DNA of 64,000 nt from a virus. Positions 1-64,000 of the stretch are shown here, one piece after another (positions within the stretch are counted from its first letter, which is position 1; the number at the start of each line of letters is the position of its first letter). The position numbers were made by a program, and so were the translations under genes. The notes beneath the pieces were generated by a model. It was not told where the DNA came from. It saw only the letters and a program-made list of their open reading frames with translations, and ran no database searches. The DNA is taken from positions 1 to 64,000 of the IMG/VR virus record IMGVR_UViG_3300029915_000731. One strand, 5' to 3'.

Positions 1-264
1 ATCGTCCAGCAACTGCAAGTCGAACGTCGTAGAATTGACGCCGCTCTCAACGCCCTTATCGGAGAGCAAGCTGCCCCGGCGAGAGCCCCTGCAACTGCTA
101 CCGCACCCGCAACTACCTCAACCACCACCGCAGCCCCGAAGAGCCACCACAAGCGCAAGGCACGCTCCTTGACACCGGAAGCCAAAGCGAAGATTTCAAC
201 GGCTCAGAAGGCACGCTGGGCTCTGATAAAGGCCAACAGCAAACCTGCCGTTCGTGCGGCTTAA
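1..264 (+). CDS. Partial small basic histone-like / nucleoid-associated protein (5' end outside window)
   Basis: Frame 1 reads IVQQLQVERRRIDAALNAL...KRKARSLTPEAKAKISTAQKARWALIK...VRAA*; resembles a small-protein family I recall from Acidobacteria; absent from the ORF track. Confidence 0.7.
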   Translation: MVQQLQVERRRIDAALNALIGEQAAPARAPATATAPATTSTTTAAPKSHHKRKARSLTPEAKAKISTAQKARWALIKANSKPAVRAA

Positions 265-278
265 ACAGCAGGTCACCC

Positions 279-308
279 AAAAAGGCTCCGTCATTGACGG
301 AGCCTTTT
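279..308. terminator. Bidirectional intrinsic terminator
   Basis: AAAAA-GGCTCCGTCA-T-TGACGGAGCC-TTTT between convergent genes. Confidence 0.85.
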
Positions 309-341
309 CTTCTTCTTCTTCTTCGACGTACGAGGTATCTT

Positions 342-692
342 TTAATAGTGGATAAACTGGTCTCGGTCTGCTTGCGTAATGGTCTTCAAACAGGCTGAAC
401 ACCTTTCATACCGCTCAGTGTCCTCTCCATCATGAGGGCCGTAGCTGGTTGCAACATGTCCACACTCATTCTGGTGTTTGCGAAGGTAGGCAGTGCGGCG
501 GATATAATTCAGGTGAACGTAGTCGCCGTAGCCGTCGCCGCCCCCATACGCAGGGGGTAGAGACGTAGCGGCCTCACCTTCCGCCGCCGCCAGCAGCTTC
601 ATCTTCTCGTACACGTCCGACTTCTGCTTTTGCAAGTCTTTGATACGACCGCTTAGTTCAGCGTCCGCCGCTTTAAGCTGCTTCATTGTCAT
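342..692 (-). CDS. Hypothetical protein (N-terminal coiled coil, C-terminal Cys/His motif)
   Basis: 116-aa ORF in the minus-strand gene run. Confidence 0.65.
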   Translation of the reverse strand: MTMKQLKAADAELSGRIKDLQKQKSDVYEKMKLLAAAEGEAATSLPPAYGGGDGYGDYVHLNYIRRTAYLRKHQNECGHVATSYGPHDGEDTERYERCSACLKTITQADRDQFIHY

Positions 693-870
693 GTTTCACC
701 TTTCGATGGGTGCGGCCACGTAGGTCACAGCCCAGTCCATCTCGCACTTTGTCTTCAACCTGAGCCACGAGTTCATTGACTCCGCTGCTCCACAGAAGCT
801 TTTCTCCAACGTGAAAAAACAGGCGATACTATAGCCGCCCCACATCTTTCATCATATGTGCTCCTTATTT

Positions 871-1245
871 TCACTTTATCTTCAATCCACAGCGGCTGAG
901 GTGCTTTCGAATTTCAGCGAACTCCACGGGCTTGTCGAAGACAGCGATTTTTCGTTTGAGAGTCCAGAACCGTCGATTGGCTTCGCGACTATCAGCAGTC
1001 ATCATCGCCACTTTCTGACCGGGGTGCTCGGTGAGAATTGCGTCGAGCATCCTCACCCCATTCATCCGGGGCATATCGAAGTCGGAGAGCACATAGTCAA
1101 ATGGTTGGGCGCGGAAGAGTTCTAAACCCTCGCGCCCATCGCCAGCCTCCACGACATCAATCGGGGCTCCCCGGACGGCCTTCTCCAGAGCTTCTCTGAG
1201 GTAGGCGAGGTTCATCCGGTCATCATCCACGATAAGAACCCTCAC
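871..1245 (-). CDS. Stand-alone response-regulator receiver (CheY-like)
   Basis: VLIVDDD, LSDFDMPRMNG (phospho-Asp), MMTA, DKP motifs. Confidence 0.9.
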   Translation of the reverse strand: MRVLIVDDDRMNLAYLREALEKAVRGAPIDVVEAGDGREGLELFRAQPFDYVLSDFDMPRMNGVRMLDAILTEHPGQKVAMMTADSREANRRFWTLKRKIAVFDKPVEFAEIRKHLSRCGLKIK

Positions 1246-1463
1246 TTACGCCTCTTCGTTCCAAATCGGATGTAGTCACGACCACGTTGGGTGATGCTAT
1301 ACCAGAGGTTGTGACATGCGCCGGTGCTTAAGAACCCATGCCTGACCAGAGACCGTGCGGTCTGAAGGGGGTGACCCTTTACCCAGACCCTCCCGTGAAG
1401 GCTCCTGTCAATGGCGTCTAGCAAACAGAACTGGGCAAGCGACAACTTCGGCCAGTCCCTCAC
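1242..1463 (-). CDS. Hypothetical protein, possible winged helix
   Basis: Overlapping start/stop with neighbours; SITQRGR wing-like motif. Confidence 0.55.
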   Translation of the reverse strand: MRDWPKLSLAQFCLLDAIDRSLHGRVWVKGHPLQTARSLVRHGFLSTGACHNLWYSITQRGRDYIRFGTKRRK

Positions 1464-1795
1464 GGGAGTTTCACGCGGGAGACCGTTCCAGTGCTAACAA
1501 CGTCTTCAAGGAATCCCTGACCTACCGGGCTCCCGAGCCACTGGATGACGGTGGCCGCGACGGTCGCCTCTTGCTGCGTCAGTTTGTAATGCTCACTCTT
1601 CTCCTGCCCATGTAGGAGGTAGCCCAGAGTCATTTCAGCACGCCTTGCCCACGCTTCAGCGAATGCGGCCTCAGCCGGATTCGAGGGGAGCCGATAGGAG
1701 CACAGACCCACGTGTTCAATCGGAGCTGGCTCCAAGTTTGTATTGAGTAGCTCACCCAACGATTCTGGTTTGTTTCCAAATTGGCTAGGCATCAT
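1460..1795 (-). CDS. Hypothetical phage protein
   Basis: 111-aa ORF with ATVIQWLGSPVG motif. Confidence 0.65.
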   Translation of the reverse strand: MMPSQFGNKPESLGELLNTNLEPAPIEHVGLCSYRLPSNPAEAAFAEAWARRAEMTLGYLLHGQEKSEHYKLTQQEATVAATVIQWLGSPVGQGFLEDVVSTGTVSRVKLP

Positions 1796-1894
1796 CCCTC
1801 CGGTACTCGCGATTCACTGATAGGTACATCGAAAAGCTCTATCAATGCAGAATTTGCAGTTGATGAACTTTTTAAGCTGTCCACGCGGCGGTCA

Positions 1895-2164
1895 TTAAAG
1901 GAAGACCCACGCCACACGCCGCATGGGCGTCTTGGCCGCGTCCGGCTGAAAACCACCGTGGTCGATTCTGCGCTGCATAGCCGCGATGGCTTCGGCTTCA
2001 GTAGCACCGCTCACGCTACCGCCGCAACCGTTGCCGCGATAGCTTGCGTCTGCGACAACACGCCCATCGGCCAGCTTGAATGTGGGATTGAAGTACAGGT
2101 CAACCCAGTATTTACCGCTACGTGACTCCCAACGCGCAATCTTCGTTCGCCCTAGCTTTGCCAT
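1895..2164 (-). CDS. Hypothetical protein (start revised to MAKLGR)
   Basis: ATG at 2164 lies 6 nt after TATACT of a TAGCCA...TATACT promoter-like element. Confidence 0.55.
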   Translation of the reverse strand: MAKLGRTKIARWESRSGKYWVDLYFNPTFKLADGRVVADASYRGNGCGGSVSGATEAEAIAAMQRRIDHGGFQPDAAKTPMRRVAWVFL

Positions 2165-2207
2165 ACCTACAGTATACCGGGGATGGGGGGATTTGGCTAG
2201 AATTATT

Positions 2208-2489
2208 TTATCCGACGCCATAGGACTTTCTTCTTTTGGTTTTTGCCGAGGGCACAGCCGGAACTACCTCAACTAGGGGCGTCTCTTTGATGCCTCGGTC
2301 ACGACGATTGAATGGGTAACCATGGGGGGATTGAGTAAAGGTAGACCCGTTCGTCGTATGAACAGTGATGTGAACCGGGTCGAACTTAGCCTCCTGTGCC
2401 GCCTTTACAAGCAGCTTAAGCAGGTCTTCGGCAGTCTTTCCCGAATCATCGGGGGCGAAGTTCATTTCGACGTGATATTGAGTGTACAT
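2208..2489 (-). CDS. Hypothetical protein (start revised to MYTQ)
   Basis: ATG 5 nt after TATTAG motif; removes overlap with upstream gene. Confidence 0.5.
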   Translation of the reverse strand: MYTQYHVEMNFAPDDSGKTAEDLLKLLVKAAQEAKFDPVHITVHTTNGSTFTQSPHGYPFNRRDRGIKETPLVEVVPAVPSAKTKRRKSYGVG

Positions 2490-2502
2490 ATCGTCTAATA
2501 CT

Positions 2503-2706
2503 TCATTTGCATGTTTTCTTATCAATGCATCTAATGACTGCGTGCAAGTAGTCCTCGTCAAAAGACTCTCGGTGCTTTCCGTCCACGTAAATAACATAGG
2601 CGTCCACCGAGCAGTTCATAAAGACTTGGAGTTTATGTCCAAGGCAACCCCCTAAGTCACAGCCACTGCACTCGTAGCTCTCCTCACCAACCAAGTAGGT
2701 GCTCAT
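2503..2706 (-). CDS. Small Cys-rich hypothetical protein
   Basis: AGGAGG upstream; CSGC..GCLGH. Confidence 0.55.
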   Translation of the reverse strand: MSTYLVGEESYECSGCDLGGCLGHKLQVFMNCSVDAYVIYVDGKHRESFDEDYLHAVIRCIDKKTCK

Positions 2707-2784
2707 ATGAGGGGACTGTCCTCCTCCTTGGGAGCGTCCTTGCCACGACGTTCGGGCTTCTGGGTGCGAATCTGTTTACCCCAA

Positions 2785-2988
2785 TCACCAGTTGGCAACC
2801 GTTGTCACAACACCCGACACCGGGTTAGTCTCAGAGGACAGGTTCCAGTTAGACGGAGGGGGAGTGGAAGCCACTGTTTCAGGAGAGGTTACTTCAGGAG
2901 TAGCTGGTTTTGGTGCGTAAACCCCACTGTCACATCCGGTTACAGCCAGTATGCCAATCGTAAGAGCAATAACCACGAGTGCTTTCAC
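2785..2988 (-). CDS. Putative lipoprotein (possibly truncated)
   Basis: Signal peptide with lipobox VTGC; GGAG SD. Confidence 0.55.
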   Translation of the reverse strand: MKALVVIALTIGILAVTGCDSGVYAPKPATPEVTSPETVASTPPPSNWNLSSETNPVSGVVTTVANW

Positions 2989-3233
2989 GTGATTCTCCAG
3001 TCTTGATTTGGTTAAAATTTCTCGTTATTCCACACAGCGATAACAGCGCCGATGCCCTGGGAGGAGAATTGAGACTCTCCATCTCTCGCCTTCGTACTCA
3101 ACCTTATCGCATACGTCTGGAACCATAAAAATACCCCCTACTTCTTATTTAATAGTCGGCTCTTCCAACGATCTTGTGTTTCAGCTCCGCCGAACGGTAT
3201 CGGACAATGCGATTAGGAAACACTTGAAAAAGT

Positions 3234-3320
3234 TGGTGCCAGAGACGGGACTCGAACCCGTATGAGTTTAACCTCGGAGGTTTTTGAGACCTCTGCGTAT
3301 ACCAATTCCACCACTCTGGC
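3234..3320 (-). tRNA. trnL: tRNA-Leu(CAA)
   Basis: Anticodon arm GAGGT-CTCAAAA-ACCTC, long variable arm, CCA end. Confidence 0.95.
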
Positions 3321-3326
3321 AAATTT

Positions 3327-3414
3327 TGGTACCCGTGACAGGAGTCGAACCTGCAAGACCCGGAGGTCTATGAGGGCTTAAACCTCATGTGTACGCCAAT
3401 ACCACCACACGGGC
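3327..3414 (-). tRNA. trnL: tRNA-Leu(TAA)
   Basis: TGAGG-TTTAAGC-CCTCA, CCA end. Confidence 0.93.
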
Positions 3415-3424
3415 ACATCTAAAC

Positions 3425-3515
3425 TGGTCGGCGCGGGGAGACTTGAACTCCCAGTTGACCTTGCGGTACGGCACGCCCTGAACGTGCTGTGTCTGCCGAA
3501 TTCCACCACGCGCCG
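3425..3515 (-). tRNA. trnL: tRNA-Leu(CAG)
   Basis: GCACG-TTCAGGG-CGTGC, CCA end. Confidence 0.93.
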
Positions 3516-3527
3516 AAAAATCTAAAA

Positions 3528-3615
3528 TGGTACCGGGTGAGAGACTCGAACTCTCATGAAGCTTGCGCCTCGCTAGCTCCTAAGGCTAGGGTGTCTGCCA
3601 TTCCACCAACCCGGC
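3528..3615 (-). tRNA. trnL: tRNA-Leu(TAG)
   Basis: CTAGC-CTTAGGA-GCTAG, CCA end. Confidence 0.95.
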
Positions 3616-3627
3616 AAATCTAAACTT

Positions 3628-3719
3628 TGGTACCCCTGACAGGACTCGAACCTGCAATGTTTACCGCTTGGGTATCGCGTCTTAAGCGCGACGTGTCTCG
3701 CCAGTTTCACCACAGGGGC
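3628..3719 (-). tRNA. trnL: tRNA-Leu(TAA), second copy
   Basis: TCGCG-CTTAAGA-CGCGA, CCA end. Confidence 0.92.
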
Positions 3720-3731
3720 ACATCTAAACTT

Positions 3732-3822
3732 TGGTCGGCTCGATGAGATTCGAACTCACAATTGTCCTTTCGGAACACATGGACCTCAACCATGCGCGTC
3801 TCGCCAATTTCGCCACAAGCCG
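3732..3822 (-). tRNA. trnL: tRNA-Leu(GAG)
   Basis: CATGG-TTGAGGT-CCATG, CCA end. Confidence 0.92.
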
Positions 3823-3845
3823 ATACTTTACTTCAATACTGAGTG

Positions 3846-4094
3846 TTACCTCTCAACATGCCCCCTCTGAGAAAGCGCCCGGTCGATAAACTGGTCTGCA
3901 ACCTGTTCTCGGTACGCCGGGGACTCAAACAAACTTTTAGTGTCCATGGTGTAGTAGGTATTGTAGCTCTTCTTCCCCACCTTGTCGGATACCGCCACTT
4001 TCAGTATTGGAAAGCAGCCTCCGACTTGGACGGTGACATCGTCTCGCGTCACCTTTACCTTGCCATTCTTTAATACCTTAACACCCTTATCCAT
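3846..4094 (-). CDS. Hypothetical protein inside tRNA operon 1
   Basis: 82-aa ORF co-oriented with the tRNAs. Confidence 0.55.
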   Translation of the reverse strand: MDKGVKVLKNGKVKVTRDDVTVQVGGCFPILKVAVSDKVGKKSYNTYYTMDTKSLFESPAYREQVADQFIDRALSQRGHVER

Positions 4095-4114
4095 TGTTTC
4101 AACCTGTTACCCTC

Positions 4115-4270
4115 TCACAGAATACTCACGCCTCCACGTCCAGCTATATGCTTTATCGTTTGGCCACAGTTTGGACAACACTTACGACTGACTCCTATGA
4201 CTCCTATAGGGGCTAGAAACGCTGCTAGAAGCCCCGAGATAACGAAAATGATAACCACTGTCAAAACCAT
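4115..4270 (-). CDS. Small membrane protein with CPNCG motif (51 aa)
   Basis: GAGGT SD; MVLTVVIIFVISGLLAAFLAPIGVIGVSRKCCPNCGQ...; below ORF-track cutoff. Confidence 0.55.
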   Translation of the reverse strand: MVLTVVIIFVISGLLAAFLAPIGVIGVSRKCCPNCGQTIKHIAGRGGVSIL

Positions 4271-4286
4271 AAATACCTCTCGGAAT

Positions 4287-4351
4287 CGGTGGGGGTGAGG
4301 AAATTGCTTCCCAGTGCTCCGCCTATTTGGGGTTATTCAGCGGACACCCCC
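4287..4351 (-). ncRNA. Short tRNA-like element (acceptor-like stem, one internal arm, T-like arm)
   Basis: GGGGGTG...CACCCCC-ACCG; CCGC/GCGG arm; GGAA-GCAAT-TTCC. Confidence 0.4.
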
Positions 4352-4355
4352 GAAC

Positions 4356-4462
4356 TGGTGGACTGTGGTGGCGTTCGAGCCACGCTATCGCTTCATCTCA
4401 GGACACGGGAAAGTCACCCTAGCACCTGCCTTTACGATGTCTTCACCTAACTTACACAGCCC
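4356..4462 (-). ncRNA. Ala-identity tRNA-like RNA resembling a tmRNA tRNA-like domain
   Basis: GGGCTGT/ACAGTCC-ACCA with G3:U70; T-like arm; long interrupted helix instead of anticodon arm. Confidence 0.6.
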
Positions 4463-4469
4463 AAAACTT

Positions 4470-4556
4470 TGGTCGGCTTGGGGGGACTTGAACCCCCACT
4501 CCCTTGCGAGAACCAGCCCCTCAAGCTGGCGCGTCTGCGAATTTCGCCACAAGCCG
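4470..4556 (-). tRNA. trnL: tRNA-Leu(GAG), second copy
   Basis: CCAGC-TTGAGGG-GCTGG, CCA end. Confidence 0.95.
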
Positions 4557-4587
4557 ATAACTTACATTAACCTAATACTACAAAATC

Positions 4588-4625
4588 TGGTGGGCTGGGA
4601 AGGATTAGTTATACCTCACATCCCC
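4588..4625 (-). pseudogene. 3' fragment of a tRNA-Tyr-like gene
   Basis: ...CCTTCCCAGCCCACCA resembles the 3' end of the neighbouring tRNA-Tyr; no 5' half. Confidence 0.4.
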
Positions 4626-4634
4626 TTACGAAAG

Positions 4635-4722
4635 TGCGCCGTGATGGATTCGAACCACCGATGTTACTCTTAAAGAGGACTGGGTTACGGCCAGTCGCTT
4701 TCGTCCACTCAGCCAACGACGC
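4635..4722 (-). tRNA. trnY: tRNA-Tyr(GTA), atypical (C33, no encoded CCA)
   Basis: ACTGG-CCGTAAC-CCAGT; GGTTCGAATCC T arm; long variable arm. Confidence 0.8.
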
Positions 4723-4735
4723 ATATCTAAAAATT

Positions 4736-4826
4736 TGGTGGGTAGGGAGGGATTCGAACCCCCAGCGTGCCCAAAGGGCATCCAGATTTACAGTCTGGCG
4801 CGGCCAACCGTATCCACGTCCTACCC
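4736..4826 (-). tRNA. trnY: tRNA-Tyr(GTA)
   Basis: CCAGA-CTGTAAA-TCTGG, CCA end. Confidence 0.93.
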
Positions 4827-4860
4827 ACAATACAAAAGCCGCTCGGTTGAGAGCGGCTTC
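4827..4860 (-). terminator. Attenuator terminator of tRNA operon 1
   Basis: AAGCCGCTC-TCAACC-GAGCGGCTT-TTGTATTGT immediately before the first tRNA. Confidence 0.85.
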
Positions 4861-4883
4861 GTTTGAACTCTGGTTTGACTTGA

Positions 4884-4976
4884 CTATTTGTCAGTCCACC
4901 CGTTCAACACGGAGCCGTCGCTAAGCAGGTAATACAAGCTTAGTGATAAAACCGAGTTGTTAACGAGGTTGGTCAT
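4884..4976 (-). CDS. Leu/Tyr leader peptide MTNLVNNSVLSLSLYYLLSDGSVLNGWTDK
   Basis: AAGGG SD; contains all six Leu and both Tyr codons; 3' part overlaps the antiterminator. Confidence 0.85.
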   Translation of the reverse strand: MTNLVNNSVLSLSLYYLLSDGSVLNGWTDK

Positions 4977-4999
4977 TGTCATCCCTTTCGCTGTGATAA

Positions 5000-5032
5000 G
5001 CGTCTAGGGGTCGCTTAGCGTCCCCTAGACGC
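5000..5032 (-). promoter_or_regulatory. Strong 5'-UTR hairpin upstream of leader peptide 1
   Basis: 11-bp perfect stem GCGTCTAGGGG/CCCCTAGACGC. Confidence 0.6.
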
Positions 5033-5071
5033 AATACTCTATATACTCTATATCGGTACCACTTCATATAT

Positions 5072-5101
5072 ATAATACGCAGGAAACCGGAAAACTGTCA
5101 A
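5072..5101 (-). promoter_or_regulatory. sigma70-type promoter of tRNA operon 1
   Basis: TTGACA-N18-TATTAT. Confidence 0.8.
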
Positions 5102-5286
5102 TTCTTTTCTGAAGAAAAATGAAAGTGGCCGTTTGGAGCACTGTCGAGGTGGCCTTCCCCCGGTTTACACGAGCCTCTGCGTCTTTCGTCTCGCCGTTGT
5201 TACCCTGCCTCGTTGCACCTTCCCAACATCAGGGGTACGTACGGTGCTTCAGACATCACTATACTAATACCATAAAACGTGAAACT

Positions 5287-5538
5287 TTAGCAATACCCAT
5301 CTGGGTCAGGCTCGTACTGCTTGTGGTGCTTGTGGTACCATCGGGTCGTTTTAATCCGCTTGTGAAATTCTGAACAAGTCTCATGAACATGCTCAGGGAA
5401 TGCTGAGCCAAAACGACGCCAAGCAACCTCTCTGGCCTCTTCATCAATCGCATCTACAATCCAACTATACGCGACGATTTCCCAGTAGGCAACATCCTCT
5501 ATCCGCTGGTCTTGCCCTAAGTTTTTCAAATTTCCCAT
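5287..5538 (-). CDS. Hypothetical protein
   Basis: 83-aa ORF with SD-like GGGG. Confidence 0.55.
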   Translation of the reverse strand: MGNLKNLGQDQRIEDVAYWEIVAYSWIVDAIDEEAREVAWRRFGSAFPEHVHETCSEFHKRIKTTRWYHKHHKQYEPDPDGYC

Positions 5539-5577
5539 ACGTTTTCCCCACCTAGTATAGGGGGCTGTAGTTGATTT

Positions 5578-6534
5578 TTACGCTCGTGTCCCTTCACTCA
5601 AATTTAACATCGGGTATTTCTGTACCAACTGCTCGAATGCCTTCTTTACATGGTGACCATATTGGTCGGCGACGATCATTACTGAGTTCATACGCGGGAT
5701 GAGAATACAGGACTCAGCGGTTACATCATGGGCGGCGAACACCTCGGCCATAATCTTCCGGGCGAACAGTACCTCGTTAAGGATGCCCCCACCTGACTTA
5801 GAAAAAAATGGATAGGGGATACCTTCCGCTTGAAAGCCTGTAGTGCCGTCCAACACATTAGCATAAGTAAAGTGATTAGCCATTTGCGGATTACTGCGGG
5901 GCTCCCAACTAATATAGAAGACCTTCAGGTTGGGAAGCGTTTTAAGATACTGGTCGGCTCCAATTCCCATCATGGAGATGTTGCGGCTATCCGCAAACGC
6001 GGGAGTTTGTTGTAGGGGTGTAACCCGGAAGCTAATCTGTGGGGTGAACTGGGAGATAATCTTCAGAGAACGCATCGTGCTGAGAACCATGTTGTACTGC
6101 TTCTCTTCATCGGTAGCGGCAATCTTCACCATCTTCGCCTTGGGTTCAAATGGATTGAGCTTTGCGGTCTTCGGCCACGATTCCTGTAACCGCTGGAGTT
6201 CCTTCTCGGCATCCTTGGTCTGGTAGGCCATCCCAGTGTACATCTGAAGGTTCAGCAGCACCTGAGTGAATAGGTTGTAATCAAGGAAGCTCTGTAGCTC
6301 ACGGAGGATGGCGAGTCGGTCATACCCTGTCGGAACGGATGTGACCTCTGGGCCGTATTTGACCCAGCACTCCGTCAACATTCTGTCGAGGATGATGTTC
6401 CAGAAGTCCGTCCGGGTGAACTCTAACTCCCCGATGTACTTCAGGAAGACCGCCTTCAGGGTCTCTTCAGTTTCGAAGGTGGAGTCAATAAGTTTTGAAA
6501 ATTCACGAGCGACGGTTCTGTAAGTTTCTTGCAT
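5578..6534 (-). CDS. Hypothetical protein, possibly degenerate family-A polymerase fold
   Basis: 318-aa ORF; weak ordered resemblance to PolA blocks without catalytic Asp residues. Confidence 0.6.
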   Translation of the reverse strand: MQETYRTVAREFSKLIDSTFETEETLKAVFLKYIGELEFTRTDFWNIILDRMLTECWVKYGPEVTSVPTGYDRLAILRELQSFLDYNLFTQVLLNLQMYTGMAYQTKDAEKELQRLQESWPKTAKLNPFEPKAKMVKIAATDEEKQYNMVLSTMRSLKIISQFTPQISFRVTPLQQTPAFADSRNISMMGIGADQYLKTLPNLKVFYISWEPRSNPQMANHFTYANVLDGTTGFQAEGIPYPFFSKSGGGILNEVLFARKIMAEVFAAHDVTAESCILIPRMNSVMIVADQYGHHVKKAFEQLVQKYPMLNLSEGTRA

Positions 6535-6676
6535 GGCGTTGGTTCTTTACCTTTCGGGACTAGCTGGTCCTTATCACCATACGGATGCGCCTCCAGAGTT
6601 CTTCATCTAGGAGGCTGGGAACAACGGCGATGTACTTCTTACTTCCCCCTCAATTACTCGAAAGGTGAGATGGACT

Positions 6677-8395
6677 TCATTCTTCATAGTTCTCGTAAGC
6701 TTCAACCACTCGCTGTACCAAAGCATGGCGAACCACGTCAGTCTTATCGAAGTCTTGAAAGTGAATCCCCTCAATGTCGTGTAGCACTTTGCGTGCCTGA
6801 ATCAACCCGCTCATCTGACTAATGGGAAGGTCGATTTGAGTGATGTCTCCGGTGATGACCACTTTCGACTCCATACCCATGCGGGTGAGTAACATCTTCA
6901 TCTGCTGAGTGGTGGTATTCTGCGCTTCATCAAGAATGATGAAAGCGTTGTTGAGGGTGTTATGAGTCAAGATAAAATCATCGGTGACATACAAACTGTC
7001 CCCTGCCGCTACCTTAATACACTGAGTTTCCTCATCTCCTATAAATTCAATGGACTTAATAGATCGAACCGGACGCCCCCTTTTTGTCGTGTGATAGGCT
7101 TCAGACTTTCGACTAAGCCTAAACGGCTCTAGCCCATCCGGGAGTCTTATATCGAGACAAAACCAATTGCGCCGATGATACACGGGTCGGGTAGAAGAAC
7201 CCCCCGGTCTTCCTGATGGCTTTCTTTCTCTCCATGTAACTGTGCCACCTAAAGAGCGAACTAAGAAAATCACGCCATCTTTAAGTTGTTCTGAAGTAGT
7301 GGTATACCCGATACGGCTGGTTCTATTATTTTGTGAAACTACACCACCGTCTGTATCTAACAACCCTTGCAATACCCCAAGTCTAACATTCAAACTATTG
7401 TACAGATATTCCTCGGGGATAAACTTGGTGTAAGAATAGGTGCCAAGTGTGTAGTCAATATCCGAACCCGTGCAGGGTTTAATCACAACTTTCATCCAAT
7501 CCAAGTAGGGAGCAATCAGTGCTACTGAATCTGCTGTAGTAAAAGAGGGGGTGGTCGAACCTGTAATACACCCGTCTCCCAATAGAGCCCCTAACAAATA
7601 GGGATCAAGTGGAACATGTCGAAACCCAAAATTAACGGGGGCGACTAAAGGCAGTTCATACCGATATTGATGGGCACTCCGTAGACTATCAACCATATCT
7701 TTAGTCTGAATAACGCGATACGGCTTATCTCGACGTTTATCACTCGCAGTCAGCACAGACCATAAATGTTCATCAGAAGCTAATGTGGAAGCCCCATCAG
7801 TGGTTGTTACTCTGTAGACAGGCTTAACACCTTGTGGGTACACCCCTAAAACTGTTGTTGGACTACCATCCGACCCAACCACTGCATCCCCTACTTCAAG
7901 GCTCCCCATTAACTTCCAGCCAGTTGGTGTTAAAACACTACTTCGGAGGGGCTGCGCTCTACCCCTCATGAAAGCCAACGGGGCAACCTCGATAATTCCC
8001 TTCTCCAAATACTGGTCAACCTTCTCTGGGGGCATCAGGTCGTAGAGCGCGTCGTACAGAGGGCGCAGGTAGGGGTCAACCTTATCCTGCATAGAGCCAG
8101 GGAGGAAGCCCAAACGTTCTCCTGCTTCTACGGCGGGGCGGACAAGAACAAGGCGATTACCCTTCTTTGCCAGCCAAGTGACTGCTTTGGCGACGGCGAG
8201 GAGGGTCTTGCCTGTACCTGCGGGCCCAATGCCGAAGACCATATCGTTGGCATCAATCGCATCGAGGTAGTTCTTTTGGTTGACACTCTTCGGCTTAACC
8301 TTCAGAAAGCCCAGCTTCGCAGATGGGTGATAAGGGGCATCAACTTCAACTTGCGATGCTTCGGGAGTTACCTTTTTCTTATACTTGTTACCCAT
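6677..8395 (-). CDS. phoH: PhoH-family ATPase with intein
   Basis: [29 protein letters not shown]|[21 protein letters not shown]. Confidence 0.95.
6959..7957 (-). mobile_element. Class-3 intein (333 aa) with LAGLIDADG homing endonuclease
   Basis: Starts AQPL, ends ILTHN followed by T; EHLW, TQCI, LTHN; LLGALLGDG and LQGLLDTDG. Confidence 0.9.
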
Positions 8396-8707
8396 TTATC
8401 CTTTGTCCTCGCCAACCATCTTTTCAACTTGACTGAGTGTAGCTAGAACGTTGTGTAGAACGCTGGTGAGAGTGGTCACCTTGGCTGTTAGTGGGTAGCC
8501 CTTAGCGGCCTTATTGCACGGTTCCTCCTTGCTATTTGAACCGTTCACGTTACCATTCAGATGGTCTGCAACATATTTAAGTTCACTAGCCAGATTAATG
8601 AGGGCGCTTAGACTGCTGTGTAAGGTAGCCACTATCGACACTGGCGTGCAGTCAGTGTCGCAGCATTCTTGTTGTGCTGGAGGGTATTTGTTATAGGTAT
8701 TGGCCAT
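8396..8707 (-). CDS. Hypothetical protein
   Basis: AGGGGG SD; abuts phoH. Confidence 0.6.
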   Translation of the reverse strand: MANTYNKYPPAQQECCDTDCTPVSIVATLHSSLSALINLASELKYVADHLNGNVNGSNSKEEPCNKAAKGYPLTAKVTTLTSVLHNVLATLSQVEKMVGEDKG

Positions 8708-8784
8708 TATAATCCCCTTTTGTACTCACGGTGCATAAGCTACTTGCACGATTGGTGCAAGGATACCTTCCACTTAATACTGAC

Positions 8785-9177
8785 TTATTGATGCGTTACT
8801 GTTTTTCTGCACAGCTTATCCCTTACTTCAGCCGCGATGTCAGCAACTCGGTAGAACAGGCCAAGGCACCCACTACCCCCCTCAAGGTGTGCCTGTGCTA
8901 AATATGAAAGAGCATCAAGACACTCCTCATATGCATCAGTAAGAGCATCACGCCCATTGTTTATTTTCAGCCGTTGACCATATTTCTTCTCGCCGAAAAC
9001 AATACGGGACTCATGGTCTTTGGCTACATCAGGTAGGTAGTGCAGGGTGTAATCAGGGGTTGTGAAATCGGTAAGTGCTTTGGTGGTAAGGTACTCTACT
9101 ACGGCGTCACCAACATCAACAGCGTCAGCGTCTCCGGTAGGTATTTTTTGAACAACAGTAGGGTCGAGTGTAGACAT
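8785..9177 (-). CDS. Putative MazG-like all-alpha NTP pyrophosphatase
   Basis: GEKKYG...DAYEECLDALSYL. Confidence 0.55.
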   Translation of the reverse strand: MSTLDPTVVQKIPTGDADAVDVGDAVVEYLTTKALTDFTTPDYTLHYLPDVAKDHESRIVFGEKKYGQRLKINNGRDALTDAYEECLDALSYLAQAHLEGGSGCLGLFYRVADIAAEVRDKLCRKTVTHQ

Positions 9178-9210
9178 TGTGCCCCTCCTCGAACCTTTAA
9201 TACGTAGTTT

Positions 9211-9639
9211 TTAAGCTAAGATTGGATTGTCTTTCTGGTCGTACAGGTCGGCGAAAGTGGAGATGTCGTAGTGATTCAAAACTCGAATAGCTTCCGGGGC
9301 AATCTCATGGTGAATGATTTGAACTGGAGTTTCTCGATGGAACATAAAACCCTTCCAGTCTAAGTCGTGAGTTACTCCAAACCCACTCTCCAATCCCCAC
9401 GATTCATCATAGGTTACTTCCAGTAAGACGACGTTCTCAGTCTTCTTGGTGATGGCTTGCCAGATGATGCAACCCAAGTGGGATAGCCCCCGCTGCCGTT
9501 CCATGTACAGCCAGACCCCGGTGTTAGAAACACCGAAAGGGGCGGCAACCTTGGAGAGGCTCTCCACGAGGTACGGCTTCAATCCCTCTCGCTGAATTAC
9601 CTCCCAGTTGTGAGCCGATGTGTAGTGATATCCAATCAT
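9211..9639 (-). CDS. Putative ADP-ribosyltransferase-fold protein
   Basis: YHYTS...IQREGLKP...GVWL...VLLEV pattern. Confidence 0.45.
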   Translation of the reverse strand: MIGYHYTSAHNWEVIQREGLKPYLVESLSKVAAPFGVSNTGVWLYMERQRGLSHLGCIIWQAITKKTENVVLLEVTYDESWGLESGFGVTHDLDWKGFMFHRETPVQIIHHEIAPEAIRVLNHYDISTFADLYDQKDNPILA

Positions 9640-10031
9640 ACCTCTTCCTCGGTCAGCTTTCTGAAATCGGCAGTGTGGTATCCAAAATAAGTCCTACCGT
9701 CCTTTGTCACGAGGGTGCAATGACCGGGCATATTGGCGATGTCTCCGAGCACGAGAACTGTGTCGCCCTCTTTGAAGGGGTACTCGAACCGCTCGCAGAC
9801 CCTCTGGGGCATGTCTACTTTTGCCAAGTACCCGCACACCGGGTCTTCGTGATGCCTGTTAGCTCCCTCAGCTTCGAGAGTCCCCATCCGCTTCACCCGG
9901 TCTGCCTGAGGAGAAGCCTTGCCGTTCTCCCATCTGTTGACCGTTGCAAAGCTAACTCCAAGAACCTCGGCGAATTTCTCCTGAGTCAACTGTAGCTTCC
10001 GACGCAGTTTCTTAATCTGAAGAGGCTTCAT
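9636..10031 (-). CDS. XRE-family HTH protein
   Basis: LRRKLQLTQEKFAEVLGVSFATVNRWENG. Confidence 0.85.
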   Translation of the reverse strand: MKPLQIKKLRRKLQLTQEKFAEVLGVSFATVNRWENGKASPQADRVKRMGTLEAEGANRHHEDPVCGYLAKVDMPQRVCERFEYPFKEGDTVLVLGDIANMPGHCTLVTKDGRTYFGYHTADFRKLTEEEV

Positions 10032-10032
10032 T

Positions 10033-10629
10033 CTATTCCACCCGTCCCGAGCCCTTAAGAGACTCCCGATACTCTAACCATGCTGGCATTTTACGCGCCA
10101 TTTTCTCCATAACCTGCTCGATTGACACTGGGTGGAAATTCCACTCGGGAACATCCACCCCAACATCAAAAGAGAGTAGGGTTGGGTCTTCAGGTAACAT
10201 GGAGTGCGAGTGTCCATAGAGCTGAAATGTCCCCTTGTGGCTACTCGGCCATGTCCTTAGAGCATAGTGACATAGTGTAATATGAGGAACCCCCTCAATT
10301 TTAGGGCTGAGGTTCGCGAGGTCTTTAATCCAAATCCATGGGAGTTTTTCACCCACAGCATCATGATTCCCCCGAACAAAGTATTGGTTACCATTCAGTC
10401 GTTTAAAGAGGGGGAGGACGCTCGACACTTGAGTCTTCACTGCGAAGTCCCCAAGATTGTACACAAGGTCACCCGGCCTAACTACCTCATTGTGGTTTTC
10501 AACGATTGTCTCGTTCATCTCCTCAACTGAAGAGAACATCGGACGGGGTACCCTTTGGCCGGGTATTCCTCGGAGCATGAAATCGTGAAATAGGTGCCAG
10601 TCGGCTGTAAAAAATAGGTTCATAGCCAT
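10033..10629 (-). CDS. Calcineurin-like metallophosphoesterase
   Basis: DWH, LGD, GNHD, CHY, GHSH. Confidence 0.9.
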   Translation of the reverse strand: MAMNLFFTADWHLFHDFMLRGIPGQRVPRPMFSSVEEMNETIVENHNEVVRPGDLVYNLGDFAVKTQVSSVLPLFKRLNGNQYFVRGNHDAVGEKLPWIWIKDLANLSPKIEGVPHITLCHYALRTWPSSHKGTFQLYGHSHSMLPEDPTLLSFDVGVDVPEWNFHPVSIEQVMEKMARKMPAWLEYRESLKGSGRVE

Positions 10630-10812
10630 CCAGTATAGCAGACTAGCGACGTTCCGCCAACTTTATTGCTACCAGCATCACAGCCGCCACTAGGGAAGCG
10701 AGGAACAGAACATCCAGAATAGAGAGGGGTCGGGGGTCGGTCAAACCCGCGATAACGCCGCAGGGGTTGGCGATACCGCCGCAGGGATAAATTATAGTGT
10801 TCATGTTGCTCC

Positions 10813-11823
10813 TTAAAGTTCACATAATTCTTTAACAAATGAGAGCAGTTCCGGTTCGTCAACCGGGCAGAGCGTCTTCAAAATCTCTCGGGGGTCAGTG
10901 GCTTCGATGTCGTCCACCTGCTCTTCCAAACCCGTGAGGAACTGCTTCAACTCCTCCGACTTCGCTACGCTGTCCATGCCCTTGTCTGCGGTCTGGAAGG
11001 CTACCTGAAGTGGAGTAACCGGGATTTCCTTTTCCTTGTACCTAATACCGTCTTCCGCGAACGAGATAATTGCACAAGCTACCGGACGGTCAGTTTGGTC
11101 GGTATCGAAGGCCGCCCGGGCGAGGGAGCCTAGATGGATGTGGGTGGGGCGGCCTACAGTGACCGTCTCCTTGCGGGAGTGGTCGTGACCCCAGAGCAGG
11201 AAATCATAGTCGGACTCGGCAACCTCGTTGTACCCGATAATGCGCTCTCCAAAAAGGGAGCCCTCATTGCCGGGTTGTCCATAGGCGTGAACAATACCCA
11301 CTCGGTGGGTAACCCCCGCTGGGCGGGGTGCCGCCGCCATAATGGACTCTAGCACACCCTCGTGGGCATAGGGGAATGTCTCAACCAGCACCTGTACCGT
11401 ACCTGAGTTGTTGGAGAAGATGACTGGGTTGTAGGTTAAATCACGGTAAACTCCCGCCGCAATCAACAACCCTAGGGGCTGTTTGGTAAGGGAATCTAGT
11501 CGGTCTGCTGACAAATCGTGGTTGCCCACCGCACCCCAAAGACATCCATAAGGGAACTCCCTAAACTCCTTAGCTGCTTCCACGAGCAATCCAAGAGTAT
11601 TTGACGCGGCTCTGGGGTTTTTAGAATGAAAAACATCCCCACCGCACAAGCCCACTGCTTTAATGCGTTGAGTTAACTCTCTAACAAACCGCACCTTATC
11701 AAGAATCGCTTTCTGGTAATCATCCCCCCGCCTTCCGGGTGGAACCGCTGACATATGCAAATCGGTAATGAAAGTAAATGTACAGCGCGGGTGCGGGAGT
11801 TTTACAACCGTGATAGTGGACAT
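10813..11823 (-). CDS. SbcD/Mre11-like nuclease
   Basis: TDLH, GGDVFH, GNHD, GHDH, GSLAR. Confidence 0.85.
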   Translation of the reverse strand: MSTITVVKLPHPRCTFTFITDLHMSAVPPGRRGDDYQKAILDKVRFVRELTQRIKAVGLCGGDVFHSKNPRAASNTLGLLVEAAKEFREFPYGCLWGAVGNHDLSADRLDSLTKQPLGLLIAAGVYRDLTYNPVIFSNNSGTVQVLVETFPYAHEGVLESIMAAAPRPAGVTHRVGIVHAYGQPGNEGSLFGERIIGYNEVAESDYDFLLWGHDHSRKETVTVGRPTHIHLGSLARAAFDTDQTDRPVACAIISFAEDGIRYKEKEIPVTPLQVAFQTADKGMDSVAKSEELKQFLTGLEEQVDDIEATDPREILKTLCPVDEPELLSFVKELCEL

Positions 11824-11826
11824 AAG

Positions 11827-12321
11827 TTATTCCTTCGCAAAGCCGTTGGTGTAGGGAGCCCAAGTCACGCTGTACTCACCATTAGTTGAAGGGATGACAT
11901 ACATCACATCCATCTTCATCGTTGCCGCAATCTCCAACTCCGCAGTAACCCCCTTTGATTCCTCCCAGCCCGGAAGGCAGAGCACCCAAATAGCATCGCA
12001 GCGAGAGAGCATGGTCTCATCGAACTGCTTCCAGAACGCCCAGTCACCCTGCAACTTACAGTAAGTTGCAATCGGATGGGTGTGACAGATGGGGGAGTAA
12101 AAGAATAAGTCCGTGAACTTGTTCATCAGGTAGCCCGTGGCCACCGCTGCCGACAAGAACCTTACCTCCTGCTGAACTTTGTCCGGGCTGGAGTACGGGC
12201 TTGCGACGTAGACTAGCTTACCTCTTTCCATTTTGCCTCCATCCTTGTAATACTGGAGACAAAAGAAAAGAGCCCAATTACGGGCTCTTTTGGTTATCTC
12301 ATCTTTTGGAGCCACCACCAT
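11827..12321 (-). CDS. DUF1937 / nucleoside deoxyribosyltransferase-like protein (true start may be MERGK)
   Basis: YVASPYS, SPICHTH, LSRCD, GWEESKGVTAE. Confidence 0.75.
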   Translation of the reverse strand: MVVAPKDEITKRARNWALFFCLQYYKDGGKMERGKLVYVASPYSSPDKVQQEVRFLSAAVATGYLMNKFTDLFFYSPICHTHPIATYCKLQGDWAFWKQFDETMLSRCDAIWVLCLPGWEESKGVTAELEIAATMKMDVMYVIPSTNGEYSVTWAPYTNGFAKE

Positions 12322-12449
12322 GCCAGCAAGAGAATGAGCACGTCCGCCGCCCTCACTACTTAGAGACCGACGATGACGACTTGTACGAGAATCGTAATCG
12401 CTACCAAAAAACTTTTCAAAACAGTTTCCATAAATCCTCTCTATCTCTA

Positions 12450-12974
12450 TTATTCTGCAACGGTCTTTGCAGACACGTCGATGGGGGCACTCTTGCCTAC
12501 CTTGGCGGATGTGTCGATGGTTGGGTTCTTGCCTACCTTGGCGGATGTGTCGATGTGAAAAGGAACCTTCGTCTTCTGCTCGGGGACTACAGGGGCTTCG
12601 ACTACAGGGGCTTCGACTACAGGGGCTTCGACTACAGGGGCTGCTTGCCGCTCCACTTTGACTACGGGCTGAGCCGACTGAGGCTCTGTTTCCGTGGTTG
12701 CTACCGCAATCGTCGGCGTCCCCGTCTTCTCATAGAAGGCGTCCATAACTTTCTCGTGGGCATCGTTTGCTACCATACCCTTGAAGTCAGCAATGACCGA
12801 CTTGGTAGCCTTGCTCGTCGGACCTGATTCGGCCTTAATCTTGAACTCTGCGTACTCCTGAGCTAAGACACTCGTGGGAAAAGTGATAACTGCCACTACG
12901 ATGTGGTTGTTGATGAGGGACACGTTGTAGGTTCCCTCAGCGGTCTTTGCCATGGTAACTTTATCGTAAATCAT
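12450..12974 (-). CDS. Hypothetical protein with VEAPV and IDTSAKVGK repeats
   Basis: Coding tandem repeats of 15 bp and 33 bp at ~12470-12640. Confidence 0.7.
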   Translation of the reverse strand: MIYDKVTMAKTAEGTYNVSLINNHIVVAVITFPTSVLAQEYAEFKIKAESGPTSKATKSVIADFKGMVANDAHEKVMDAFYEKTGTPTIAVATTETEPQSAQPVVKVERQAAPVVEAPVVEAPVVEAPVVPEQKTKVPFHIDTSAKVGKNPTIDTSAKVGKSAPIDVSAKTVAE

Positions 12975-13270
12975 TAGTTCTCCTGTAACTGCTGATACTC
13001 TCTCATCAAAGCATCACCTTTGGTGAGTTGTTCTTCAATGGACTGAAGCCAGTCAGCCAGTTGAGTCTGTAGCTCATTGGCCAGTTTTTGTAGCTCAGCT
13101 TCAGTCATGGTCTCTGCCTCAATGCCATACTGATGAAGATTCTCATAGGCTTGAGTCAGCTTCTGCTTCTCAATACCTGCATCGTGGATAATCTGGTCGC
13201 GGCCATTCGCCAAGGTTTTCACCCTCGCAGTGGCTTCCTTCAAACGTTCTTGAATCTGTTTAGCTTCCAC
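12974..13270 (-). CDS. Coiled-coil protein
   Basis: Heptad-rich 98 aa directly after the SbcC N-half. Confidence 0.65.
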   Translation of the reverse strand: MEAKQIQERLKEATARVKTLANGRDQIIHDAGIEKQKLTQAYENLHQYGIEAETMTEAELQKLANELQTQLADWLQSIEEQLTKGDALMREYQQLQEN

Positions 13271-13280
13271 CGATACCCCC

Positions 13281-14570
13281 CTAACCTACTACTCTCCCAT
13301 GATTGGATAGTTGAAATCCACATTTAGGGCAGAGGATTAGTGTTGCCTGTCGCTTCTGCTCTTCATCCAAAATGGTAAGCTTATTCAATTCCTCTCGGGC
13401 AGCTCCCAGTTCCACCTCATTATCAGAGAGTTCTTTGGCCTTACCCGCCACCCGACTACGGTAAACAATCGCCGCACTCAAGTACCTAATACTGATTTGC
13501 GCGTCGGTTGCCTTTTTGGTATCGCGATCAAGTACACTTAAAATGCAATCAAGCCGCTTTTCATACTCCTCTGAAGAGGTCTTCCGGTTACTCAAGATAA
13601 ACAGTAGCCCATTGACACTCTTCTGCTTTCTGAATGCGATGATTAACTCTGACCAGTCAGCGGCGATGCCGTCAAAATGGGACTCCAACCCCTCTAACTT
13701 TGACTCCTTCCGTTGCAGCCAAGTATGGTACAAAAGCGATTTCTCCGCCTGATTGAGGTACTGTATTTGCTGGTACAGGCTCTGACCCTCGGTTAGTTCC
13801 GGGAGTACACAGGACTTGAGAATGCGAACGATGGGAATAAGCTTTCGGCGAAGACTCAATACGGTGAGGAGTGCCCCCAGCTTACCCTCCACCTCACGGG
13901 CGCTAGCCTCTAACGTATGTAGCGTCCCTGCCAACTCATCTGCTCTCTGGGAAAGAGGGAGCAACTTGGCTTTGCGCTCCTCAGCATCTCTAATCTCTAT
14001 GGAAAGAGTCTTAGCCTCGCTGTTCTTACTAGCAACCCGGGAGTTGGCTTCTTTCTTTCCCGCGTCTAACTTCTCCGTACTGGAGAACGCTCCGATGATG
14101 GCATTCAATTCAGTCGGTTTATAGCGGTCGGAGTCAATCAGGAACTGAGCCTTGTTCTGCTCTGCGAATATGGGATCAATTGAGTAGTCCCCAATCTCCA
14201 CTTCACCAAACTTTAATGCGGCTACCTCATCGGGAATTTTTCGATTGAGGCTGGTATATGGCTTGCCATGGTCGATGACATAAGTGGTGCTCCCCCCCTT
14301 TTTACGGGAGGCTTCAACACAATGACCATCAACATCAACTGAAAGCTCCATAGGTTCCGGCTGATTGTTTCTGATGTACTCCTCAGGAAGGTCATTACGC
14401 AGTAAGCCCCTCAACGCCCGGAAGGTTGCAGACTTACCCTTATTAGAGGGGCCGACGATGACGGTTAATTTGTCGATAGAAATTTCAAACTCACCCCATG
14501 GCTGAAAATTCTTACCTTTGAAGAGCATCGGAAATCTCCTTAAAACACGGGGGTGCATACCGAAGTACAC
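13281..14570 (-). CDS. SbcC/Rad50-like ATPase, N-terminal half
   Basis: KNFQ, GPSNKGKS Walker A, Q-loop, coiled coil ending in CPKCG. Confidence 0.8.
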   Translation of the reverse strand: MYFGMHPRVLRRFPMLFKGKNFQPWGEFEISIDKLTVIVGPSNKGKSATFRALRGLLRNDLPEEYIRNNQPEPMELSVDVDGHCVEASRKKGGSTTYVIDHGKPYTSLNRKIPDEVAALKFGEVEIGDYSIDPIFAEQNKAQFLIDSDRYKPTELNAIIGAFSSTEKLDAGKKEANSRVASKNSEAKTLSIEIRDAEERKAKLLPLSQRADELAGTLHTLEASAREVEGKLGALLTVLSLRRKLIPIVRILKSCVLPELTEGQSLYQQIQYLNQAEKSLLYHTWLQRKESKLEGLESHFDGIAADWSELIIAFRKQKSVNGLLFILSNRKTSSEEYEKRLDCILSVLDRDTKKATDAQISIRYLSAAIVYRSRVAGKAKELSDNEVELGAAREELNKLTILDEEQKRQATLILCPKCGFQLSNHGRVVG

Positions 14571-14587
14571 ACCCCTTAATCCCAGAA

Positions 14588-15943
14588 TTATTCTTCTTCG
14601 ACTTCTTCGAACGCTCTACGGGCTTGGCTGGTGAGGTCAACAACCTCAACCCCAGATTCGTTCTCCTCGTCCATGACTGAGACATGGCTCTCACTCAGAG
14701 CGTCCATCTCTTCCTTGGTGAGGCTGGCGTTAAAGCGACCTGAGTCATCGGCTTCCAGCCGCTCAATCAGCAGCGCCTTCAGTCGTGGGTAGATTTCAGG
14801 GTTCTCGCGAATGACGAAGTCCTCCACCAATTCTTTCTTGTTGGCGTAGGTGATAATCGCGTCGTCCTTTGAGTTACCGATAACCCACTTACCTCCGGTA
14901 AAGCCAACTAGGTCATAGGTACATGCCAAGTCGCGGATGCTCATCTTCTCGTCTATGCCGTAGCCAGGACGGATGTAGATGAAGCCCTCGCGGTAGCCCC
15001 CACCCGTAATCTTATTCTTCAGGGTGCGGATACGTACCTTGTTGGCGGTGGGGAATGTCTTCGCTTCAGCTCCTGCTGGCTGGATGAGAAGGAAGTCTTC
15101 CTTGTCCTGTGGCATCTTCTTCCAATCCCACGGGCGGAGTTCCTTGTTCATCGTCAACTCAAGCATTGTTGCTGGAGCGAAGCGACCCATGCGGCCACCA
15201 GGAAGGGAGTAGATGCGATTGGTGTAGCTGTACTGAGTCGCACGCATGGCTTCAGGGCTGTCGTCAATGCGGTCGCGGGTCTGATTGACCATGAACAGAC
15301 CACCATCGTACTTCCTTAAGAAGGGGTTCAGAGTTGTGTAGAAGGTAGCAATAGCCTTGGCGTGCTTACCGTAGTTGGCCTTGAATACCTTCTTGGCCAT
15401 GATGTCCTTCTCGTCTACCAATTGCTGCATGTAGGGTATCGAGTCACATATGACGAAGCGGGTTCCACCTTTGAGGGTGGTCAGAATGTCCGCCATTGCA
15501 GTGTCAATGGAGTCGGGCTTTTTGAACAGGGTCATCTCCGGGTCGAGTCCGAGGAGGGTGTTGTAGCTGGTGGTGCCAGTACCTTCAAAGTCGAAGAAAC
15601 CAACAGGCTCTCCGGTAAACTTCTGGAACTGGGCGGCGATATAGAGGATGACAGTGGACTTACCCGTCCCCTCATCTCCGTGAATCTGGAACACACGACC
15701 ATTGAAGGAGATGCCACCCAGCTTGAGTACATTGTCAAACACAATGTGACCGTAGGGGATGGTGGCCTCTTTGAAGTCGGATTCGACCAGTTGATAGTCT
15801 CCTTTGAAGGAGGCACGGGTCTTCAGGAAAGCCTCACGACGTTGTTCAACTGTCCAGTTGCGGGAAGAACCCTTCGGCTCTTCTGTAGATTCTTTCTTTG
15901 CATTCTTCGGCGTAGCTTTTGCCATGTAGTTCTCCAGTTTCAC
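14588..15943 (-). CDS. recA: RecA/UvsX-like recombinase
   Basis: GDEGTGKST, FDFE, CDSI, VNQTR, LPGG, KNK. Confidence 0.9.
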   Translation of the reverse strand: MKLENYMAKATPKNAKKESTEEPKGSSRNWTVEQRREAFLKTRASFKGDYQLVESDFKEATIPYGHIVFDNVLKLGGISFNGRVFQIHGDEGTGKSTVILYIAAQFQKFTGEPVGFFDFEGTGTTSYNTLLGLDPEMTLFKKPDSIDTAMADILTTLKGGTRFVICDSIPYMQQLVDEKDIMAKKVFKANYGKHAKAIATFYTTLNPFLRKYDGGLFMVNQTRDRIDDSPEAMRATQYSYTNRIYSLPGGRMGRFAPATMLELTMNKELRPWDWKKMPQDKEDFLLIQPAGAEAKTFPTANKVRIRTLKNKITGGGYREGFIYIRPGYGIDEKMSIRDLACTYDLVGFTGGKWVIGNSKDDAIITYANKKELVEDFVIRENPEIYPRLKALLIERLEADDSGRFNASLTKEEMDALSESHVSVMDEENESGVEVVDLTSQARRAFEEVEEE

Positions 15944-16006
15944 GCTTATTCAGCTATATGCACAATGTGCTGACTGATGCGTTTTAGGTAACACAGTTAA
16001 ATACTG

Positions 16007-16819
16007 CTAGATCGTGAAATCGACCCTAGATAGTTTCTTCTTGGGGTTGGTGGCGTCTTTAGACATCACCCCATAGGTACTCTTTTGGTACGTCGTCCAG
16101 TATTCAGGGTGGTGGAGTACACCTTCGACAACAAGGTGGGCTCGTTTACCTTTTCCTTTTACTTTTTGAGTGGCATCGCATAGTCTGATTTTGACGTTAT
16201 TAGGAACATCTTCTATACGCCCCATGAGGAGTGCGCTAGTCCATCGCGCCATCATCATGAGTAGCACTCCGTCGCAAGCGTCAGTATCCATTTCTGGGAA
16301 CCTGTCTTTGTTAACAAAAGTCAATGCCTTTGCAATGTTCTCTTTTTTATTCCCTGACCCAGTTTTAGTTAATCCCATCAAAGATCGAAGGGTGCTGGCG
16401 TTCACAAATAGAATGTGGGCGGGAGCACTCTTGTGGAGTGGGGAGTCTTCTGCAAAGAATTGGGTGAGTGCCCCGTTTCTAGACCCGCTCAAAAAATCGT
16501 TCCTTGGGGTTGCCGCCTCGAAGCATAGTAATAACCCTGCGCCCTCTTCCAGTAGTGAACAGACCACAGGGGTACAGATTTCAGCTAAAAGTCCCTTGCC
16601 TGTTAAATTACTACGTATCCAAACGGGGGCTATGGGACTGGTGGCTTGTGGTTTAACACTCCCCACCTTGATTACCTCAAACCCAGTCTCAGTCACGACG
16701 CCTACGGCATACCCTGAACGGGATGTACTTAAATCCAAGCCAACAACCACCCACGAGTTGTAGGAGAGGGGGGCGGGAAGGTTTATCAATACCTCTTTTT
16801 TAATCTTCTTCTTAGCCAT
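16007..16819 (-). CDS. RuvC-like Holliday junction resolvase
   Basis: GLDLSTSRSGYAV, CFE, DTDACDG. Confidence 0.7.
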   Translation of the reverse strand: MAKKKIKKEVLINLPAPLSYNSWVVVGLDLSTSRSGYAVGVVTETGFEVIKVGSVKPQATSPIAPVWIRSNLTGKGLLAEICTPVVCSLLEEGAGLLLCFEAATPRNDFLSGSRNGALTQFFAEDSPLHKSAPAHILFVNASTLRSLMGLTKTGSGNKKENIAKALTFVNKDRFPEMDTDACDGVLLMMMARWTSALLMGRIEDVPNNVKIRLCDATQKVKGKGKRAHLVVEGVLHHPEYWTTYQKSTYGVMSKDATNPKKKLSRVDFTI

Positions 16820-16824
16820 ATCTC

Positions 16825-17556
16825 TTAATACCCGTTTTCGTCTACAACCACGATGGAAAATCCAGCTTCGGCGACTCGGGCTTTCTCGTGCTCAAGGGCA
16901 TCCTGCTTGATAACGAGCAGCCAAGCGATGAATCTCCCACCTTCGTACTTTGCACGATAGCCACATGCCTTTATCTTGTCGTTGAGACCTCTATCACCGA
17001 CCGCCTTTACGTAGATGCTGGGTGTCTGAGCACTTTTAACGACCTCATTGATGTCATAGTTGCTGAGGACACGGAACATAGTCATAACATCAAACACAGC
17101 CCGGTGGGGAAATGGGTTCAAGAAACCGTGCTCCACAGCAAGGTAAGGCAGATGTCGGCTTCTTATCCCCTTGGGGAGGGGGATGTCGGCAGAGGTGTCA
17201 ATCCAGACCTTATCCTCTGCGAACTCGATGTTGTGCTTCTTGATCCACGCTTTTAGGAACCCGTGGTCGAAGGGGGCGTTATGGGCACAGATATAGTCGG
17301 CCTGTTGATACATGGCTAGAACTTGCTTGAGGGCTCGTTCTGAATCGTGTCCATACTTATCACAAACCAATGTATTGAGCCCGGTGATTTCAGCAGCCAC
17401 CTCGCCAAAAGGGGTGTCCCCCGTCTTCACCAAAAATCCCATAAGTTTGACGGGGGCTTGCAGGTCGGTATCCCAGAGGATAGCTCCTACTTCAGTAACT
17501 ACATCAACGGCGGATTCGAGGCCAGTAGTCTCGAAGTCAATTCCCAATAGCAACAA
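16825..17556 (-). CDS. DnaQ-like DEDDh 3'-5' exonuclease
   Basis: DFETTG, AHNAPFD, HRAVFD. Confidence 0.9.
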   Translation of the reverse strand: MLLLGIDFETTGLESAVDVVTEVGAILWDTDLQAPVKLMGFLVKTGDTPFGEVAAEITGLNTLVCDKYGHDSERALKQVLAMYQQADYICAHNAPFDHGFLKAWIKKHNIEFAEDKVWIDTSADIPLPKGIRSRHLPYLAVEHGFLNPFPHRAVFDVMTMFRVLSNYDINEVVKSAQTPSIYVKAVGDRGLNDKIKACGYRAKYEGGRFIAWLLVIKQDALEHEKARVAEAGFSIVVVDENGY

Positions 17557-17653
17557 TGTATTCCTCCCGATTAGCCTTCAACCAATTGCAACAGACACAC
17601 AATAACTGATACTCGTCGGTTACAGAATTCAATATTTTAATCTCTCCAGAACT

Positions 17654-17684
17654 AAAAATGGGTGGGGGTGTGAACCCCCACCCC
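17654..17684 (-). terminator. Intrinsic terminator
   Basis: GGGTGGGGG-TTCACA-CCCCCACCC-ATTTTT. Confidence 0.75.
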
Positions 17685-17702
17685 AGATTTAACTCACCCA
17701 AA

Positions 17703-18515
17703 CTACAGGTCATCTATGTCGTTGAGTGCGGCGTCTTCCGCTGTGGTTGGGATACCTGCAAGCAGGGCCTTCCATTCAAGCAGGGTAGCGACCTTACCGA
17801 GTTTCCCGATAAGCTTCTTGCCACCATCCTTGACAAACTTCTGTGCGGCGGCTTCAACTTCAGCCTTCAGAGCCGGGTTGACAGTCCAACGTGCCTTTGG
17901 AGACTTGAGCGTGAACTCGTATCCGATGCCGTTGTCTTTCTTCGCCATCACCATGTCAATGTCATACGGAGTGGCTTCTTCCGGTGCTAGGTTCGAGACC
18001 GAACGGTAGTTGGCACGGGATAGGTCAACATAACCAACTTCCCATTCAATCGGGGCACCCTTCTCATAGCCGCCTGTGGTGGGGTCCGCATTGAGGTAGA
18101 GCACAGCGAGAGCAACAACGTGGAGCTGGCCATCTTCGCCGATCTTCTGGCAGCAATAACCCGGCTCGTCGCCCTTACCCAAACAACGGTAGGTACCCTT
18201 CTTGTCCTTCAACTCCAAGAAGTGATTCTTCGCCGACTTCGGCTTCATGATAGACTCAGGAAGCAGAGCGAAGCGGACTACGCGGTTCTTTTCAGCACGG
18301 ATGCGGTTGAGCCCGTCACCCTTGGCCATTAGTTTCTTTTCGCCGAATCCTACATCAAGGTCATCATCGACGGAAGCGGGGGTGTGAGCGGGTGTTTTAG
18401 CTACTTGCTGTACGGGTTCATCGAGATCATCAGTCTGAGCAGCGGTGGTTTTAACGGTGGTCGCTGAGGTTGTGACCACATCATCTAATTCGTCATCAAA
18501 TGATTGGATTGGCAT
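17703..18515 (-). CDS. Probable single-stranded DNA-binding protein
   Basis: Acidic tail NDIDDL, H..C..CC putative Zn site, recombination-block context. Confidence 0.55.
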   Translation of the reverse strand: MPIQSFDDELDDVVTTSATTVKTTAAQTDDLDEPVQQVAKTPAHTPASVDDDLDVGFGEKKLMAKGDGLNRIRAEKNRVVRFALLPESIMKPKSAKNHFLELKDKKGTYRCLGKGDEPGYCCQKIGEDGQLHVVALAVLYLNADPTTGGYEKGAPIEWEVGYVDLSRANYRSVSNLAPEEATPYDIDMVMAKKDNGIGYEFTLKSPKARWTVNPALKAEVEAAAQKFVKDGGKKLIGKLGKVATLLEWKALLAGIPTTAEDAALNDIDDL

Positions 18516-18530
18516 TATATTTTCCTTTTA

Positions 18531-18558
18531 GTTTCGAGTTTCGAGTTTCGAGTTTCGA
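18531..18558 (-). repeat. Four tandem 7-mers in 5' UTR of SSB-like gene
   Basis: (GTTTCGA)x4 on + strand, adjacent to the AAGGA SD. Confidence 0.9.
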
Positions 18559-18647
18559 GTTTTTGGAGCGTTGTGTTACTTTACTAGCTTCAGCCGAACA
18601 AAGAGATTATGACTCCAACGGACTAATACTCCATATTGGCCTCATAG

Positions 18648-18959
18648 TTAATTTGTTTTGCTCAACTTTCGAAGGGTACCTAGAGAGGTGAACCTAACTT
18701 TTCTCTTTTCAGAAATGTGTTTGAGTTCCCCTGTAAACGGGATTACCCGCATCGTAGGGGGGGTGTGTTTTACTGTGAATTTCCCGAGGCTGTTTAACTT
18801 CATTGAAAAGTTGTCAAGGCTCAAGTTATCAACGAGGGTCTCCTCGATGCAGGAGATAATTGTGTTAGTAATAAACTCAGCCTCTTTTTTGGTGTCCAGT
18901 TTAAGGGCTTCCTTTACCTTCTGTACTAACAACTCTCGACCTATACGCGAATTGGACAT
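18648..18959 (-). CDS. HU/IHF-family DNA-binding protein
   Basis: LNSLGKFTVK...IPFTGE...ISEKRKVRF. Confidence 0.85.
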   Translation of the reverse strand: MSNSRIGRELLVQKVKEALKLDTKKEAEFITNTIISCIEETLVDNLSLDNFSMKLNSLGKFTVKHTPPTMRVIPFTGELKHISEKRKVRFTSLGTLRKLSKTN

Positions 18960-19036
18960 TAATCAAACCTCGGGTGCTGAACCACTTTCATCTCTCTAAT
19001 ACTAGGTTTGATAGTATTTTTCCCATTTACAAGCAT

Positions 19037-19064
19037 AAAAAGAGCCCCGGTTGCCCGGGACTCT
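19037..19064 (-). terminator. Intrinsic terminator
   Basis: AGAGTCCCGG-GCAA-CCGGGGCTCT-TTTT. Confidence 0.75.
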
Positions 19065-19098
19065 AAGTCCTGTACAAATGAATTAAGGTATGAGGTAG

Positions 19099-19716
19099 TT
19101 ACAGGACAATCTTGATGCCAGCCGTTGCACCAACAGTCATCTGGCGCGTCTTCTCCGGCACGTTACTGTCGAGCAAAATACCCCCAATTGCACGGATGTG
19201 CTTCGTGACGAATACTTCAGCATTGACGTTGCCGATACGCTCGTTAGTAACCGCATCCTTACCCGGAAGTAGGTAGGTGGCAATCACGCGGAACTTACTG
19301 GTCTGATAACCTGCACCGACGAATGGGTGGACGCCTTGGAAGCTGTTCACACCCTTGCTCTTAAGGTCAACGCTATTAACCGTCGAATCGACGCCAGCTC
19401 CACCAAGGAAGTGGTTAAAGACCTTGAGGTAGCCAGCGGCCTGAGTGTCAAAGGTGTAACCCTGCCCGGTTACAGCATTATTGGCCGTGTTAAAAGTCGT
19501 ATGGGCGTCCAACAGAAGGTACTTCGTGCTTGATTCGAGGCCGCCTCCAACTGTGTAGTTCGGGTTGGTCTTGTCCACTGTTGAGACAGCCGCACTTTGG
19601 ATTCCAACACCTGCGGTAGCGTATGGGGCGAAGGCACCGTTCTGTGCGACGGCGGCACCTACCACCAAAGTTAGGACAGCTAACAGCATTGCAAATCTCT
19701 TCATGAATATCTCCAA
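19099..19716 (-). CDS. Outer-membrane beta-barrel protein with signal peptide
   Basis: MKRFAMLLAVLTLVVGAAVA signal; alternating strands PYATAGVG, PFVGAGY. Confidence 0.7.
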   Translation of the reverse strand: MEIFMKRFAMLLAVLTLVVGAAVAQNGAFAPYATAGVGIQSAAVSTVDKTNPNYTVGGGLESSTKYLLLDAHTTFNTANNAVTGQGYTFDTQAAGYLKVFNHFLGGAGVDSTVNSVDLKSKGVNSFQGVHPFVGAGYQTSKFRVIATYLLPGKDAVTNERIGNVNAEVFVTKHIRAIGGILLDSNVPEKTRQMTVGATAGIKIVL

Positions 19717-19754
19717 GGAGCTTGATTAGCTCACTCTGACCTAATACTGGGTTT

Positions 19755-20552
19755 TTAGGTTTTTGGGGTTTTGGTGTCCCATATTTTAGAGACTCGAAAA
19801 GCGCATAAGTAGGGGTCGTACTGAAGGTTTCGCCACTGAGATAGTGTATATAGGGTATCGTGAACCTTGGTTACGTCAAGGGTAAGTCGAGTGAATACTT
19901 TAATCTTCGAAGGCGAGAAAAACACATCCGCCTTCCTGAGGGTGTCCTTATCCTGAGTACCCTTGATGAAGGTGTATCCACGTAAGTCTTTGTAGAGACA
20001 ATGGAGACGGTAAGCGGGCTCAACACCCCGCTTCATCCACCCAATGGGGTCTTCCCATGGTTCAGGCCACCGCTTAAACTCTTCGGGGGCGTCCCCACAG
20101 AGTAAACCAACTGCTGTCCAAACTGCTACTCGGAGGTCTAGTACTTCCTCGGAGGCTAGTATATCCGCCGTTCGTTGAATCAGGACTTTATCCGGTTTAT
20201 CCAACTTCAAGAGGGTGGCGGAGTACCGTACTATCGCATTCGCCCCGGAGCTGCCCTTCTCGATTGGGTCGAGTGACCAAAGTCCGACGTTAGTTCTGAG
20301 ATTGGGGGAGACATCGAGCATCCGGCTGGATGCAATTTGAAACAGATGGGTGCTGTTCTCCGCGAGGAGTTCGGAATCGGTCAAAGAAGCCACTGACTGG
20401 CATCGAGTGTCGAGAAGCTGTTCAACAAACCGTACCTGGGCGGGGTCGTCCCCCACCAGTACGGTATACCGCTTCGGCTTCTTCTCTAGCAGAGAGGGAA
20501 CCGGAGGGAACTCGGATACTCTAACGCCAGCCCGTAGCTTATCTTGACTCAT
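19755..20552 (-). CDS. Hypothetical protein
   Basis: 265-aa ORF, ATG 6 nt after TATTAT. Confidence 0.7.
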   Translation of the reverse strand: MSQDKLRAGVRVSEFPPVPSLLEKKPKRYTVLVGDDPAQVRFVEQLLDTRCQSVASLTDSELLAENSTHLFQIASSRMLDVSPNLRTNVGLWSLDPIEKGSSGANAIVRYSATLLKLDKPDKVLIQRTADILASEEVLDLRVAVWTAVGLLCGDAPEEFKRWPEPWEDPIGWMKRGVEPAYRLHCLYKDLRGYTFIKGTQDKDTLRKADVFFSPSKIKVFTRLTLDVTKVHDTLYTLSQWRNLQYDPYLCAFRVSKIWDTKTPKT

Positions 20553-20574
20553 ACCAAGATAATACTCTCTATTG

Positions 20575-20880
20575 TTAGAGCTTCGCCTTTAGGTCGGCTT
20601 CCAGACGGACAACTTCCGCCTCAGCCAACGCCAGCTCAACCTGAGCCTTTGCTTTTAGTGATGCGAAGACCACCTTAGCCTTGGCAACCTCTAGTTGGAC
20701 ATCCGCCTCCAACGTGGGGATGGCAGCCTTCAGCTTAGCTTCCAGTGCCTTAAACGACCCCTCTATGGTGGACAACTCCCCACTCAGGAACCACTTTGCG
20801 ATCAGCTTCTTGAACATTTTTGTAACCTCCAACCCAACTCTGGGTCTACTACAGATTTGCGTAGTTAAAACTTCGTTCAT
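20575..20880 (-). CDS. Hypothetical coiled-coil protein (likely start MFKKL)
   Basis: GGAGG precedes the internal ATG. Confidence 0.6.
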   Translation of the reverse strand: MNEVLTTQICSRPRVGLEVTKMFKKLIAKWFLSGELSTIEGSFKALEAKLKAAIPTLEADVQLEVAKAKVVFASLKAKAQVELALAEAEVVRLEADLKAKL

Positions 20881-21575
20881 CCCATCATACTTAACTTAGG
20901 CTTGGCCGACTGGAAATTGGCATGAGCCTTGGTCATATCTTCTACAAACTCAGATGCGTCCATGAGGTGGAGCAGCACTCGCTTACCCAGAGGGGTGATA
21001 CTCAGCCCCTCTTCTTCGGTTTCGATGATACCGTACCCTGTCCCAACAATCGCGATGGATTCGACTAGTTTCTTCATGATACTACGAATTTGCTGGGCTC
21101 GTTTCTCTTCGGGAATCTCGGTGCCATCCGGGTTGGTCAGTTTCAGGTGAATAGCCTTCTCCAGCGGTTCCACCAGATAATCGTGCTGGGGGTGCTCCAA
21201 CTCTGAGAGGAGGAGAATCAAGAGCTGCCGCATGACTGTTCCGAACTCCGGGTGGAGGTGCTTTACCTGCTCTATAATCAGCTCACCGACCAGCAGGGTG
21301 ACACCGAAGGTGGCACCCCATTTAGATGCGTTAGTCAATTCAGGACGAGCGGAGAATTCTGAGAGTGAGGGATAGTTAGCATACTTGGTCAGGAGCCGCT
21401 TCTCTCTCTCCATGAACTCCTCTGCACATTCAAGGAGTTGGTTTTGAGTGGCCTCAGATGGAAGTAGCCCATCACAGGCAAGCGAGAGCATCTCCGCTCT
21501 CGCTTGATGGGATACTGTTTTTTGAATAAAAAGCACCTTTTTTAGGTCGTCTATACTTTGTATGGGTACAATCAT
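20877..21575 (-). CDS. Hypothetical protein with C-terminal winged-helix-like motif
   Basis: GIIE...LSITPLGKRVL. Confidence 0.7.
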   Translation of the reverse strand: MIVPIQSIDDLKKVLFIQKTVSHQARAEMLSLACDGLLPSEATQNQLLECAEEFMEREKRLLTKYANYPSLSEFSARPELTNASKWGATFGVTLLVGELIIEQVKHLHPEFGTVMRQLLILLLSELEHPQHDYLVEPLEKAIHLKLTNPDGTEIPEEKRAQQIRSIMKKLVESIAIVGTGYGIIETEEEGLSITPLGKRVLLHLMDASEFVEDMTKAHANFQSAKPKLSMMG

Positions 21576-21631
21576 GACATCTAATACCTATCTTCAGCCG
21601 ATAAAGAGATTATGACTCCAACAGGCTCCCA

Positions 21632-21976
21632 CTAATATGGAGCTATTAGAACTTTCCGCACGTTTTCAAGTGAAGTAACTCGTTTTTTTAGATGCCACGC
21701 ACGATAACGAAATAGGCAAACCTCTCGCCAGATTTTGTTACTTTGCCAGAAAAGTATCTGCATGGAGTAACGGGTGTACTTGTTGAGACGGCGAAGGGAG
21801 TCGCGGTCTCGGTAGCCCGTGGCCTCAAAATGGTCATAAAACTCTCGGTAGTCGTTTAAGACGAGTGCCTCATGGAACTTCACTTCGGCCTTGCTTGCGC
21901 GGTACGGGAGTAGGAGCAGAGAGGTTAGCAACAAGTCCAGCATGTCGGCCTCCTTCGGCTTATACGCTACCCGCAC
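21632..21976 (-). CDS. Hypothetical protein
   Basis: AGGAGG upstream, 114 aa. Confidence 0.5.
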   Translation of the reverse strand: MRVAYKPKEADMLDLLLTSLLLLPYRASKAEVKFHEALVLNDYREFYDHFEATGYRDRDSLRRLNKYTRYSMQILFWQSNKIWREVCLFRYRAWHLKKRVTSLENVRKVLIAPY

Positions 21977-22066
21977 CTCCTGAGGTTTGGGTTGCTCAAT
22001 GATATCGAGTTTTTAACTAAGAACACCAGCATACATAAAAGAACACCATAATCAAAATCCCCGCAG

Positions 22067-22351
22067 TTAGCGGGGATTGAGGTGAAGCAGTAAATAGGAA
22101 ATTAACGGTGGAATGGACTTAAACGGTTCGCCGAACCCCCCTACTTGAGCGTAGTAATACCCCCCTGAATACAGGTCAACTGACCATCGAATATCATAGG
22201 TCACCGAACTCAACCTAATGTTAGGCACTAACTTGAGGGACTCCCGCCAGCCGACCTGAAGTGGCTCATCCATTGGGATGTACGACTCTAAGGCCATCTT
22301 GACGCTACGGTACTCTTGTGGTTTTGGGAGCTTGGGACTACGTTTACGCAT
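22067..22351 (-). CDS. Hypothetical protein
   Basis: 94-aa ORF in operon. Confidence 0.55.
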   Translation of the reverse strand: MRKRSPKLPKPQEYRSVKMALESYIPMDEPLQVGWRESLKLVPNIRLSSVTYDIRWSVDLYSGGYYYAQVGGFGEPFKSIPPLISYLLLHLNPR

Positions 22352-22540
22352 TACCTTTGGCTTAAGACCTCTTCCCAGATTTTTCCTGCGACTCGAACTG
22401 CGGCTTCAATCTCCATGTCGCTAGGCTCCACGATATAGGGAGGAGTATTGGGGTTGGAACGCAACCCCTTATGTACAGAGCCACCTAATAAACTAGCGGC
22501 TGCAAGCATCTTCAAATCTTCGAGTTCCATCATACTCCAA

Positions 22541-23113
22541 TCAACTGTCGAACCAAAACACGATGCGTACTTCATCCAAGCCGCCAAGCGTCCTGAGTTG
22601 TTCGAGATGCTCCATATAGCGTTCACCAAGGAGTTGGCGGTATGTCGTCATCTCGCCACCACCGGGCTCCGCTGTAGCCGCACCAGTCCAAGAACGAGGG
22701 CCTGTCTGCTGAGTTACACGTCGGTCTTCCACGAGTTTGTCGTAGTCAAACTCCGCCAACTCACGCAAAGTCAAATAGGAGTGGGAGTGATAGTCGCCGC
22801 CATAGACGTAGTCGTTCTCATCCCACGCGCCGTAGCCGATACCGAATGCACCGGGTTTGGGTTCAGATTTTCTGAAGTAGGGACTGTCGTGGGGGATACC
22901 ACGGGGCACTTTCCCGAAATTGTGAGGAATGGCAGAGTAATTCCGCACATCGGCGAAGAAGGCGAACATACCATAATGCCGCTGGTCAAACGGGGTGTCC
23001 GATATCTCTTCGTGCCCTGTCCACCCGTTGTTGAATATCGCCGGGGCGGTGTGTCCCCACTCCCCGGTGACCGGGTCTTTGATTTCTACCGTCAAATGAA
23101 TGTCGCAGCCCAT
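22541..23113 (-). CDS. Conserved phage hypothetical protein
   Basis: MGCDIH...PRGIP...HSHSYLTLREL...RIVFWFD. Confidence 0.75.
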   Translation of the reverse strand: MGCDIHLTVEIKDPVTGEWGHTAPAIFNNGWTGHEEISDTPFDQRHYGMFAFFADVRNYSAIPHNFGKVPRGIPHDSPYFRKSEPKPGAFGIGYGAWDENDYVYGGDYHSHSYLTLRELAEFDYDKLVEDRRVTQQTGPRSWTGAATAEPGGGEMTTYRQLLGERYMEHLEQLRTLGGLDEVRIVFWFDS

Positions 23114-23247
23114 ATTACCTCCCTAGCACGTATTTTATAACAGTTTCATTCTATACGCTCTACTTTAAGTAGAACGGGGGCCATTTTTCAATGACCCCCG
23201 TCGTCGGCGACTACTACTTGGAGAGAAGAAGTGCCGACAAGCTTGAA

Positions 23248-23628
23248 CTACCGTCTACAGGACACTGAGCTGCCAGCATTAACTGAGCCACCCACGGCAT
23301 CACAGTGTACTGAGCTACCTGCGTTGACTGAACCGCCAACCTTACCGCAGCTCACCGAGCTACCTGCTGAGACTGAGCCCTGTACATCGCCGCAGGTGAC
23401 CGAGGAATCCGATTCGAGAGAGGCCAGTGGCCCTTCCCACTTCACCTCAATCACACCGGAGAGACCTTCGGCAATGACCTTGCCATTAACCCGGACAGTT
23501 CCGCCCGTGATAGAGACAGCCGACACACTACCGAATACATCGGGATCAAACCGCTTACCATTGATGATAATCATAGTCCCCTTTACGCTGCCATCATGGG
23601 CAGGAAAACCAATGAGTCGAGCCACCAC
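23248..23628 (-). CDS. Beta-solenoid repeat protein (likely start MIIING)
   Basis: Three 15-aa V.GSV.AGSSV.C repeats. Confidence 0.7.
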   Translation of the reverse strand: MVARLIGFPAHDGSVKGTMIIINGKRFDPDVFGSVSAVSITGGTVRVNGKVIAEGLSGVIEVKWEGPLASLESDSSVTCGDVQGSVSAGSSVSCGKVGGSVNAGSSVHCDAVGGSVNAGSSVSCRR

Positions 23629-25439
23629 TTCGGGAACATCTTCTCGTTGCGCGTAACAAACTGAATGAAGTCTTCATCCAGAATGTAGTGTTTTGCTTTA
23701 TCCTCTTTGTGACGGTTGGAGCGGCCTGTAGCCTGTACCATGACCAATGCAGTCAGCCAAGCGTAGTATTCTGGGTCACGCTGTTTACGTACCGTCATAT
23801 AGTTGTCGAGGAATGGAAATGGCACCTTGGTGATGATACTGAAACGGCTCAGGTCGTCCTTCAGGTCGAGCCCCTCAGTCATCGACGGAGAGAACAGAAC
23901 GGTGGGCTCACCCTCACGGGCGATGTGCTCAGCTACGACGCGGTCACGGTCACCGGAGATGCCAGTGTGAGTTAGTACGCGACTGCTCATTCCAAGAGAA
24001 CGAAGGTGGTTGACGATGTATTTCGTGTTCTCGTAGCTGTGGGTGTGAACTAGGCCCTTCACGTCTGGGTTCTTCTCGCCCACAATCTTGGCAACCATCT
24101 CAGCCATAAGTGGTAGGGTGGCCTTCTTATTGTTGAAGGACATCTTGCCAACAGGCTTCACGAAGATGCGGCGGTTCTCAATCGGGAACTCGCTATCTAC
24201 CGCTACGGTGACGGCGTCGTTTGGGTCAATCCCGAGGTTACGCATGAAAGTCGTGAAGTTTAAAATGGTCGCAGACAGGATGAGAATCTTCTCCGCCTTC
24301 GAGAACAGAATATCGTCAGCGAAGAGAGTGGCCGTCAACGGCTTCACAACCATCTTGGCCGGGGTGCGGGGGATTTCCACGCCGCAGTCGCGCTTCCAGC
24401 AAGCTTTGGTACCCGGAAGGAGCTTTGCTCCGCAGCGGGGGCACTCGTGAACGTCCGACTCCGAGTAGACAATCCAGTCACGGTGGTCAGGGGCGCAGGT
24501 GAACATTGCCAGCTTCTCACAGAATTGATTCAAACCTGAAAGCTTCTTCGCCAGCTTGGCCATTTCCGGGGTCATCTGGCCAGTAGCCTTCGCGGTGGCC
24601 AGATCATCTTCCCAACGGTTCACGGTAGCCGTAGCTGCCGGAAGGAACACTTCGGTAATCCACTTAAGGCCGGAGGCACAGTCGCCAGCGTCGATGAAGG
24701 GAACTGAGCTGTAGGTGATGCCGACTTCTTCGACGCGGAAGCGGTTGAGTTCGACGCTGGCCATCGAGAGCACCTGATTCTCGGTGTTGTGGCCTTCGTC
24801 AAGAATCAACATGTGGCGGTTCTTGAACTGGTTGCCGTGGGCGGTCTCGGTCAGGTACTTGGCGAAGTTGGTCACACCCAACGGGGAGTTCAGGAAGGCT
24901 TCCTTAGCGGGTTTGTAGCCCGAGCAATCACCCCCAGAGCCGTCGTGGGTTTCGTGATACATCATGGAGGCGGTTTCGCAATCCATACCCTCACCGTTAT
25001 CGTAGGTGTAGTGACAGAAGTAGTTCGCCTTGCCCTTGAGTTCTTTCAAACCCATGGCAGCAAAGTCACGCATGTACTGGTGAGTTAGAACCTTCTGGGG
25101 TGAAAGAATGTAGGCACCGGGGGCGTAGTTGTCAACGTTAACATTGGGGAACTCAGAGGTGATTCCGACCCGCTTCACGGGATCAGCAAGAGCAGCAAAG
25201 TTGTTCCGGGCTCCCATCACCTTGGCGTAAGACGCGGCAGCGATAGCGATACCAGACTTACCGATGCCCGTGGGAGCCTCGATGATAATGAACTTTTTGT
25301 TGGTGGCGTAAGCTTGCTCAATGGCCTGAAGACAAATCTCCTGCTTCTCGCGGATGGTGGGGAACGGGAAGTGTTCGCGAATGTTCAGCGAATAGTTCTC
25401 ATTCATGTTCTTCACGTCGCTCATTGAAGCAGTCGTCAT
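23583..25439 (-). CDS. DinG/YoaA-like SF2 helicase
   Basis: APTGIGKS, DEGH, SAT, EGLD, QATGRSNR; CPRC..C...C insert. Confidence 0.9.
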   Translation of the reverse strand: MTTASMSDVKNMNENYSLNIREHFPFPTIREKQEICLQAIEQAYATNKKFIIIEAPTGIGKSGIAIAAASYAKVMGARNNFAALADPVKRVGITSEFPNVNVDNYAPGAYILSPQKVLTHQYMRDFAAMGLKELKGKANYFCHYTYDNGEGMDCETASMMYHETHDGSGGDCSGYKPAKEAFLNSPLGVTNFAKYLTETAHGNQFKNRHMLILDEGHNTENQVLSMASVELNRFRVEEVGITYSSVPFIDAGDCASGLKWITEVFLPAATATVNRWEDDLATAKATGQMTPEMAKLAKKLSGLNQFCEKLAMFTCAPDHRDWIVYSESDVHECPRCGAKLLPGTKACWKRDCGVEIPRTPAKMVVKPLTATLFADDILFSKAEKILILSATILNFTTFMRNLGIDPNDAVTVAVDSEFPIENRRIFVKPVGKMSFNNKKATLPLMAEMVAKIVGEKNPDVKGLVHTHSYENTKYIVNHLRSLGMSSRVLTHTGISGDRDRVVAEHIAREGEPTVLFSPSMTEGLDLKDDLSRFSIITKVPFPFLDNYMTVRKQRDPEYYAWLTALVMVQATGRSNRHKEDKAKHYILDEDFIQFVTRNEKMFPKWWLDSLVFLPMMAA

Positions 25440-25499
25440 TTATCTTCTCTCCACTTGTAGTATACTAGGCAGAAAGTGATTTTGGCTATTCCTTTTTTT

Positions 25500-26165
25500 T
25501 CAAAATACCCTAAAACAGTCAGAGGTACAGGTATAGTCCTGAATTTGCTCATTTTCGAGCATCTTTCTTTCTTCTTCAGAGAGAACCTCATAAAGGCCAT
25601 CCGCCAGCTCTTCCAGCTTGATGCGGAACGCCCGGTCTGACAATTTACCAGGAAACACTGTCATCATACCGCCTACCTTGCTGATGAGGTGATTACAATA
25701 CTTTTCAGGCAGACCGTCATCCTTACCTAAACTGAAACGCAGGAGGCGGATGAGAGAATCCAACCGGGGTGTGGGGTTGTCCACGTGGTTCTCAAGACAG
25801 GTGAATCTTGCCCATATCTGCTGGCGTAAATTCAAATCCTTCCAATGCACAGTATCCCGGCACGCCAAAGCGTGGACTACATCGTCGTACATCTGTTCCA
25901 ACTTGAGGTAAAGGGTAGCCGCTTCAAACTCGTTGGCCTCTAGATGCATGAATCGCTCACGGCGGTTTTTCTTCTCCTGCTGTACCAGCTCCAGTGAACA
26001 GGCGGCAGTGCCTGAATTTCCGATGCAACAAAGGGGGAGTTGACTGTATGGAACGAGGCGGAGAGTCGAGGCATCGAATTGCCCCCCTTGTTGGATGAGG
26101 GAGTCCCGAATAGTGTAGTAATCCCCCCGGGGTGCCTCGGGCTCAATATCAATCATCATACTCAA
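25500..26165 (-). CDS. Hypothetical protein
   Basis: 221-aa ORF. Confidence 0.65.
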   Translation of the reverse strand: MSMMIDIEPEAPRGDYYTIRDSLIQQGGQFDASTLRLVPYSQLPLCCIGNSGTAACSLELVQQEKKNRRERFMHLEANEFEAATLYLKLEQMYDDVVHALACRDTVHWKDLNLRQQIWARFTCLENHVDNPTPRLDSLIRLLRFSLGKDDGLPEKYCNHLISKVGGMMTVFPGKLSDRAFRIKLEELADGLYEVLSEEERKMLENEQIQDYTCTSDCFRVF

Positions 26166-26557
26166 TCATCATACTCTTTTGAGTCCCCGGTACACACACA
26201 CTTGACGGTCAGACTCTTGCCATAGCGAGTCCAGCGGATGAGATACTTGACGGGTGGGTTAAAATGGGTAGCGAGCGCTGCCGTGTCATCCGAACTCACC
26301 ATGAACTCCATGTATCCCTCTTCCCAATCAAAGGGACTCTTCATCTTGTCATCAAGGCCACGCGAATACGCCCCAGTAAGTACCGCAGTTCGAACCTCTG
26401 TTACCACGAGGTTGTGACCACGGGAGCGAAGTCCATTGGTAAGGATATTGGAATCCTCCAGCAGCTCTTGTTCGTCTTTGACTCGTATACCGTCTTCTTT
26501 GAAGGTGTTCATCTCTTCAATGAGGTTGGGCAGGTCTGACTTTGACGCGATTTTCAT
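26162..26557 (-). CDS. Hypothetical protein
   Basis: 131-aa ORF, GAGG SD. Confidence 0.65.
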   Translation of the reverse strand: MKIASKSDLPNLIEEMNTFKEDGIRVKDEQELLEDSNILTNGLRSRGHNLVVTEVRTAVLTGAYSRGLDDKMKSPFDWEEGYMEFMVSSDDTAALATHFNPPVKYLIRWTRYGKSLTVKCVCTGDSKEYDD

Positions 26558-26559
26558 TA

Positions 26560-26820
26560 TTACCTCGGAGGAAAGTGTACTGTCTGATGCTTTTTTTCAA
26601 ATGCTTCTGGAAATTCGTTCTCAGCTTCCGGGTCGCCGCCAACGTTAGGGGAGATTTCCTTGTCAGAGGTCTCCCGTCTTTCGTTGGACGCGCCTGTGTC
26701 GTTTATGTTCGTCTGATTCTCTCTGTTGGCTATCTCCGTACTATCATAGTTGGTGTTCCCCTCCCCACCACCTATATCATACCCGTAGGCTTTTTTCCTA
26801 AGAAACCTTGAAATCCACAT
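26560..26820 (-). CDS. Hypothetical protein
   Basis: 86 aa, AGGGGG SD. Confidence 0.5.
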   Translation of the reverse strand: MWISRFLRKKAYGYDIGGGEGNTNYDSTEIANRENQTNINDTGASNERRETSDKEISPNVGGDPEAENEFPEAFEKKHQTVHFPPR

Positions 26821-26841
26821 ATTTACCCCCTTTGTCTGACC

Positions 26842-27162
26842 CTATTCCGAAATGGGCTCTGATAGAGTATCCGAAAGCTGTTGTTTCAACCCTACCTCCG
26901 CATACTCTCCGATGATAGTTTTGTTAGGAAAAAACCGGAGGTAGACACCCTCAGACGTACGCTCCTCTTGAAGGGAGGCTTCCTTAGGAAGAGTCTCACT
27001 CTGGAAGAAGGTGTGGGGAATGAACATCTCATACCCTCCCCCAGCGACCCGCTTGCCATACAGTTTTACAATCGCGGACAAAATTAGTTTGTTCATGCTT
27101 ACCTTGCTACCTTTAGGTGAACGTAATCGGGACGACCCGGTAGCGTACTGAATCTCGGCCAA
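26842..27162 (-). CDS. Hypothetical protein (likely start MNKLIL)
   Basis: ORF in operon. Confidence 0.55.
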   Translation of the reverse strand: MAEIQYATGSSRLRSPKGSKVSMNKLILSAIVKLYGKRVAGGGYEMFIPHTFFQSETLPKEASLQEERTSEGVYLRFFPNKTIIGEYAEVGLKQQLSDTLSEPISE

Positions 27163-27301
27163 GTGCCTTGGCTACTTCGCGTGCCCTACGGCGCGTGTCA
27201 TAGATAAGAATCTGATTGTTAGAATTGGGAGTGGAAGACACCCACATGAAAGTATTCCCCTCTGAATCAATGAGCGCCCACCCTTTATTTGTCTTTTTCA
27301 T
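27113..27301 (-). CDS. Small hypothetical protein, paralog of 27298..27567
   Basis: Shared WA..., Y.TR..AR..A, RVVP(I/V)T motifs. Confidence 0.6.
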   Translation of the reverse strand: MKKTNKGWALIDSEGNTFMWVSSTPNSNNQILIYDTRRRAREVAKALGRDSVRYRVVPITFT

Positions 27302-27567
27302 TTTGAATTCTCCGCTTTACCGACTTCACCCTCGTAGGTGATCGTCACCGGAACCACGCGGCTAAACCTCATGTATATATTATCGCGGTAGTACCTTGCC
27401 GCGTCCCTTGCACCCTCGCGAGTTCTGTACAGAAGTGGGGGATCAGGTGATTTGCCCTCCACTATCACCGCCCATGCCTTAAGCTCTACTGTCTTTTTCA
27501 TTTTGTTTGTTTCAACCCCCGCACTCGTACAGAGTGTGACAATCGTAAATTCCTTAATTGAAGGCAT
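27298..27567 (-). CDS. Small hypothetical protein, paralog of 27113..27301
   Basis: AWAV...YRTREGARDAA...RVVPVTITY. Confidence 0.6.
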   Translation of the reverse strand: MPSIKEFTIVTLCTSAGVETNKMKKTVELKAWAVIVEGKSPDPPLLYRTREGARDAARYYRDNIYMRFSRVVPVTITYEGEVGKAENSK

Positions 27568-27911
27568 TAGACTATCGACGGGAGTTTAAAGAAACTTACC
27601 GACTGAGATAGTTTCATTGCGTCGGATAGTGCTACTTTAACCGCCCCCTCCACTTGAGTGACTCTTTCCACACTGGCGTCCAATTTTTTGATTCCCGGAA
27701 GAACGCTACCCCTCATCCAATCTGCTGCACAGTTAAACTCCTCCGCCCTAGATGATAGGTCTTCTTGGTTTAGAAGAGTCAACACCTGATTTAGACACAA
27801 CCCTAAATCACTCAACGACTGTCTGACCCCTGCGTCAGTAGCAACCCAGAAGGCCGCTGCTACACTGTTCTGTGCTGTCGCAACAAGAATCCTAACTTCA
27901 CTTTGCTCCAT
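27567..27911 (-). CDS. Hypothetical protein
   Basis: 114 aa, AGGAG SD. Confidence 0.6.
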   Translation of the reverse strand: MEQSEVRILVATAQNSVAAAFWVATDAGVRQSLSDLGLCLNQVLTLLNQEDLSSRAEEFNCAADWMRGSVLPGIKKLDASVERVTQVEGAVKVALSDAMKLSQSVSFFKLPSIV

Positions 27912-28866
27912 GTCGCTCTCCTGTAACTAACTGGTGATGGGTCTCAGCCAGTCTCTTGACTGCATCACTTGCGTTGGTTAAATCACTATCAGCCTTGGCC
28001 GCGTCTCGTTCAATCTGATAGAGCTTCTTGGTCTCTGCGCGTAGCTCCAATGGGGAAAACTTATACATATTCCTCTGGATGAACTCGCTCTGCCCCATCA
28101 GTAGCACCAAGTAGTCACTCTTGGCCTGACTTCTCAGGGTCACGAGGTCTTCAGACAACAGGACACAGAGCTGTTGGATAGTGGGGTCTGCCGCCTTCAT
28201 CAGAGGGCGAAGCCGCTTCTTCACCATGTGGTGGATGAAGGGTTTTATTGCCGCATCCATACCGGAGATGACCATATTCATCTGCTGCTGGGTCATGAGG
28301 GTATTTCGGCTACTGGTGAGTGTGCTGGTAACACTGCCTGTCTTGGTGGAACTCCCAGCATTAGTAGTGGTGTCGGTAAGAGTCGTGTTCACTTTCACCG
28401 CGTTAGAGGTTGTGTTGGTGGCGGTTGTGGTGTTGGTGGTTGTATTTGTGGATGCCGTGGTAGCCATGGCCGTTCGGACACCTGCCGCTGTGGTAGAAGT
28501 CAGCGACTTTGTTTTCGCCGCAAGCTCCTGCTCCCGCTTTCCGAGAGCCAAGTCGCTCACCATAATAGCATAATCGCGAAGGACTGAGATGGCGGCTTCT
28601 CGGGCTCGAAGGTCATCCTGCTTAATGAAGTCAGTCAACTGACCGGGGCGGTATCCGGTTGAAGAGTAGTGGTCGATGAGGGTCGATTCCTCCTCTAGTG
28701 TATGGATGGTGCTCACACCGAGGTACGCCGAGTCTACCTGTGCTAAAGCGGCAGGAGCCGGAAGAGAGAAGGCCCCCACACCCCTAGCCCAACGACTATA
28801 GCCGCAGCCACTAGTGACAACGAGGAGAGTAAGTAAGGTAAGAGATTGTACTTGTCGAGAGTTCAT
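27898..28866 (-). CDS. Putative lipoprotein with Thr-rich insert
   Basis: Signal peptide with lipobox TSGC. Confidence 0.7.
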   Translation of the reverse strand: MNSRQVQSLTLLTLLVVTSGCGYSRWARGVGAFSLPAPAALAQVDSAYLGVSTIHTLEEESTLIDHYSSTGYRPGQLTDFIKQDDLRAREAAISVLRDYAIMVSDLALGKREQELAAKTKSLTSTTAAGVRTAMATTASTNTTTNTTTATNTTSNAVKVNTTLTDTTTNAGSSTKTGSVTSTLTSSRNTLMTQQQMNMVISGMDAAIKPFIHHMVKKRLRPLMKAADPTIQQLCVLLSEDLVTLRSQAKSDYLVLLMGQSEFIQRNMYKFSPLELRAETKKLYQIERDAAKADSDLTNASDAVKRLAETHHQLVTGERHGAK

Positions 28867-28885
28867 GTAGCTTAATACTGAAAAT

Positions 28886-28960
28886 TGGAGCGGGAGACGG
28901 GAATCGAACCCGCGACATTCAGCTTGGGAAGCTGACGTTCTACCACTGAACTACTCCCGC
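28886..28960 (-). tRNA. trnG: tRNA-Gly(CCC)
   Basis: TCAGC-TTCCCAA-GCTGA, U73-CCA. Confidence 0.97.
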
Positions 28961-28997
28961 TCACTTCGTATGAATCTCTCTTCGACCGTACAAACTT

Positions 28998-29162
28998 TTA
29001 TTTTACAATAGAGATGATGTCACGGCCTTCTTCACCGACCACGTAGGCTGTGATCGAAGATTGATCGAACTTCCGATAGCAGCGCGGGGTGTCCCCGTCG
29101 ATGTGAATGCGGACAGTAGACGCCTGTGACATCAGGAATCCCACGTTCTCCTTCTGCATCAT
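28998..29162 (-). CDS. Small hypothetical protein (54 aa)
   Basis: MMQKENVGFLMSQ...IISIVK; follows tandem GTATTAG motifs. Confidence 0.45.
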   Translation of the reverse strand: MMQKENVGFLMSQASTVRIHIDGDTPRCYRKFDQSSITAYVVGEEGRDIISIVK

Positions 29163-29198
29163 CTCTAATACTGCTAATACTGCTGTTCTACTATTTAC

Positions 29199-29274
29199 TG
29201 GTAGGGTTAGTGGGGTTCGAACCCACGTTGGAAGATTGAAAGTCTTCTATCCTGACCGATTAGATGATAACCCC
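29199..29274 (-). tRNA. trnE: tRNA-Glu(TTC)
   Basis: GAAGA-CTTTCAA-TCTTC, CCA. Confidence 0.92.
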
Positions 29275-29280
29275 AAAAAA

Positions 29281-29358
29281 TGGTAGGGCCAGTGAGATTC
29301 GAACTCACGATTTCCTCCTTGAGAGGGAGGCGGCTTAAGCCAACTGGCCTATGACCCC
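29281..29358 (-). tRNA. trnE: tRNA-Glu(CTC)
   Basis: CCTCC-CTCTCAA-GGAGG, CCA. Confidence 0.92.
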
Positions 29359-29375
29359 ACATTACATCTAAAATT

Positions 29376-29443
29376 TGGTAGCGGTTTCCGACGCCCGCAC
29401 GGTTCCTCCCAGCAGCTACGGGGAGCCCGTTGTTACACCGCTA
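29376..29443 (-). ncRNA. Degenerate tRNA-like element ending in ACCA
   Basis: AGCGGT/ACCGCT-ACCA with one long internal hairpin. Confidence 0.4.
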
Positions 29444-29472
29444 GCTGTTCTCTAGTTCCAAGCGGGAGTCAT

Positions 29473-29579
29473 TTTCAATCAGACCCCGAGACTTTCCGGG
29501 GATGTAACGCCTGTGCGTAATCTCACTGTCCCCGATAGTTTCTTTCAATCGGACCCCCGATACCTTCCGGGGATGTAAC
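29473..29579 (-). CRISPR. Two-repeat mini CRISPR array
   Basis: Repeats 29473-29508 and 29543-29579 (GTTACATCCCCGGAARGTMTCGGGGTCYGATTGAAA), 34-nt spacer. Confidence 0.75.
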
Positions 29580-29594
29580 GCCTGTGCGTAATCT

Positions 29595-29670
29595 TGGTAC
29601 TCTCGGTTGGATTCGAACCGACGATTTCCTCCGTGTCGAGGAGGCGATTTAGCCACTAATCTACGAGAGC
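29595..29670 (-). tRNA. trnV: tRNA-Val(GAC), atypical C33
   Basis: CCTCC-TCGACAC-GGAGG, CCA. Confidence 0.88.
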
Positions 29671-29676
29671 AAAACT

Positions 29677-30351
29677 TTAGTACAGTAAGTCTAGTTCACC
29701 CTTCAATATTCTCTCTGGGTACTGAACCATCTTACCATTGCGATGGTCTTTTGCGAAGCCCTTAATGAAGTTGTAGGTGCGAATCTTATCGCCCCGGCCA
29801 CCTCCACCTAACTGACTCTGCCGCTCAATACCGTAAGTGGTCTCTGCTTCCTTATCCTTCGCCAGCTTCACTTTCTGAGCTAGGATGGCAAGTGCGTCTT
29901 CCTTGTTACGGTGTTGGTCTCGACCATTGATAAAGACCGACAATCCAGTGGGCTTGTGTACGGCTCTCACCGCACTGTCGGTGGTGTTCTGATGCTGCCC
30001 ACCTTTACCGTGCCCCCGCTGAGTCTTGACTTCAATCTCAGAATCGGGAAGTTTGTCCTGATACTTCTCAGGAGGTAATGGCAATACAGCTACCGAGACC
30101 ACTGATGTGTGCCGCCGTCCAGCCCTGTCATTATCAGGGCACCGCTGGACAACGTGCTTTCCAGCTTCCCGGCGAAATAGTTCCCATACGTCTTGCCCAG
30201 AGAACTTCATTACTGCGTGTCCAAAACTACTGGTGAGTATCTCGGTCTTGAGTTTCTTGCGGAGCCCATACTGTGCGTAAGCACTGAGCATGTCGTCCAC
30301 GAAACCCTTCGAGTCATCCCCACCTTCACCGAAGTGAATTTCGAGAATCAA
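29677..30351 (-). CDS. Class-1 peptide chain release factor homolog lacking domain 1; true start likely 30417/30421 via stop bypass
   Basis: ILEIHFGEGG, EAGKHVVQRCP, GRRHTS, GKGGQHQNTTDSAVR, KIRTYNF. Confidence 0.9.
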   Translation of the reverse strand: MILEIHFGEGGDDSKGFVDDMLSAYAQYGLRKKLKTEILTSSFGHAVMKFSGQDVWELFRREAGKHVVQRCPDNDRAGRRHTSVVSVAVLPLPPEKYQDKLPDSEIEVKTQRGHGKGGQHQNTTDSAVRAVHKPTGLSVFINGRDQHRNKEDALAILAQKVKLAKDKEAETTYGIERQSQLGGGGRGDKIRTYNFIKGFAKDHRNGKMVQYPERILKGELDLLY

Positions 30352-30469
30352 ATCTGAGGATGGTCTAAAGACAGTTCCCTCGGACTGTATTCACCGCGTT
30401 GCTTTTCTGTTTTTCATACATAGCATCCTCCTCAGGATTGAATTAAATCTTCTTCCTTCCAGCCTCTTA

Positions 30470-30634
30470 TCACCTCGACTGCTGTCGCTCGTGGCTCAGG
30501 TAAGAATAACTTGCCATGAGAAAACCAATTGGATCATCTCCAGCACCAACATCACCATCAAACAGTTCTACCAAGAACTTCGCTACTCTCGCTTCGTCAG
30601 GCGAGTATGGATTGGTCTCCATGTTACGTGTCAT
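30470..30634 (-). CDS. Small hypothetical protein (54 aa)
   Basis: AAGGTGAG SD; MTRNMETNPYSPDEARVAKFL...GAGDDPIGFL. Confidence 0.55.
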   Translation of the reverse strand: MTRNMETNPYSPDEARVAKFLVELFDGDVGAGDDPIGFLMASYSYLSHERQQSR

Positions 30635-30668
30635 TTCTCACCTTAGAACAGTAAATCTACTCCAAAAC

Positions 30669-30744
30669 TGGTGGAGCTGGAGAGGCTTGAACTCTCGACC
30701 TTTTCCATGCCATGGAAACGCGCTCCCAACTGCGCCACAGCCCC
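30669..30744 (-). tRNA. trnA: tRNA-Ala(GGC)
   Basis: TTTCC-ATGGCAT-GGAAA; G3:U70. Confidence 0.96.
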
Positions 30745-30751
30745 ACAACTT

Positions 30752-30855
30752 CGTGTGATGCAGTGCCGGAATCGAACCGACCTTGTGGCCGACAGAATCA
30801 TCCAAGCCATCTTATGGATTCAAGAGAACCCAGTTCTCTTCATCCTGCACACACG
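30752..30855 (-). ncRNA. tRNA-like RNA with canonical T arm but closed termini
   Basis: GTCGG-TTCGATT-CCGGC; 8-bp AAGAGAAC/GTTCTCTT arm; no CCA. Confidence 0.55.
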
Positions 30856-30863
30856 CTAAAAAT

Positions 30864-30942
30864 TGGCGGTTCCAGCGGGATTTGAACCCGCGATCTTCAC
30901 CTTGACAGGGTGACGGGGACGGCCAGACTCCCCTATGAAACC
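30864..30942 (-). tRNA. trnD: tRNA-Asp(GTC)
   Basis: TCACC-CTGTCAA-GGTGA; G73-CCA. Confidence 0.95.
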
Positions 30943-30950
30943 AAAACTTT

Positions 30951-31026
30951 TGGTGGAGCTAGTCGGGATCGAACCGACGACCTCATCGTTGCGAACGATG
31001 CGCTCTCCCAACTGAGCTATAGCCCC
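30951..31026 (-). tRNA. trnA: tRNA-Ala(CGC)
   Basis: CATCG-TTCGCAA-CGATG; G3:U70. Confidence 0.97.
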
Positions 31027-31042
31027 ATCCCCCTTTATGCGC

Positions 31043-31223
31043 GACCGTAAGGGCTCGTGACAGAGTTGACCTAGCGGCGGGGGTACCGTTTCATGCCTCT
31101 CCCAGTGTCACCCAAGAGACTACAAGCGGCGGAGGTACGGTAGCATGTCAAAACCAGAGAGCGAGTCTTTCTCCATCTGTTATGTGTTTACTACTCTCGC
31201 CCTACCGTCACAACCCATTGGTC
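31043..31223 (-). ncRNA. Unassigned multi-stem structured RNA
   Basis: Nested pairings GACC/GGTC, GGGTTGTGAC/GTCACGAGCCC, GGTAG/CTACC, GCGAG/CTCGC, GTACC/GGTAC. Confidence 0.5.
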
Positions 31224-31254
31224 AGTTTCTACTCACTGGGTCGGACTTAAACTT

Positions 31255-31291
31255 TTTCAATTGAACCCCGAGACCTTCCGGGGATAACAAC
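31255..31291 (-). CRISPR. Solitary CRISPR-like repeat, variant 2
   Basis: GTTGTTATCCCCGGAAGGTCTCGGGGTTCAATTGAAA. Confidence 0.65.
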
Positions 31292-31299
31292 CACTTATA

Positions 31300-31380
31300 T
31301 AAGATGTGAGGATGAGCTTCTCGTCTCACCCATAGCGGGTTCTTATGTTGCCGCCGTCCTGATTGAACGATCACACCTTA
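31300..31380 (-). ncRNA. Cloverleaf-like RNA without anticodon loop or CCA
   Basis: TAAGGTGTGA/TCACATCTTA terminal stem enclosing three arms. Confidence 0.45.
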
Positions 31381-31384
31381 AACT

Positions 31385-31461
31385 TGGAGCACTAGGAGGA
31401 ACTCGAATCCTCGCATTAACGGTTTTGCAGACCGTCGCCTTACCATCTTGGCCACTAGTGC
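31385..31461 (-). tRNA. trnC: tRNA-Cys(GCA)
   Basis: ACGGT-CTGCAAA-ACCGT; U73-CCA. Confidence 0.92.
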
Positions 31462-31466
31462 TAAAC

Positions 31467-31545
<79 letters not shown>

Positions 31546-31603
31546 TGAGGGGGTAAATTTATAAAGCGGAAAGTCTACGTCAGACCCCCATCCGCTGAAT
31601 TAC

Positions 31604-31988
31604 TGTGCCAAACCGATAAGCGGAGTTCTGTTCCCCTCGCGGGGTGACAATCATTCGTCTACGAATACTGTTACCAGTACCCTCTAGCCCTCAACCCGCC
31701 GATTCATAACGGTACGAGCAGTACCTGTCGGCCTATTTGAAGTTGCATCGCGTAGAGATTGCCCGTTTCACCCGGCGTCCGGTTTCCCGGCTGACCGACT
31801 CGTCTCTGTTGCTCTAATCGTCGCAAGGGGGATTGGTTGGGAATTTACGGCTGTTACACCGCTGTCACGTTCGACATGAGAAACGCTTCCAACCACACCT
31901 TACGCTAGGCCGTTAGCCTATACGCTGCTCTTTGATGCTCCGACTTTCCTCCCCCACTTGCGTGGCGGCGATTGTCTGGTTTGGCACA
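31604..31988 (-). ncRNA. rnpB: RNase P RNA (bacterial type A)
   Basis: P1 TGTGCCAAACC/GGTTTGGCACA; GAGGAAAGTCGGAGC pairing with ACAGAACTCCGCTTA (P4); GGGCAATCTCTAC, TGCAAC, GGTAAC. Confidence 0.95.
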
Positions 31989-32019
31989 ATTCTGTATTGA
32001 AGCCGGGTCGGGACTTACA

Positions 32020-32361
32020 TCAATCCACCTTGATGCGTTCTACTGCCACGCAGCGGAGGTGGTCTCGCACCTCTTGAGAGAACTCGTTGAACATCGTGCC
32101 CTTATCCAACCAGTGCAAGATGGCCGCCCAAGTCTCCTCTTCAGGGGTCCACTGCCCTTCAAGACCGTAACACGAGCAGTGTGAACCGTGAACTGAAAAC
32201 AGCTTACCATCCTTCTCGAATAGGACAAAAGCCGAACCCTCGTAACACTCGTAGCGATACACAGCCGCGTAGATTACAGCGTCCTTCAATTCGTCCTCGC
32301 CGATTTGGAACTCCCGGCGGATGTCTTCAGCTTCATTGAACTGCTCCTCGAATACATTCAT
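32020..32361 (-). CDS. Conserved phage hypothetical protein (start revised to MNVFEE)
   Basis: AGGAG SD; YEGSAFVLF..DGKLF.VHGSHCSCYGLEGQW. Confidence 0.75.
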   Translation of the reverse strand: MNVFEEQFNEAEDIRREFQIGEDELKDAVIYAAVYRYECYEGSAFVLFEKDGKLFSVHGSHCSCYGLEGQWTPEEETWAAILHWLDKGTMFNEFSQEVRDHLRCVAVERIKVD

Positions 32362-32447
32362 TGTGTTTTCTCCTTGTGAAATCACATTCACGGGTGGAGT
32401 CGCGCAATGAAGTTCGATATGACAGCCCAACCCGACTTCAAAACTTT

Positions 32448-32526
32448 TGGTGGACCTCCAGAGATTCGAACTCTGCTGATATTTTCGGTGCAAGCGAAAT
32501 AAACACTCCTAGCATTTCCGAGGCCC
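32448..32526 (-). tRNA. trnA: tRNA-Ala(TGC), divergent D arm
   Basis: TTTCG-CTTGCAC-CGAAA; G3:U70; ACCA. Confidence 0.85.
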
Positions 32527-32568
32527 ACATTAAACTTAAATTTTCAAAGACCGTCAAGCTCTAAACTT

Positions 32569-32605
32569 TTTCAATTGAACCCCGAGACCTTCCGGGGATA
32601 ACAAC
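32569..32605 (-). CRISPR. Solitary CRISPR-like repeat, variant 2
   Basis: Identical to 31255-31291 including short flanks. Confidence 0.65.
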
Positions 32606-32711
32606 CACTTATAAGCTTGATTCGTCGGGTGTCAAGCTTATTAGCTTGTCCCGGTGTCAACCTAATACTGTTGACATTACCTTTGTCAACGTTACTCTGT
32701 TGACGAAACTC

Positions 32712-32786
32712 TGGAGCGGGAGACGGGAATCGAACCCGCGACCAACAGCTTGGAAGGCTGAGACTCTACCACTGAGTTACTCCCGC
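32712..32786 (-). tRNA. trnG: tRNA-Gly(TCC)
   Basis: CAGC-CTTCCAA-GCTG. Confidence 0.97.
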
Positions 32787-32810
32787 ATCTACCCCCTTCA
32801 TAAAATCTCT

Positions 32811-32903
32811 GAGGAGCCTACAGGACACTACCTGTAGTCATTGGCGGTAATCGGGTCTCCCCTTCCCGCTAGGTAAGCCGAACTTACGTTTCGGCCACTC
32901 CTC
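32811..32903 (-). ncRNA. Unassigned four-way-junction RNA
   Basis: GAGGAG/CTCCTC; GCCGAA/TTCGGC; GCGG..GGG-GAGA-CCC..CCGC; CTACAGG/CCTGTAG. Confidence 0.55.
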
Positions 32904-32909
32904 AAACTT

Positions 32910-32984
32910 TGGTACTCGATAAAGGATTCGAACCTTCGACTTCCCACTTGTAAGGAGGGCACTCTACCGCTGAGTTAATCGAGC
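32910..32984 (-). tRNA. trnV: tRNA-Val(TAC)
   Basis: CCCTC-CTTACAA-GTGGG; CCA. Confidence 0.93.
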
Positions 32985-33012
32985 AAAAGTAAAGCCACCT
33001 TAAGGGTGGCCT
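32985..33012 (-). terminator. Attenuator terminator of tRNA operon 2
   Basis: AGGCCACC-CTTAA-GGTGGCTT-TACTTTT directly before tRNA-Val. Confidence 0.8.
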
Positions 33013-33035
33013 CGTTAGGTTCGGATTGATTCTGC

Positions 33036-33152
33036 TTATCCGATTCCTCCCGAGGACATGGTACCCTCATCTCCGCCTTCGCAATCAGCGGCCACGCCCG
33101 CGGCGACTGCTGCGGCGCTGACGGCTACGATGCTGGCGATGGTGTTGGTCAT
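33036..33152 (-). CDS. Val/Ala/Gly/Asp/Cys/Glu leader peptide MTNTIASIVAVSAAAVAAGVAADCEGGDEGTMSSGGIG
   Basis: GAGGA SD; lies between promoter and terminator; codons match downstream tRNAs. Confidence 0.85.
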   Translation of the reverse strand: MTNTIASIVAVSAAAVAAGVAADCEGGDEGTMSSGGIG

Positions 33153-33170
33153 GTTCTTCCTCACACTTTT

Positions 33171-33200
33171 ATAATACCCAGTATTTCTGGTTTTTGTCAA
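33171..33200 (-). promoter_or_regulatory. sigma70-type promoter of tRNA operon 2
   Basis: TTGACA-N18-TATTAT. Confidence 0.8.
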
Positions 33201-33243
33201 TTCATTTCTGAATTTATTTTTAAACCCCATCATCTTTTCAATT

Positions 33244-33434
33244 TTTCAATCAGACCCCGAGACTTTCCGGGGATGTAACTAAATCTTGGGGTCGGGTAGA
33301 CCGTTGGTTTCAATTTTCAATGTTTCAATCGAACCCCGAGACTTCCCGGGGATGTAACGTGTTTTTGGGCGACCACGATACGCAGGCCCCTTTCAATCTT
33401 TCAATCGGACCCCGATACCTTCCGGGGATGTAAC
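33244..33434 (-). CRISPR. Three-repeat mini CRISPR array
   Basis: 36-nt repeats at 33244-33279, 33323-33358, 33399-33434; 43- and 40-nt spacers. Confidence 0.8.
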
Positions 33435-33441
33435 CTGTAGC

Positions 33442-34071
33442 CTACACAATACCCAGTTCAGCGGGAGATGTCAACTCAGTTCTGAACGTTGCTTTCAATT
33501 GAGAAACCCCACGATAAATGTCGGATTTGACGGCTGTGAGACTCTTGCCCATCATCTCCGCCAGTTCTTTTCCTGTATACCCCTCAATCTGGCTCAGAGC
33601 CACCACCGTGCGATACTTGGGTGGCAGCTTGAGCAGGGCACGGTGGATATCCTCGCGTGCCGGGAAGGACTCTTGCTGTCGGTCTGGGACGCTAAGCTGA
33701 ATCCTACCCCCGGTGAATGATTCCCTTCCCTCTTCATAAGGAATCTGCTCATCAAGTGAGATGTCGAAGACCCGCTTCCGGTACTTGCGAAGGTGTTGGA
33801 GTCCCTCGTTTACTGCGATGCGGTGAGCCCACGTAACAAAACTGGACTCGAAATTGAATCGCTTCAAGTTTAGGTACACCTTCAGCCACGTGTTGGCCGC
33901 AATGTCACAGGCTAGGTCGGGCTGCTCTACCACTCCCCTAGCTGCCTTGAACACACGGTCATCATAGCGTCGGTAGAGTTTACCGAACGCCTCCTCATCA
34001 CCCTTCTTTGCACGCCGAATGAGACTCAACACTTCCTTGTCGTCAAACATTCGTACCTTCTTCTTAACCAT
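33442..34071 (-). CDS. ECF-type sigma-70 factor
   Basis: GDEEAFGKLY, F.TW.HRIAVN (region 2), LPPKYR...EGYTGKELAEMMG (region 4). Confidence 0.9.
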   Translation of the reverse strand: MVKKKVRMFDDKEVLSLIRRAKKGDEEAFGKLYRRYDDRVFKAARGVVEQPDLACDIAANTWLKVYLNLKRFNFESSFVTWAHRIAVNEGLQHLRKYRKRVFDISLDEQIPYEEGRESFTGGRIQLSVPDRQQESFPAREDIHRALLKLPPKYRTVVALSQIEGYTGKELAEMMGKSLTAVKSDIYRGVSQLKATFRTELTSPAELGIV

Positions 34072-34119
34072 TCAATCCCTCAAAAAAGTGATAAACCCCA
34101 ATACGCAGTTTCAGTCAGT

Positions 34120-34657
34120 CTAAGCAGCCGTCGCCGTCGCTTTTTTCAAGTAATACTTCTGCTTGGCCTCCCACTTCTTGCGGAGGGTGGTAGCACGCTT
34201 CTCACGGGTGAGGGCGGCCTTCAACATCTTCTGAACGTGTGCCAGTTTTGCATCCGGCGTCGGCTTGGACGCAACCCTCTTCGGTTTCACTTCGAGGGGG
34301 AGCTGCTCACCCCAAGCATAAATGGTACGGTAGGAGCCCACCCGGCGATACTGGGAGTTATTCCGCATGATGCCATGCCCAGCCCCACGGGTGTGAGCCA
34401 GTTCGTGAGCCACTACGTGAGCGAAGTCTATTCTATCAGGAGTGTGCTTCGACAACCGGACACACATAGTGTTGGAGTGGAGATAGGCGTGCCCCGAGCT
34501 GTAGCTGCTCCCATTGCGACGGGTGTACACCACCCGGACTCGGAGGGCGGGGGCTCCGCGCTTACAAAGGTCGGGGCGCTCGACACGAGCTGCCTGAAGT
34601 ACACGCCTTAATATGGTCGTCACGCCAGTGCGTCTTATTGGTCAGGATTATCTTCAT
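34120..34657 (-). CDS. Zn-metallopeptidase-like (HExxH) protein; 5' end appears frameshifted
   Basis: VAHELAHTRG..H; SD-supported ATG at 34657 is out of frame with the main ORF 34120..34623. Confidence 0.6.
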
Positions 34658-34910
34658 AGGGTCTAACTCCTTTGCTGTCTCCATTATACACGGGTGTACC
34701 CCTGAAAATTGGAAATGTTGTGAAAATTTGAAGTATCGAGGTTGAAAATAAAGGAGTTACACGAAAATTGTCGGGGGGTTGACACAGTGTTTATGCGGGG
34801 TTGAGAGGAGTAGTTTTGTAAAAAGTCAGGGTCAGCATATAGCTAACCCCTTTGTTTATAACGCTAAATTTAGGTCAAAATATTTTTAGTGTGGCACTCC
34901 TGTAACTGAC

Positions 34911-35135
34911 TTAGGTTACATCCTCGCAGTCGCAACCCTCGCCGCTGCCGTAAACCCGCAAACGGAGGATGTCGGGGGTGAGGCTACGTCCAAACACTTC
35001 CACCCCCTCCACCATATCAAACTCTTGGCGGGTGATAATTACTTCACCGCCCGAGCGGTTGATAAAGATTGCAAGCAACTGAAGTAGTGTATCAACGGAA
35101 TACTGTTCCTTCTCGTTCGTTTCAATCTCACCCAT
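34911..35135 (-). CDS. Hypothetical protein
   Basis: 74 aa, GAGGT SD. Confidence 0.55.
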   Translation of the reverse strand: MGEIETNEKEQYSVDTLLQLLAIFINRSGGEVIITRQEFDMVEGVEVFGRSLTPDILRLRVYGSGEGCDCEDVT

Positions 35136-35232
35136 GGCAGCACCTCTGGTAAAGGGTTGGAAAGAGGAAAAGATTACTTCATCAAAACGGTAGTACCAAT
35201 CATCCAGACTTTCAGTCCGGGATCGCAGCCCA

Positions 35233-35556
35233 TTACAAGATAATCTTCTTCACGTTGTCGGCAGCCTTTGCCGTCCGGTCAACATCGCTGCCGTTGGCAA
35301 TGACAATGGAGGGTTTTTCAACCGTCACTTGCTTTAACTGGCTAGTAGGAGTGAAGGTGATTGAGCTATCGGTTTCGATAAAGCACCCCAACTGAGCATA
35401 CTGTATCATCTTCTTCCGGATGAACTCGTGAATGTGTTCCGAGGGGACTGTGATATTCTCACAGACTTCCCCCCGGTCTTCGGTTAGTGTGATGACGAAA
35501 TGTAGATTAGTTTCCAAATTAACCTCCCGGCAAACATCGCTCTTGATGTAGTTCAA
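35233..35556 (-). CDS. Hypothetical protein
   Basis: 107 aa after GTATTAG motif. Confidence 0.55.
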   Translation of the reverse strand: MNYIKSDVCREVNLETNLHFVITLTEDRGEVCENITVPSEHIHEFIRKKMIQYAQLGCFIETDSSITFTPTSQLKQVTVEKPSIVIANGSDVDRTAKAADNVKKIIL

Positions 35557-35578
35557 TACCTAATACTAGGCAAAAACT

Positions 35579-37861
35579 TTAAAAACTACAAGCACCGCCC
35601 GCGCATGCGATGGTCTCTTGAATGGTCGTGTTGTCTTCTTCCTCGACCAACTCCTTGTAGTCTACATCGACGTACTCTCGCCTCAGATTACACCACAAAT
35701 GCCACATGCTCACTTCCTTCAAGCAGTAAGTCATCAACTTGGTATCGCCGTTGAAGTACCGCTCCGCGAACTGGTGGGCACGGCGAATCCAATCCTTCTG
35801 GGCGTAGTAAATTGTGAGTAGGGCGTCATTAAATTCTAGGTGCTCCTTGGATGCCCCATTCAATCGCGCTGGTACCTCAGAGAGCACGTTGACACCTGTC
35901 ACATAATCGCACGCCCCCCATAGGTTGTCATTGAAGGCGGCGAGGCCATCCACAATAAGTCCCGATGCCATCAAACTACCATCCCCATACTTCTTCACAA
36001 TCTCAGCGGGGGTGTGAACCGCCACAAATGGAGCTTGGGGGTAGTCCAAGTCACCCGTGTGCGACAGCAAAGAGACCCCAGCAAACATGTCGCGGTGTTC
36101 GAATATGTAGGCTTCAACCGCATCCCATTCGTCAGGCCGGACGTTGATGGTGTTGGACACATTGTGACGCAACCAAGGTTGGGTACACAATTCATCTACC
36201 TTACCTGCGGCCACCCAGTTACCTTGAGTTAGACGTACCAACTCAAGTAACTTGACAGCGTTGACTTCCTTCTTTGTCTGGGCACCTTCTGCGGTCTCAA
36301 TGCAAAACGAGATAATACCATCGGTGCCATTCTTGCTCCACACGCTTTTCTCTACCGCACGTGGATTCTTCTGCGAGAAGAACTGAAAGGGGGCTTCAAG
36401 CATATTGGCCTGTACGTGGCGGATATAACGCTTCGAGTGGTGGGCATGGATTCCGCTTGAAGTTCCAAGAATGCAGGAGGTTGATCCGGCGGGTTTCACG
36501 CAGGTGCAGCGTGCCGCTTGCCTGATGCCGATCTTAGCTGCGATTTCCTTGTTGGTTGCAACCACAAGAGCAGCAATCTCACGCTGGATTTCAGGGTTGA
36601 ATAGAATCTCTGGTGAATCCATCATACCTGTAATGGAAACCCCGATGAGAGCCTCGCGTTCGGCAATATGTTTCGTAGTTTCGCCCAGATATTCGAAGTC
36701 AGTGTAACCCGCCTGTGCAGTGCCGATAATAGCAGCGGCTCTGGCGGCGATTGCAAAGTCTTCCTTGGTCTTGCACTTCTTACCATTGATTTCGCAAAGA
36801 TTACAGAAGGCCCAACCAGACTCACCCGTGGTTACATCCACTGGATACATGCCGATCTCGACGCAGGGGTTGAACATCATCTCCAGTGAGTCTGACCACA
36901 CAAAACCGGGCTCACCAAAGTCATGGACAGACTTAATCAATTCATGAAACTGCTCACGAGTTGTGGTGGAACGAAGGAGCATGGCGGAGTTGTTGGAGCG
37001 ACCCCGCTGTGGGTTGGTGTAGTACCAATCTCCAGTCTTAGCCCCCAACATCAAAGGATCATCAGGAGAGAAAATACAAATAGTCGCGGAACGACGCACG
37101 CCGCCCGATAGCACGGCATCGGAGGCGTGCATCACCACGTCATAAGCGTCAATAGAACGCAGACGCCGCTGACCACGAGCTACGCACTCATCCAACAATT
37201 TGCGAATAGCTTCAAGGGACTTCTTCAATGGCTCTGGGCCGGGAGCCTTGCCAACGCCAGATGAAAGCTTAGACCCCTTCTCGCGGATGAGACTGTAGTT
37301 GAACTTCACTTCCTTACCCGCCCATTGAGGATAGTTTGGGTGTGGTAAATAGGTGGCCACCAAAACGCCAAGTGCATCAGCCCAACCTTCAATATCATCG
37401 GGAATAAAAAATTCTTCAATTGGAAATCCGCTATAAAATTCCCCAGTTTTTACACCATCATGGTGTGCCTGAATTTGTTCGGGAAGAAAGTCAGGAAGCT
37501 TTGCAATGTGGTGTTTTTGAACGGAGAACCCAACTCCGCTACCGCAGAGCAACAACCAGAGGGCTTCCTGAAAGAAACGTGGGCGGTCACAGTACGCAGT
37601 GCAACAGTTGTAAACCCGGGCATGTTTACGAAGCACTGGAGTACCCGCATACTGGAGAGCACGCTGACTGCCTAAAACTCGCTTAGCTTTGGCTTGTTCA
37701 AATGCCCAATCCAGCTCTTCCGCAATTTGCGGATAACGGCCTTGGTGCATGGTGAGGACACGGTTGTTGGCTTCCTGCCAAGTGTCGCGTCGTTTGAGTT
37801 GCGAATTGTAACGAGCGTACTTCGAGTGGAAAGTATAGTCTTGTAGAGCTTTGATTGACAT
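35579..37861 (-). CDS. nrdJ: Class II (B12-dependent) ribonucleotide reductase
   Basis: YNC, GSGVGFSV, GGVRRSA, NPCVEI, CNLCE, CVKPAGSTS, C-terminal CAGGAC; no beta subunit nearby. Confidence 0.9.
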   Translation of the reverse strand: MSIKALQDYTFHSKYARYNSQLKRRDTWQEANNRVLTMHQGRYPQIAEELDWAFEQAKAKRVLGSQRALQYAGTPVLRKHARVYNCCTAYCDRPRFFQEALWLLLCGSGVGFSVQKHHIAKLPDFLPEQIQAHHDGVKTGEFYSGFPIEEFFIPDDIEGWADALGVLVATYLPHPNYPQWAGKEVKFNYSLIREKGSKLSSGVGKAPGPEPLKKSLEAIRKLLDECVARGQRRLRSIDAYDVVMHASDAVLSGGVRRSATICIFSPDDPLMLGAKTGDWYYTNPQRGRSNNSAMLLRSTTTREQFHELIKSVHDFGEPGFVWSDSLEMMFNPCVEIGMYPVDVTTGESGWAFCNLCEINGKKCKTKEDFAIAARAAAIIGTAQAGYTDFEYLGETTKHIAEREALIGVSITGMMDSPEILFNPEIQREIAALVVATNKEIAAKIGIRQAARCTCVKPAGSTSCILGTSSGIHAHHSKRYIRHVQANMLEAPFQFFSQKNPRAVEKSVWSKNGTDGIISFCIETAEGAQTKKEVNAVKLLELVRLTQGNWVAAGKVDELCTQPWLRHNVSNTINVRPDEWDAVEAYIFEHRDMFAGVSLLSHTGDLDYPQAPFVAVHTPAEIVKKYGDGSLMASGLIVDGLAAFNDNLWGACDYVTGVNVLSEVPARLNGASKEHLEFNDALLTIYYAQKDWIRRAHQFAERYFNGDTKLMTYCLKEVSMWHLWCNLRREYVDVDYKELVEEEDNTTIQETIACAGGACSF

Positions 37862-38065
37862 CGGTGTTTGGGTTCCTATGATTTGATTAATACTGCGAGG
37901 TGGTTCTGGTCGCGTAATTAGATTTTGGTATTGGAAAGTCGGAGTAACTGGTGGTTCGAGCCCCGAACCACCATTTTTGCAGCACCGATGATGAAATTCA
38001 GATTGCAGTTTAGTTGCAGGGGAGTAATTTTTTCAGTACCACTGAGGTTTCTATTTAGAGGATAC

Positions 38066-39055
38066 TTAGTCCTTCTCATACTTGAGGTTGGCAAGGTTGT
38101 AGTAATCGCGAGTGTCACACATTTCTTTCACTCGGCGATAGATTGGTTCTCCAAAGGCTTCTTCAAATTCACCGACGGTGAGGTTGCTTGAGAGAATAAG
38201 GGTGCCCTCGTTCTCATAGACACCGTCAATGACATCGAACAACTTATCAAGACGAAACTTACTCGCCTTCAGCTTGTCAATCTCCTCCAGAATTACGACA
38301 GGTTTAACACCATACTTCTTGCGGAGGTGATTCAATTTCGGTTTGGTGACATCAGGCTCAGGGGCTGTATTGTCTGTGGACTTGGTCTGGAATTGTTCGA
38401 GCAAGTTCTGTGCGTCCACCCGCCAGATAAACTTGACGTTTTCCTTGAATGGGTCACGAAGAGACTCCACGTTCTCTTCGAGAGCATGACGGTAGAGCGC
38501 AGTGATAAACGTGGTTTTACTTGACCCTGCAGGACCGACAAAAAAATAACTCTTGAGTGAGTTTTTGCGGAGGTGTTCGATTTCGTTATCCTGCAACGCC
38601 AAGCGGAGTTCCAACCCTTTGCTGCTGTTGTCCTTCCCGCCCAAGGTAGAAAGTACGTCGGCTTCGAGGGTGTCCAAATCGGTGTTACGGTAGCGAGGCG
38701 GCAGCTCATTGTCCAGCAGCTTATGCAGGAACACCCAATTGCGGCACTCACACTCCACGAAGAATGTGCGCTGAAGCCCTGTGTCCAACCCAACCTCGCG
38801 GGTCTTCACACGATGGTTATTCTCGCCCTTGCAGACAGGACAAACCTTCTCCCCCTTAGCTATTTCGTAGCCCGTAGGTTTGGACACAGTGAGTTCGACC
38901 TCACCCAACTCTCTCCATACCCCATCCCGTGAAATCAGGATGCGTTGCCAATGCTTTTCTAGTGAGTTGAGAGCCATCAACTCGGGGTAGGGTAGTTCTT
39001 TTATTTGCTCCGGGGTTAGAGGAAGTTTAAGTCGGTTTTTCTTGTTGTCTTTCAT
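38066..39055 (-). CDS. DnaC/IstB-like AAA+ helicase loader
   Basis: CPVC..CEC Zn motif, PPRY, GPAGSSKT, ILEEID, SSNL, IYRR. Confidence 0.85.
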   Translation of the reverse strand: MKDNKKNRLKLPLTPEQIKELPYPELMALNSLEKHWQRILISRDGVWRELGEVELTVSKPTGYEIAKGEKVCPVCKGENNHRVKTREVGLDTGLQRTFFVECECRNWVFLHKLLDNELPPRYRNTDLDTLEADVLSTLGGKDNSSKGLELRLALQDNEIEHLRKNSLKSYFFVGPAGSSKTTFITALYRHALEENVESLRDPFKENVKFIWRVDAQNLLEQFQTKSTDNTAPEPDVTKPKLNHLRKKYGVKPVVILEEIDKLKASKFRLDKLFDVIDGVYENEGTLILSSNLTVGEFEEAFGEPIYRRVKEMCDTRDYYNLANLKYEKD

Positions 39056-39058
39056 GTG

Positions 39059-39580
39059 CTACTCCTGTTTTTGTGCGGCCATGGCTTTCTTGGCAGCTCT
39101 TTCCGCTCGAACCCGCTTAGCGGTCTCAATCCAATCGTCGCCGAGTTGATGTTGCGGTTTATTAACCTCGGCAACCGGCGAGTAGTTGTCGGAGGTTGGG
39201 GTTGCGTTCACCTTACGGGCTCGGATATCCTCCTTGCGTTTCTTGGCGGCATACTCACTGCCAAGCTTGGCGAACTCATCGGTGAAGCGGTGGAATGGGC
39301 TAGTATAGCCATCCTTTGCGTACCACTCCATCAAGCGGCTGACCCAGTAGATGCGCTCACAGAGCGCATAGTCGATAACCCCGTTCAACTCATCTTCCGA
39401 CCAGTCTTTCAACATGTTCAGAAAAAATAATTTCCAACTTGATATCACGGTAAGCGGCTCAGCTATAACTTTTGGGTCTTTCCCACTCAACTCCCAAAAC
39501 TTACGGGAGAGTCGGGCGGCGGCTTTGCGTTGCTCCAGCGGAAATTCCTTGATAGCTTCGATGGGAGGTTTGTAGGCCAT
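39059..39580 (-). CDS. Hypothetical replication-module protein
   Basis: Coupled (TGATG) to the upstream initiator-like gene. Confidence 0.7.
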   Translation of the reverse strand: MAYKPPIEAIKEFPLEQRKAAARLSRKFWELSGKDPKVIAEPLTVISSWKLFFLNMLKDWSEDELNGVIDYALCERIYWVSRLMEWYAKDGYTSPFHRFTDEFAKLGSEYAAKKRKEDIRARKVNATPTSDNYSPVAEVNKPQHQLGDDWIETAKRVRAERAAKKAMAAQKQE

Positions 39581-40161
39581 CAGTCATCCCCCTCTTCAGC
39601 GAAAGCGAGGTCTGCCCGTTCTGAAAGCGAGAGCGAGGTTGAGGAGCCCTCTCCCAAGCCAGAACCAAAGCCAAGACCCTCTCCAAAGCCAAAGCCAAAG
39701 CCATGGTCGCCCTCTGCTACCTCTTTGCTACCCTGAGGGTACCCTTCTGTTAACCCAATCCCAGATACAATATCACCCGCAAGGAACTGCTTGAGTAACA
39801 AGCGGGGAACTGGCTCCCCCATTTTCTCTTTTTCTTTGCGGCTGGGAGCGGGCAGTCTACCCGGTTTATCCATACCTACCCAATGACCCCACACTTTACC
39901 GTCTGTGCCAATCCAACGGAAGAGTAACTTGACACGTTCGTAGTCTTTCAACATATTCTCCACGTCAGTTACTTTGTAGGAAGGCCGATTATAGCTGTAT
40001 ACGATTGACCATATCCGTTTGGGGTTACATTCAAACGTGCCATTGGCGTATGCAAGTGGGATGAGGTTGGCAAACTCCGCCCTGAATTTCTCAGGTTGGA
40101 CTTCAGCCAATTTGTCGGAACGCCATAGCGACTCCCCATCAACAATTCTCTTAGGCATCAA
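39580..40161 (-). CDS. Putative replication initiator with Gly-x linker
   Basis: MPKRIVDGESLWRSDKL N-terminus, GFGFGFGEG tail, between helicase and loader. Confidence 0.6.
   Translation of the reverse strand: MMPKRIVDGESLWRSDKLAEVQPEKFRAEFANLIPLAYANGTFECNPKRIWSIVYSYNRPSYKVTDVENMLKDYERVKLLFRWIGTDGKVWGHWVGMDKPGRLPAPSRKEKEKMGEPVPRLLLKQFLAGDIVSGIGLTEGYPQGSKEVAEGDHGFGFGFGEGLGFGSGLGEGSSTSLSLSERADLAFAEEGDD
39705..39756. repeat. 11-bp-phased GSTACCC iterons inside initiator gene
   Basis: GCTACCT 39716, GCTACCC 39727, GGTACCC 39738. Confidence 0.6.
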
Positions 40162-40174
40162 ACCCTCTTCTCGT

Positions 40175-40203
40175 GGTACCCGTAGGCTACCCTGCTGCTA
40201 CCC
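40175..40203. repeat. 11-bp-phased GSTACCC iterons upstream of initiator
   Basis: GGTACCC 40175, GCTACCC 40186, GCTACCC 40197. Confidence 0.7.
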
Positions 40204-40212
40204 TAATACTCA

Positions 40213-41715
40213 CTATTCAATGTAACCGTCTGTTGGGTACAGCAGATAGTTGGCCTCACTGTCTGTCATGTTGCTCGTGATATTCTCAGAAGAGACCTTG
40301 ATAGTAGTGCCTTTGTCACAGATATACCCCAAAGTTTCGTTCAACTCCACCTTGTGTGCAGCGAATAACGGGCCACCACGAGCCTTCATGCACCGGAGCA
40401 TCAGGTTAGGCGGGGTTACCTCTTTAAGGTTGTCTCCCTCGAACCACACTGATATCACCATGTCCATATCTTGTGCGGCCTGCGTGTACCAGTCGATGGC
40501 ACCAAGAGATTGGTACTCACCGATTTTATCCCCCTCCTGTTTCGCCGCCTCGTCATGTCCCTTCTTGTTTGCTTGTAGTGGGGTGACGATGACCAACCCA
40601 GACTTATCGTTACGGATACCGTTACGGGTCAACATTTGGGCTTTACGGAAATCCTTTTTGTGCTCTTCTACCTCATCTCGGCCTTTTACCATTAAGTGGG
40701 TAAAGTAGTCGATGGCGAGAACGTCGTAGTCCACTTGGTCTACCGTGGCTTGCATGTACTCTTCAATTTCACCCCAACTCTCTAACGGCTCAACAATAAT
40801 TTTACCTTGGAGAAGTGTTCCATTCTTCAGGTCACGTATTACTTTCTTCATGTTGGTGTCAAACTTCGGATCGAGAGTGCTGCCCGCCTCAATCCATTTG
40901 ACACGACTGCACAACTCAAGCTCTGGGAAGTTTGAGGCATGGAGATATGCTAGTTGCATATACGCTTCATCCACGGAGACTTCTCGGGGGACAAGCAGTA
41001 CATTCTTCCCGGACATGGCCATGTTGTAAATGAGAGACAGCAGTAAGAGCGACTTTCCATGGTTGGTGTAACCGAGGATGCCAATCCAGCGATTGGGCTG
41101 GCGGCGTCCTATGACACAGGTATCAATAGTGCCAAACTTCGTAAAGATGCGAGAACTATCAGAGAGTATATAACTGTCGAAAATATTTTGGATATGGTCG
41201 GCGTTGGTTTTCAGGTCACCGGAGATCACCTTCGGGCCTTTGATGACCATCTTTTCCTTTTCTTCGTGTAAATATTGTTCAGCAGCTAGCTTACCTTTCT
41301 CCTTTGTCTTCGGGTGCTCCATACCCCCAGAGACAATTTGAGCCGCCACCATATAGGCGTTGGAGCTGTGCGCCTCAAGTCCTTGCTGGTAGACAGCCTC
41401 CATCAGGATAGCGACCTCCCCTACCGGGGTTTTGTCGGACTGAAGTTCAGTAATTTCCTCCTCAATTATTTTTCCCTTCTGTTCGAAGTATTCTTTCTTA
41501 TCGAAGTTGCTCTGAACAAACTGGAGTAGGGAGACTAGGGTATCGGGGCACTTCCCAAGCCGTTGGTCATAGTAGAGGATGGAACGCATGGTGTCTGCAA
41601 AGGGTTCATCTCGAAGGTGCTTATAGGCGTATTCGAGAAATTTTCGGTCACGGGTTAAAGTCTCATGTGGGTTGTCGCGAATCAAAGCTTGTATAAGTAG
41701 ACCTATTTCATTCAT
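40213..41715 (-). CDS. dnaB: DnaB-like replicative helicase
   Basis: GYTNHGKS, IDY, PLQANK, QDMD, MKARGG. Confidence 0.8.
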   Translation of the reverse strand: MNEIGLLIQALIRDNPHETLTRDRKFLEYAYKHLRDEPFADTMRSILYYDQRLGKCPDTLVSLLQFVQSNFDKKEYFEQKGKIIEEEITELQSDKTPVGEVAILMEAVYQQGLEAHSSNAYMVAAQIVSGGMEHPKTKEKGKLAAEQYLHEEKEKMVIKGPKVISGDLKTNADHIQNIFDSYILSDSSRIFTKFGTIDTCVIGRRQPNRWIGILGYTNHGKSLLLLSLIYNMAMSGKNVLLVPREVSVDEAYMQLAYLHASNFPELELCSRVKWIEAGSTLDPKFDTNMKKVIRDLKNGTLLQGKIIVEPLESWGEIEEYMQATVDQVDYDVLAIDYFTHLMVKGRDEVEEHKKDFRKAQMLTRNGIRNDKSGLVIVTPLQANKKGHDEAAKQEGDKIGEYQSLGAIDWYTQAAQDMDMVISVWFEGDNLKEVTPPNLMLRCMKARGGPLFAAHKVELNETLGYICDKGTTIKVSSENITSNMTDSEANYLLYPTDGYIE

Positions 41716-41866
41716 ACCGTCCTAATACCCCTTCATTGGGCAACCCGCCCGATTTTTAATCCCCGTTCCACTGACTTTCCAAAGTATTGATAGGTAGGCG
41801 AGGAAGTGATGTGCGTCTTAATCTCTTTGTCGGCTGAAGAGAGGGAGTTCAAGACGGGGGAGAAGT

Positions 41867-42349
41867 ATGGGTAATATCGAAGTTAAACTCTTACATTACA
41901 CCTTCACTTTTCGAAGATTAAAATGGAGAGAAGAGTTCGCTATCAAGCAGATTCCCTTGAAAGACCCGATACGGGTCTATCTCGCTCACGCCCTGAACGA
42001 GGTGTCCGGGCTCAAACCTAAAGACTTCCTAGAGGCTATGCGGGTCATAGACGCTGTTCCTAAGGCCATCATCAACCGGGTCTGGAAGATTTACAAAGGG
42101 GGGTTTCCCGCCTCCCGCCGCTTCCTTACTGGGGGTCTGTACAGCGCACCAGATACCCGAGTTTTCATGGGTAGGGTAGCAGAGGATAGTGGAGGTAAGA
42201 AGGCTAACGACGCCCACGCTTCAGCGATGTCGGCCATGGAGGCGAAGTACACGGAGGAGGAGTTAAGAACTGAGCGGGAGAATGATAGGAAGATTTTTGA
42301 TGCCATAAAAAAACGTGACGGTCTCATAAAGGCTACCCAAAATGAATAA
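41867..42349 (+). CDS. Hypothetical protein, tail module
   Basis: First gene after strand switch; GGAG SD. Confidence 0.7.
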   Translation: MGNIEVKLLHYTFTFRRLKWREEFAIKQIPLKDPIRVYLAHALNEVSGLKPKDFLEAMRVIDAVPKAIINRVWKIYKGGFPASRRFLTGGLYSAPDTRVFMGRVAEDSGGKKANDAHASAMSAMEAKYTEEELRTERENDRKIFDAIKKRDGLIKATQNE

Positions 42350-43412
42350 GACAGCCCTGAACTTACCCTCCGGGGTAGACCTAATGATGAGAATTAACGA
42401 CGGGTTGGCCGTCAAGGCTCCCACTGAGTACGTTCAGAAAATCAAAGCCGAAGTTACCGACGCTTGTGATGAGCTACTTGATTTTGGGGCGAGGATTCGT
42501 CCTCTCATTGTAGATAAGACACAGATTGGGTGGGTGCGTGGATTCCATGGTAGTGAACGCCGCATACTGAATCGGTGGGTTTATAGTTCGAATGACTACA
42601 TTGCCAAGTCACTAGCCATCACCACAACTTTAACGACGGAGGAGATTGAAGACCTCACCGCCTTAGAGATAAAGAACCTTGTAGAGTTGGTACGGAACAT
42701 GACCGACTACGACTTCTCTCTCTACCCATATTTGTCAGCGTTCTCCACCACCTCAGCGTCGGAGAACCTGTGGAACGGGAAGGGGGGTCAAATAGCTTCA
42801 TTTGAAAATCGTAAGGTTGAGATGCCAGACGGCAAGGTAATGACCATCATGGCTCCTTCTGACCACGCTCGGTTATGGTCTACCTTATGTGTTTACCGGG
42901 AGCAAGCTAAGCGTCGGCTGGATGCCAATTTCAATGCGGTACTTATTATCCGCCCATGGGCAGGGAAAAGTGTAGACCCCCTTAACGCGGAACTGAAGGG
43001 CATCGCAAGGCAGCTCCGTTCCGACAGTATGGAAGCGTGGGAGAACCTCATCACCGTAGAAGATAAGCGAAACCTTGATGACGGTTGGGCCCACCCAGAC
43101 AACCTCGATACCCGAGAAGGTATGTTGAAGGAACTCCATGGGATGCTGAATAACGACAAGCACGAGCAGTTGATGGGTGAATTCTACCGCAAGCAAGTAG
43201 AAGAGGCTGAGGCTCAGAAGCGGCAGATAGAGGAGTCAGTGAATCGGCGTGGAGGGATAGGTATCAACGAAGAGACAATAGTGGTGGAGACAGAGGAGGC
43301 AGTTTTACAACGGGAGCGTGACCTCAAACAGGGGCGGGTGAACATCCCTGTCAACCGCGACACGGAGAAGTCCACCAACCCGAGAGATAGGATGAATCGG
43401 TATAACACCTAA
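42342..43412 (+). CDS. Hypothetical protein, tail module
   Basis: 356-aa ORF. Confidence 0.75.
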   Translation: MNKTALNLPSGVDLMMRINDGLAVKAPTEYVQKIKAEVTDACDELLDFGARIRPLIVDKTQIGWVRGFHGSERRILNRWVYSSNDYIAKSLAITTTLTTEEIEDLTALEIKNLVELVRNMTDYDFSLYPYLSAFSTTSASENLWNGKGGQIASFENRKVEMPDGKVMTIMAPSDHARLWSTLCVYREQAKRRLDANFNAVLIIRPWAGKSVDPLNAELKGIARQLRSDSMEAWENLITVEDKRNLDDGWAHPDNLDTREGMLKELHGMLNNDKHEQLMGEFYRKQVEEAEAQKRQIEESVNRRGGIGINEETIVVETEEAVLQRERDLKQGRVNIPVNRDTEKSTNPRDRMNRYNT

Positions 43413-43419
43413 CCATTAG

Positions 43420-44004
43420 CTAGTCGGGCAAGGGTAGCGGCTTCACCTTACGGACTTCCTCGGCGAGTTCTGGGTCTTCTATGCGATAGCTTATCCCACA
43501 AAGACACCCCCACCCACGCTCGGCTGCCCGCTCCCGCTCCCGACGATGGCGAATGGGAGGGAGGCATACGAAGAGGAGGTATCCAAGGCATAGAAAGCAA
43601 ATCATCATCACAGCAAGGTGGCCGAGTCCGATCTCTCCCGCACCAAGTCTTTGGCACCAAGCCTTCTCGGTTAAGCCGGTTGAGTCCCCATGGGGCATGT
43701 GCCGGTGGGCGTAGCCGATCCATAAAGCCCATGAAACCCCCACCCCGATAGACCCTAAAACTGTGTAAAACGGAGCTTTAAAAAATAGTATTACGGTGAA
43801 CAAGACGATGAGCCAAGTGAGGACGGCATCGCCGCTGACCGCCGCGCCAGTGAATAGCAGGTAGAAGGGGTAGCAAAGGAGGGCGAGAATCGCCGCCAAG
43901 AGCAGCAATACGCCCACAACCACGTCGGCAGCGATCTGGACGGGTTTTGTGATAATGTCTAAGGCTCCGAAGACTCTCTGCTGCACTTCCCGCTCGTTGC
44001 TCAT
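43420..44004 (-). CDS. Multi-pass membrane protein (moron-like)
   Basis: About four hydrophobic segments; GGAGG SD; own promoter; antisense to tail operon. Confidence 0.7.
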   Translation of the reverse strand: MSNEREVQQRVFGALDIITKPVQIAADVVVGVLLLLAAILALLCYPFYLLFTGAAVSGDAVLTWLIVLFTVILFFKAPFYTVLGSIGVGVSWALWIGYAHRHMPHGDSTGLTEKAWCQRLGAGEIGLGHLAVMMICFLCLGYLLFVCLPPIRHRRERERAAERGWGCLCGISYRIEDPELAEEVRKVKPLPLPD

Positions 44005-44020
44005 AATTACCTCCACTTTT

Positions 44021-44050
44021 AGTATACCAGCCGTTCCGTGGAATTGTCTA
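44021..44050 (-). promoter_or_regulatory. sigma70-type promoter
   Basis: TAGACA-N18-TATACT. Confidence 0.65.
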
Positions 44051-44700
44051 GTTTTTTTGTTTTTGCTAGTGATTTTAAGTTTGTAAAGTTGTCAACTATT
44101 CTTAGAGAGGTGTTTATGGAAGGGTCACCAGTAGATATTGAGCAACCCCAATCGCTTGAAGACGTTATTGCGGGGCTGCGCGGATTCGGTATTGAAGAGA
44201 ACGAGGAGATTCTGACGTTCGTAGGTAAGGACGGCAAAGCGGTACGCCTCCGCATCACCAACCTACCTACCGACGATGAGATTAAGGCGTTAATAGTTTG
44301 TGATGAATATAAAGGGTATGCGTGGGTGCAGCGGATTCGAGTTGAGGTGTTATCTCATTCAATCTCTTGGATTAACGGCTTCGATATCCGTAGTCTTACC
44401 GGGGCTGACCGCTTCATTGTAGACCCCACAGATGGCGTGAAAAAGGATGTTCAGGTTGTCCTTCGAAACATCCTCATGGGTTGGGGGGAGCAGCTCCTGA
44501 CCACCCTCTGGAAAATTGCCATGGTTCACTCTGACAAGATTGAAAAGCGGTACCAAGCGGATTTCCCTGACTCCACCATCATGACCGACGCCGAGCGACG
44601 TTTCATGGACACAGTCATTAAAGAACTGGAAGATCAAGGAAAGAACGTCATTCAAGACACTGTACAGAAAGTTTTTGAATCTGAAGCCCCTGAGGAGTAA
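44038..44700 (+). CDS. Probable tail assembly chaperone (likely start MEGSP)
   Basis: Immediately precedes tape measure; GAGGTG SD before internal ATG. Confidence 0.55.
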   Translation: MELSSFFVFASDFKFVKLSTILREVFMEGSPVDIEQPQSLEDVIAGLRGFGIEENEEILTFVGKDGKAVRLRITNLPTDDEIKALIVCDEYKGYAWVQRIRVEVLSHSISWINGFDIRSLTGADRFIVDPTDGVKKDVQVVLRNILMGWGEQLLTTLWKIAMVHSDKIEKRYQADFPDSTIMTDAERRFMDTVIKELEDQGKNVIQDTVQKVFESEAPEE

Positions 44701-44704
44701 CTAA

Positions 44705-47700
44705 ATGCCCAACGACCCAATCAACCCGGACGTTGCAAAGAAGCTATTGGAAGCCATGACCGCGTTGCTTAATGTAACCACCCTCCTTGGTGAAGGGTTG
44801 GGGGTGGTTGATGGACACATTAAAAAGGCCACTGATGAGGTGGATGATTTGGGGCGTTCTTTCAAAAATGTGATTAGTCTTGCTGACTCAGCCAAGGAAC
44901 AGATGAAGGATATGCTGGGCTTTCTAAGGAAGACCGTAGATGCCAACCGAATGGGGATACGGACACTTGCTGATGCTAAGAAACACTATGAGGATATTGC
45001 GGCCTTCGCTAGGAAAGCATTAACCACCGCTAAAGAAAACTCTACTGAAGCCCTTGTTTTTAGACGGACATTGGAGGAGTGCGAACACACCCTGGAGGGG
45101 ATTTCTAAGATTGCCAGTCAGGTAGGTAAGGGGTTGAGCACTTCCCTGAAAGAGTGTAGTAGCGAATTCGATCCACTAGAGAAGGGTATGAAGCGTACTC
45201 TTGCGTTAATCGAGCAGATTTCCGATTCTGTGAAGGGGATTAAGTTCGATAAGTTCACTCGTGGATTTCAATCAATTAACAATATGTTTGGACGGAGCGG
45301 CGGGCGAGTTGAAAAGTACACCCGTATGGCACGCAATGCAGATGATATTAAAGAGACAGCCACTGCAAGAGGGAAGACTAAATCGGCTGAGTTTGAATTG
45401 AAGAAAGCCAGGTTTGACAAGATACTGAATCACCACAGCGTGAGGAAGAAGTTAGAAGAAGAAAGCCCTGAGATTTTTAAAAATGGGGAGATTCTCCAAC
45501 CCGATAAGATATTTGAAAATGACCGCGTACGTAAAGCCGCCATGAAAATACTTAACCCAAAGGCAGGTTTTTTTGACAGGAGAGCTACCGAGGGTCTTCT
45601 TCGTAAGGGGGGAATGAGTGCGTTAGACCCTGGTGGGCGTTTAGCTTTAGGTGGTGGCTCCGCTACCGAGGCAATGTTTGGCGAGGGTGAAGCTGCTCTG
45701 GCGGGGGGTCTCTCCACGTTAATGGGGAGAGCCGCACTTCCACTCGCTATTGGGGGTGCTGCCTTCTCAGGTGTTAAAAAAGTTGTAGATGCCTCAGCTC
45801 AGCAGAGTAAGGGGATAGAAAAGGACCTTGGAAAGGGGGGGATTTTTACCGGAAGTGACTCTGGTGGGGACAGCATGCAGAATGTGAAGAACAACCTACG
45901 TGCGTGGGGATTTAACGGTGGCAGGGTTACCACCGAGCGGCAGCAAGCCGTAGCGGCAGCTATGGTCAATAACGGAATGGCGGTCACTAACTTAGGTCAC
46001 GCGGGTAACACTATGGCCGATGGACACGCCGGGGCGATATCCGACATCGGCGACATCGCCATGAACCACGCCCGTGAGTTTGGACTAACTGATACCGAAG
46101 GTACCGAAGCAATTATCAAGCTTCTCCACGGTTACCAAATGACCATGCAAGGAACCCAGCGGTTCTTCCAGCAAATGGGTAAGTCAATTGCCTCATCTGG
46201 TATCAGTACGATGAAATACCTACAAATTATTGATGATGTAACCAGTCAGTTCGACCGAATGGGTAAGTCGATTGGTAATACCACCTCAATTCTCCGTGTA
46301 CTTGGTCAGTCAGGTACCTCTACTTTTGATGATTTGAAGGATGAGTTGAGTGCTTTGATTGGTACAGAGAAGTCCCACGAGCAGAAGGCGTTCCTCACCC
46401 AAAGTATGACCCCATGGGAGAGGGAGGGACTTGGAAAGGAGTTGGATGCCACTGCGGACAACGCGGCTGAGAATTTTCGTGAAGCTCTCAAAAACGCCGC
46501 AGGTTCTATCCTCAAAGACAAAGAAGGGGATAGTGACGAGAAGAAAGCGGACAATTTGGCAAAACGGAACGCCCTTGAGAATGCCCCCCTATCCACCGCA
46601 GAGGAAATCAACAAAGCGATGATTATGTACTCCAATGCGGGGGGAAATAAAGAGGGGGATGCCAACACCAACCAGTTATCTAGTTTGCAGAAGATTGCTA
46701 TCGCTTCGCGGGTAAATGCTAATGGTATAAAGGGAGACGCTGTCAACGCATCCTTCCTGAACGACTTCATGCCCACAACGAATGAGAGCAAGATGGCAAT
46801 GCAGCTACAGGCGTACAGAGTATCCGCGAAAGCGGCGGGGTTGAATCTCGGGGATGTTGCGAATAATGAGAATTTACTTACCCACGGGCACGCCGCCGCT
46901 GTTATGAGTTCAACCGCCTCGGCTTTAGGTGTGACTGATGCTGAGAAGAAGAATATCCTCCCGATGATGCAGGGTATTCAGAAGATCGCCAACTCCACCT
47001 TTGATGAAGTCTCCCAACACGGGGAGGAAGCTACAGGGAAGGACAAGGAAGAGTTTGAACGCCTCGCAGAGGCGATGTTGAAGAATGCCGAAGGTGGTCC
47101 AATAGCGAAGGATAAGGATAAAACTGCGATACAAACCCTAAAAAACAACCCTGGTTACTGGATGGCTGTCAAACAAGGGTATAACAGGTATATTGCAAAC
47201 ACCCCCGCCGAACTTCAGAAGGTGGTGGGGGAGAACTCAGTCGTTAGTCGGTCTCAGAAGGCACATAATGAAGAGACAGCAGGAGAGCAATACGCCAAAG
47301 TCGTGGGGATCGCCAACTCTGTCGAAAGTTCGGAAGACCTCTTGAAGGGGATTAAGGAAGCATTAACTGGATCAATAAGTAATGTGCTTACCGATACATA
47401 TGAGGTCTTACGTAAGCAATTCGGCGATGCTGAACCAGAGTTAGACAAGCGACTGAAAAACCAAGACTACCGGAAAGATGAGGATTTCCTGAGCGCCATG
47501 GCGGGTAGTAAATTGAAAGACATTATGGTGGAGATGAGTCCGGCCATAGAGGGTCATGCAGGAGACGAGGGCGGCAATGGAGCAATCGAAAAACGCGCTG
47601 CGGTTAACGAGAGCGTCGGGGACATCGTCAAAGAACTCATGAATTTGAAAGAAAAATACAAGAGCGGACATGCTAGCGATGCGGAGACAGCTAGGCTCAA

Positions 47701-48061
47701 GGAGTTAACCTCCCCTGAGTTCATCAACCGTATTGTGGGTTCCTTCAAAGGACTAGGGAAGGCAGGTGACGAAATCGCCGAGGCTTTGCGTAAGCAATTT
47801 GTGGACGCGGGGGGAGTAATTAAAAAGGATGCACTTCCAGATGTGCAGGACCCTGTAGCTAATGAAAGCCAAGGCACTAAGGCGGTTAATGCGGCGGCGC
47901 TTGCGATCAAACGGCGGAAACTATTGGGGGAGGTCGCTGCGGTGGGAGATACTATTACTAATAATACTACTACTTATCAGGGTCCACAGCCGCTTCGCGC
48001 ATCTCACCCCCAAACACTCAAAGACCCAAGCGAGACGGTTGTTCAATGGTGGCCGAATTGA
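44705..48061 (+). CDS. Tape measure protein
   Basis: 1118 aa, helical Ala/Gly/Lys-rich, upstream of baseplate genes. Confidence 0.7.
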   Translation: MPNDPINPDVAKKLLEAMTALLNVTTLLGEGLGVVDGHIKKATDEVDDLGRSFKNVISLADSAKEQMKDMLGFLRKTVDANRMGIRTLADAKKHYEDIAAFARKALTTAKENSTEALVFRRTLEECEHTLEGISKIASQVGKGLSTSLKECSSEFDPLEKGMKRTLALIEQISDSVKGIKFDKFTRGFQSINNMFGRSGGRVEKYTRMARNADDIKETATARGKTKSAEFELKKARFDKILNHHSVRKKLEEESPEIFKNGEILQPDKIFENDRVRKAAMKILNPKAGFFDRRATEGLLRKGGMSALDPGGRLALGGGSATEAMFGEGEAALAGGLSTLMGRAALPLAIGGAAFSGVKKVVDASAQQSKGIEKDLGKGGIFTGSDSGGDSMQNVKNNLRAWGFNGGRVTTERQQAVAAAMVNNGMAVTNLGHAGNTMADGHAGAISDIGDIAMNHAREFGLTDTEGTEAIIKLLHGYQMTMQGTQRFFQQMGKSIASSGISTMKYLQIIDDVTSQFDRMGKSIGNTTSILRVLGQSGTSTFDDLKDELSALIGTEKSHEQKAFLTQSMTPWEREGLGKELDATADNAAENFREALKNAAGSILKDKEGDSDEKKADNLAKRNALENAPLSTAEEINKAMIMYSNAGGNKEGDANTNQLSSLQKIAIASRVNANGIKGDAVNASFLNDFMPTTNESKMAMQLQAYRVSAKAAGLNLGDVANNENLLTHGHAAAVMSSTASALGVTDAEKKNILPMMQGIQKIANSTFDEVSQHGEEATGKDKEEFERLAEAMLKNAEGGPIAKDKDKTAIQTLKNNPGYWMAVKQGYNRYIANTPAELQKVVGENSVVSRSQKAHNEETAGEQYAKVVGIANSVESSEDLLKGIKEALTGSISNVLTDTYEVLRKQFGDAEPELDKRLKNQDYRKDEDFLSAMAGSKLKDIMVEMSPAIEGHAGDEGGNGAIEKRAAVNESVGDIVKELMNLKEKYKSGHASDAETARLKELTSPEFINRIVGSFKGLGKAGDEIAEALRKQFVDAGGVIKKDALPDVQDPVANESQGTKAVNAAALAIKRRKLLGEVAAVGDTITNNTTTYQGPQPLRASHPQTLKDPSETVVQWWPN

Positions 48062-48156
48062 AAGCTTCACTGGCCAACAAGAAGGCTGCAAAGGCTGGTA
48101 AGTAACGACATCGTGGGTTTGGCTCCGGCGGTTCCGCCGTGGGCATCGGAGGGTAA

Positions 48157-49557
48157 ATGGCTAAATCGACTTACACAGGAACGCAGTATAACTACCAGCA
48201 GCTTCAGAAGCTCTGGACAGATAACGGGGGAGATGAGAGTGTAGCCCCACTGATGGCTTCAATTGCATTGGCAGAGTCTAGCAATGGAAGCCCAAATGGT
48301 AGTTATTCAGGTGCCTTCAACCCCAATGATGCACATGGGGGCTCTACCGGGATATGGCAAATCAATAGCTACGGGAGCACAGACCCAAATGTCAACGCCA
48401 CGCAGGCCGTTGCCAAATACAATACGCAAGGATTGAATGCTTGGGGGTCATACACCAACGGCTCCTATATGAAGTTTGACCCCAATGGAGTGGGGCAGTC
48501 AGAGGCTGCGACGGCCTCAAATAACAATGCCAGCGGCACCGCAATAAACCCCGGCTCGGATTTTAAAACAGCGGATGGGTACCAAACACTTACTGAAAAT
48601 GGTGCCAGTGCAACAGTGGTGGAACCCACTGTGGTTGTAAACACAGGTTTGGATGTCACTCCTTGGTATAATGACACCGCTTTGATAACCGGGAACCCTC
48701 GCCTTAGAAAAGAAGTGGTTCCTGTGGTATTCGAGATTGTGCTGCATGACAACCACACCGGGAGTGACTTCACGTTATCAAGTCAGGGGAAGACGGGGAA
48801 TGCTATCGACATTCAGTTGAACGCCTCGATGACTAGTTTCAGCATCAACTCGAAGCACATATTCCACAATCAGCGAACGCGAACAGGGTTTCATATCACT
48901 CTGTGGGGTATGCAAGCTGACATGATTGAGGGCAAGTGCTCGACAGGAGTGTTCATGAATCAACTCGGGTTGACTGATTTTTTTAGCACCTCAACCATGA
49001 GTGACCAAATGAAGAAGTTGGTGACCAGTGGGTTCTCCCTAAGAGAGAACCCCAGCACGTATAACAAAACTACCAAGCAGACGGCACTTCTTAAGGCTGG
49101 GGGAGACCTCGGGGGCACATTTGTGGGCGGTGCTGTTAATAAGGGGGACTATGACACCATCGTCAACAAGCAGACTAAACAACCACAGGAGGCCTTCCGC
49201 GTGGCTGCACAGGATGCATTCCAAGAGTTCCTATCTCTATTCAAGAATAATGGAATTGTGTGGAATACAGGGGGGAAGGTACCAACGGGGGGAAATGGTA
49301 GTACAACAAATCCCGGGAGTGTCGTTCAGTCATGGTCGGCTAGCAACGGGGTATCCTCCGCTCAATTACTGGCAAGAAACAACGACGTTCTTAGCCGTGG
49401 TCATGTACTCATGAAATTTAAAAACACAGCGTACTCAGGGTACTTCAAAACTTTGAGTTGGCAAATAGACGCCAGCAAACCGTATTCTTTTGATTTTTCA
49501 TTTACTTTTCAGGTAGAGAGTACAATGAGCATTCTCTATACCCCAAAGAATGGGTAA
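48157..49557 (+). CDS. Baseplate/tail protein with N-terminal lytic transglycosylase-like domain
   Basis: IALAES...GIWQIN...QGLNAW. Confidence 0.7.
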   Translation: MAKSTYTGTQYNYQQLQKLWTDNGGDESVAPLMASIALAESSNGSPNGSYSGAFNPNDAHGGSTGIWQINSYGSTDPNVNATQAVAKYNTQGLNAWGSYTNGSYMKFDPNGVGQSEAATASNNNASGTAINPGSDFKTADGYQTLTENGASATVVEPTVVVNTGLDVTPWYNDTALITGNPRLRKEVVPVVFEIVLHDNHTGSDFTLSSQGKTGNAIDIQLNASMTSFSINSKHIFHNQRTRTGFHITLWGMQADMIEGKCSTGVFMNQLGLTDFFSTSTMSDQMKKLVTSGFSLRENPSTYNKTTKQTALLKAGGDLGGTFVGGAVNKGDYDTIVNKQTKQPQEAFRVAAQDAFQEFLSLFKNNGIVWNTGGKVPTGGNGSTTNPGSVVQSWSASNGVSSAQLLARNNDVLSRGHVLMKFKNTAYSGYFKTLSWQIDASKPYSFDFSFTFQVESTMSILYTPKNG

Positions 49558-49560
49558 ATT

Positions 49561-50529
49561 ATGGCCATTAACCCCGCTCCCCCTAACGACGTGATACAAC
49601 TCCCATTACGGGGAGAGAAACGGTTCGCCCCGTTTAGCGTCGATGTCAATTCCCTAAATAAAACGATAGGCACCCCTGACAATTCTGTAGAGTCGGGTGA
49701 CTTTCTTGTTACCGCCGCGAAGAAGTCTTTTTTCTCTGACTACATCAAAGTTAGGATTCCCCATCGTGGTGTGGATTCTAACGGCAAGAGTAGCACCTCG
49801 CTTGACGCAATCTACCATTTCCTTATCAACCCTGCCACCCTTAATGTAACCCGGCAGACTGTGGATGCACAGGCATTCACTCGCGGCGGCTGGCAGTTTG
49901 GTGTTTGGGGTGAGGATGTAGTTACCATTTCGATGACCGGGCAGTCGGCGGGGCAATATTTTACTCTCGGTCTCACTGATGAGTTCCAACCGTACGCTAA
50001 GTCGTACAGAAATCTTCAGCAATTGGTTATTTTCTATGAAAATAATGGGTATTGGTTTGAAGGGGAGGAAGCAAACGAAGGACCGCTAGCTCCCGGATTC
50101 ACTCGTCGTCGGATTAAATCACACCAAGATGTGGAACTAACAGTGGGGAACTCAGTGTGGTCAGGGATGTTTGATACCCTTACGGTGTCGCAGGATGCCA
50201 CACGACCATTTGTGGTGAACTTTACTATCAGTTTTGTTGCGTGGAAGGAGCGCTTCCTCACCAGCTCTCCTTACAAAAACACGATAATGAATGGTGTCCA
50301 GAGGGGGCATTTTTACCAAGTACCCCCGACGACTCCCCCAGTTCCACCTAGTATCCCACCCACTCCGGTAGCTACTTCTCAACCCCCCTCGAATGTGAAT
50401 TCAAGTAGCACCGCAGTTCAAGTAGCTGCGGCAGGTAATTCAAACACACTGGGTAATTATGGTGCGGGGACGCTGGGAGACTATGAAACCAACCCTTTGA
50501 TTACCCCATTCGATTCTGGAGGTAGTTAA
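49561..50529 (+). CDS. Tail tube initiator-like baseplate protein
   Basis: FLINP...TRGGW...WGE...ISMTG; paralogous to C-part of previous gene. Confidence 0.6.
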   Translation: MAINPAPPNDVIQLPLRGEKRFAPFSVDVNSLNKTIGTPDNSVESGDFLVTAAKKSFFSDYIKVRIPHRGVDSNGKSSTSLDAIYHFLINPATLNVTRQTVDAQAFTRGGWQFGVWGEDVVTISMTGQSAGQYFTLGLTDEFQPYAKSYRNLQQLVIFYENNGYWFEGEEANEGPLAPGFTRRRIKSHQDVELTVGNSVWSGMFDTLTVSQDATRPFVVNFTISFVAWKERFLTSSPYKNTIMNGVQRGHFYQVPPTTPPVPPSIPPTPVATSQPPSNVNSSSTAVQVAAAGNSNTLGNYGAGTLGDYETNPLITPFDSGGS

Positions 50530-53528
50530 TGTTAACTTCAGTGACTCGCAACATTAGTCAGACGGTACAGGAGCGGGAGATAGTTAAAACCTGCCCGGAT
50601 ATCATCGTGTACATCAAGGGCACTCCATACCTTCAAAACCCGTATATTTACAATGCCAACCAACCCAAGAATAAACAATTCACGGTTGTTCCTTTTAACG
50701 ACCATGTGGTGGCATTCTCAGCCTCTTTTGATGTTGACCAGCTTACGCCCTCGGCCATGCTAACCTTGACCGTCCCTAACCACTCAAAGCATCTATATCA
50801 ATCACCGGGCGGCAACAACCTTATTGAGACGATGCAGCCAATTCAGGTTTTTGCAAAGGGGTACTTTCCCTCGTCCAACGGAAATACCGTGTATCGCAGA
50901 ATCTTCAAAGGGCTGATTTCTAGTGTATCCCACACGGATAATGGGACTATTTTGGACATCTCAATTCAGTGTCTTGGGATTATGCACCTACTTGAGTTGA
51001 CCCAAATAGAACTCAATGCTGCGTTACTCTCTAACTCTGCAAAGGAAGTAACCCCCAACTCCACAAACCAAGCCGGGTTGACCCCATACCTCGCGTTAGC
51101 TGACACGTTTCTACGTGCAGTCGGTTTTGATGGTTTTCAAATTGCTAGTTTAAGCGGTGCGACAAGCAACGGTAACGGCAGTGTCAATCCAAACAGTCAG
51201 AATCCAAATTTGGGCTCTACGTCCGGGGATGGGAACAAGAGCGACTGGGTTGACTCAGTTAAGGCTAACTACATTTCGGCGTGGCAGAAGATGTTGTCTG
51301 ACCTCCAAAAGGATGTCTATATTTTAGGCATCCGCCCCTTTGATGTTGCCACAATGGGCACCAACGGTCTTGCAGCCCCAGTCGAACAAGGAAAAATGGG
51401 GCCTGACAGTGCGGCTTCGAGGGGGGTGGTCACAGCTAAAATCTCGGCAATTGACCAAGCCAATCAAGGGGATTACTACGTCGATGTTATCCGCAGTTAC
51501 CTCCCCGAGATGTCAATAGGTTCCATTAAGTTGATGGATGGTAGCACCACCTCACGACTGGAGAGAATTCGAACTCTCACTAATCTCCTCAACTACGAGG
51601 GGTATCAGGACGTGGATGGAGCCATTGTGTTTAAGCCACCATTTTACAACCTTGATGTTACTGAGGTTGGAAACATCAATTTGGATGGAACCAACTTTCC
51701 CTCCCCTGGCTCTGTCACAATCACGAATGACACCAATCCGTTTGTGATAAATCTGAGCGAGATCGAAACTGAGTCGGAGACTGAAGACCAGTCAGCGATT
51801 AAAGAGACCAGCGTGGTGGTTCAACCCGACTGGCTGCCTAATTTTCATTTCGACGGAGATAAGAAGAAGCTCCCATGGTCGCGTCACATCGACGTTTTCA
51901 AATTGGCTAAGTTTGGGCTCAGAGAACAACCCGCCCGTCAGTTGCCATTCCTTGGAGTAAACGACAAGATGGTGTTGTATACCTATGCGGTAAGTGAGCT
52001 GAATAGAGCCAACCGTGGGTACCGTCAATACACCATGACTATACCGCTTCGTCCTGAATTGAAACTCGGATTTCCGATGTACATCCCGCATAAGGATATG
52101 TATGGGTATATCAAAACCATCAGCTTCAGCTACAATTTTGGAGCGGCGGCAACGACAACAGTGATGTTGGATACCATCCGTAAACGTCCGATGTTTCCGG
52201 CTACCGATGCCAGCGGAAATACCATCTACACCACACAGAAGAATTTGGTAATGAAGTGGACAACCCCACCCCCACCCGCTGCCACTTCCTTGAGCACGGC
52301 TCTTAGTTTGGCAGGAGTGAGTCAATACTCGTACAGTTCATTAGGCACTAACCCATCTTCTTCGGGGTGTACTACATCAGACGACCCACAGGCAAATTGG
52401 TTAGGGAATCCGGCGACCTCTCGGCAACCCTCATCTAAGCCTGTCTACTCTGAAGAGTGGGAGGTAATCGACAACCGCCGCACGCAGATGGGCACTACTT
52501 GGTCAACTCGCATTGATACACGTACTAATAGTTTCAGGCCTCAGAATGATAAGGCGACGGCTGAGGACGCCACATTTACAGGCACCGGACCAACAGGGGC
52601 AAAAGTGACCATCTCGACACAAATTGAAGTTGGGAAACCCTTCTTCTCCGCAGATAATTGGGCAAAAGCAAAAGATACAACGACCACGGTCGGCGGAGGC
52701 AGCGACCCAACCACCAACTCAGCCACTGTAGCTCAACTTACTACCAATTTGGCCGCAGCTCAGAAAAGGTCTGATGATGCTATAGCTGCTTTGGCGGTTA
52801 ACTCCATGCAGTCTTCACATGCGGTTGGAACGACAAACAGCAGCGCCCAGAAAGCGGCTCAAACAGAGGTAGCAGCAGCAGCGGCAGACCTAGCTACAGT
52901 TCAAGCGGCTCTTGCCAAGGCACAGGCTACGCCTTCTGATACGACTCAAGGAGTTAAAGCGGGAACCAAGACAGCCACTGGGGTCAACGTCGTATACATG
53001 CAGAAAATTTTGAACTGCCAGCCGCTTACCGATGAGAAGGGGTACGAGGTTGTAACCCCATTCCCTTGGGGTCGTTGGAAGTCCCTGACTCAGGCTATCC
53101 ATGAGACTCGACTTGGTCAGATTGCATATAGTACGGATGCTAATGGGGTTTCAACCGACGTTTCAAACCCACAAGGTGCGACAACTATATCCGGGGTGAA
53201 CACTTTCATTTTTGCTGGGGCGGATATGACCGGACTCTCCAGTATGGACCCATCCACTTTGATGAGTCAGGCTCTCAATAACACTGGAACCACAGCACAG
53301 GATGCTATTTTTGAATTGGTAACCCCCACCCTTGGAGGGACTGACTCCTCATTGAGTACATCAGCGCAACCCGACTTACAGGCTCTGCAAACCTCGCTCA
53401 CTGATGACGAGGCAAATAGAACTAAGATGTTTATTAGTGGTCAAGCCCCAGTGTCAGATACCCTTGACGCTAGCTTGAACACGATCACCGACGCTCAAAC
53501 CGGGAAGTCCTCGGTGTATGGTCACTAA
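50529..53528 (+). CDS. Baseplate hub protein
   Basis: IFKGLI, DVDGAIVFKPPFYN, FGLR, LRPELKLGFP, GYIKTISFSY. Confidence 0.7.
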   Translation: MLTSVTRNISQTVQEREIVKTCPDIIVYIKGTPYLQNPYIYNANQPKNKQFTVVPFNDHVVAFSASFDVDQLTPSAMLTLTVPNHSKHLYQSPGGNNLIETMQPIQVFAKGYFPSSNGNTVYRRIFKGLISSVSHTDNGTILDISIQCLGIMHLLELTQIELNAALLSNSAKEVTPNSTNQAGLTPYLALADTFLRAVGFDGFQIASLSGATSNGNGSVNPNSQNPNLGSTSGDGNKSDWVDSVKANYISAWQKMLSDLQKDVYILGIRPFDVATMGTNGLAAPVEQGKMGPDSAASRGVVTAKISAIDQANQGDYYVDVIRSYLPEMSIGSIKLMDGSTTSRLERIRTLTNLLNYEGYQDVDGAIVFKPPFYNLDVTEVGNINLDGTNFPSPGSVTITNDTNPFVINLSEIETESETEDQSAIKETSVVVQPDWLPNFHFDGDKKKLPWSRHIDVFKLAKFGLREQPARQLPFLGVNDKMVLYTYAVSELNRANRGYRQYTMTIPLRPELKLGFPMYIPHKDMYGYIKTISFSYNFGAAATTTVMLDTIRKRPMFPATDASGNTIYTTQKNLVMKWTTPPPPAATSLSTALSLAGVSQYSYSSLGTNPSSSGCTTSDDPQANWLGNPATSRQPSSKPVYSEEWEVIDNRRTQMGTTWSTRIDTRTNSFRPQNDKATAEDATFTGTGPTGAKVTISTQIEVGKPFFSADNWAKAKDTTTTVGGGSDPTTNSATVAQLTTNLAAAQKRSDDAIAALAVNSMQSSHAVGTTNSSAQKAAQTEVAAAAADLATVQAALAKAQATPSDTTQGVKAGTKTATGVNVVYMQKILNCQPLTDEKGYEVVTPFPWGRWKSLTQAIHETRLGQIAYSTDANGVSTDVSNPQGATTISGVNTFIFAGADMTGLSSMDPSTLMSQALNNTGTTAQDAIFELVTPTLGGTDSSLSTSAQPDLQALQTSLTDDEANRTKMFISGQAPVSDTLDASLNTITDAQTGKSSVYGH

Positions 53529-53597
53529 GGAAAACACCCAACCACCATCAGCAAAGTTTGTTAGATAGGTTATTTTGAAAAGGCAGTAATTAAAAGT

Positions 53598-55931
53598 ATG
53601 AGTTCTCATGATGACTACACCGTCTATAAGATGCCGATGTCGGCACCGACCCGGAATGATGCTATGTACCGGGTATTCCTCGCCACGGTTCTCACCGTGG
53701 ATTACGAGCGAAAGGTGCTTACCCTTGAGAATACCAGCACAGGGGTAGTTTACACTGAAGTTGCAGCCCTTCCGGCAAACGCTGATTCTTTCGAGTCCAC
53801 CGATATTCAAATGCCGGAACAAGGCACAAACTGTCTAGCTGTCCCCCTTTTTTATCAGGGTGGTTATGTGCAGGTGGCCATCATCAATTACATGGCCTCG
53901 CAGACTACGAGAGCCATCGACAACATCGCCATGAAGTCGCTGCAAAATGTGGAAGGTTACAACGAGCGTAAGCGTGGTAACTACCGCAAGGCGTACCCCG
54001 GCCAGAAGACTGTTACCATGTCGCAGGGGTACACAGAGAAAATCGACATTGGTTGGGATAGGTCTTCTCAAGATTTATCCCGTGATAAATTGGACACCCA
54101 CCGTCGTACTTGGACGCAGATTACCGGGCGTCGGGTTTCCTATACTGATGCAGGGTTGGTATTTCAGGGAGCGGTTAATCGCCCCGATGCTACGGGCGTC
54201 ACCGGGGTCATACTCCCAGACGGCTCTAAGGAATTCGTAGTATACCTCACGCCGGGGGCTCAACCCACAGACCGTTACGTCTCAGGCAAGCAGGATGTTA
54301 TCCCCTTCGTTGAGAACACAACTCGCGTGCAGGAGTTCGCCCTAGACTACCCACTTCCGAACGAGATTCTCCAGACCGATTTACTGGACACCGTGCTGGG
54401 CACGACAGCCAACCCGTGGAACCGCACCGTAGTGAAGACTCTAGGTGGGGTTTCCTACGACGACAACGCCTATCTCATCAACCAGACTTGGGATCATCCA
54501 ACGCAGGGTAAGCCACTCGGGCCGACTATCGCAGAGGGAATCACCCCTAAACGTCGCGGCTTCATGATTGAGAAGTCAGAAGGAACGCTGGTAGGTTACA
54601 ACCGCTTCGACAAGGGAACTTACGGCAAGGTGCTGAAACCCGTCTACACCTCCATGGACGTTGCCGGGAGATTCGGAGCCAACTTCGACACAGGCTACAA
54701 TGGCTGCACGGAGTCCACCGACCATGCGGAAGCCCGACTTGCGGCCTCGGCTTACTCAGTCCGTTTCGCCTACGAGTACAACACCACTCGCTGGGACATC
54801 ACCAAGGAGGGATTGGTTCAGTTTGAAATTGGTGCAACCCTCCCCAAGGAAAACATCAAACTTCAGGGTGGATACGAGCACCCACATGGAGCAGGTCGCT
54901 CCATGGAAGGACACCTCGTTGGCTCACTGAAGCTAGTTGTTGGAAAGAATCGGGATGAGGAAGATGCAATTGATTTGCAAGCCCTTGGTCAGACAGTCCT
55001 CCGCCTTGGTGCGGATGATAGGTCGCTACCTGATAGGGGCCGCGTCGTCCATACCCAGAGTCGGGCTCAAGGGGACGCTTCAACTCCCCGTTCGCTCCAG
55101 TATTGGACTTCGCCAAAACTGAAGGCTGCCACGGGCTCCGATAGTTACACGCTCGATGCCGGGAGTAAGACAGTGGGGGAGGGAATCTCCCTTCGTCTTG
55201 CTACGGATGGGGCTTTAGTGGGTCGTCTCGGGGCTCGTGACCCCTTGGTAAAACGCCGCCATTTGATGAACGGTTATTCAGATGGACAGGGAACCCAAAA
55301 GGTGGATGTAAACTCAACTACACGGCAAGACTCACATTCCCCGGGTCGTCCAGCCTACCCAGCCGGGGACACGAACTACGTTTTCAATAAGCGGGACTTT
55401 ACTCAGGTGGGTTCCCCGCAGATTAAGCCGAACCCGATGATTCCCTACCAGCAATGGATGGGCGACCCACTCGCGGGTAAGGGGATGGATGCTCACGGGC
55501 TCTCGCTCGATTTACATCTTGTGAGTGACGCTCTTCTTCGCATCGGACAAAACCCAGCCAGCGGACAATCACTCATTCTCGACCTTGCAGGTGGTGTGGT
55601 TCTTGCGGCGGGAGTAGATAAGCAGGGACGCTCTCTAACGGCGCAACTCGATGGTGGGGTGGAAATGACCATCGGTTCTAACAAATCCAGCCGGGGACTT
55701 CGTATCGAAGTGAATGGGGATGTCGATTTTATGGTCAAAGGCAATCGTCACGACCATGTCACTGGGGTCTACACGCTGGAGTGCTCCGATTTCCGCCAGA
55801 TTTCAAAAGTAAATCATATCGTTACGGCACAGAATGTCAGAACGATGGCTTTGGGGAGCATCTACAATGAGTCGCCTGATAACAGTTCGCACAGTGGTGG
55901 TTATGGTAATGGCGGGGGGAGTGTTCTCTAA
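53598..55931 (+). CDS. Baseplate central spike-like protein
   Basis: N-terminal OB-fold motif MPEQG..CL; C-terminal V.G repeat beta-helix. Confidence 0.65.
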   Translation: MSSHDDYTVYKMPMSAPTRNDAMYRVFLATVLTVDYERKVLTLENTSTGVVYTEVAALPANADSFESTDIQMPEQGTNCLAVPLFYQGGYVQVAIINYMASQTTRAIDNIAMKSLQNVEGYNERKRGNYRKAYPGQKTVTMSQGYTEKIDIGWDRSSQDLSRDKLDTHRRTWTQITGRRVSYTDAGLVFQGAVNRPDATGVTGVILPDGSKEFVVYLTPGAQPTDRYVSGKQDVIPFVENTTRVQEFALDYPLPNEILQTDLLDTVLGTTANPWNRTVVKTLGGVSYDDNAYLINQTWDHPTQGKPLGPTIAEGITPKRRGFMIEKSEGTLVGYNRFDKGTYGKVLKPVYTSMDVAGRFGANFDTGYNGCTESTDHAEARLAASAYSVRFAYEYNTTRWDITKEGLVQFEIGATLPKENIKLQGGYEHPHGAGRSMEGHLVGSLKLVVGKNRDEEDAIDLQALGQTVLRLGADDRSLPDRGRVVHTQSRAQGDASTPRSLQYWTSPKLKAATGSDSYTLDAGSKTVGEGISLRLATDGALVGRLGARDPLVKRRHLMNGYSDGQGTQKVDVNSTTRQDSHSPGRPAYPAGDTNYVFNKRDFTQVGSPQIKPNPMIPYQQWMGDPLAGKGMDAHGLSLDLHLVSDALLRIGQNPASGQSLILDLAGGVVLAAGVDKQGRSLTAQLDGGVEMTIGSNKSSRGLRIEVNGDVDFMVKGNRHDHVTGVYTLECSDFRQISKVNHIVTAQNVRTMALGSIYNESPDNSSHSGGYGNGGGSVL

Positions 55932-58900
55932 TGGGTACAATCGCAGCAGCAATTGTTAATCTCGATTCACAGGTAATGTCGGCGGTTAGGTCGTTGACGA
56001 CGGCCACACCCCCCTCTATATCGGGCTCAGGCGGTCCAGTCCCTCTGCCCAACGAACTATGGCCGATTCAGGTTCAAAAGGACATCAATACACTTCGCAA
56101 GAAGCTCAATCCGATGGGCGACCCCGCGATTGAGAAATACTACCATGAGGCACTTGAACAAGGTCGTTTATGTGAGAAGTCAATTGCCGACGCCCAGCAT
56201 TGGCTTAATCAGAAACAAGCGCTCCTTTTTAAACATATTCAGCACTGGCTCGGGTTGAATACCCTTGCGGTGGACGGCAAACTTTCAGACAAACCGAGAG
56301 CCGTCAGATATACTGCCGACAGCCTCCGGTTCCTTCAGCAGATTAACCAATTTCAGAAGGAGATCGTCGGTCTCATCCAAGCGGTGACGACCAATATCGG
56401 GATTCTTGTCTCGATGATGAACAACATGGTGGGTATGATTCAGGCAAACCTGAACGCACTCGCTGCATTGATGGCTGAAATTTGTAACTGGGGTCTCCCT
56501 AAGATACCCGCACTTCCCAACTTTTTCAAAGACACTATCTGGCATTTCAACGGATTTAATTTTTTCCCCTTGGCTATGTTTAAGATGCCGCACCTGTCTT
56601 TAGCCAACTTCTCCAACTTTTCTTTTGCTCAATGCAATATGGGTTTACCTAGTTCACCAAATGGCACGCCAGCTATCAATACGCTAACTCCTCCTGATTC
56701 AATGACCACGCAGGATGGGCTTACTTTCGGTACCCCGCTGTTCGTCCCCCCACTGGGTGGGCTTACCACCGACGCCGCAGCAGCCTCTACTCCTGCGGTT
56801 CCCTTGAGTAATACCACCATTCCAATTATCGACCCTACGGTGTGGAACGCCGATGCGACCCCGATGTGGGGTGCTGTCCCCGACCCGGCAACTATTGTGT
56901 CGGCCTACGAGATGCCAGCGGCTGTATATTCAGAAAATATTGTTTCAATTGTTCCTTCGTTGCGGAGCAATACCATCGAATCAACTGACAGTGACTATAG
57001 CAACCCGAACTACACGACTCGAAACGCAGCTCTACGGGTTGCATTAGTTGAGAACATCACCCTTGCCAACGTCGTAGCATCCAACTATGACCCCTACATT
57101 ACTTCAGCGTGGTTGATTTACTTGAATACCACTCGCACTTCACGACTAGGGAATTGGATTCAGAATTTTGAAGTGCAATATGCGACCTCTATCTCCCCCT
57201 CCTTGGTGGCATTGAGTAATGTGGTTCCTTGGAATAACACGGTATCAGTGCCGACCCCGGTGCTGCCGTTGGTGTCTACCCTCACCACCATGGAAACCCC
57301 CGCGAAAGGGAACTTACTGTGGCGGTTGTCTTACATTGAAGCCGCTCTGTTAGGCTATACCCGCTGCCAGCTTTGGGACGGGTATGCCGATACGACTTAC
57401 CTCTCTGGATACACGGGAGCGAATCTGGATTATGTTGCCTCGACCATTTCGAGTGCCACCACCACGGTTCTTTTAGGTGACGGTCAGGCAGAATACCCGG
57501 TAAGCTGTACATACCCTTCATCCATCAGTGGGGCGCTGCAACAGGTCATTACGATGGCCAACACAAACATTGTGAATACTCTAGACTACCAGAGTAAGCA
57601 GCCGCGCTTCCGCTACATCTACAACCAGTTTGCAGAAGCAGTTGAAGTAGATCGCTTCAGTCAATTTTGGAGAGAGTTTAACTCCAACTTGCAGAGCCTG
57701 TTGGCGAAAGACCCTTATTTGGTACAGTTCGTTGTGACTTATCCGGCCTCACTGGACTCGGCAATCGACCCACTAGGTAGCCCGGTGATATTCAACAACC
57801 TCAACGCCGATGCAGCCTCTCGTAATCGGACTTGGGTGCCGGGTTACTCCCTACTCAATCTCCCGATTGCCCCCCCGGTTGTTTACATGGGGGATGGTTC
57901 GGACGGAAGTAATGGGTACACCGGAAACGCCAGCGGGTGGAACGGTGACCTATTTGACCCGACCACATTTTTGGAACGTCCTGATGTTCAAGCACTCTCC
58001 ATTCCAGAGCAGATGGCCATGGTCAGCACGAATCAAACCTACGCCAGTCTCCTTTTGGCGAAGCAGGATATGCTGGATACCGCAGTTGCTCAGATTACAA
58101 ACTCACAAGCAGTGCTCACCAGTTTGCTTAACATGGGATTCAAGGTGGAGTCCTCAGGGACAACTGTCATTCCTGTGGGCAGCATGACGACTTCAGTCGT
58201 GCTCGACGTTATCGACTATGACCTAACGAATAACGCCACCAGCCCCACCTCATTCACCATGCAAGCGGCAGGAAGCTACGCGGTTGCAGGACAGTTGAAT
58301 TGGTCTTCTGGAGATGCAGGAACCCGGACGGTCACCGTTCTTCAGAATGGGGTGGCTATCATGACGGCCTCCATTGACACCAACACCGACCCCATTCAAC
58401 TGCCGTTCTCTACGACGGCCAGCGTTGCTATTGGGGACATCATCACATTGGAGGCAAGTCACAATCTGACGACGGCGCAGCAGATTACCACGGGGAGTTA
58501 CCTCACTGTGATGCAGTACGACCCCGACCAATCCGCCGCCCAGCTCTCGACTTCCTCAAGCAACACCTTGACAGGCACGGTGACTTTTACCGCCGATGCC
58601 GCTATTCCAGCCCTCACCGCTGTTCAGGTGGGGCTTGATGGCAAGGTTACCATCCTCAACCCCACTGTAATCGCTACGGATAGCAACGGGGTCACTTTAG
58701 CCCCTCTAGTAGATGGAATCACTACCGCAGCCGTCGCCGCAGGCGGGCAGGTCTCCGCAGCTAATGCCTATGGCGGGGTGTATCAGGTCTCAGGTGCCTC
58801 ATTCACTATTGGCGGCCTACTCTATGTCGGCTCGAATGGTGTGCTGACGCAGGATTTTACCAGTGTGCAGCAGGACTGCTCTTGGGTCATCTGTGTCGGA

Positions 58901-58969
58901 AGAGCCACGGCCACCGACACATTCATCTATACACCCCAACTACCGAACCGGGTTGTCCTGACGTTCTAG
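55931..58969 (+). CDS. Virion structural protein with beta-rich C-terminal domains
   Basis: 1012 aa; FTMQAAGSYAV C1q-like segment; G..YVG..G.LT terminal domain. Confidence 0.65.
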   Translation: MGTIAAAIVNLDSQVMSAVRSLTTATPPSISGSGGPVPLPNELWPIQVQKDINTLRKKLNPMGDPAIEKYYHEALEQGRLCEKSIADAQHWLNQKQALLFKHIQHWLGLNTLAVDGKLSDKPRAVRYTADSLRFLQQINQFQKEIVGLIQAVTTNIGILVSMMNNMVGMIQANLNALAALMAEICNWGLPKIPALPNFFKDTIWHFNGFNFFPLAMFKMPHLSLANFSNFSFAQCNMGLPSSPNGTPAINTLTPPDSMTTQDGLTFGTPLFVPPLGGLTTDAAAASTPAVPLSNTTIPIIDPTVWNADATPMWGAVPDPATIVSAYEMPAAVYSENIVSIVPSLRSNTIESTDSDYSNPNYTTRNAALRVALVENITLANVVASNYDPYITSAWLIYLNTTRTSRLGNWIQNFEVQYATSISPSLVALSNVVPWNNTVSVPTPVLPLVSTLTTMETPAKGNLLWRLSYIEAALLGYTRCQLWDGYADTTYLSGYTGANLDYVASTISSATTTVLLGDGQAEYPVSCTYPSSISGALQQVITMANTNIVNTLDYQSKQPRFRYIYNQFAEAVEVDRFSQFWREFNSNLQSLLAKDPYLVQFVVTYPASLDSAIDPLGSPVIFNNLNADAASRNRTWVPGYSLLNLPIAPPVVYMGDGSDGSNGYTGNASGWNGDLFDPTTFLERPDVQALSIPEQMAMVSTNQTYASLLLAKQDMLDTAVAQITNSQAVLTSLLNMGFKVESSGTTVIPVGSMTTSVVLDVIDYDLTNNATSPTSFTMQAAGSYAVAGQLNWSSGDAGTRTVTVLQNGVAIMTASIDTNTDPIQLPFSTTASVAIGDIITLEASHNLTTAQQITTGSYLTVMQYDPDQSAAQLSTSSSNTLTGTVTFTADAAIPALTAVQVGLDGKVTILNPTVIATDSNGVTLAPLVDGITTAAVAAGGQVSAANAYGGVYQVSGASFTIGGLLYVGSNGVLTQDFTSVQQDCSWVICVGRATATDTFIYTPQLPNRVVLTF

Positions 58970-58998
58970 TTTTACCAATATTGAACTCTAAGTAGAAG

Positions 58999-59034
58999 AA
59001 CTAAGTGGGTTTAGATATAACCACTTAGTTTTTT
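58999..59034 (+). terminator. Intrinsic terminator
   Basis: AACTAAGTGG...CCACTTAGTT-TTTT. Confidence 0.7.
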
Positions 59035-59139
59035 CTATGGACAAAAGAACCAACACCACCGTAGAATTAAGGTATTAGAAGTAGGAAGAAACTACGGTCA
59101 AAAGGAGCTATACGAGCACTCAATTCATTTGCAACCAAA

Positions 59140-59742
59140 ATGAAACCACTCGCTATGAAGAATTCAAAGCTACTTGTAGCCTTACTCATTTCTATTGTCT
59201 TTGGGACGACGGTTAGCGTCCTCGTGCATCAAAACCGGAGCCTCGCCCATCGACTCCACCAAAGAGATACTCAGAGGGACGAGGAACTTACCAGAACCAA
59301 AACCGAGTTAGTCCAGACCAAGAAACTCCTCGCACTGGCTCAACAGAAACTCGGATACCTCGACAAGCATAAGACTGATGTGCAGTTGACAGCATTTACT
59401 GCCATGCCCGGAAGTACCCAGTTTGCCAGTGGCCGCTCTATCCATCATGCTTACGCTGTACAGAAGCCAGCACTGCCGGGGGATGCTATTGTGAATGTGG
59501 CTCTCTCCCCCAGCGCTCGACTCAGGTTGAACGCAAAATTCAACGACTTGTTGGTGATTACGGATAAGCGGAGCCATCAGAGGACGGTTGCAAGGTTTGT
59601 GGATACCACAGTTTCCACTGAGAGCCGCTCAGTCATCGACGTTTTCTTTGCCGACCAAAGGACGGCTCAACGATGGGGACGCCGTCACGATTATGTTGCA
59701 GTTAACATTTCTGCGGCGGATTCCCCATTTAAAGGGTACTAG
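59140..59742 (+). CDS. Membrane-anchored 3D-domain (MltA-like) cell-wall protein
   Basis: N-terminal TM, coiled coil, LTAF, VALSP, FVDT, IDVFF...A..WGR. Confidence 0.65.
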   Translation: MKPLAMKNSKLLVALLISIVFGTTVSVLVHQNRSLAHRLHQRDTQRDEELTRTKTELVQTKKLLALAQQKLGYLDKHKTDVQLTAFTAMPGSTQFASGRSIHHAYAVQKPALPGDAIVNVALSPSARLRLNAKFNDLLVITDKRSHQRTVARFVDTTVSTESRSVIDVFFADQRTAQRWGRRHDYVAVNISAADSPFKGY

Positions 59743-59792
59743 TAGGTTATAATCTCTTCGTTGGTTGAAGAGGGGTCAGGTAGGAGACCAAA

Positions 59793-60038
59793 GTGCGTAT
59801 CATAATCATGCAGGACGAGCTGTACCTCTATCTTAAGAACGTAGTCAAGAACTACGCCAACAGCGGCATTGACCCGGAAGAGGGTCTTGCTCTCTACCAC
59901 CTTAATCAGGTCGTCAAGAATGCTCAGTCGGTGGATGACTCACAGGCGGCGAAGGTCGCCATCTCTGAGGACGAGTCAAAGGCGATGGTCAGTGTAGTCC
60001 CAGCAGCGGCTGACACTGACCCACAGGGGATCGCTTAA
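59793..60038 (+). CDS. Hypothetical protein
   Basis: AGGAG SD, 81 aa. Confidence 0.6.
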   Translation: MRIIIMQDELYLYLKNVVKNYANSGIDPEEGLALYHLNQVVKNAQSVDDSQAAKVAISEDESKAMVSVVPAAADTDPQGIA

Positions 60039-60826
60039 TCCAGTAACTTGGTTAGGTCTATAGGGGTTTCATGGACTATACCACGTCTACACGCCACTGC
60101 GCCCCTCCTAGAGAGGGCGTCCCAAACGTATTGAGGGTTGGATAGCACACTCCTCTCGTAAGCGTAATAAAGGAGAAGTCTGGCCATCGGGTCAGTCTGG
60201 GTAACTACCTCCCACATACCTGCACATTTTAGGTTGTTGTTATGAGTGAAATCGAGAACCCCCGTGATGTCAGGGTCTGCCCCGGCTGGTAGCGGTTTGA
60301 CTTTCCCCCGCGTGTTTTGCATTCCGCCAGATTGATTTACTGTATCGAAAAAAAAGGCCTGTACACGGGTGCTGTCAGTGTGGTCTGGGACATACTCAGC
60401 GGCCAGTACCTTCGCCCGCTGCAAAATCGTTGTAATTGCCAACTGTGTCTGAGCTGCAATTGATTCTGGCTGGTTGAGTAGATTCTTCCAGCAAACCTCA
60501 GCGGCTGGGTCTACCTGAGTGGAGCCTGCGGCGATGTAGTGGTCTAGGCACCATTGGATAGCCTCGGCGGGTTTGAGCACCGCGAAGTGGTGAATATCGG
60601 AACGGAAGAAAGTCTGCATTTTATCCCACCCCATTAAGGCGGCGATACTCTGCAATAACTGTTGCAAGGTTCCTTGGCCAGCATTCCACTGTAAAATCCC
60701 TGCGCTCAACCCCTGCCCATCACTTGCTCCAGTGAGGCCGTCATATTTTGGGGTTCCGTTTTCAAACACCCCTGTTACATTCAAGCATATATCCAACATT
60801 GTTTTGTCATCCATAACACCCCCCAA
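60035..60826 (-). CDS. Putative endolysin (lysozyme-like fold)
   Basis: FE...DGQGLSAGILQWN, FFDT.NQSG. Confidence 0.65.
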   Translation of the reverse strand: MGGVMDDKTMLDICLNVTGVFENGTPKYDGLTGASDGQGLSAGILQWNAGQGTLQQLLQSIAALMGWDKMQTFFRSDIHHFAVLKPAEAIQWCLDHYIAAGSTQVDPAAEVCWKNLLNQPESIAAQTQLAITTILQRAKVLAAEYVPDHTDSTRVQAFFFDTVNQSGGMQNTRGKVKPLPAGADPDITGVLDFTHNNNLKCAGMWEVVTQTDPMARLLLYYAYERSVLSNPQYVWDALSRRGAVACRRGIVHETPIDLTKLLD

Positions 60827-60831
60827 ATAAG

Positions 60832-61803
60832 TTACCTATTACCCTCGTTCAGAAATTTACTTTTCCATCGGTCTTGAGTTTCGGCCCCACCAAACTGTAG
60901 TGGCTGTTGCTTCCAAGCTTTGATTCGAGATTCAATTTCAGGGATGGTAGCTTTGATTCCCCCAATGTCGCGGCGTAGTAGTGCTTGGGCGGTCACAAGA
61001 GCCTTTTCAAAGCCGTCCTCGCCCCGTTTGTAGACGCAGGGGACATCGTGGCTGTAACCGAAACGCTGCTCTTTCTCCCGCTTTGTGCCGTTCACTGAAT
61101 TCACCTTGCCAGCTTCCATATTAGCGAGGGTTTCTTTGGCACGTTGGAGACTGTGCTTCAAGGCGGCGACAAACTCAACAGCCCCCTCGGGCGATAGCTC
61201 CCACGCTGTGCATCCAGCCCCGAAGCAGATGCCGTTTCTCATACCCCACTTCAGCTCATAGCCATGGGCGACCATCTTCCCATCGAAGGTCAACTTCTGC
61301 CGACGCATGCAGACCGGGCATACTCCCGTGTTCTGTTTGTCACGTTCAATCTGAATCTTTTGTTTGTCGGTGAGGACTGGTGGTTTGCGGCCTTTGACAA
61401 TGTATGGCTTTGCGTTCTTAACCATCTCAGCTAGGGCTGCGCCCTCTTCCATCACTTGGAGAACAACGTCGATGTAACCTTCACCCTTAAATTTCTGGAG
61501 CTTCTTGACGGCACCCGGAAGATTGTTAAATTGCGGAGTGTAGATGATACTCCAACGGGGATCAGTGTTATCCCATGTTGGGTGGCCTTCACCCTCGCCG
61601 CGACGGATACCCCGCGAGGTCTCTTGTGCATACTCAATGGCCTCACCTACAACCCGTGAAATGTTCTCCCTAGCGGCCACAAAATCTTGGTTGAAGATTT
61701 GCTGGTTGGCGACCCCGGAAGTGAGTGCATTCTTAGCTGCGGGGAAGTTCTTAGCGTGACGGCTGCTGGCGGCGAAAGCGTCAATCTTGGGTGTTTCAAT
61801 CAT
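60832..61803 (-). CDS. Hypothetical protein with Zn-finger
   Basis: GVCPVC...MVAHGY...CFG. Confidence 0.7.
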   Translation of the reverse strand: MIETPKIDAFAASSRHAKNFPAAKNALTSGVANQQIFNQDFVAARENISRVVGEAIEYAQETSRGIRRGEGEGHPTWDNTDPRWSIIYTPQFNNLPGAVKKLQKFKGEGYIDVVLQVMEEGAALAEMVKNAKPYIVKGRKPPVLTDKQKIQIERDKQNTGVCPVCMRRQKLTFDGKMVAHGYELKWGMRNGICFGAGCTAWELSPEGAVEFVAALKHSLQRAKETLANMEAGKVNSVNGTKREKEQRFGYSHDVPCVYKRGEDGFEKALVTAQALLRRDIGGIKATIPEIESRIKAWKQQPLQFGGAETQDRWKSKFLNEGNR

Positions 61804-61810
61804 GATAATC

Positions 61811-62338
61811 CTATACGGGCACTACTGTTTCAAGGTATACCCGGTCTTGGGCGAGGTCTAAATTCACGACGAGAGTACCGTTAATAGCGATAGAGCCAGG
61901 ATCAGGGTTATAGATGACTGAGATAACGCCGTTAGCATAGGTCAAACCCCGTGGCTGAAACCCTTGAAGCGTCTGGCTGTACGAGTGGGCGATGCTCCCT
62001 AATGCAAAATTGTTGGACAAAGCGTAACTGTCTGAGAGTAAGGCCAGTAGCCAAAGGTTCAAATTGTGTGATGTTTCATCTAAAACGGCTAAAGAGGTAT
62101 TTGAAAGTAGGAGGAGTACGGAATTTGGAAACGCCGCACTACTTCCTCGATAGCTCCCGAAGGGCTCAGTTGCCCACGAGGCGGAGGCGGGGGTTACTTG
62201 GCCGTTGGAATAGAGAAACCCATCAGCGGCGTAGCCATTATATGACGGCTGCAACTCAGGGTTGTAAAACACATCATTGTTTTTTTTCTCGATGCTTAGG
62301 GTAGCAATGATGCTTTGACTTAGGTAGTTGAATGGCAT
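61811..62338 (-). CDS. Hypothetical protein
   Basis: GAGGT SD, 175 aa. Confidence 0.65.
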   Translation of the reverse strand: MPFNYLSQSIIATLSIEKKNNDVFYNPELQPSYNGYAADGFLYSNGQVTPASASWATEPFGSYRGSSAAFPNSVLLLLSNTSLAVLDETSHNLNLWLLALLSDSYALSNNFALGSIAHSYSQTLQGFQPRGLTYANGVISVIYNPDPGSIAINGTLVVNLDLAQDRVYLETVVPV

Positions 62339-62515
62339 TTTGACCTCAAATTTTCCGTGCTCCGCAGTTTTGAATACGTGGACAAGAAATTGGTCAACAT
62401 ATGGTTTTCATCCAATTGCAGGTACCACCTATGAAGCGGTTAGTCTAAAAACTGAACAAACAATTGCATACCTTTTGACTACCAAACCCATTAAAGAAGA
62501 CCACAGGACTCATCT

Positions 62516-64000
62516 ATGTCAATCAATTTTCCAAATGTAGTTTCTAGAACGTTAGACCCATCGGGAAAGTCCCTCCTAACTGTGGTCGGTCTTCATGACC
62601 GACAGCTTTCTGATGCCGACCTCAACCTGATTCAATCTCTTCAGGATTCGAAGCGACAGAAGCTAGTCAGCAACATGGCGACCTCTGGATGTTTGACCTA
62701 TGCTCCTTTTCAGTTTGTCCCCAGTATCGACAACACGTTCTTGATTCCCCAATTCGACGTGCTCTTCAACGGTGAAGTCGTCACCATTGCAGGTCACCTG
62801 TCGGACGACCCCACCCTCAACCGGGTTGTGATTCCTCAGCCGACCTCTTGGATAGCGGGTCAGACTTCTGAACCAGCGGCTATATACGTTGTTTTCTTGG
62901 AGATGTGGTATCAGAACCTCGACCCATCAACGGGCGAGGGGTATCTCCTAGACCCCTTTGATTCCACTCAATATTTCTACTACCCCTACGGGTGTGTGAA
63001 CCCCGATTTGAACTCCGCCATTGCGGGGCCGAATGCCATGCCGGATGATGCCATCGACATCTTCGACAGCGGTCTTCAGACCACTCAGCGTGCCCAGATT
63101 CAGTGGCGTTTCAACGTCCAGCGGGTCGCCCTGACCTATGATTTCACCCAGTATAGCTTCGGCCTTCAACCAGGAGCCCGCCCAACTGAGATAGTGTATG
63201 CACAAGCTCAGCCACAAGGCGGCTCAACTCCCATCATTGATTCTGGATACACGTATTGGAACCAAGGAGATACGAGTTCATCCAACCCTCATTTCACAGG
63301 AGATACGGGGCTATGGGCGGCTGGTGATGTCACTCAAGGGACAATTAACTCCCTCAACACGTTAGACGGCTTGAGCTATGCCCTCCCGATGGCCATTGTC
63401 TGCCAGAAAAACACGGGGAACTTTAATGTTCAGACCAACCCATTCGGCTGTGGAAATTCATCAAACGCCTCGCTTTCCGGGAGATACGACCAAAAGCTAG
63501 CTACTCAGATTTTTGCTGAGGATGTAGTCGATACCCGGCAGACAGTGAGCCTCAACGGCTGGGACTACGAAGACCTGCTGCGTGGCGGCTTCGTGGATGT
63601 CATCTCAGGGAACTGCCGTCTTGCCATCTCTCGCGGTATCTCACCGGGTATGGATAGTCGGGCGTTGGGTTCGGCTTTGGATTACTATGTTTCGGTGGCT
63701 CCTTCAACCTCCCCCGTACTCAACACAGATGAAATTGGACAGTGGGACGGCTACGCCAATGGCTTCAGTTCCGATCAACGTACCTTCTATGTTACTCAGC
63801 AGGTGACCAAAGCGGGTAACAACCAGACATGGGTGACAGGGGGTTTCAATCCCGACACGTTCAACTTGAGTTTACCCGGCCAGAGTTCAGCCACCATCTC
63901 GTCCGCTGTAGTGCAAGCATTCAACACACAGGGTAACGTGAAGGTTCCAGTGACTCTACAGCCCGGTCAAATCACCATAACAGGCATAGGGTCTAAGCAG
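62516..64000 (+). CDS. Large virion structural protein, runs off window end
   Basis: MSINFPNVVSRTLDP...LSDADLNLIQ...VFLEMWY...QRAQIQWR; absent from ORF track because no stop in window. Confidence 0.75.
   Translation, partial: MSINFPNVVSRTLDPSGKSLLTVVGLHDRQLSDADLNLIQSLQDSKRQKLVSNMATSGCLTYAPFQFVPSIDNTFLIPQFDVLFNGEVVTIAGHLSDDPTLNRVVIPQPTSWIAGQTSEPAAIYVVFLEMWYQNLDPSTGEGYLLDPFDSTQYFYYPYGCVNPDLNSAIAGPNAMPDDAIDIFDSGLQTTQRAQIQWRFNVQRVALTYDFTQYSFGLQPGARPTEIVYAQAQPQGGSTPIIDSGYTYWNQGDTSSSNPHFTGDTGLWAAGDVTQGTINSLNTLDGLSYALPMAIVCQKNTGNFNVQTNPFGCGNSSNASLSGRYDQKLATQIFAEDVVDTRQTVSLNGWDYEDLLRGGFVDVISGNCRLAISRGISPGMDSRALGSALDYYVSVAPSTSPVLNTDEIGQWDGYANGFSSDQRTFYVTQQVTKAGNNQTWVTGGFNPDTFNLSLPGQSSATISSAVVQAFNTQGNVKVPVTLQPGQITITGIGSKQ

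Follow-up and report, generated by a model that had tools for sequence, protein, structure and literature searches.

The window analysed here, a 64,000-nt stretch of viral DNA (positions 1 to 64,000 of IMG/VR record IMGVR_UViG_3300029915_000731), carries on its minus strand an array of two tyrosine and seven leucine tRNA genes, preceded by a promoter, a short open reading frame (ORF) and an intrinsic terminator. In the direction of transcription the features are as follows, the pairing regions among them being predicted.

5101-5072, minus strand: sigma-70-type promoter (TTGACA at 5101-5096, an 18-nt spacer, TATTAT at 5077-5072)
5032-5000, minus strand: 5' UTR hairpin with a perfect 11-bp stem and an 11-nt loop
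4988-4983, minus strand: Shine-Dalgarno-like AAAGGG, 6 nt ahead of the ATG at 4976
4976-4884, minus strand: leader ORF, ATG at 4976, 30 codons, TAG stop at 4886-4884
4967-4952, minus strand: region 1, codons 4-9, predicted 5' strand of helix 1:2 (the anti-antiterminator)
4949-4923, minus strand: putative regulatory codons 10-18, Leu-Ser-Leu-Ser-Leu-Tyr-Tyr-Leu-Leu, with TTA, CTA, TTG, TAT, TAC, CTG and CTT at Leu and Tyr
4946-4918, minus strand: predicted inner hairpin with a CUAAGC / GCUUAG stem and both Tyr codons at its tip
4917-4898, minus strand: region 2, codons 20-27, predicted to pair with either region 1 or region 3
4873-4854, minus strand: region 3, predicted 3' strand of the antiterminator, whose last 7 nt (4860-4854) are the terminator 5' arm
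4860-4827, minus strand: intrinsic terminator, 10-bp stem at 4860-4835, 6-nt loop, T-rich tail to 4827
4826-4634, minus strand: two tRNA-Tyr(gta) genes (4826-4736 and 4722-4634), the first adjoining the terminator tail
4556-3234, minus strand: span of the seven tRNA-Leu genes that follow the tRNA-Tyr pair
4556-4470, minus strand: tRNA-Leu(gag)
3822-3732, minus strand: tRNA-Leu(gag)
3719-3628, minus strand: tRNA-Leu(taa)
3615-3528, minus strand: tRNA-Leu(tag)
3515-3425, minus strand: tRNA-Leu(cag)
3414-3327, minus strand: tRNA-Leu(taa)
3320-3234, minus strand: tRNA-Leu(caa)

A preliminary description of this DNA had listed the promoter, the Shine-Dalgarno sequence, the 30-aa ORF, the terminator hairpin and the Tyr and Leu tRNA genes, and all were recovered where it had placed them on the minus strand. 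The promoter has 11 of 12 sigma-70 matches and is the top promoter-like site within 3000-6600. Six of the ten base pairs in the terminator stem are G-C, and 23 nt separate the stop codon of the ORF from the terminator arm. Because the terminator tail abuts tRNA-Tyr, there is no room for a second promoter between the two. An in-frame ATG at 4982 is a possible alternative start for the leader ORF. Within the Leu array, the gap at 4470-3822 holds two small ORFs and tRNA-like RNAs. When 3000-5400 was searched with Rfam covariance models (cmscan, E up to 1), only tRNAs were matched and no leader family (Leu_leader, His_leader, Trp_leader, Thr_leader or others), and the T-box model (RF00230) had no match in that interval at E up to 1; the whole window, searched at the gathering score, yielded tRNAs and RNase P RNA alone.

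The Leu codons of the leader are CTC (codon 4), TTA (10), CTA (12), TTG (14), CTG (17), CTT (18) and TTG (24), and the Tyr codons are TAT (15) and TAC (16). Seven of these nine lie in codons 10-18, and the claim that the ORF uses all six Leu and both Tyr codons, mostly within that stretch, was borne out codon by codon. Leu and Tyr make up 9 of 29 leader codons against a background of 12% (P = 0.005), and the probability that seven random Leu draws would cover all six Leu codons is 0.036. The 100-kb contig has 412 ATG-initiated ORFs with lengths of 20-45 aa, and six Leu plus two Tyr codons occur in just one of them; this one is presumably the leader, since the leader meets that criterion. All nine Leu and Tyr codons can be read by tRNAs of the leader's own array.

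The minimum free energy structure of the full-length window leader combines helix 1:2, in which codons 4-9 (4967-4952) pair with codons 22-26 (4912-4899), with the terminator; helix 1:2 encloses the hairpin that presents the Tyr codons. The preliminary description had proposed that 4902-4922 can pair with 4852-4868 and so capture the 5' arm of the terminator. ViennaRNA predicted this pairing once the terminator 3' arm was withheld: 4917-4898 then pairs with 4873-4854, and 6 of the 10 arm nucleotides are sequestered. Predicted energies for the window leader are -23.6 kcal/mol for helix 1:2, -28.0 kcal/mol for regions 2+3 and -16.8 kcal/mol for the terminator 3:4, and the whole leader is at -49.3 kcal/mol when terminated and -45.1 kcal/mol when antiterminated.

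The terminator was delimited by an explicit stem search in 26 leaders extracted from this and related loci, and was present in all of them, with stem energies between -12.5 and -21 kcal/mol and U-rich tails. When the 3' arm is left out, the 5' arm is predicted to base-pair with the final 42 nt of the ORF in 21 of the 26, and across all 26 the predicted energy of regions 2+3 is -25 to -40 kcal/mol (z -3.0 to -6.9 against region-2 shuffles). For the antiterminator 2:3, 66% of cells in alignment A2 are paired, against 34-46% with slid partners; for helix 1:2 the values are 65% against 37-52%. The covariation score of each helix was reached by 0 of 500 shuffles. Because the pairing structure behind these counts came from a single family member and the related sequences lack independence, the numbers are supportive and not decisive. 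Three mutually exclusive helices (1:2, the antiterminator 2:3 and the terminator 3:4) are predicted to recur across the family.

When a ribosome footprint was masked in the folding, the antiterminator was kept with the A site at codons 1-16 and lost from codon 17 onwards, in the window leader and in most relatives. The masking outcome predicts readthrough when a ribosome stalls at Leu or Tyr codons and termination when translation is smooth, which is the sign expected for negative feedback. With equilibrium folding of the nascent transcript in the absence of a ribosome, the antiterminator was also favoured in most leaders, and 2:3 often beats 1:2; the outcome in the untranslated state would therefore depend on folding kinetics. 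The ORF of the window leader extends five codons past region 2, and a ribosome parked at the stop codon would leave the 5' half of region 2 free.

In a leader-peptide attenuator, the promoter is expected to be followed at once by a short ORF that has a start codon and a ribosome-binding site. This ORF should be enriched in codons that report the regulated function and be separated from the regulated genes by an intrinsic terminator, and the transcript should be able to form an anti-antiterminator (helix 1:2) that contains the regulatory codons and an antiterminator that shares nucleotides with the terminator 5' arm within reach of a translating ribosome. Each of these is met here, the last two by predicted helices. 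The classical scope, with biosynthesis enzymes or a synthetase downstream, is not met, as nine tRNAs are found there instead.

Among GenBank phages, DNA comparison gave only tRNA-level matches, and the sigma-factor protein as a probe of IMG/VR found no relatives. A 318-aa protein is encoded just upstream, at 5578-6534, and its homologues number more than 200, on contigs of huge phages that reach several hundred kb. An alignment of these homologues (A1) was used to fetch 89 loci, 31 from IMG/VR and 58 from metagenomes. A homologous leader and terminator head the Tyr/Leu array in all 29 distinct related loci obtained from the 89, and in three of these array heads (L018, L042 and L082) a small ORF is inserted between the terminator and the tRNA. 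The order of 318-aa homologue, leader, terminator, tRNA-Tyr and Leu array is conserved, with a Pro/Met/Phe array a few kb further on. The relatives have TATTAT- or TAGTAT-type -10 boxes upstream of the leaders, and most have GGA- or GAG-type motifs 6-10 nt ahead of the ATG. Some have their -10 box about 8-10 nt ahead of the ATG, an arrangement suggestive of leaderless translation.

Other arrays have leaders of their own. A second array in the window is arranged as follows.

33200-33171: promoter of the second leader, near-identical to the promoter at 5101-5072
33152-33036: second leader ORF, followed by a terminator
32984-28886: second tRNA array (Val, Gly, Ala, Gly, Cys, Ala, Asp, Ala, Val, Glu, Glu, Gly)

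In this second leader 25 of 37 codons are for Val, Ala, Gly, Asp, Cys or Glu, the amino acids of its array's tRNAs, and there are none for Leu or Tyr (P = 4e-5). In relatives, the leader ahead of the Pro/Met/Phe arrays is conserved and has a high content of Met, Pro and Phe. Two relatives are complete, of 332 and 463 kb with 49 and 69 tRNA matches; in these, a leader that contains each of the six Ser codons and one TTA heads an array of four Ser tRNAs and one Leu(taa), a Trp/His/Arg/Asn/Gln/Cys/Lys array lies behind a leader rich in those residues, and an Ile/Thr/Gln array lies behind a leader rich in Thr, Gln and Ile. At least five further array classes, beyond Tyr/Leu, have their own matched leaders. 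Every upstream small ORF was scored against each amino-acid set. The resulting concordance matrix is diagonal: matched leaders and arrays have median scores of 2.1, 2.2 and 3.2, whereas no mismatched combination exceeds 0.8. The preliminary description had suggested searching related phages for such leaders and for concordance between codons and anticodons, and had likened the locus to the trp, his and leu attenuators; the search found both, and that comparison is supported, since the layout, the predicted helices and the match of codons to tRNAs are conserved and repeated at other arrays.

Tunturiibacter phage Tunturi 5 (PP885688.1, 309 kb, acidobacterial host), a jumbo phage in culture, has the same architecture and belongs to the same broad clade; one of its proteins is 39% identical to the 318-aa protein. 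Its array of Leu, Cys, Leu, Leu, Tyr, Leu, Ser, Ser and Ser tRNAs is headed by a leader homologous to that of the window, which shares the CTTAGCGACGG motif and is rich in Leu, Cys, Ser and Tyr, and whose terminator abuts the first tRNA. Other Tunturi 5 arrays also have matched leaders; one of Trp, Asp, Met, Lys, Val, Arg and Glu tRNAs lies behind the hypothetical gp308, of matching composition. The leaders are unannotated in Tunturi 5 or, as with gp308, annotated as a hypothetical protein, and the paper on this phage reports 43 tRNA genes with no mention of their regulation (PMC11924767).

Tunturi 5 differs from the window phage in that Ser and Cys tRNAs share an array with Leu and Tyr. The window leader has five Ser codons (TCG, TCA, AGC, AGC and TCC), and despite these no Ser tRNA was found in the Tyr/Leu array, as had been remarked in the preliminary description, or elsewhere in the 100-kb contig. 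We infer that these orphan Ser codons are probably a heritage from an ancestral unit that held the long-arm tRNAs for Leu, Tyr and Ser together, because the homologous leader in Tunturi 5 heads a Leu/Cys/Tyr/Ser array and, in one complete relative, a separate array for Ser is preceded by its own Ser-rich leader.

The leaders could be read as generic attenuators that respond to overall translation speed or amino-acid starvation and not to isoacceptor supply, with the spread over synonymous codons incidental. The isoacceptor-specific codons occur only once or twice each, fewer than in his or leu leaders, so their sensitivity is unproven; a delay of the lead ribosome from whatever cause, if it came before codon 17, would favour the antiterminator; and the Ser codons without cognate array tRNAs suggest that the match is inexact. 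Against this, CTA, CTG, TTG, CTT or CTC, and TAT or TAC are present in 26 of 26 extracted leaders although their order and positions vary among lineages, and these universal codon types match the anticodons of the complete arrays (tag, cag, caa, gag and gta). The probability that six random Leu codons would cover the four Leu codon classes is 0.18. Each of the four Leu(taa)-bearing arrays that were checked (the window, L008, L032 and L082) has TTA in its leader. The association of TTA with Leu(taa) has a Fisher P of 0.07 in complete arrays only, and a hypergeometric P of about 0.009, uncorrected for relatedness, when L032 and L082 are added (4/3/0/12). In the Ser leader the sole Leu codon is the TTA, in keeping with the Leu(taa) held by its array, and a generic sensor would not need a distinct matched leader for each array. 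We regard the generic reading as improbable. The suggestion in the preliminary description that the synonymous sampling reflects isoacceptor sensing is supported, as far as sequences can tell, by the presence in every leader of one codon type for each Leu anticodon of the array.

Coding constraint was assessed over the first 23 codons of the window leader and its three closest relatives (L002, L003 and L032), which align without gaps. The seven Leu and Tyr positions are never replaced, and all four of those that vary do so synonymously, including the change of TTA to CTG or CTC, whereas all ten other variable positions are non-synonymous. Synonymous-only change at Leu and Tyr, with drift in the remainder, points to selection on an in-frame Leu or Tyr codon and not on the peptide. 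This bears on the idea that the conserved element acts as RNA alone, in processing or stability of the tRNA precursor or as a binding site for a factor or, in the manner of a T-box, for a tRNA, with the ORF untranslated. Nucleotide conservation is indeed strong, CUUAGC being nearly invariant across the leader family, the structure of the leader is stable (z -5.6), and helix 2:3 determines what the 3' half of the ORF encodes. An element acting only as RNA would not account for Leu and Tyr positions that change only synonymously, even by the two bases between TTA and CTG, while neighbouring codons change freely, nor for an ATG that is invariant across 23 aligned leaders and a stop codon held 18-27 nt ahead of the terminator arm in 26 of 26. 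In six kinds of array, moreover, the amino-acid composition of the leader follows the tRNAs encoded behind it, and neither a T-box nor any other Rfam family apart from tRNAs was matched in 3000-5400 at E up to 1, so that we give this idea very little weight.

That the ORF is an unrelated small peptide gene with its own terminator, the tRNAs being unregulated and reached by leaky readthrough or upstream transcription, is scarcely tenable: short hydrophobic ORFs are common and promoter, ORF and terminator make up an ordinary gene layout, but the peptide is not conserved outside the Leu and Tyr positions, the codon property is confined to one of 412 small ORFs of the contig, presumably the leader itself, the terminator tail touches the tRNA, the alternative helices overlap the terminator arm throughout the family, and the pattern recurs with different amino acids at other arrays.

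We consider it likely, from sequence comparison and predicted folding and without expression data, that a ribosome-mediated leader-peptide transcription attenuator gates the tRNA-Tyr/tRNA-Leu operon of this giant soil phage; translation, stalling and termination efficiency in vivo, and the physiological trigger, are inferred. A host-type RNA polymerase would start at the 5101-5072 promoter and transcribe the 30-codon ORF, whose codons 10-18 sample all Leu codon families and both Tyr codons. If these are read fast, the ribosome would move onto region 2 (4917-4898), the terminator at 4860-4835 would form, and transcription would stop 8 nt before the first tRNA. If a charged Leu or Tyr isoacceptor is scarce, the stalled ribosome would cover region 1 and leave region 2 free to pair with region 3 (4873-4854) and capture the terminator 5' arm, and the polymerase would enter the nine tRNA genes. 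The new tRNAs would relieve the stall, which would amount to an isoacceptor-resolved negative feedback on decoding capacity. The phage would then probably make its Tyr and Leu tRNAs only when ribosomes read those codons slowly. That an anticodon nuclease is the trigger for this array is speculation, and host shut-off, codon-usage mismatch and starvation are alternatives.

With less confidence, we incline to the view that huge phages of soil Acidobacteriota have a genome-wide, isoacceptor-resolved monitor of decoding, in which each array is a feedback loop that replaces exactly those tRNAs that are limiting. Each array's leader ORF would list the codons that its tRNAs read, and tRNAs might become limiting through codon-usage mismatch, host shut-off, or host anticodon-nuclease and tRNA-depletion defences. 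On this view, it would be the first leader-peptide attenuation to sense an RNA product of its own operon.

Leader-peptide attenuators are well known from the enterobacterial leu (leuL, with four Leu codons), trp and his operons and from the multivalent thr and ilvGMEDA operons. The window leader resembles these in its promoter-proximal short ORF, in the regulatory codons in region 1, in the mutually exclusive helices 1:2, 2:3 and 3:4 that are predicted for it, and in the intrinsic terminator before the regulated genes; like the thr and ilv leaders, it is multivalent. Unlike all of them, it would regulate tRNAs and not biosynthetic enzymes, so that the sensed product, charged tRNA at the A site, would be the operon's own product. 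Its codons are spread over synonymous families, one per isoacceptor, and do not form a single-codon run, and it is phage-encoded, without sequence or Rfam similarity to those leaders. In the pheST attenuator, the pheM leader peptide controls Phe-tRNA synthetase and senses charged tRNA-Phe. It is likewise a case of leader-peptide attenuation of a gene of the translation apparatus, but its target is a synthetase protein, it reports a single amino acid and it is cellular, whereas the targets here would be tRNA genes of a virus. T-box leaders (RF00230) also switch between terminator and antiterminator in response to the state of a specific tRNA; they bind uncharged tRNA directly through a specifier codon and do not need translation, whereas the window ORF is under coding constraint.

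The nearest published case is the trn operon of Anabaena sp. PCC 7120, a supernumerary tRNA array, normally silent, whose expression is induced upon impairment of translation (PMC8421152), with TrcR as its repressor (PMC10272220). It differs in being controlled by a protein repressor that acts on direct repeats over the -10 box and transcription start (PMC8421152, PMC10272220), in being cellular or plasmid-borne, and in consisting of one array with no codon matching; the words leader and attenuation are absent from both papers. A literature search, in which subscription journals were largely not covered, found no published description of leader-peptide control of tRNA genes, in agreement with the preliminary description, which knew of none. 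What would be novel is the use of tRNA genes as attenuator targets; the mechanism itself is known.

The usual view of phage tRNA genes is that they are a constant supplement that offsets codon-usage mismatch, or spares against tRNA-cleaving defences, and to our knowledge essentially nothing is known of how their expression is set. If the attenuation reading is correct, the phage would gauge decoding speed for each isoacceptor and make tRNAs on demand, and the textbook attenuation of trp, his and leu would extend to RNA genes and to viruses. The leaders would provide a label, readable from sequence, of which tRNAs form one regulatory unit, and could act as natural reporters of tRNA depletion during infection. 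The idea can be tested directly, since the architecture is shared by a phage that is in culture with its host, Tunturi 5 on Tunturiibacter psychrotolerans.

Two minor features of the transcript may be added. Relatives carry tRNAs with anticodon cta and the window leader ends in TAG, and recoding of TAG was therefore considered; TAG ends 16 of 61 long ORFs in the contig, so it is an ordinary stop. The 5' UTR hairpin at 5032-5000, which was absent from the preliminary description, is inferred to be a stabiliser of the 5' end or a processing element; several relatives have a different hairpin in this position, and others have nearly no 5' UTR.

The window's second tRNA array (Val/Gly/Ala/Cys/Asp/Glu, 32984-28886, minus strand) is headed by an attenuator-like leader, leader 2, in which 25 of the 37 ORF codons specify the amino acids of that array, namely Val, Gly, Ala, Cys, Asp and Glu. 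Features of this region are listed below.

33442-34071, minus strand: sigma-factor-like gene, immediately upstream of leader 2
33036-33200, minus strand: leader 2 (promoter, ORF 33152-33036, terminator)
31601-31987, minus strand: RNase P RNA of bacterial class A, full length, scoring 182 bits against a gathering score of 100
29677-30351, minus strand: release-factor-like gene, whose product has a GGQ motif, within the tRNA array
33240-33430, 32569-32605, 31255-31291 and 29500-29590, minus strand: ~36-nt repeat unit

The RNase P RNA gene sits within the array. The repeat unit contains a CCCCGG / CTCGGGG hairpin with ATTGAAA at its end, and its copies are dispersed between tRNA genes and also follow the sigma-factor gene.

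In one sub-clade of the related huge phages (loci L013, L017, L021 and L030) the -10 box lies ~8-10 nt ahead of the leader ATG, which suggests leaderless translation of these ORFs. Downstream of the Pro/Met/Phe leaders, of which two examples are given, come G/C-rich alternative pairings and a structured RNA stretch of ~100-170 nt; no clear T-tract follows leaders of this class, these examples included, and the class may use a different mode of termination or processing.

L010 15645-15843: Pro/Met/Phe leader
L025 20099-20273: Pro/Met/Phe leader

In three other loci an inserted small ORF (~70 aa) separates the attenuator terminator from the first tRNA-Tyr, and in several arrays HNH or homing-endonuclease-like ORFs are placed between tRNA genes.

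L018 ~11480-11815: inserted ORF
L082 ~13040-13366: inserted ORF
L042 ~17250-17457: inserted ORF

In two complete relatives, G001 and G002, a Gln/Lys array includes two to three tRNAs whose anticodon is cta; these are amber suppressors, labelled 'Pyl' by ARAGORN. No leader was found for this array.

L092 ~2203-2490: cta-anticodon tRNAs in Gln/Lys array
L095 (reverse complement) ~1936-2260: the same

In the cultured Tunturiibacter phage Tunturi 5, a gene annotated as a hypothetical protein, gp308, looks like the leader peptide of a Trp/Asp/Met/Lys/Val/Arg/Glu array. Among the arrays of this phage lie gp279, which encodes a tRNA nucleotidyltransferase, and gp296, which encodes an RtcB-like tRNA ligase.

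L098 21274-21423 (PP885688.1 251573-251722): gp308

Elsewhere in the window, between tRNA-Leu(gag) at 4470 and small ORFs, lie two tRNA-like structures that neither ARAGORN nor Rfam called; they have acceptor-type stems, and their ACCA/ACCG ends are encoded. A PhoH-like ATPase gene appears to be split by an intein.

4270-4460, minus strand: two tRNA-like structures
6677-8395, minus strand: PhoH-like ATPase gene

Follow-up and report, generated by a model that had tools for sequence, protein, structure and literature searches.

A tRNA and RNase P RNA block behind a probable leader-peptide attenuator in an uncultured peat jumbo phage

The tRNA block and its companion genes

The window, positions 1-64,000 of an IMG/VR virus record of 100,340 bp (CheckV completeness 32%), is from an uncultured peat jumbo phage. 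The phage genome is 86% coding and uses the standard code, with all codon families in use. A block on the minus strand holds 12 tRNAs, an RNase P RNA, a GGQ release factor, three cloverleaf-shaped spacers and seven CRISPR-repeat-like units; every component listed by a first-pass annotation was confirmed, as was their shared orientation. The established part of this account consists of sequence features, family matches, statistics, parallels in relatives and the presence of RNA in RNA libraries.

ARAGORN and Rfam agree on the 12 tRNAs between 28886 and 32984, and CCA is encoded in 12/12 of the genes. They are tRNA-Val (UAC, 32910-32984), tRNA-Gly (UCC, 32712-32786), tRNA-Ala (UGC, 32448-32526), tRNA-Gly (GCC, 31471-31545), tRNA-Cys (GCA, 31385-31461), tRNA-Ala (CGC, 30951-31026), tRNA-Asp (GUC, 30864-30942), tRNA-Ala (GGC, 30669-30744), tRNA-Val (GAC, 29595-29670), tRNA-Glu (CUC, 29281-29358), tRNA-Glu (UUC, 29199-29274) and tRNA-Gly (CCC, 28886-28960). 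The cloverleaf-shaped spacers at 32787-32909 (z -3.1), 31300-31384 (z -3.5) and 30745-30863 (z -2.35) each have a predicted four-way junction with a long closing stem. In the third the stem is some 11 bp long and there is a T-loop-like arm (GGUUCGAUUCC); ARAGORN reports this spacer as a tRNA only when the threshold is set to 80%. As tRNAs these "tRNA-like RNAs" were rejected, with no match of the Rfam tRNA model at E<=1.

The RNase P RNA gene (rnpB, 31601-31987) is of bacterial class A and scores 182.3 bits against a cut-off of 100. It covers model positions 1-367, with the P4 core and the GGU motif present; the S-domain is rearranged, with a 75-nt insertion and a 43-nt deletion relative to the model. 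Related sequences found were limited to core matches of about 50 nt in 8 of 301 sampled Acidobacteriota genomes and in one phage record. No rnpA was found in the 100 kb of the phage record, and our search turned up no paper describing a phage RNase P RNA. Identical contigs over 31603-32758 occur in four RNA libraries (metatranscriptomes) from four studies, and one RNA-library contig ends at 31603 with sequencing adapter. Depth is 52-125x for the rnpB segment versus 3-9x for the leader (3.4x) and release-factor pieces, an excess that fits an internal promoter or RNA stability alike, and contig depth cannot show local changes in abundance. The ribozyme, presumably with host RnpA, would cut the attenuator RNA and the spacers off the CCA-bearing pre-tRNAs. 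The neighboring ORF113 (32020-32361; phrog_8792, DUF7574-like) encodes a widespread phage protein whose function is not known; it is acidic and so not RnpA-like. Two 54-codon ORFs, at 30470-30634 and 28998-29162 (ORF54), have no family match.

The release-factor gene (29677-30421) has a Shine-Dalgarno sequence (SD) and an ATG at 30421. An 18-codon 5' frame ends CUU UAG (30365-30370), and an RF1-like body follows after a +1 shift. The body, in the ORF at 29677-30351, carries the C-terminal half of the PCRF domain and the RF-1 domain with GGQ. Domains 2-4 are thus present without domain 1, and PDN replaces the PxT of the relatives' release factors. NCBIfam scores are 192 bits for RF1, 137 for RF2, 70 for PrfH and 27 for ArfB, and the best-matching solved structures are RF1. 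A rescue factor of the ArfB/PrfH kind was rejected on the RF1-like scores and the retained codon-reading domain. Judged by its sequence, the protein is likely an RF1-type terminator lacking domain 1, not a rescue factor. The earlier suggestion that the GGQ factor serves ribosome rescue fares poorly, since the protein resembles a termination factor and the rescue RNA of this phage is a permuted tmRNA 65 kb from the block. CUU-UAG or CUU-UGA shift sites precede five of the six genes compared, the window's included, with two in a row in L006. The window, L002 and L006 use UAG as the stop; L004 and L005 use UGA despite the PxT of those two factors. Synthesis of the release factor would require a prfB-type +1 frameshift at CUU UAG; with such a requirement, it would answer to the efficiency of UAG termination and not to the leader alone.

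The 37-nt repeat unit, of the plan GTTAC-ATCCCCGG-loop-TCGGGG-N4-ATTGAAA, occurs in seven copies, all within 29472-33434; the rest of the 100 kb has no further copies, nor do shuffles. Three units upstream of the attenuator (33398-33434, 33322-33358 and 33243-33279) are each followed by extra ATTGAAA copies. A solitary unit at 32568-32604 lies inside a 52-nt stretch identical to a copy at 31248-31299, and another solitary unit of the 37-nt plan is at 31254-31290. The remaining two (29542-29579 and 29472-29508) lie 71 nt from one another, and an identical 13-nt sequence precedes each. The plan is shared with CRISPR repeats of peat Acidobacteriota that adjoin Cas3/GSU0053/GSU0054 genes (identity 25-28 of 37 bases); a search of 185,579 species genomes gave no exact copy of the repeat. 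One RNA-library contig ends at 32575, the cut expected of a Cas6-type enzyme (8-nt ATTGAAAA handle). Solitary repeat units behind promoters are the layout described for RNA anti-CRISPRs (PMC10651486). The phage units mimic type I-G-like repeats and probably serve as RNA anti-CRISPRs, which would bind Cas proteins.

The leader peptide and attenuator

The leader promoter P33200 (33171-33200) is host-type, TTGACA-18-TATTAT with 11/12 matches, and a nearly identical sequence heads the third leader of the relative G006. The leader ORF (33036-33152) has 38 codons and a stop (MTN...GIG). As many as 25 of its 37 sense codons are readable by tRNAs of the same operon (operon 2; binomial P = 3.6e-5), a match reached by 0 of 5,512 same-length windows in long ORFs. 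Eleven of the 12 tRNA species are represented; only tRNA-Gly (CCC) has no codon in the leader. The peptide (IASIVAVSAAAVAAGVAA...) resembles a membrane helix.

Leader codons 28-38 make up the 5' strand of a predicted antiterminator (strand 2, 33038-33070). Strand 3 (33000-33025) contains the whole 5' arm and loop of an intrinsic terminator (32991-33013), a 9-bp hairpin whose UUUACUUUU tail abuts tRNA-Val. The terminator is modest (-13.1 kcal/mol, U tract interrupted), and the duplex of strands 2 and 3 (-28.4 kcal/mol) covers its entire 5' arm. When the untranslated leader is folded, strand 2 also pairs with the SD/AUG region. Against shuffled upstream sequence the antiterminator has z -4.2 in operon 2, -3.5 in G006 and -1.8 in operon 1 of the window; no convincing one was found in the relative G001 (z +1.7 versus shuffles). 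In equilibrium folding with a ribosome mask, the terminator stays favored wherever the ribosome stalls, with few exceptions. As the thermodynamic models show no switching, the switch would have to be kinetic.

Leaders that match the tRNA set of their own operon also head four further operons (one of this phage, three of relatives), and each leader is followed by a terminator-like hairpin and a U run (the G003 hairpin is weak, -4.1 kcal/mol). The operon 1 leader is of the Leu/Tyr type, with all six Leu codons and both Tyr codons. That of G006 is Thr/Ile/Gln, that of G001 Leu/Tyr and that of G003 Leu/Ser/Cys. The tRNA species represented in the five leaders amount to 6/6, 11/12, 5/5, 5/5 and 7/8. 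In a matrix of leaders by tRNA sets, leaders of distinct sets score best on their own set, and sets sharing Leu cross-match. A matching leader was absent at two tRNA groups searched, G003 Lys/Arg and the G006 suppressor, which shows that such a search does not yield a leader at every tRNA group.

The leader and attenuator are probably a trp-style "test peptide" switch sensing tRNA shortage. P33200 would transcribe a leader ORF written in codons of 11 of the 12 downstream tRNAs. A ribosome reaching the stop codon would cover strand 2 (33070-33038), and the terminator (33013-32991) would form. If instead the ribosome stalled at codons for Val, Ala, Gly, Asp, Cys or Glu, strand 2 would be free to pair with strand 3, sequestering the terminator 5' arm, and polymerase would continue into tRNA-Val and beyond. 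With stalling causing read-through in this way, slow decoding would raise tRNA output, a feedback on tRNA supply. The release factor, rnpB and four repeat units would receive read-through as well. The earlier claim of an attenuator is borne out by several independent lines, namely the codon match, the antiterminator and the five parallel cases; we found no paper on a tRNA operon behind a codon-matched leader peptide. Loss of tRNAs inflicted by a host defense might conceivably be the trigger.

Probable internal start signals and the extent of leader control

Within 28500-33700 the only terminator-like site on the minus strand is that at 32991-33013. The block ends at 28886 without a terminator; farther along the minus strand a weak one follows near 23681 and a better one at 22078-22056. 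Since the block has no internal terminator, read-through must contribute to the expression of everything downstream. The block had been described as lying behind one attenuator, and this holds in part: the attenuator is real and nothing inside the block terminates, but three of the seven repeats lie upstream with their own promoter, and an AGTATTA motif is found at 32669. The upstream promoter, P33474 (33446-33474), is sigma-70-type (TTGACA-17-TATTGT) and lies in the 3' end of a sigma-factor gene, with its predicted start just before the first repeat unit. The block has only two strong sigma-70-type promoters, both at its head.

AGTATTA occurs on the minus strand at 32663-32669, preceding a repeat, tRNA-Ala, ORF113 and rnpB. 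Two elements (29166-29172 and 29175-29181, together 29166-29181) lie 3-4 nt before the ATG ATG of ORF54 and also precede tRNA-Gly-CCC. Another, at 28873-28879, lies 6 nt upstream of the ATG that begins the next gene (27898-28866), a leaderless-type layout with no room for an SD. The phage has 19 copies on the minus and four on the plus strand, where 6.1 per strand are expected (Poisson 2.3e-5), and 15 of the 19 fall outside long ORFs (binomial 4e-10, 86%-coding genome). Eleven copies lie 5-110 nt before ORF starts, several of them 4-8 nt before a start without an SD, and two directly follow intrinsic terminators, at 12254 and 19003. In the peat contig L013 the motif is 6 nt before repeat units. 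No conserved -35 partner was found. Across the genome AGTATTA behaves like a gene-start signal, and it probably allows transcription independent of the leader, bearing out the earlier idea that internal GTATTA motifs may decouple parts of the block. It would then be a promoter element, or it could be an RNA-processing site instead. The palindrome-rich spacer at 32608-32707 may act as an internal promoter/operator or as an RNase III-type site. It contains a hairpin whose arms are 21 nt long (32704-32684 / 32676-32656), AGTATTA at 32669-32663 and three TTGACA boxes (32689, 32660 and 32635). These boxes belong to palindromes, and the -10 hexamers (TATTAG, TATAAG) lack the -7 T of three strong promoters.

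We give somewhat better than even chances to 28873-33474 (minus strand) being the RNA-rich start of a long transcription unit that runs leftward and has three control layers, and not one switch. The attenuator would be the first layer and the release-factor frameshift the third; the second would consist of AGTATTA at 32669, 29181/29172 and 28879, with P33474 serving the three upstream repeats. Additional controls inside the block mean that it is not one single-switch rescue kit. It is unlikely that P33200 and the attenuator are the main control, tRNA shortage inducing tRNAs, rnpB, release factor and repeats together, with AGTATTA, the repeats and the long hairpin as mere processing sites on one primary transcript. 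The single terminator-like site and the placing of both strong promoters at the head would suit such an arrangement. So would RNA contigs from two studies that bridge tRNA-Gly, spacer, repeat, tRNA-Ala, ORF113 and rnpB, crossing 32669 unbroken as a single upstream promoter would give. Other contigs bridge the release factor/tRNA-Val and terminator/tRNA-Val junctions, and two contigs end at 32575 (the Cas6-type cut) and 32406 (3' of tRNA-Ala), respectively. RNase E prefers RN|WUU, which GUAUU fits. However, AGTATTA also stands 4-8 nt before starts, too close for an SD to fit, and immediately follows the terminators at 12254 and 19003, where a restart is needed and not a cut. The 3/7 repeats upstream of the attenuator, the frameshift needed for the release factor and the depth of 3.4x for the leader piece against 52-125x for the rnpB piece also speak against a single switch.

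Less likely still is one transcript whose leader senses general translation capacity or amino-acid charging, an early homeostatic "translation booster" with no link to defense. A stalled ribosome cannot distinguish missing from uncharged tRNA, as established for the trp and his attenuators, all five leaders span many amino acids simultaneously, the code is standard with every codon family used, and no gene related to tRNA repair or anticodon nucleases was seen beside the block. Yet tRNA output cannot cure amino-acid starvation, the tRNA-by-tRNA match of the leaders fits feedback at the tRNA level better, and phage tRNAs are known to counter tRNA-cleaving defenses (PMC10264068, PMC11555353). 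Quite improbable is a constitutive early tRNA block behind a leaky terminator, with the leaders as small hydrophobic peptide genes or chance frames. The membrane-helix-like peptide, the modest terminator and the thermodynamic models that do not switch are compatible with this, but across four contigs the five leaders differ in composition according to the tRNAs they precede, three of the five have antiterminators that far outdo shuffles, and the G003 Lys/Arg and G006 suppressor groups have no matching leader.

Comparison with known systems

The trpL, hisL, thrL and ilvGMEDA attenuators share with this block a promoter, an SD, a short ORF enriched in regulatory codons, the alternative 1:2, 2:3 and 3:4 pairings and an intrinsic terminator placed immediately ahead of the first structural gene. 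The thr and ilv leaders likewise sense several amino acids at once. Enterobacterial attenuators regulate biosynthetic enzymes, whereas the targets here would be tRNAs with a ribozyme, a release factor and repeat RNAs, in a virus. Their leaders have a run of one codon; here nearly every operon anticodon is sampled once or a few times.

Anabaena sp. PCC 7120 likewise has an extra tRNA array that is turned on by impaired translation, the silent trn L-array, which is induced under translational stress (PMC8421152, with no mention of attenuation or a leader peptide). Unlike the phage block, that array is cellular, has no rnpB or release factor inside and is controlled by a repressor, TrcR, acting on direct repeats in the promoter (PMC10272220). 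The Anabaena array has been linked in the literature to RNA repair and defense.

The programmed, autoregulatory +1 frameshift of prfB (RF2) has the same short 5' frame ending in CUU-stop, with GAGGG/AGGGGG as an SD-like element upstream and the factor body read in the +1 frame; in contrast to RF2, the factor here is RF1-like, its stop is UAG and domain 1 is missing. The T4 tRNA cluster carries two extra stable RNAs. In such phage clusters, as here, tRNAs share a transcript with further small stable RNAs and are released by RNase P. To our knowledge none is gated by a codon-matched leader peptide or carries the ribozyme. Phage tRNA genes are thought to act in counter-defense by replacing host tRNAs lost to nucleases (PMC10264068, PMC11555353).

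The Racr or viral solitary repeat units (PMC10651486) are also repeat look-alikes in viral genomes without cas genes, single or in short tandems directly behind promoters, with hairpin and 3' handle kept; the I-G-like Acidobacteriota type is not among the repeat types whose published tests were considered here. Unlike Racr, copies in the window are embedded in a tRNA operon, and those of G006 lie in a leader 5' UTR. The full-length match, the P4 core and a 3' end that agrees with the RNA data are as in bacterial class A rnpB (Rfam RF00010), and GGU pairing with the tRNA CCA is common to class A rnpB and the phage RNA. The phage-encoded copy differs from bacterial rnpB in its place inside a tRNA operon and in its rearranged S-domain.

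Leader peptides ahead of tRNA genes

Operon 2 is a minus-strand block (28873-33474) that carries 12 tRNA genes (28886-32984), on which ARAGORN and Rfam agree and all of which encode the CCA end, together with an RNase P RNA gene, a release factor, ORF113 and several repeat units. All parts listed for it by the first-pass annotation are indeed co-oriented. That annotation also proposed an attenuator ahead of the block, and this is borne out by the codon match of the leader, the terminator, the antiterminator and parallel cases in other operons.

The leader promoter, TTGACA-18-TATTAT (33200-33171, minus strand), is followed by a leader ORF of 38 codons (33152-33036, minus strand) with the Shine-Dalgarno sequence (SD) GAGGAAG ahead of its ATG at 33152. 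Of its 37 sense codons, 25 are decoded by tRNAs of the operon itself (binomial P 3.6e-5), a match reached by 0 of 5,512 equal-length background windows from long ORFs. A codon for 11 of the 12 tRNA species is present, the exception being Gly-CCC, the last gene. The intrinsic terminator (33013-32991, minus strand; 9-bp stem and U-rich tail) begins 23 nt past the leader stop, abuts tRNA-Val, and is the sole terminator-like site in the block on this strand. RNAduplex pairs leader codons 28-38 (33070-33038) with 33025-33000, a segment that includes the entire 5' arm and the loop of the terminator, at -28.4 kcal/mol compared with -13.1 for the terminator (z -4.2 against shuffled upstream sequence). 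When the leader is untranslated, strand 2 of the antiterminator is predicted to pair with the SD/AUG region instead. Promoter, SD, short ORF, codon enrichment, terminator and a mutually exclusive antiterminator are therefore all found in this stretch, in the same geometry as the trp attenuator: a ribosome at the stop codon would cover strand 2, and a stall at codons up to about 24 would free it. Equilibrium folding with a masked ribosome at every codon produced no flip, either for the whole leader or for its downstream part alone. Since the terminator stays favoured in these models, thermodynamics neither proves nor disproves the switch, which, if real, would be kinetic, as in trp.

An orthologous copy of this leader was not found among the loci compared, and it is the parallel cases that bear most of the weight for the attenuator. 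Operon 1, the other tRNA array of the window, has the same layout. Its attenuator (4827-5101, minus strand) consists of TTGACA-18-TATTAT, a leader, an antiterminator (4922-4895 with 4874-4848) and a terminator. The leader (4976-4884, 30 codons) contains all six Leu and both Tyr codons, and the tRNAs behind it are two Tyr and seven Leu. In contig G006, a promoter nearly identical to that of operon 2 precedes a 30-codon leader in which Thr, Ile and Gln codons abound (L008:5366-5800, a locus of that contig); a terminator and then Ile, Thr and Gln tRNAs follow, and a repeat unit lies inside the 5' UTR of the leader. Loose ends of RNA contigs match L008:5577-5671; G006 may come from a close relative or from a stretch of the window's own phage outside the record. 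More distant relatives were found via the release factor (47-57% identity). For example, G001 has a Leu/Tyr leader ahead of Leu/Tyr tRNAs, and G003 has a Leu/Ser/Cys leader ahead of Leu, Ser and Cys tRNAs.

Across these five operons the codon match shifts with the tRNA set, with binomial P values of 6e-6 to 5.6e-3. When each leader is scored against each tRNA set, the leaders with distinct sets score best on their own, and sets that share Leu cross-match. Antiterminators are better than shuffled sequences in operon 2, G006, G003 and, weakly, operon 1, and not in G001. A matching leader is absent for two tRNA groups, Lys/Arg of G003 and the suppressor of G006, so the leader search does not succeed everywhere. 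The G006 suppressor is a tRNA with anticodon CUA (L008:4827-4901), an amber suppressor type that ARAGORN labels Pyl; TAG is an ordinary stop in the window's phage, with UAG at the shift site of its release-factor gene. In a relative's contig, RF00029 matches a group II intron domain at 44 bits (L005:5595-5671).

RNase P RNA, tRNA-like folds and the release factor

The viral record is 100,340 bp long, of which the window is the first 64 kb; CheckV puts its completeness at 32%, and it is thus part of a jumbo phage genome of about 300 kb. Many metagenomes from peat, permafrost and freshwater contain near-identical DNA, and in six metatranscriptomes 42-47% of the words sampled from the stretch are present. 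With the standard genetic code, ORFs of at least 100 aa cover 86% of the record and end in TAA (50), TGA (40) and TAG (36). Stop-codon recoding was rejected on these grounds, the coding density being high and all three stops in use.

The RNase P RNA is of class A (RF00010; 31601-31987, minus strand; 182.3 bits, cut-off 100), and the match spans the whole model (positions 1-367). In the alignment the P4 strands GAGGAAAGUC / ACAGAA and the GGU for pairing with the tRNA CCA are present; the specificity domain differs by an insertion of 75 nt and a deletion of 43 nt. The protein gene rnpA was not found in the 100 kb (32% of the genome). ORF113 was considered as the RNase P protein and rejected, being acidic and a member of a widespread phage family of unknown function.

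Identical contigs at 52-125x are present in four RNA libraries, each from a different study; they run from 31603, 31657 or 31711 to 32406, 32575, 32739 or 32758 and span rnpB and ORF113, in three cases also tRNA-Ala and a repeat. One stops at 31603 with a sequencing adapter, beside the predicted 3' end of rnpB. RNA pieces from the leader, the release factor and flanking genes are at 3-14x. Depth is one figure per contig and reports the abundance of rnpB RNA, not the promoter it comes from: the RNA is made and is abundant. Uncovered parts are unreadable as transcript ends, as are the contig ends at 32739 and 32758, because a 31-mer is common to the tRNA-Gly genes at 32712-32742 and 28886-28916.

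The rnpB DNA gave one 44-nt core match in 50,697 phage records, no match in two Acidobacteriota genomes with similar repeats, and 8 short core matches in a sample of 301 genomes of the phylum to which one of these two belongs. Shortened RNase P-like RNAs occur in two relatives, G002 (L134, G002:114262-114463; 72 bits) and G005 (L135, G005:307076-307376; 57 bits). Both are below the cut-off and away from tRNAs, and thus do not support rnpB within a tRNA operon as a trait of the clade. No account of a virus-encoded RNase P RNA turned up in a literature search; a full-size one that is abundant in natural RNA samples adds to the interest of the block.

The tRNA-like RNAs of the first-pass annotation retain their shape but not their name. 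Three spacers of the block form four-way-junction folds with long closing stems (z -2.35 to -3.5), but they are rejected as tRNAs by the covariance model: RF00005 gives no extra match at E<=1 in 28600-33600. At an 80% threshold ARAGORN called one of these cloverleaf spacers a tRNA amid obvious false calls, most calls at the lowered threshold being spurious. The motif AAGTTT / AGTTT recurs 3' of the CCA end in many tRNAs and also after two identical repeat units (for example at 32904-32909, 32439-32447 and 32562-32567), and may be a common 3'-processing signal.

The release-factor ORF (29677-30351, minus strand) has PCRF and RF-1 domains with the GGQ motif. NCBIfam models score it at 192 bits for RF1, 137 for RF2, 70.2 for PrfH and 26.6 for ArfB. 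All are below the equivalog cut-offs (400 for RF1, 166.65 for PrfH, 100 for ArfB) because domain 1 is missing; the RF1 match is confined to positions 106-333 of 347, and the four-domain architecture is incomplete. The best solved-structure matches are RF1. The sequence GHGKGGQHQN is unchanged between the window's factor and the four relatives aligned with it. At the PxT position, where E. coli RF1 has PAT, the window's factor carries PDN, and all five relatives examined have PPT.

Translation of the factor would begin at an ATG at 30421 behind a strong SD, in an 18-codon frame ending CUU UAG, and a +1 slip on CUU_U would lead into the factor frame. The gene thus has the sequence features of a prfB-type +1 frameshift, its shift site being GAGGG-N6-CUU UAG A. 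CUU-UAG or CUU-UGA also occurs ahead of the gene in four loci from relatives (L002, L004, L005 and L006). In L006, from a 527-kb phage, two consecutive AGGGGG-UGY-CUU-UAG +1 sites precede the gene (9870-10000). Loci L004 and L005 have CUU UGA sites despite an RF1-type PxT in their factors, and L003 has an in-frame UGA within the gene in place of the shift site (L003:9920-10000).

Ribosome rescue, the role first proposed for the GGQ factor, does not fit these data. An ArfB- or PrfH-type rescue factor was rejected, both scores being below their cut-offs and the PCRF codon-reading domain being present; NCBIfam and the structure matches instead place the protein with RF1. The phage does have a rescue RNA, a permuted (two-piece) tmRNA (RF04321; genome 98481-98703 = L150:15481-15703, minus strand; 49.7 bits, cut-off 47), and it lies 65 kb from the block. 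Judged by its sequence, then, the protein is a putative self-limiting RF1-type termination factor and not a factor for stalled ribosomes. An RF1-type factor with a frameshift device so far tied to RF2 is of interest in its own right.

Probable internal starts and repeat units

No further terminator is found on the minus strand in the block; the nearest ones beyond it are at about 23681 (weak) and at 22078 (better). Everything downstream must thus receive transcripts that read through the leader terminator, the protein genes past 28886 included. The heptamer AGTATTA probably provides for other starts. It has 19 minus-strand and 4 plus-strand copies, with 6.1 expected per strand (Poisson 2.3e-5), and 15 of the 19 lie outside long ORFs (binomial 4e-10). 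Eleven copies are 5-110 nt ahead of ORF starts. Several are so close to an ATG (4-8 nt) that an SD would not fit in between, which would imply leaderless mRNAs. Two come after intrinsic terminators, so that transcription must restart there. No conserved -35 partner was found, and AGTATTA is probably a -10-only promoter class of the phage's own. The sigma factor that recognizes it may be the ECF-type one whose gene lies directly upstream of the block (33442-34071, minus strand). From 33807 onward, that gene and its upstream neighbor have no RNA contig cover in the four libraries.

The suggestion that GTATTA motifs decouple parts of the block thus gains from the wider pattern, AGTATTA being a genome-wide, strand-specific, intergenic signal associated with gene starts. 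Minus-strand copies in the block are at 32669 (ahead of a repeat, tRNA-Ala, ORF113 and rnpB), at 29181 and 29172 (ahead of ORF54 and tRNA-Gly-CCC) and at 28879 (ahead of the next gene); examples elsewhere on that strand are at 8781, 12254, 19003, 19748, 20566, 35567 and 37894. Loose matches of the type TTGACA-N16-TATTAG/TATAAG number just 7 in 100 kb, 5 of them in the tRNA operons, and on this count the three TTGACA boxes near 32669 could pass for internal sigma-70 promoters. They were downgraded, since the boxes belong to nested palindromes with a strong fold (z -3.9) and the -7 T is missing from their -10 hexamers; they are treated here as a candidate operator-like or RNase III-like element.

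The repeat unit is a 37-nt hairpin, GTTAC-ATCCCCGG-loop-TCGGGG-N4-ATTGAAA plus one final base, and by its sequence follows the plan of Cas6-processed class 1 repeats. All seven copies in the 100 kb are in 29472-33434. The exact pattern has 0 matches in 185,579 species genomes. A loosened pattern detects genuine arrays, 9 and 15 repeats long, in Candidatus Sulfotelmatobacter and an Acidobacteriaceae MAG, whose repeats are identical to the phage unit at 25-28 of 37 bases. These arrays of peat Acidobacteriota adjoin Cas3, GSU0053 and GSU0054 genes and hence belong to type I-U/I-G. Three of the seven phage units are upstream of the leader behind their own promoter (33474-33446), which sits 11 nt before the first; in the peat contig L013, AGTATTA is 6 nt before the repeat units.

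A working mini-CRISPR array was rejected as the identity of these units: the two spacers of the upstream trio have no match in IMG/VR, the G006 spacers are identical copies, and one L013 spacer is just 11 nt. Cas6 was not found in the 100 kb (32% of the genome). Published RNA anti-CRISPRs are solitary repeat units right behind promoters (PMC10651486), and the phage units share this promoter-proximal layout with no cas genes nearby. By that analogy they are candidate RNA anti-CRISPRs, decoy RNAs that would act against type I-G systems of peat Acidobacteriota, and this is a further interest of the block. The end of one RNA contig, 32575, coincides exactly with the point at which a Cas6-type enzyme would cut to leave an 8-nt handle, a weak hint of such processing. 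In another contig, 29509 is followed by 33322, with 8 other letters in place of the 3,812 bases left out; the two ends are in repeat units, which indicates a repeat-mediated assembly join or a variant arrangement.

A probable layered module

The first-pass annotation proposed that the whole block is one inducible translation-rescue kit behind a single switch. In favor of this, the block has no second terminator and many of its junctions are bridged by RNA-library contigs. The upstream repeats, the AGTATTA sites and the frameshift speak against it. A module built in layers is the best reading of the block: its host-type promoter would be attenuated, further transcription would start inside it at phage-type sites, a frameshift would act in translation, and decoy RNAs would have a promoter of their own. 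The distinction tells experimenters which junctions to map first.

That a tRNA-cleaving host defence triggers the attenuator is a guess; phage tRNAs are known to counter defences of this kind (PMC10264068, PMC11555353). It seems rather improbable that the leader is a phage 'test peptide' that detects particular tRNAs destroyed or withheld by the host, one signal then raising tRNAs, ribozyme, termination factor and CRISPR-blocking decoys. If true, this would be an infection-stage stress response built on a ribosome-stalling sensor.

What tRNA genes do for phages has been disputed for decades. A codon-matched leader that acts as a switch would mean that some phages gauge how fast codons are decoded and produce tRNAs when needed, and the idea of supply or counter-defence would become directly testable with a reporter. 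A literature search found no published report of leader-peptide control of tRNA genes, and the operon 2 attenuator is one of the better-supported cases of this so far unpublished kind. The nearest published inducible tRNA array is that of Anabaena, which is controlled by a repressor, in contrast to the leader found here (PMC8421152).

Follow-up and report, generated by a model that had tools for sequence, protein, structure and literature searches.

tRNA genes are usually regarded as constitutively transcribed or controlled by growth rate, and the present analysis concerns how a phage may time and dose the tRNAs that it encodes itself. The window analysed here, a stretch of 64,000 nucleotides, is the first part of the 100,340-bp viral record IMGVR_UViG_3300029915_000731, which is ~32% complete by CheckV and is therefore a fragment of a jumbo phage. 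In the whole record ARAGORN located 21 tRNA genes, every one on the minus strand and all in two clusters (Table 1). The second cluster is preceded by a short ORF rich in codons for the amino acids of its own tRNAs, and the question raised by this locus is whether the ORF and the hairpins behind it form an attenuator through which the phage reads its decoding capacity before transcribing the operon.

A short leader ORF upstream of a 12-tRNA operon

Downstream of the promoter of this leader (leader 2; the leader of the first cluster is called leader 1), the order of elements was SD, ORF, hairpin, terminator-like hairpin and then tRNA-Val(TAC) at position 32984. This layout of promoter, SD, ORF starting with MTN and terminator abutting the tRNA had been described in a first-pass annotation, and it was borne out, all checked coordinates being correct on the minus strand. 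The same annotation had read codons 9-30 as a run almost confined to Val, Ala, Gly, Asp, Cys and Glu, and the codons were indeed as listed, with zero Leu or Tyr codons in the ORF; the run uses 14 distinct codons, and its sole outsider is AGC (Ser). Its statement that the leader exactly spells out the operon was correct as to the six amino acids, which match, but slightly overstated, since GGG is lacking and 13 of the 38 codons of the whole ORF fall outside the set (25/38 within). In terms of Watson-Crick pairing, 10 of the 12 array anticodons have a cognate codon, GGG and GAC being the missing codons; Asp is covered by GAT via wobble, and tRNA-Gly(CCC) is present in the cluster although the leader has no GGG.

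Table 1. Coordinates of the two leaders, the tRNA clusters and neighbouring features in the 64-kb window
Feature	Position	Strand	Remarks
Leader 2 promoter, TTGACA-N18-TATTAT, sigma-70-type	33171-33200	minus	11/12 consensus match
Leader 2 −35 element, TTGACA	33200-33195	minus	spacer 18
Leader 2 −10 element, TATTAT	33176-33171	minus	
Shine-Dalgarno-like GAGGAAG	33156-33162	minus	5 nt upstream of ATG; read from sequence
Leader 2 ORF	33036-33152	minus	38 codons + TAA, starts MTN; ATG 33152-33150, TAA 33038-33036
Leader 2 candidate regulatory run, codons 9-30	33063-33128	minus	21/22 = V, A, G, D, C or E
Stop-codon hairpin (candidate antiterminator)	33010-33055	minus	in minimum-free-energy fold; outer stem CCTCG/CGAGG
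Intrinsic-terminator-like hairpin, GAGGCCACC-loop-GGTGGCTTT then ACTTTT	32985-33013	minus	
Cluster 2 operon	28886-32984	minus	12 tRNAs (Val, Gly, Ala, Cys, Asp, Glu); ARAGORN
157-aa ORF inside cluster 2	32020-32493	minus	
RNase P RNA inside cluster 2	31601-31987	minus	full bacterial type, 182 bits
GGQ class-I release-factor-like ORF, between tRNA genes	29677-30351	minus	224 aa (short); PCRF + RF-1 domains
ECF-type sigma factor gene, immediately upstream of repeats and leader 2 promoter	33442-34071	minus	
Leader 1, before Tyr x2 + Leu x7	4827-5101	minus	same promoter form, MTN ORF, terminator
Cluster 1	3234-4826	minus	Tyr x2 + Leu x7; ARAGORN

The operon is transcribed in the order Val-TAC, Gly-TCC, Ala-TGC, Gly-GCC, Cys, Ala-CGC, Asp, Ala-GGC, Val-GAC, Glu-CTC, Glu-TTC and Gly-CCC, and no second strong minus-strand promoter or terminator was found within it. 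Its RNase P RNA carries the P4 strands GTCGGAG/CTCCG, where the usual form is GTCCGGG/CCCGG. The release-factor-like protein has relatives on at least 10 other large phage contigs, and the copy in L010 has an in-frame stop. tRNA genes of this and related phages are grouped by codon class into a Leu/Tyr block, to which relatives add Ser, Phe or Cys, and a second block of GNN amino acids plus Cys; such blocks were seen in the window, G013, G011 and G005, and the gene order of homologous blocks is preserved between phages. Suppressor-type tRNAs (anticodons CTA, TTA) were present in the related giant phages G005 (167265-167425), G013 (67323-67396) and G009 (152892-152967), hinting at stop-codon recoding in those lineages; none was found in the IMGVR_UViG_3300029915_000731 record.

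Each leader matches its own array

The promoter form TTGACA-N16-19-TATTAT occurs only twice in the 100-kb record, at leaders 1 and 2. No 21-codon window of the record other than leader 1 contains all six Leu and both Tyr codons, and the design of leader 1 is alike: a hairpin spanning the stop codon abuts the terminator and competes with its A-rich lower stem. The first-pass annotation had proposed checking whether the other tRNA cluster has a leader of its own and had argued that two leaders each matching only their own array make coincidence unlikely. Both clusters do have one, and the log-likelihood ratios were positive for the own array and negative for the swapped one (in this record, G000: 8.4 and −4.7 for leader 2, 3.8 and −0.7 for leader 1, respectively); the same pattern was obtained in G013 and G005.

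The leader could in principle be a mere spacer, GC-rich and structured, in which one frame is open by chance, and the region is indeed GC-rich and strongly folded (the leader 2 RNA fold beat 200/200 shuffles, z = −3.6). We regard chance as very improbable in view of the within-genome swap above, of a frame that stays open despite indels, of the permutation tests described below, and of the rarity of such a codon run. Among 87,595 stop-free 22-codon windows in the six frames of the 100,340 bp, a content of at least 21/22 set codons was reached at two loci only, and random 350-nt regions reached the leader 2 score in 10 of 3000 cases. The other V/A/G-rich locus (~137, minus strand, at the contig start) lies antisense to a low-complexity part of an ORF on the plus strand and was rejected as a leader.

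A permutation test of leader codons against array content, which had also been suggested in the first pass, gave the same answer: leaders fit their own arrays. With ORFs chosen by eye, all 12 leader/array pairs were enriched for their own set (binomial tails 5e-3 to 1e-5), and the observed sum was reached in 0 of 100,000 permutations. A selection-free score, defined as the best 20-codon stop-free window in any frame within 350 nt upstream of an array, gave 0/100,000 for the 12 pairs, 1/5040 for 7 representatives, and 0/100,000 for 18 rule-defined arrays in 8 phage records, the rule (two or more tRNAs, no gap above 3 kb) including arrays with no obvious leader; the rows of these permutations are phylogenetically related and represent ~3-4 independent leader types, so the figures overstate independence. 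Fine tracking of Ser, Cys, Phe, Tyr and Gln among the Leu-type leaders, again with ORFs chosen by eye, gave 12/720. For instance, G002 and G003 have tRNA-Cys in their Leu-type arrays and Cys codons in the corresponding leaders; in the window lineage tRNA-Cys lies in the Val/Ala/Gly array, and the Cys codon is found in leader 2 and is absent from leader 1. One leader in G005 is made of R, A, V and Q, and its array comprises Arg x3, Val x4, Gln, Ala x2 and Gly. Exceptions were G001 and G005-D, where the leader has a Cys codon and the array no tRNA-Cys, and, in the rule-defined set, several relatives' arrays had no matched leader (e.g. Ser x5 in G002 and Ile/Thr/Gln in G013).

Leader 1-type ORFs of the window (4884-4976, minus strand), G001 and G013 share an LSLSL motif and contain 5-6 Ser codons, their arrays being devoid of tRNA-Ser. 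The motif is also present in G003 and G005, whose arrays contain tRNA-Ser, and may be what remains of an ancestral Leu/Ser/Tyr/Phe block.

Homologous leaders in other jumbo phages

Three further lineages of jumbo phages were found to have leaders homologous to leader 2, each preceding a homologous Val/Gly/Ala/Cys/Asp/Glu array. A search with the release-factor-like protein led to distant jumbo phages, including G005, with Leu-type arrays, whose leaders have a common LSLSL...Y.LLS core, each followed by a terminator; no homologous Val/Ala/Gly array was found in these distant phages, and no RNase P RNA in five of their records. Closer relatives were found by means of a 21-nt motif common to two Leu-type leaders. 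Among these, G013 (231 kb) and G011 (67 kb) were located independently of leader 2, by the leader-1 motif and RNase P RNA; both carry RNase P RNA within homologous arrays, in the order Val(TAC)-Gly-Ala-[RNase P]-Gly-Cys-Ala-Asp... as in the window, and upstream of both arrays lie a promoter, an SD, an ORF (42 or 47 codons), a hairpin and a terminator. A further leader, L128, was located by a pattern built from the G013 and G011 leaders, along with two duplicates from other samples. Distinct GNN leaders thus found number only four, two of which, L121 and L128, are closely related. Among cultured phages, the leader region gave matches only via tRNA-Val. A pattern of the promoter plus MTN gave 7 matches in viral contigs, none of them near tRNAs, and these were dismissed as chance.

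All homologous leaders precede arrays beginning with Val(TAC). Their ORFs (47, 42 and 42 codons in the three lineages) begin with a stretch rich in T, N, S and I, which is followed by a V/A/G run and then by acidic residues and a single TGC; the promoters at the equivalent position read TTGCAx-N17-TATTAx, and the SD, a purine-rich AGGA/GAGGA, lies 9-10 nt upstream of the start in L121 and L126 and is only a weak purine-rich stretch in L128. Watson-Crick coverage of the array anticodons was 13/13 for G011, 12/12 for L128 and 10/12 for G013 (GGG and GAC missing), the exceptions in the G013 leader being two Leu, two Arg and one Pro. ORF, hairpin and terminator are conserved along with the codon match. 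Indels within the V/A/G core add up to multiples of 3, so that the frame stays open, and between L121 and L128 a 1-nt indel frameshifts the last 8-9 codons, with the arm GCCTCGGG and the loop stop retained. Because the core indels are multiples of three and the frameshifted tail keeps the arm, a comparison of these sequences points to selection for translation of the run and for RNA structure in the tail, and not for the peptide product.

These observations bear on the possibility that the ORF, with a terminator of its own, encodes a functional small peptide made up of a hydrophobic helix and an acidic tail, in which case the likeness to the tRNA set would be a by-product of a membrane-type segment rich in Ala, Val and Gly, and the tRNAs would be expressed by read-through or from other promoters. 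The 18-residue hydrophobic stretch followed by acidic residues is a pattern conserved in four lineages and would suit such a peptide, as would a terminator core predicted to form in all states (see below). Leu, Ile, Phe, Met and Trp are the usual residues of membrane helices, and yet the hydrophobic cores of 4/4 homologs contain none of them; moreover, the C-terminal tail is the very part that is frameshifted between L121 and L128, the sister leader fits a Leu/Tyr array and a G005 leader an Arg/Val/Gln/Ala array, and the stretch from the terminator to the tRNAs contains no further strong promoter. We therefore consider a peptide function, be it in the membrane or as a toxin, unlikely.

In G013 a third candidate leader was noticed at ~191831-191897, upstream of tRNA-Pro(CGG) at 192050. 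There, TTGCAT-N17-TATTAT almost abuts a 21-codon ORF with six Pro codons, which precedes Pro, Pro, Met and Phe tRNAs; a clear terminator was not identified.

The stop-codon hairpin and the terminator

In all four Val/Ala/Gly leaders, the end of the ORF supplies the 5′ arm of the hairpin, with the stop codon in the loop, and the 3′ arm enters the 5′ side of the terminator. In the window, the stop codon occupies the loop or apical part of the hairpin (33055-33010), whose 3′ arm CGAGG (33014-33010) overlaps the lower terminator stem, in which GAGGCCACC (33013-33005) pairs with GGTGGCTTT (32999-32991). The pairing proposed in the first pass (33038-33055 with 33010-33026, reaching into the terminator arm) accordingly appears in the minimum-free-energy fold, and the overlap concerns the lower stem. 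The outer stem is 7-8 bp in the relatives (GGCCTYGG/CCGAGGCC) and only 5 bp in the window. Across the 4 leaders, 97.5% of the terminator cells were paired, with one CG<->GC compensatory pair. The outer stem of the stop-codon hairpin is conserved across the leaders and showed no covariation, and in L128 its conservation is in part due to the pattern used in the search; the inner stem has a different sequence in every phage and still folds. A long imperfect hairpin, not clearly conserved, was also predicted within the leader 2 ORF, and no clear 1:2 pause hairpin could be delineated. In the G013 minimum-free-energy fold, the ORF pairs directly with the terminator 5′ arm. An alternative antiterminator, GTGGCC in codons 20-21 with the terminator 5′ arm, was dropped, as the relatives do not conserve it.

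The effect of ribosome position was modelled by masking a 29-nt footprint at successive A-site codons and computing pair probabilities for an RNA ending after the U-tract; this is an equilibrium folding model, silent on kinetics. With the ribosome on the last ~8 codons, the four lowest terminator pairs had predicted probabilities of 0.8-0.97, and with the ribosome stalled in the regulatory run or absent 0.05-0.47, in 4/4 leaders in both cases. The predicted switch point lies directly after the matched-codon run, and the pairs that switch are those of GAGG with the start of the U-tract (G-U/A-U pairs). The untranslated state looks, by its pair probabilities, like the stalled one. The terminator core of 5-6 G-C-rich pairs was predicted to form at every ribosome position (probability ~0.9-1.0 at equilibrium). 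Since the competing stem in the window is 5 bp and overlaps just the GAGG of the terminator, the predicted effect on termination is modest, and the model supports graded modulation of terminator strength by ribosome position, not a clean on/off switch. Because the terminator core persists at all ribosome positions, the designation attenuator is one that we infer from anatomy.

The limited extent of this thermodynamic switch, confined to the lower stem, leaves some room for a translated leader that acts in cis other than as a codon-specific terminator switch, for example as a general translation gauge in which any traffic opens the hairpin, through RNA processing or stability, or through Rho access. 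The hairpin and the terminator can coexist in the minimum-free-energy folds of the window and L121, as such a role would allow, and one published study reports that termination efficiency depends on ribosome-terminator spacing (PMC4824070). A general gauge would need no array-matched codon sets, and the matching is strong and array-specific; we accordingly see a cis role of this kind as a minority reading, better placed than a functional peptide.

A model for leader 2

Taken together, we interpret leader 2 as a ribosome-mediated (leader-peptide) transcription attenuator gating the phage tRNA operon, with a probability of roughly 0.65. From its anatomy we infer that the ORF is translated, that ribosomes stall in the run and that termination switches accordingly, as follows. 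Transcription would begin at the sigma-70-type promoter, and the 38-codon leader would be translated at once. When Val, Ala, Gly, Asp, Cys and Glu codons are decoded fast, the ribosome would enter the stop-codon hairpin and melt its 5′ arm, and the freed GAGG(CC) would complete the terminator stem, so that RNA polymerase would halt just before tRNA-Val. When any such codon is decoded slowly, which might be caused by a host pool poor for the codon usage of the phage or by host tRNA cleavage, the ribosome would stall upstream, the hairpin would persist and the terminator would be weakened, allowing the 12 tRNAs, the RNase P RNA and the release-factor-like gene to be transcribed. A rise in the phage tRNA level would then shut the operon again, giving negative feedback.

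A broader proposal is that, in jumbo phages, tRNA genes are grouped into blocks by codon class and each block is under the control of a codon-matched leader of its own, which would sense tRNA loss (e.g. by host anticodon nucleases or other defences that deplete tRNAs) and release replacement tRNAs, ribozyme and release factor only for the attacked class, as a modular and self-limiting counter-defence circuit. We put this forward tentatively, with more doubt than belief.

If the attenuator reading is true, a leader reading the codons served by the downstream tRNAs would constitute a direct feedback loop on decoding capacity, the first attenuation system with tRNAs as products, and a natural portable sensor of codon-specific translation speed. 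The signature itself, leader content equal to array content, could help to predict where operons begin and end, and by what logic they are regulated, in uncultured giant phages, and it would connect phage tRNA arrays with host tRNA-targeting defences in a way that can be tested.

Neighbourhood of leader 2

Directly upstream of the leader 2 promoter lie three tandem copies of a 36-nt unit resembling a CRISPR repeat, with a CCCCG/CGGGG hairpin and ATTGAAA at its end (33237-33443, minus strand); more of them are found singly or in pairs among the tRNA genes (29466-29594, 31248-31299 and 32562-32613, minus strand), and no cas genes were seen near them. When the repeats were used as a handle on the host, a scan of 185,579 species genomes gave no matching array; a single match lay inside a coding region and was set aside as chance. 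One protein with 75% identity to the ECF sigma factor is encoded on a 2.9-kb ENA contig, and the sigma factor is otherwise at most 38% identical to its matches; no relative of the gene was found in viral contigs, and one metagenome scan with weak N-terminal patterns gave a 29% match only. Elsewhere in the window, a PhoH-like ATPase gene (6677-8395, minus strand) is interrupted by LAGLIDADG homing-endonuclease and Hint-type matches and, judging from these domains, is probably an intein-containing phoH.

Comparison with known systems

Leader-peptide attenuators are well known from enterobacteria, such as trpL, hisL, leuL and pheL and the multivalent thrL and ilvGMEDA leaders. Leader 2 resembles them in its short ORF between promoter and first gene, enriched in signal codons, and in a probable intrinsic terminator that follows a putatively competing hairpin, the 5′ arm of which is part of the 3′ end of the ORF; like the thr and ilv leaders, it would sense several amino acids by one leader. 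Unlike them, it is phage-borne, would sense six amino acids with 14 codons, and would control tRNAs (plus RNase P RNA and a release-factor-like gene) instead of biosynthetic enzymes; as it would regulate tRNAs, signal and product would therefore be the same molecules. It differs further in that its stop codon lies inside the hairpin loop and its competing stem overlaps only the lower terminator stem, and, unlike in trp superattenuation, its untranslated state resembles the stalled state in the folding model. The E. coli pheST attenuator provides leader-peptide control of a synthetase, phenylalanyl-tRNA synthetase, with one amino acid sensed. Attenuation by leader 2 would likewise serve the translation apparatus and not amino-acid synthesis, whereas leader 2 precedes tRNA genes and has a multi-isotype roster.

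T-box riboswitches bind uncharged tRNA directly and do not need translation. They share with leader 2 the 5′ leader and, on the attenuator reading, a choice between terminator and antiterminator that reports tRNA status, but no T-box or specifier structure was found at leader 2 with Rfam: the region 32950-33250 gave no match at E<=1, and at the gathering threshold the window contained tRNAs and RNase P RNA only.

Full-text literature searches found no published account of leader-peptide attenuation of tRNA arrays, and the nearest case in print is the trn operon of Anabaena sp. PCC 7120, a silent tRNA array that is induced under translational stress and is controlled by a protein repressor, TrcR (PMC8421152, PMC10272220). 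The 2023 paper on it contains no word that begins with 'attenuat' and does not mention a leader peptide. That operon is bacterial and has no codon-matched ORF, unlike the leader 2 system; what the two would have in common is an accessory tRNA array that is kept off and is turned on when translation is impaired.

Follow-up and report, generated by a model that had tools for sequence, protein, structure and literature searches.

Seven cas-less copies of a type I-G-family CRISPR repeat beside the tRNA and RNase P RNA genes of a huge phage, probable RNA mimics of a bacterial CRISPR system

CRISPR repeats in viruses without cas genes are already known in four forms: solitary repeat units and Racrs, mini-arrays, Cracr arrays and the compact arrays of huge phages. 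Racrs, Cracrs and mini-arrays have recently come to be seen as a means of counter-defence. Racrs and viral solitary repeat units were described by Camara-Wilpert et al. 2023 (PMC10651486), where, in the parts compared here, a promoter directly upstream is a hallmark of a Racr and a supplementary table lists type I-G candidates from IMG/VR. Type I-G viral repeats are so far catalogue candidates only, none of them characterised. Viral mini-arrays, which act in inter-virus conflicts (Medvedeva et al. 2019; Faure et al. 2019; reviewed in PMC11656645), match the repeats of their hosts. Cracr arrays encode viral crRNA-like regulators of types V-A, I-F, I-E, I-C and I-B, which act as competitors for Cas proteins, are able to shut down cas promoters and need at least nine PAM-proximal matches to a cas or toxin promoter (preprint 10.1101/2024.10.29.618823). 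CRISPR systems that have no adaptation genes are common in huge phages, and phages lacking both interference and adaptation genes but carrying host-like repeats have been reported (Al-Shayeb et al. 2020, PMC7162821). In the type I-G system studied by Shangguan et al. 2022 (PMC9638904), Csb2 cuts a 36-nt repeat 4 nt 3' of its hairpin, leaves an 8-nt handle and remains bound to the hairpin after cutting.

Here we describe cas-less repeats in the IMG/VR virus record IMGVR_UViG_3300029915_000731. The record has 100,340 bases and a CheckV completeness of 32%; we therefore take it to be a fragment of a huge phage with a full genome of roughly 300 kb. Its first 64,000 nucleotides, the stretch that was analysed, are called the window, and coordinates without a contig name are window positions. 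We found seven copies of one repeat within 4 kb, and this repeat also stands beside a type I-G cas gene on a separate metagenome contig. On these grounds we take the phage repeats to be probable RNA mimics, by which a bacterial CRISPR system would be hijacked or jammed.

The locus resembles Racrs, as far as these are presented in the parts of PMC10651486 compared, in that its repeat mimics stand in a virus genome, are not cas-linked and are similar to the repeat of a cas-linked array; it has a strong promoter directly upstream, its hairpin and processing site are conserved, and the action that we propose for it would likewise be competition for Cas6 and Cas7. Unlike Racrs, it packs seven copies, arrays as well as single units, into 4 kb inside a tRNA and RNase P RNA operon. 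The phage repeat did not turn up in the portion of that paper's supplementary table that was compared, and duplicated handles were not found in the Racr literature compared (PMC10651486). A further difference concerns RacrIF1, described in the same source as having no 5' handle and hence as excluding Cas5 and Cas8: the phage units between repeats keep the handle. One- or two-spacer arrays in a cas-less virus, with a repeat matching a cas-linked array, are shared with viral mini-arrays; unlike in these, no spacer matched related viruses in limited searches, and several 'spacers' are local duplicates or too short. Multiplexed repeat-spacer units in a phage recall Cracr arrays, but the repeat is of type I-G, which is not among the described Cracr types. 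The phage is also a tRNA-rich huge phage with short arrays like those of Al-Shayeb et al. (PMC7162821), whose arrays, however, have a median of six repeats and some spacers with identified targets, whereas here scattered singles, doubles and one triple occur with duplicated handles. Known type I-G repeats (PMC9638904) are matched in length (36-37 nt), in cut-site layout and, on the metagenome contig, in having csb2 beside the array; the differences lie in the stem (five to seven pairs here, seven in the studied system), in a Csb2 subfamily of about 420 aa and in phage copies without cas neighbours. What is new is the recurrent duplication of the handle, the packing of seven units into 4 kb and their position within a tRNA and RNase P RNA operon.

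Seven repeat copies and their surroundings

The core pattern of the repeat occurs seven times in the window, always on the minus strand and between 29.47 and 33.43 kb, and in none of 100 dinucleotide-preserving shuffles. Across the whole 100-kb record, a covariance model built from 26 copies recovered these seven and gave no further match at E up to 10. Every copy has the same layout: 7 nt, a stem-loop, 4 nt, and ATTGAAA plus one base.

Three of the copies form array A (33244-33434, minus strand), in which the repeats follow each other at periods of 76 and 79 nt. They open with GTTACAT and continue with a CCCCG/CGGGG stem-loop, four bases and ATTGAAA. The initial annotation of this DNA had described an array of three 36-nt repeats with such a hairpin directly after a sigma gene. 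The repeats agree with its consensus letter for letter, each has a stem of five to seven pairs, and 7 nt separate the sigma stop codon from the first repeat. It had missed that the array belongs to a set of seven copies and has a promoter of its own. The stuttered handles that it had noticed are real as well. Along the minus strand, repeat A1 (33399-33434; 36 nt, or 37 with base 33398; 60.5 bits with the covariance model) is followed by an extra handle, G + ATTGAAA (33391-33398, the heptamer at 33391-33397), and by the 32-nt unique part of spacer 1 (33359-33390), which has no other match in related loci. Repeat A2 (33323-33358), with a stem of seven pairs, is followed by two extra handles, C + ATTGAAA + ATTGAAA (33308-33322; copies at 33315-33321 and 33308-33314), and by the 28-nt unique part of spacer 2 (33280-33307). 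Repeat A3 (33244-33279), which shares a loop and linker variant with the second repeat of array B (below), is followed by A + ATTGAAA (33236-33243, the heptamer at 33236-33242). A2 and A3 also matched the covariance model.

A sigma-70-type promoter (TTGACA, 17 nt, TATTGT; 33446-33474, minus strand; 10 of 12 matches in the promoter scan) sits in the 3' end of the sigma gene and ends 12 nt before A1, with a predicted transcript start about 4-5 nt ahead of that repeat. A promoter followed a few bases on by a repeat is also found in two related contigs (L007 and L009). The gene itself (33442-34071, minus strand) encodes an ECF-type sigma factor (Pfam Sigma70_r2 and r4; SigW/ECF-like matches in NCBIfam), and a search of IMG/VR returned no relatives of it. 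No terminator was found between array A and a second promoter (TTGACA, 18 nt, TATTAT; 33171-33200, minus strand), which belongs to a family also present in the related phage contig L008 and drives the tRNA operon together with a short leader ORF and a terminator-like hairpin ahead of it. The predicted promoter within 250 bp upstream that serves as a Racr criterion is thus present for array A, and the copies in the tRNA operon are served by the operon promoter. The region of the second promoter (32985-33200, minus strand) combines a strong promoter, a Val/Ala/Gly-rich short ORF and, directly against tRNA-Val, a terminator-like hairpin of nine pairs with its T-run; promoter and hairpin were confirmed, and the arrangement is, to judge from the sequence, a leader-peptide attenuator layout.

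The remaining four copies lie in the operon. Solitary unit 1 (32568-32604, minus strand; 52.7 bits) has a variant 5' end but keeps hairpin, linker and handle, and stands 42 nt upstream of tRNA-Ala. Solitary unit 2 (31254-31290, minus strand), between tRNA-Cys and tRNA-Ala, is identical to unit 1 and has the same short flanks. Array B (29472-29579, minus strand) follows tRNA-Val directly and consists of two repeats separated by a 34-nt 'spacer', the end of which is a copy of the 15 nt preceding its first repeat; this self match indicates that array B arose by tandem duplication of a single unit. Between tRNA-Gly and solitary unit 1, four clustered TTGACA motifs overlap two inverted repeats (32620-32700, minus strand), and the last of them, with TATAAG 16 nt on, could be a promoter starting at this unit.

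Within the 4 kb that contain all seven repeats there are, besides, 12 tRNA genes, a release-factor gene and an RNase P RNA of bacterial type, all oriented like the repeats. The RNase P RNA is full-length and of bacterial class A (31601-31987, minus strand; 182 bits; model positions 1-367) and lies among the tRNA genes. The window has 21 tRNA genes in two clusters (3234-4826 and 28886-32984, minus strand), the first with seven tRNA-Leu and two tRNA-Tyr genes and the second with genes for Val, Gly, Ala, Cys, Asp and Glu; a tRNA with the anticodon CTA in a related contig (L008:4827-4901, L078) is a possible amber suppressor. The release-factor gene, with PCRF and RF-1 domains (29677-30351, minus strand), lies within the tRNA operon. 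It was considered as a clue to the host and rejected, being of a viral family whose nearest protein clusters are mostly viral. A PHROGs search revealed no anti-CRISPR-like neighbours.

The repeat is not confined to this record. Two more huge-phage fragments carry five and three copies, and a scan of JGI metagenomes found it in about a dozen short contigs, most of the Ga0302xxx series. By their sequence, most of these contigs look like pieces of similar phages: the phage-like ones are tRNA-rich and have the promoter family in common with the record, and otherwise share no sequence with it. In two related phage contigs a single repeat stands right before a start codon or ribosome-binding site (L076:2643-2679 and L008:5606-5642); if Csb2 cut there, the mRNA would be left almost leaderless or with a short leader.

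A cas-linked counterpart beside csb2

The initial annotation had reported no cas genes in the window, and for class 1 cas genes this holds. None was found among the 25 families listed per library when the 76 ORFs of the whole record were searched with PADLOC and NCBIfam, and the nearby cas genes of a canonical array were accordingly not found in the 100-kb record. Nor was Csb2 found in this record, about one third of the phage genome, and a search of the two other huge-phage fragments with Pfam Cas_GSU0054 (Csb2) gave nothing either (about 147 kb in all with the record). The CRISPR-related matches in the record, among those listed, are a generic DinG helicase, a DEDDh exonuclease and TnpB outside the window. 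An intact tnpB gene lies at G000:86411-87406 of the record (plus strand; 185.7 bits against NF040570), with a short remnant of a TnpB C terminus at G000:95744-95851. PADLOC matches to 'Cas12f' and 'Csx1' all fall on the intact tnpB gene.

A cas-linked array with the same repeat was found on L090, a metagenome contig of 1,485 bases. Its four repeats are 94-100% identical to the phage copies and are separated by unique spacers of 36, 29 and 29 nt without stutter. The array lies about 120 nt downstream of csb2, with a leader between, and csb2 is the only cas gene seen on the 1.5-kb contig, where Cas7, Cas8g and Cas3 did not appear. The C-terminal half of the csb2 product scores 50 bits against TIGR02165 (cut-off 45) and also matches Pfam PF09609. 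On L090 the gene (369-1483, minus strand) is split by a frameshift; intact versions of 421 aa exist elsewhere (P0006 and P0042). P0006 is 100% identical to the L090 product over the part they share and reaches 64.9 bits with TIGR02165; members of its cluster occur on contigs of up to 36 kb, and P0042 is encoded on a 36-kb contig. This subfamily of about 420 aa is some 100 aa shorter than proteins labelled Csb2 and 27-31% identical to them. Its relatives are mostly labelled bacterial, most often Acidobacteriota, by automatic cluster labels that serve as a lead only, and one relative lies on a 41-kb NCBI contig. No Csb2 relative was found in IMG/VR by a search that reaches close relatives only, and a sequence search of the PDB gave nothing; its absence from 285 genomes of one arbitrarily chosen phylum is uninformative. 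The series and sample numbers of L090 resemble those of the related phage pieces. The L090 leader was suspected to be homologous to the tail of array A, but this idea was rejected, the alignment score lying in the range of shuffled sequences.

The hairpin, the following 4 nt and the 8-nt handle of the phage repeats fit the published cut site of Csb2 (PMC9638904). The initial annotation had recognised a repeat type of Cas6-processed class 1 systems, and the L090 repeats beside csb2, together with the Csb2-type layout, bear this out. It had also held that the absence of a similar repeat from any cas-linked array would speak against its reading; the search was made, and the L090 array by csb2 is such an array. 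Of the host and subtype that it proposed to seek with the repeat, the type I-G family was reached through L090, while the GTDB genomes yielded no array. The link to csb2 and the layout of the cut site thus narrow the CRISPR reading to the type I-G family.

The exact core pattern is present in no array among GTDB representative genomes, where its matches were chance-like and set aside: they fall in a parB coding sequence and in an element dispersed within a Bacteroidia MAG. The Bacteroidia element, of about 150 nt and found on three contigs (L010:5415-5445, L011:65-95 and L013:65-95), contains a module of hairpin, 4-nt linker and ATTGAAAG that looks like a solitary CRISPR repeat. When the pattern was relaxed, IMG/VR yielded about 60 isolated matches attributable to chance as well as the two related phage records, and a BLAST search of array A against GenBank phages and plasmids gave nothing relevant.

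Handles, spacers and possible targets

Among the phage copies the first 7 nt and the eighth base of the handle drift, the latter being C in the internal L090 repeats, and the hairpin, linker and ATTGAAA are fixed, a constancy that is partly a consequence of the search pattern. A search for the hairpin only found no copy of it without the handle; in a related phage record the covariance model gave one weak, degenerate match that seemingly lacks the handle (G003:3776-3813). The stems fold with -9 to -12.5 kcal/mol, which is not unusual when compared with shuffles, and they have no covariation support because the stem never varies. The hairpin was also considered as an intrinsic terminator and rejected, since no T-run follows it on either strand.

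One or two extra copies of ATTGAAA follow about 11 of the 23 distinct phage copies and are absent from the cas-linked array. They sit immediately 3' of repeats, with the exception of a lone double in L076 after a hairpin-like remnant. The periods of the stutter are 7-10 nt, the separating bases differ, and the copy number changes between close variants. The initial annotation had argued that stacked handles shorten the guide. The measured lengths do not agree with this: the unique parts in array A, 32 and 28 nt, are close to the L090 spacers of 29-36 nt. Because the unique parts already have the cas-linked length, the extra handles are better described as insertions that lengthen the inter-repeat RNA to 39-42 nt. 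The stutter is possibly functionless slippage, possibly a seed filler that makes loaded complexes inert, or possibly a set of extra sites for handle-recognising subunits. That the stutter serves as the -35 element of a promoter, or belongs to an ECF-type promoter (TGAAAC/CGT), was rejected, as inspection by eye revealed no consistent downstream -10 element across copies.

The segments between repeats are more irregular in the phages (11-50 nt) than in L090 (29-36 nt). Regular spacing with unique spacers of near-constant length, as in a canonical array, is not a property of the phage set; array A alone would pass as regularly spaced (39 and 42 nt, both unique). In four contigs (L007, L009, L074 and L080) one 33-nt spacer sequence is repeated, with a copy number of two or three depending on the assembly, the kind of variation that unequal crossing-over should produce. 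One locus is represented by two variants (L079 and L083), which have an internal spacer of 28 nt in one and 12 nt in the other, and their last spacer duplicates the sequence after the array. Searches for protospacers drew a blank in the 100-kb record, in related loci and, by BLAST, in GenBank phages and plasmids; in IMG/VR, 20-mers taken from three spacers of the window and one of L090 had no exact match. Spacers matching related viruses, as in mini-arrays, are therefore missing from the record, the related loci, the IMG/VR 20-mers and the GenBank phages, and the matches to other phages that the initial annotation had suggested looking for did not appear (exact first 20 nt against IMG/VR; BLAST against GenBank). 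Complementarity of the spacers to the 1.2 kb of L090 outside its array has a longest stretch of 6-10 nt, which is chance level.

These data bear on the possibility that the phage repeats form true guide arrays. The unique segments of 28-34 nt would then be guides with which the phage borrows host type I-G Cascade and Cas3 against competing phages, or represses host or cas genes in the manner of Cracr. Such a use would suit the two different array A spacers, whose unique parts match cas-linked spacers in length, and the retention of the handle in every copy, and cas-less huge phages whose repeats are host-like are on record (PMC7162821). We nevertheless consider it unlikely given the lack of protospacers in all the databases named above, the chance-level complementarity to L090, the duplicated or 12-nt spacers of related arrays and the second handle that occupies the seed position of several units. 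Duplicated and short spacers, the 11-50-nt range, the drift pattern of the repeats and the absence of protospacers in these searches argue that the repeats, and not the spacers, carry the function.

Decoy RNAs and their alternatives

RNA mimicry is suggested by seven cas-less copies together with the same repeat flanking a type I-G cas gene in L090. As to how the mimics would act, we hold with middling confidence that these cas-less copies of a type I-G-family repeat work as Racr-like decoy or competitor RNAs. Array A would be transcribed from its own strong sigma-70-type promoter, starting a few bases before the first repeat, and the other four copies would ride in the tRNA and RNase P RNA operon transcript. 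In an infected cell with a cognate type I-G system, Csb2, a Cas5-Cas6 fusion, would bind each hairpin, cut 4 nt downstream of it and stay bound, giving crRNA-like RNAs with the ATTGAAAN handle. These would soak up Csb2 and Cas7 and dilute the phage-targeting crRNAs of the host, by the mechanism of Racrs and non-targeting crRNAs. Of the two roles that the initial annotation had put forward, decoy crRNAs and silencing guides, both are plausible, and our preference for decoys has indirect grounds. We infer processing, Cas binding and inhibition of this kind from the repeats and their context, and we place the action mainly in decoy or competition because the 'spacers' look non-immune, with irregular lengths, local duplicates and no targets found in our searches. 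Speculatively, a duplicated handle in the place of the seed may render the complexes inert. Several observations count against decoys: the unique parts in array A are of normal guide length; the L090 array comes straight after csb2, and neither cas1, cas2 nor cas4 intervenes; no GTDB representative genome has the exact core pattern in an array; and the hairpin has neither covariation support nor an unusual folding energy.

The second of these would be expected if the phage encoded a type I-G-derived system without adaptation genes in its unsequenced two thirds and L090 were a piece of such a phage. There, csb2 is followed by a terminator-like hairpin and the array, the spacers are of uneven length, and the G+C content is 53%, compared with 51% for the phage; all other contigs with the repeat look phage-like, no GTDB genome has the repeat in an array, and CRISPR systems lacking adaptation genes are frequent in huge phages (PMC7162821). 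We regard a phage-encoded system as quite improbable all the same. No Csb2 was found in the three huge-phage fragments, about 147 kb in all, the full class 1 scan covering the record only, and IMG/VR holds no relative of Csb2 within reach of the search for close ones. The Csb2 subfamily is mostly labelled bacterial, with Acidobacteriota as the most frequent label and a lead only, and one member is on the 41-kb NCBI contig; moreover, the stutter is absent from the L090 array.

An elaboration of the decoy model, which we would call a long shot, is a natural 'tRNA-crRNA' production line, whose handle-filled seed mimics would load Cas proteins but never license cleavage. RNase P, RNase Z and the Csb2 of the host would release the units between tRNA genes as abundant mimics, in which a second or third ATTGAAAN handle deliberately occupies the seed position. 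This handle is common to many class 1 subtypes, and stacked handles might therefore sponge handle-binding subunits of several co-resident systems, those of type I-G being just one case.

A role outside CRISPR, with the repeats as RNA punctuation or stability elements or phage-protein sites in the tRNA operon, or else as neutral relics of recombination with host arrays, is very unlikely: although the seven copies are co-oriented with tRNA genes and within 4 kb of non-coding RNA genes, relatives also adjoin tRNA genes and some copies stand just before a ribosome-binding site or start codon, it would leave unexplained both the joint conservation of 4-nt linker, handle and hairpin in every copy and the near-identity to the cas-linked array, a phage would hardly entrust the maturation of its tRNAs to a defence nuclease that its host can do without, and neutral relics would not retain promoters or recur across several phage contigs.

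Overall, we suggest that the repeats are RNA mimics, with decoy or competitor action as the mechanism proposed. For type I-G viral repeats the locus provides a concrete pair of repeat and Csb2. It also presents a recurrent, unexplained architecture, in which one or two extra handles come after roughly half of the phage copies but after no cas-linked copy, and a setting in which putative anti-CRISPR RNAs would be co-expressed with a phage operon of tRNA and RNase P RNA genes. If the stutter is functional, it would show that the handle and seed region of a crRNA can disarm an effector, and it might help in the design of inert competitor RNAs.
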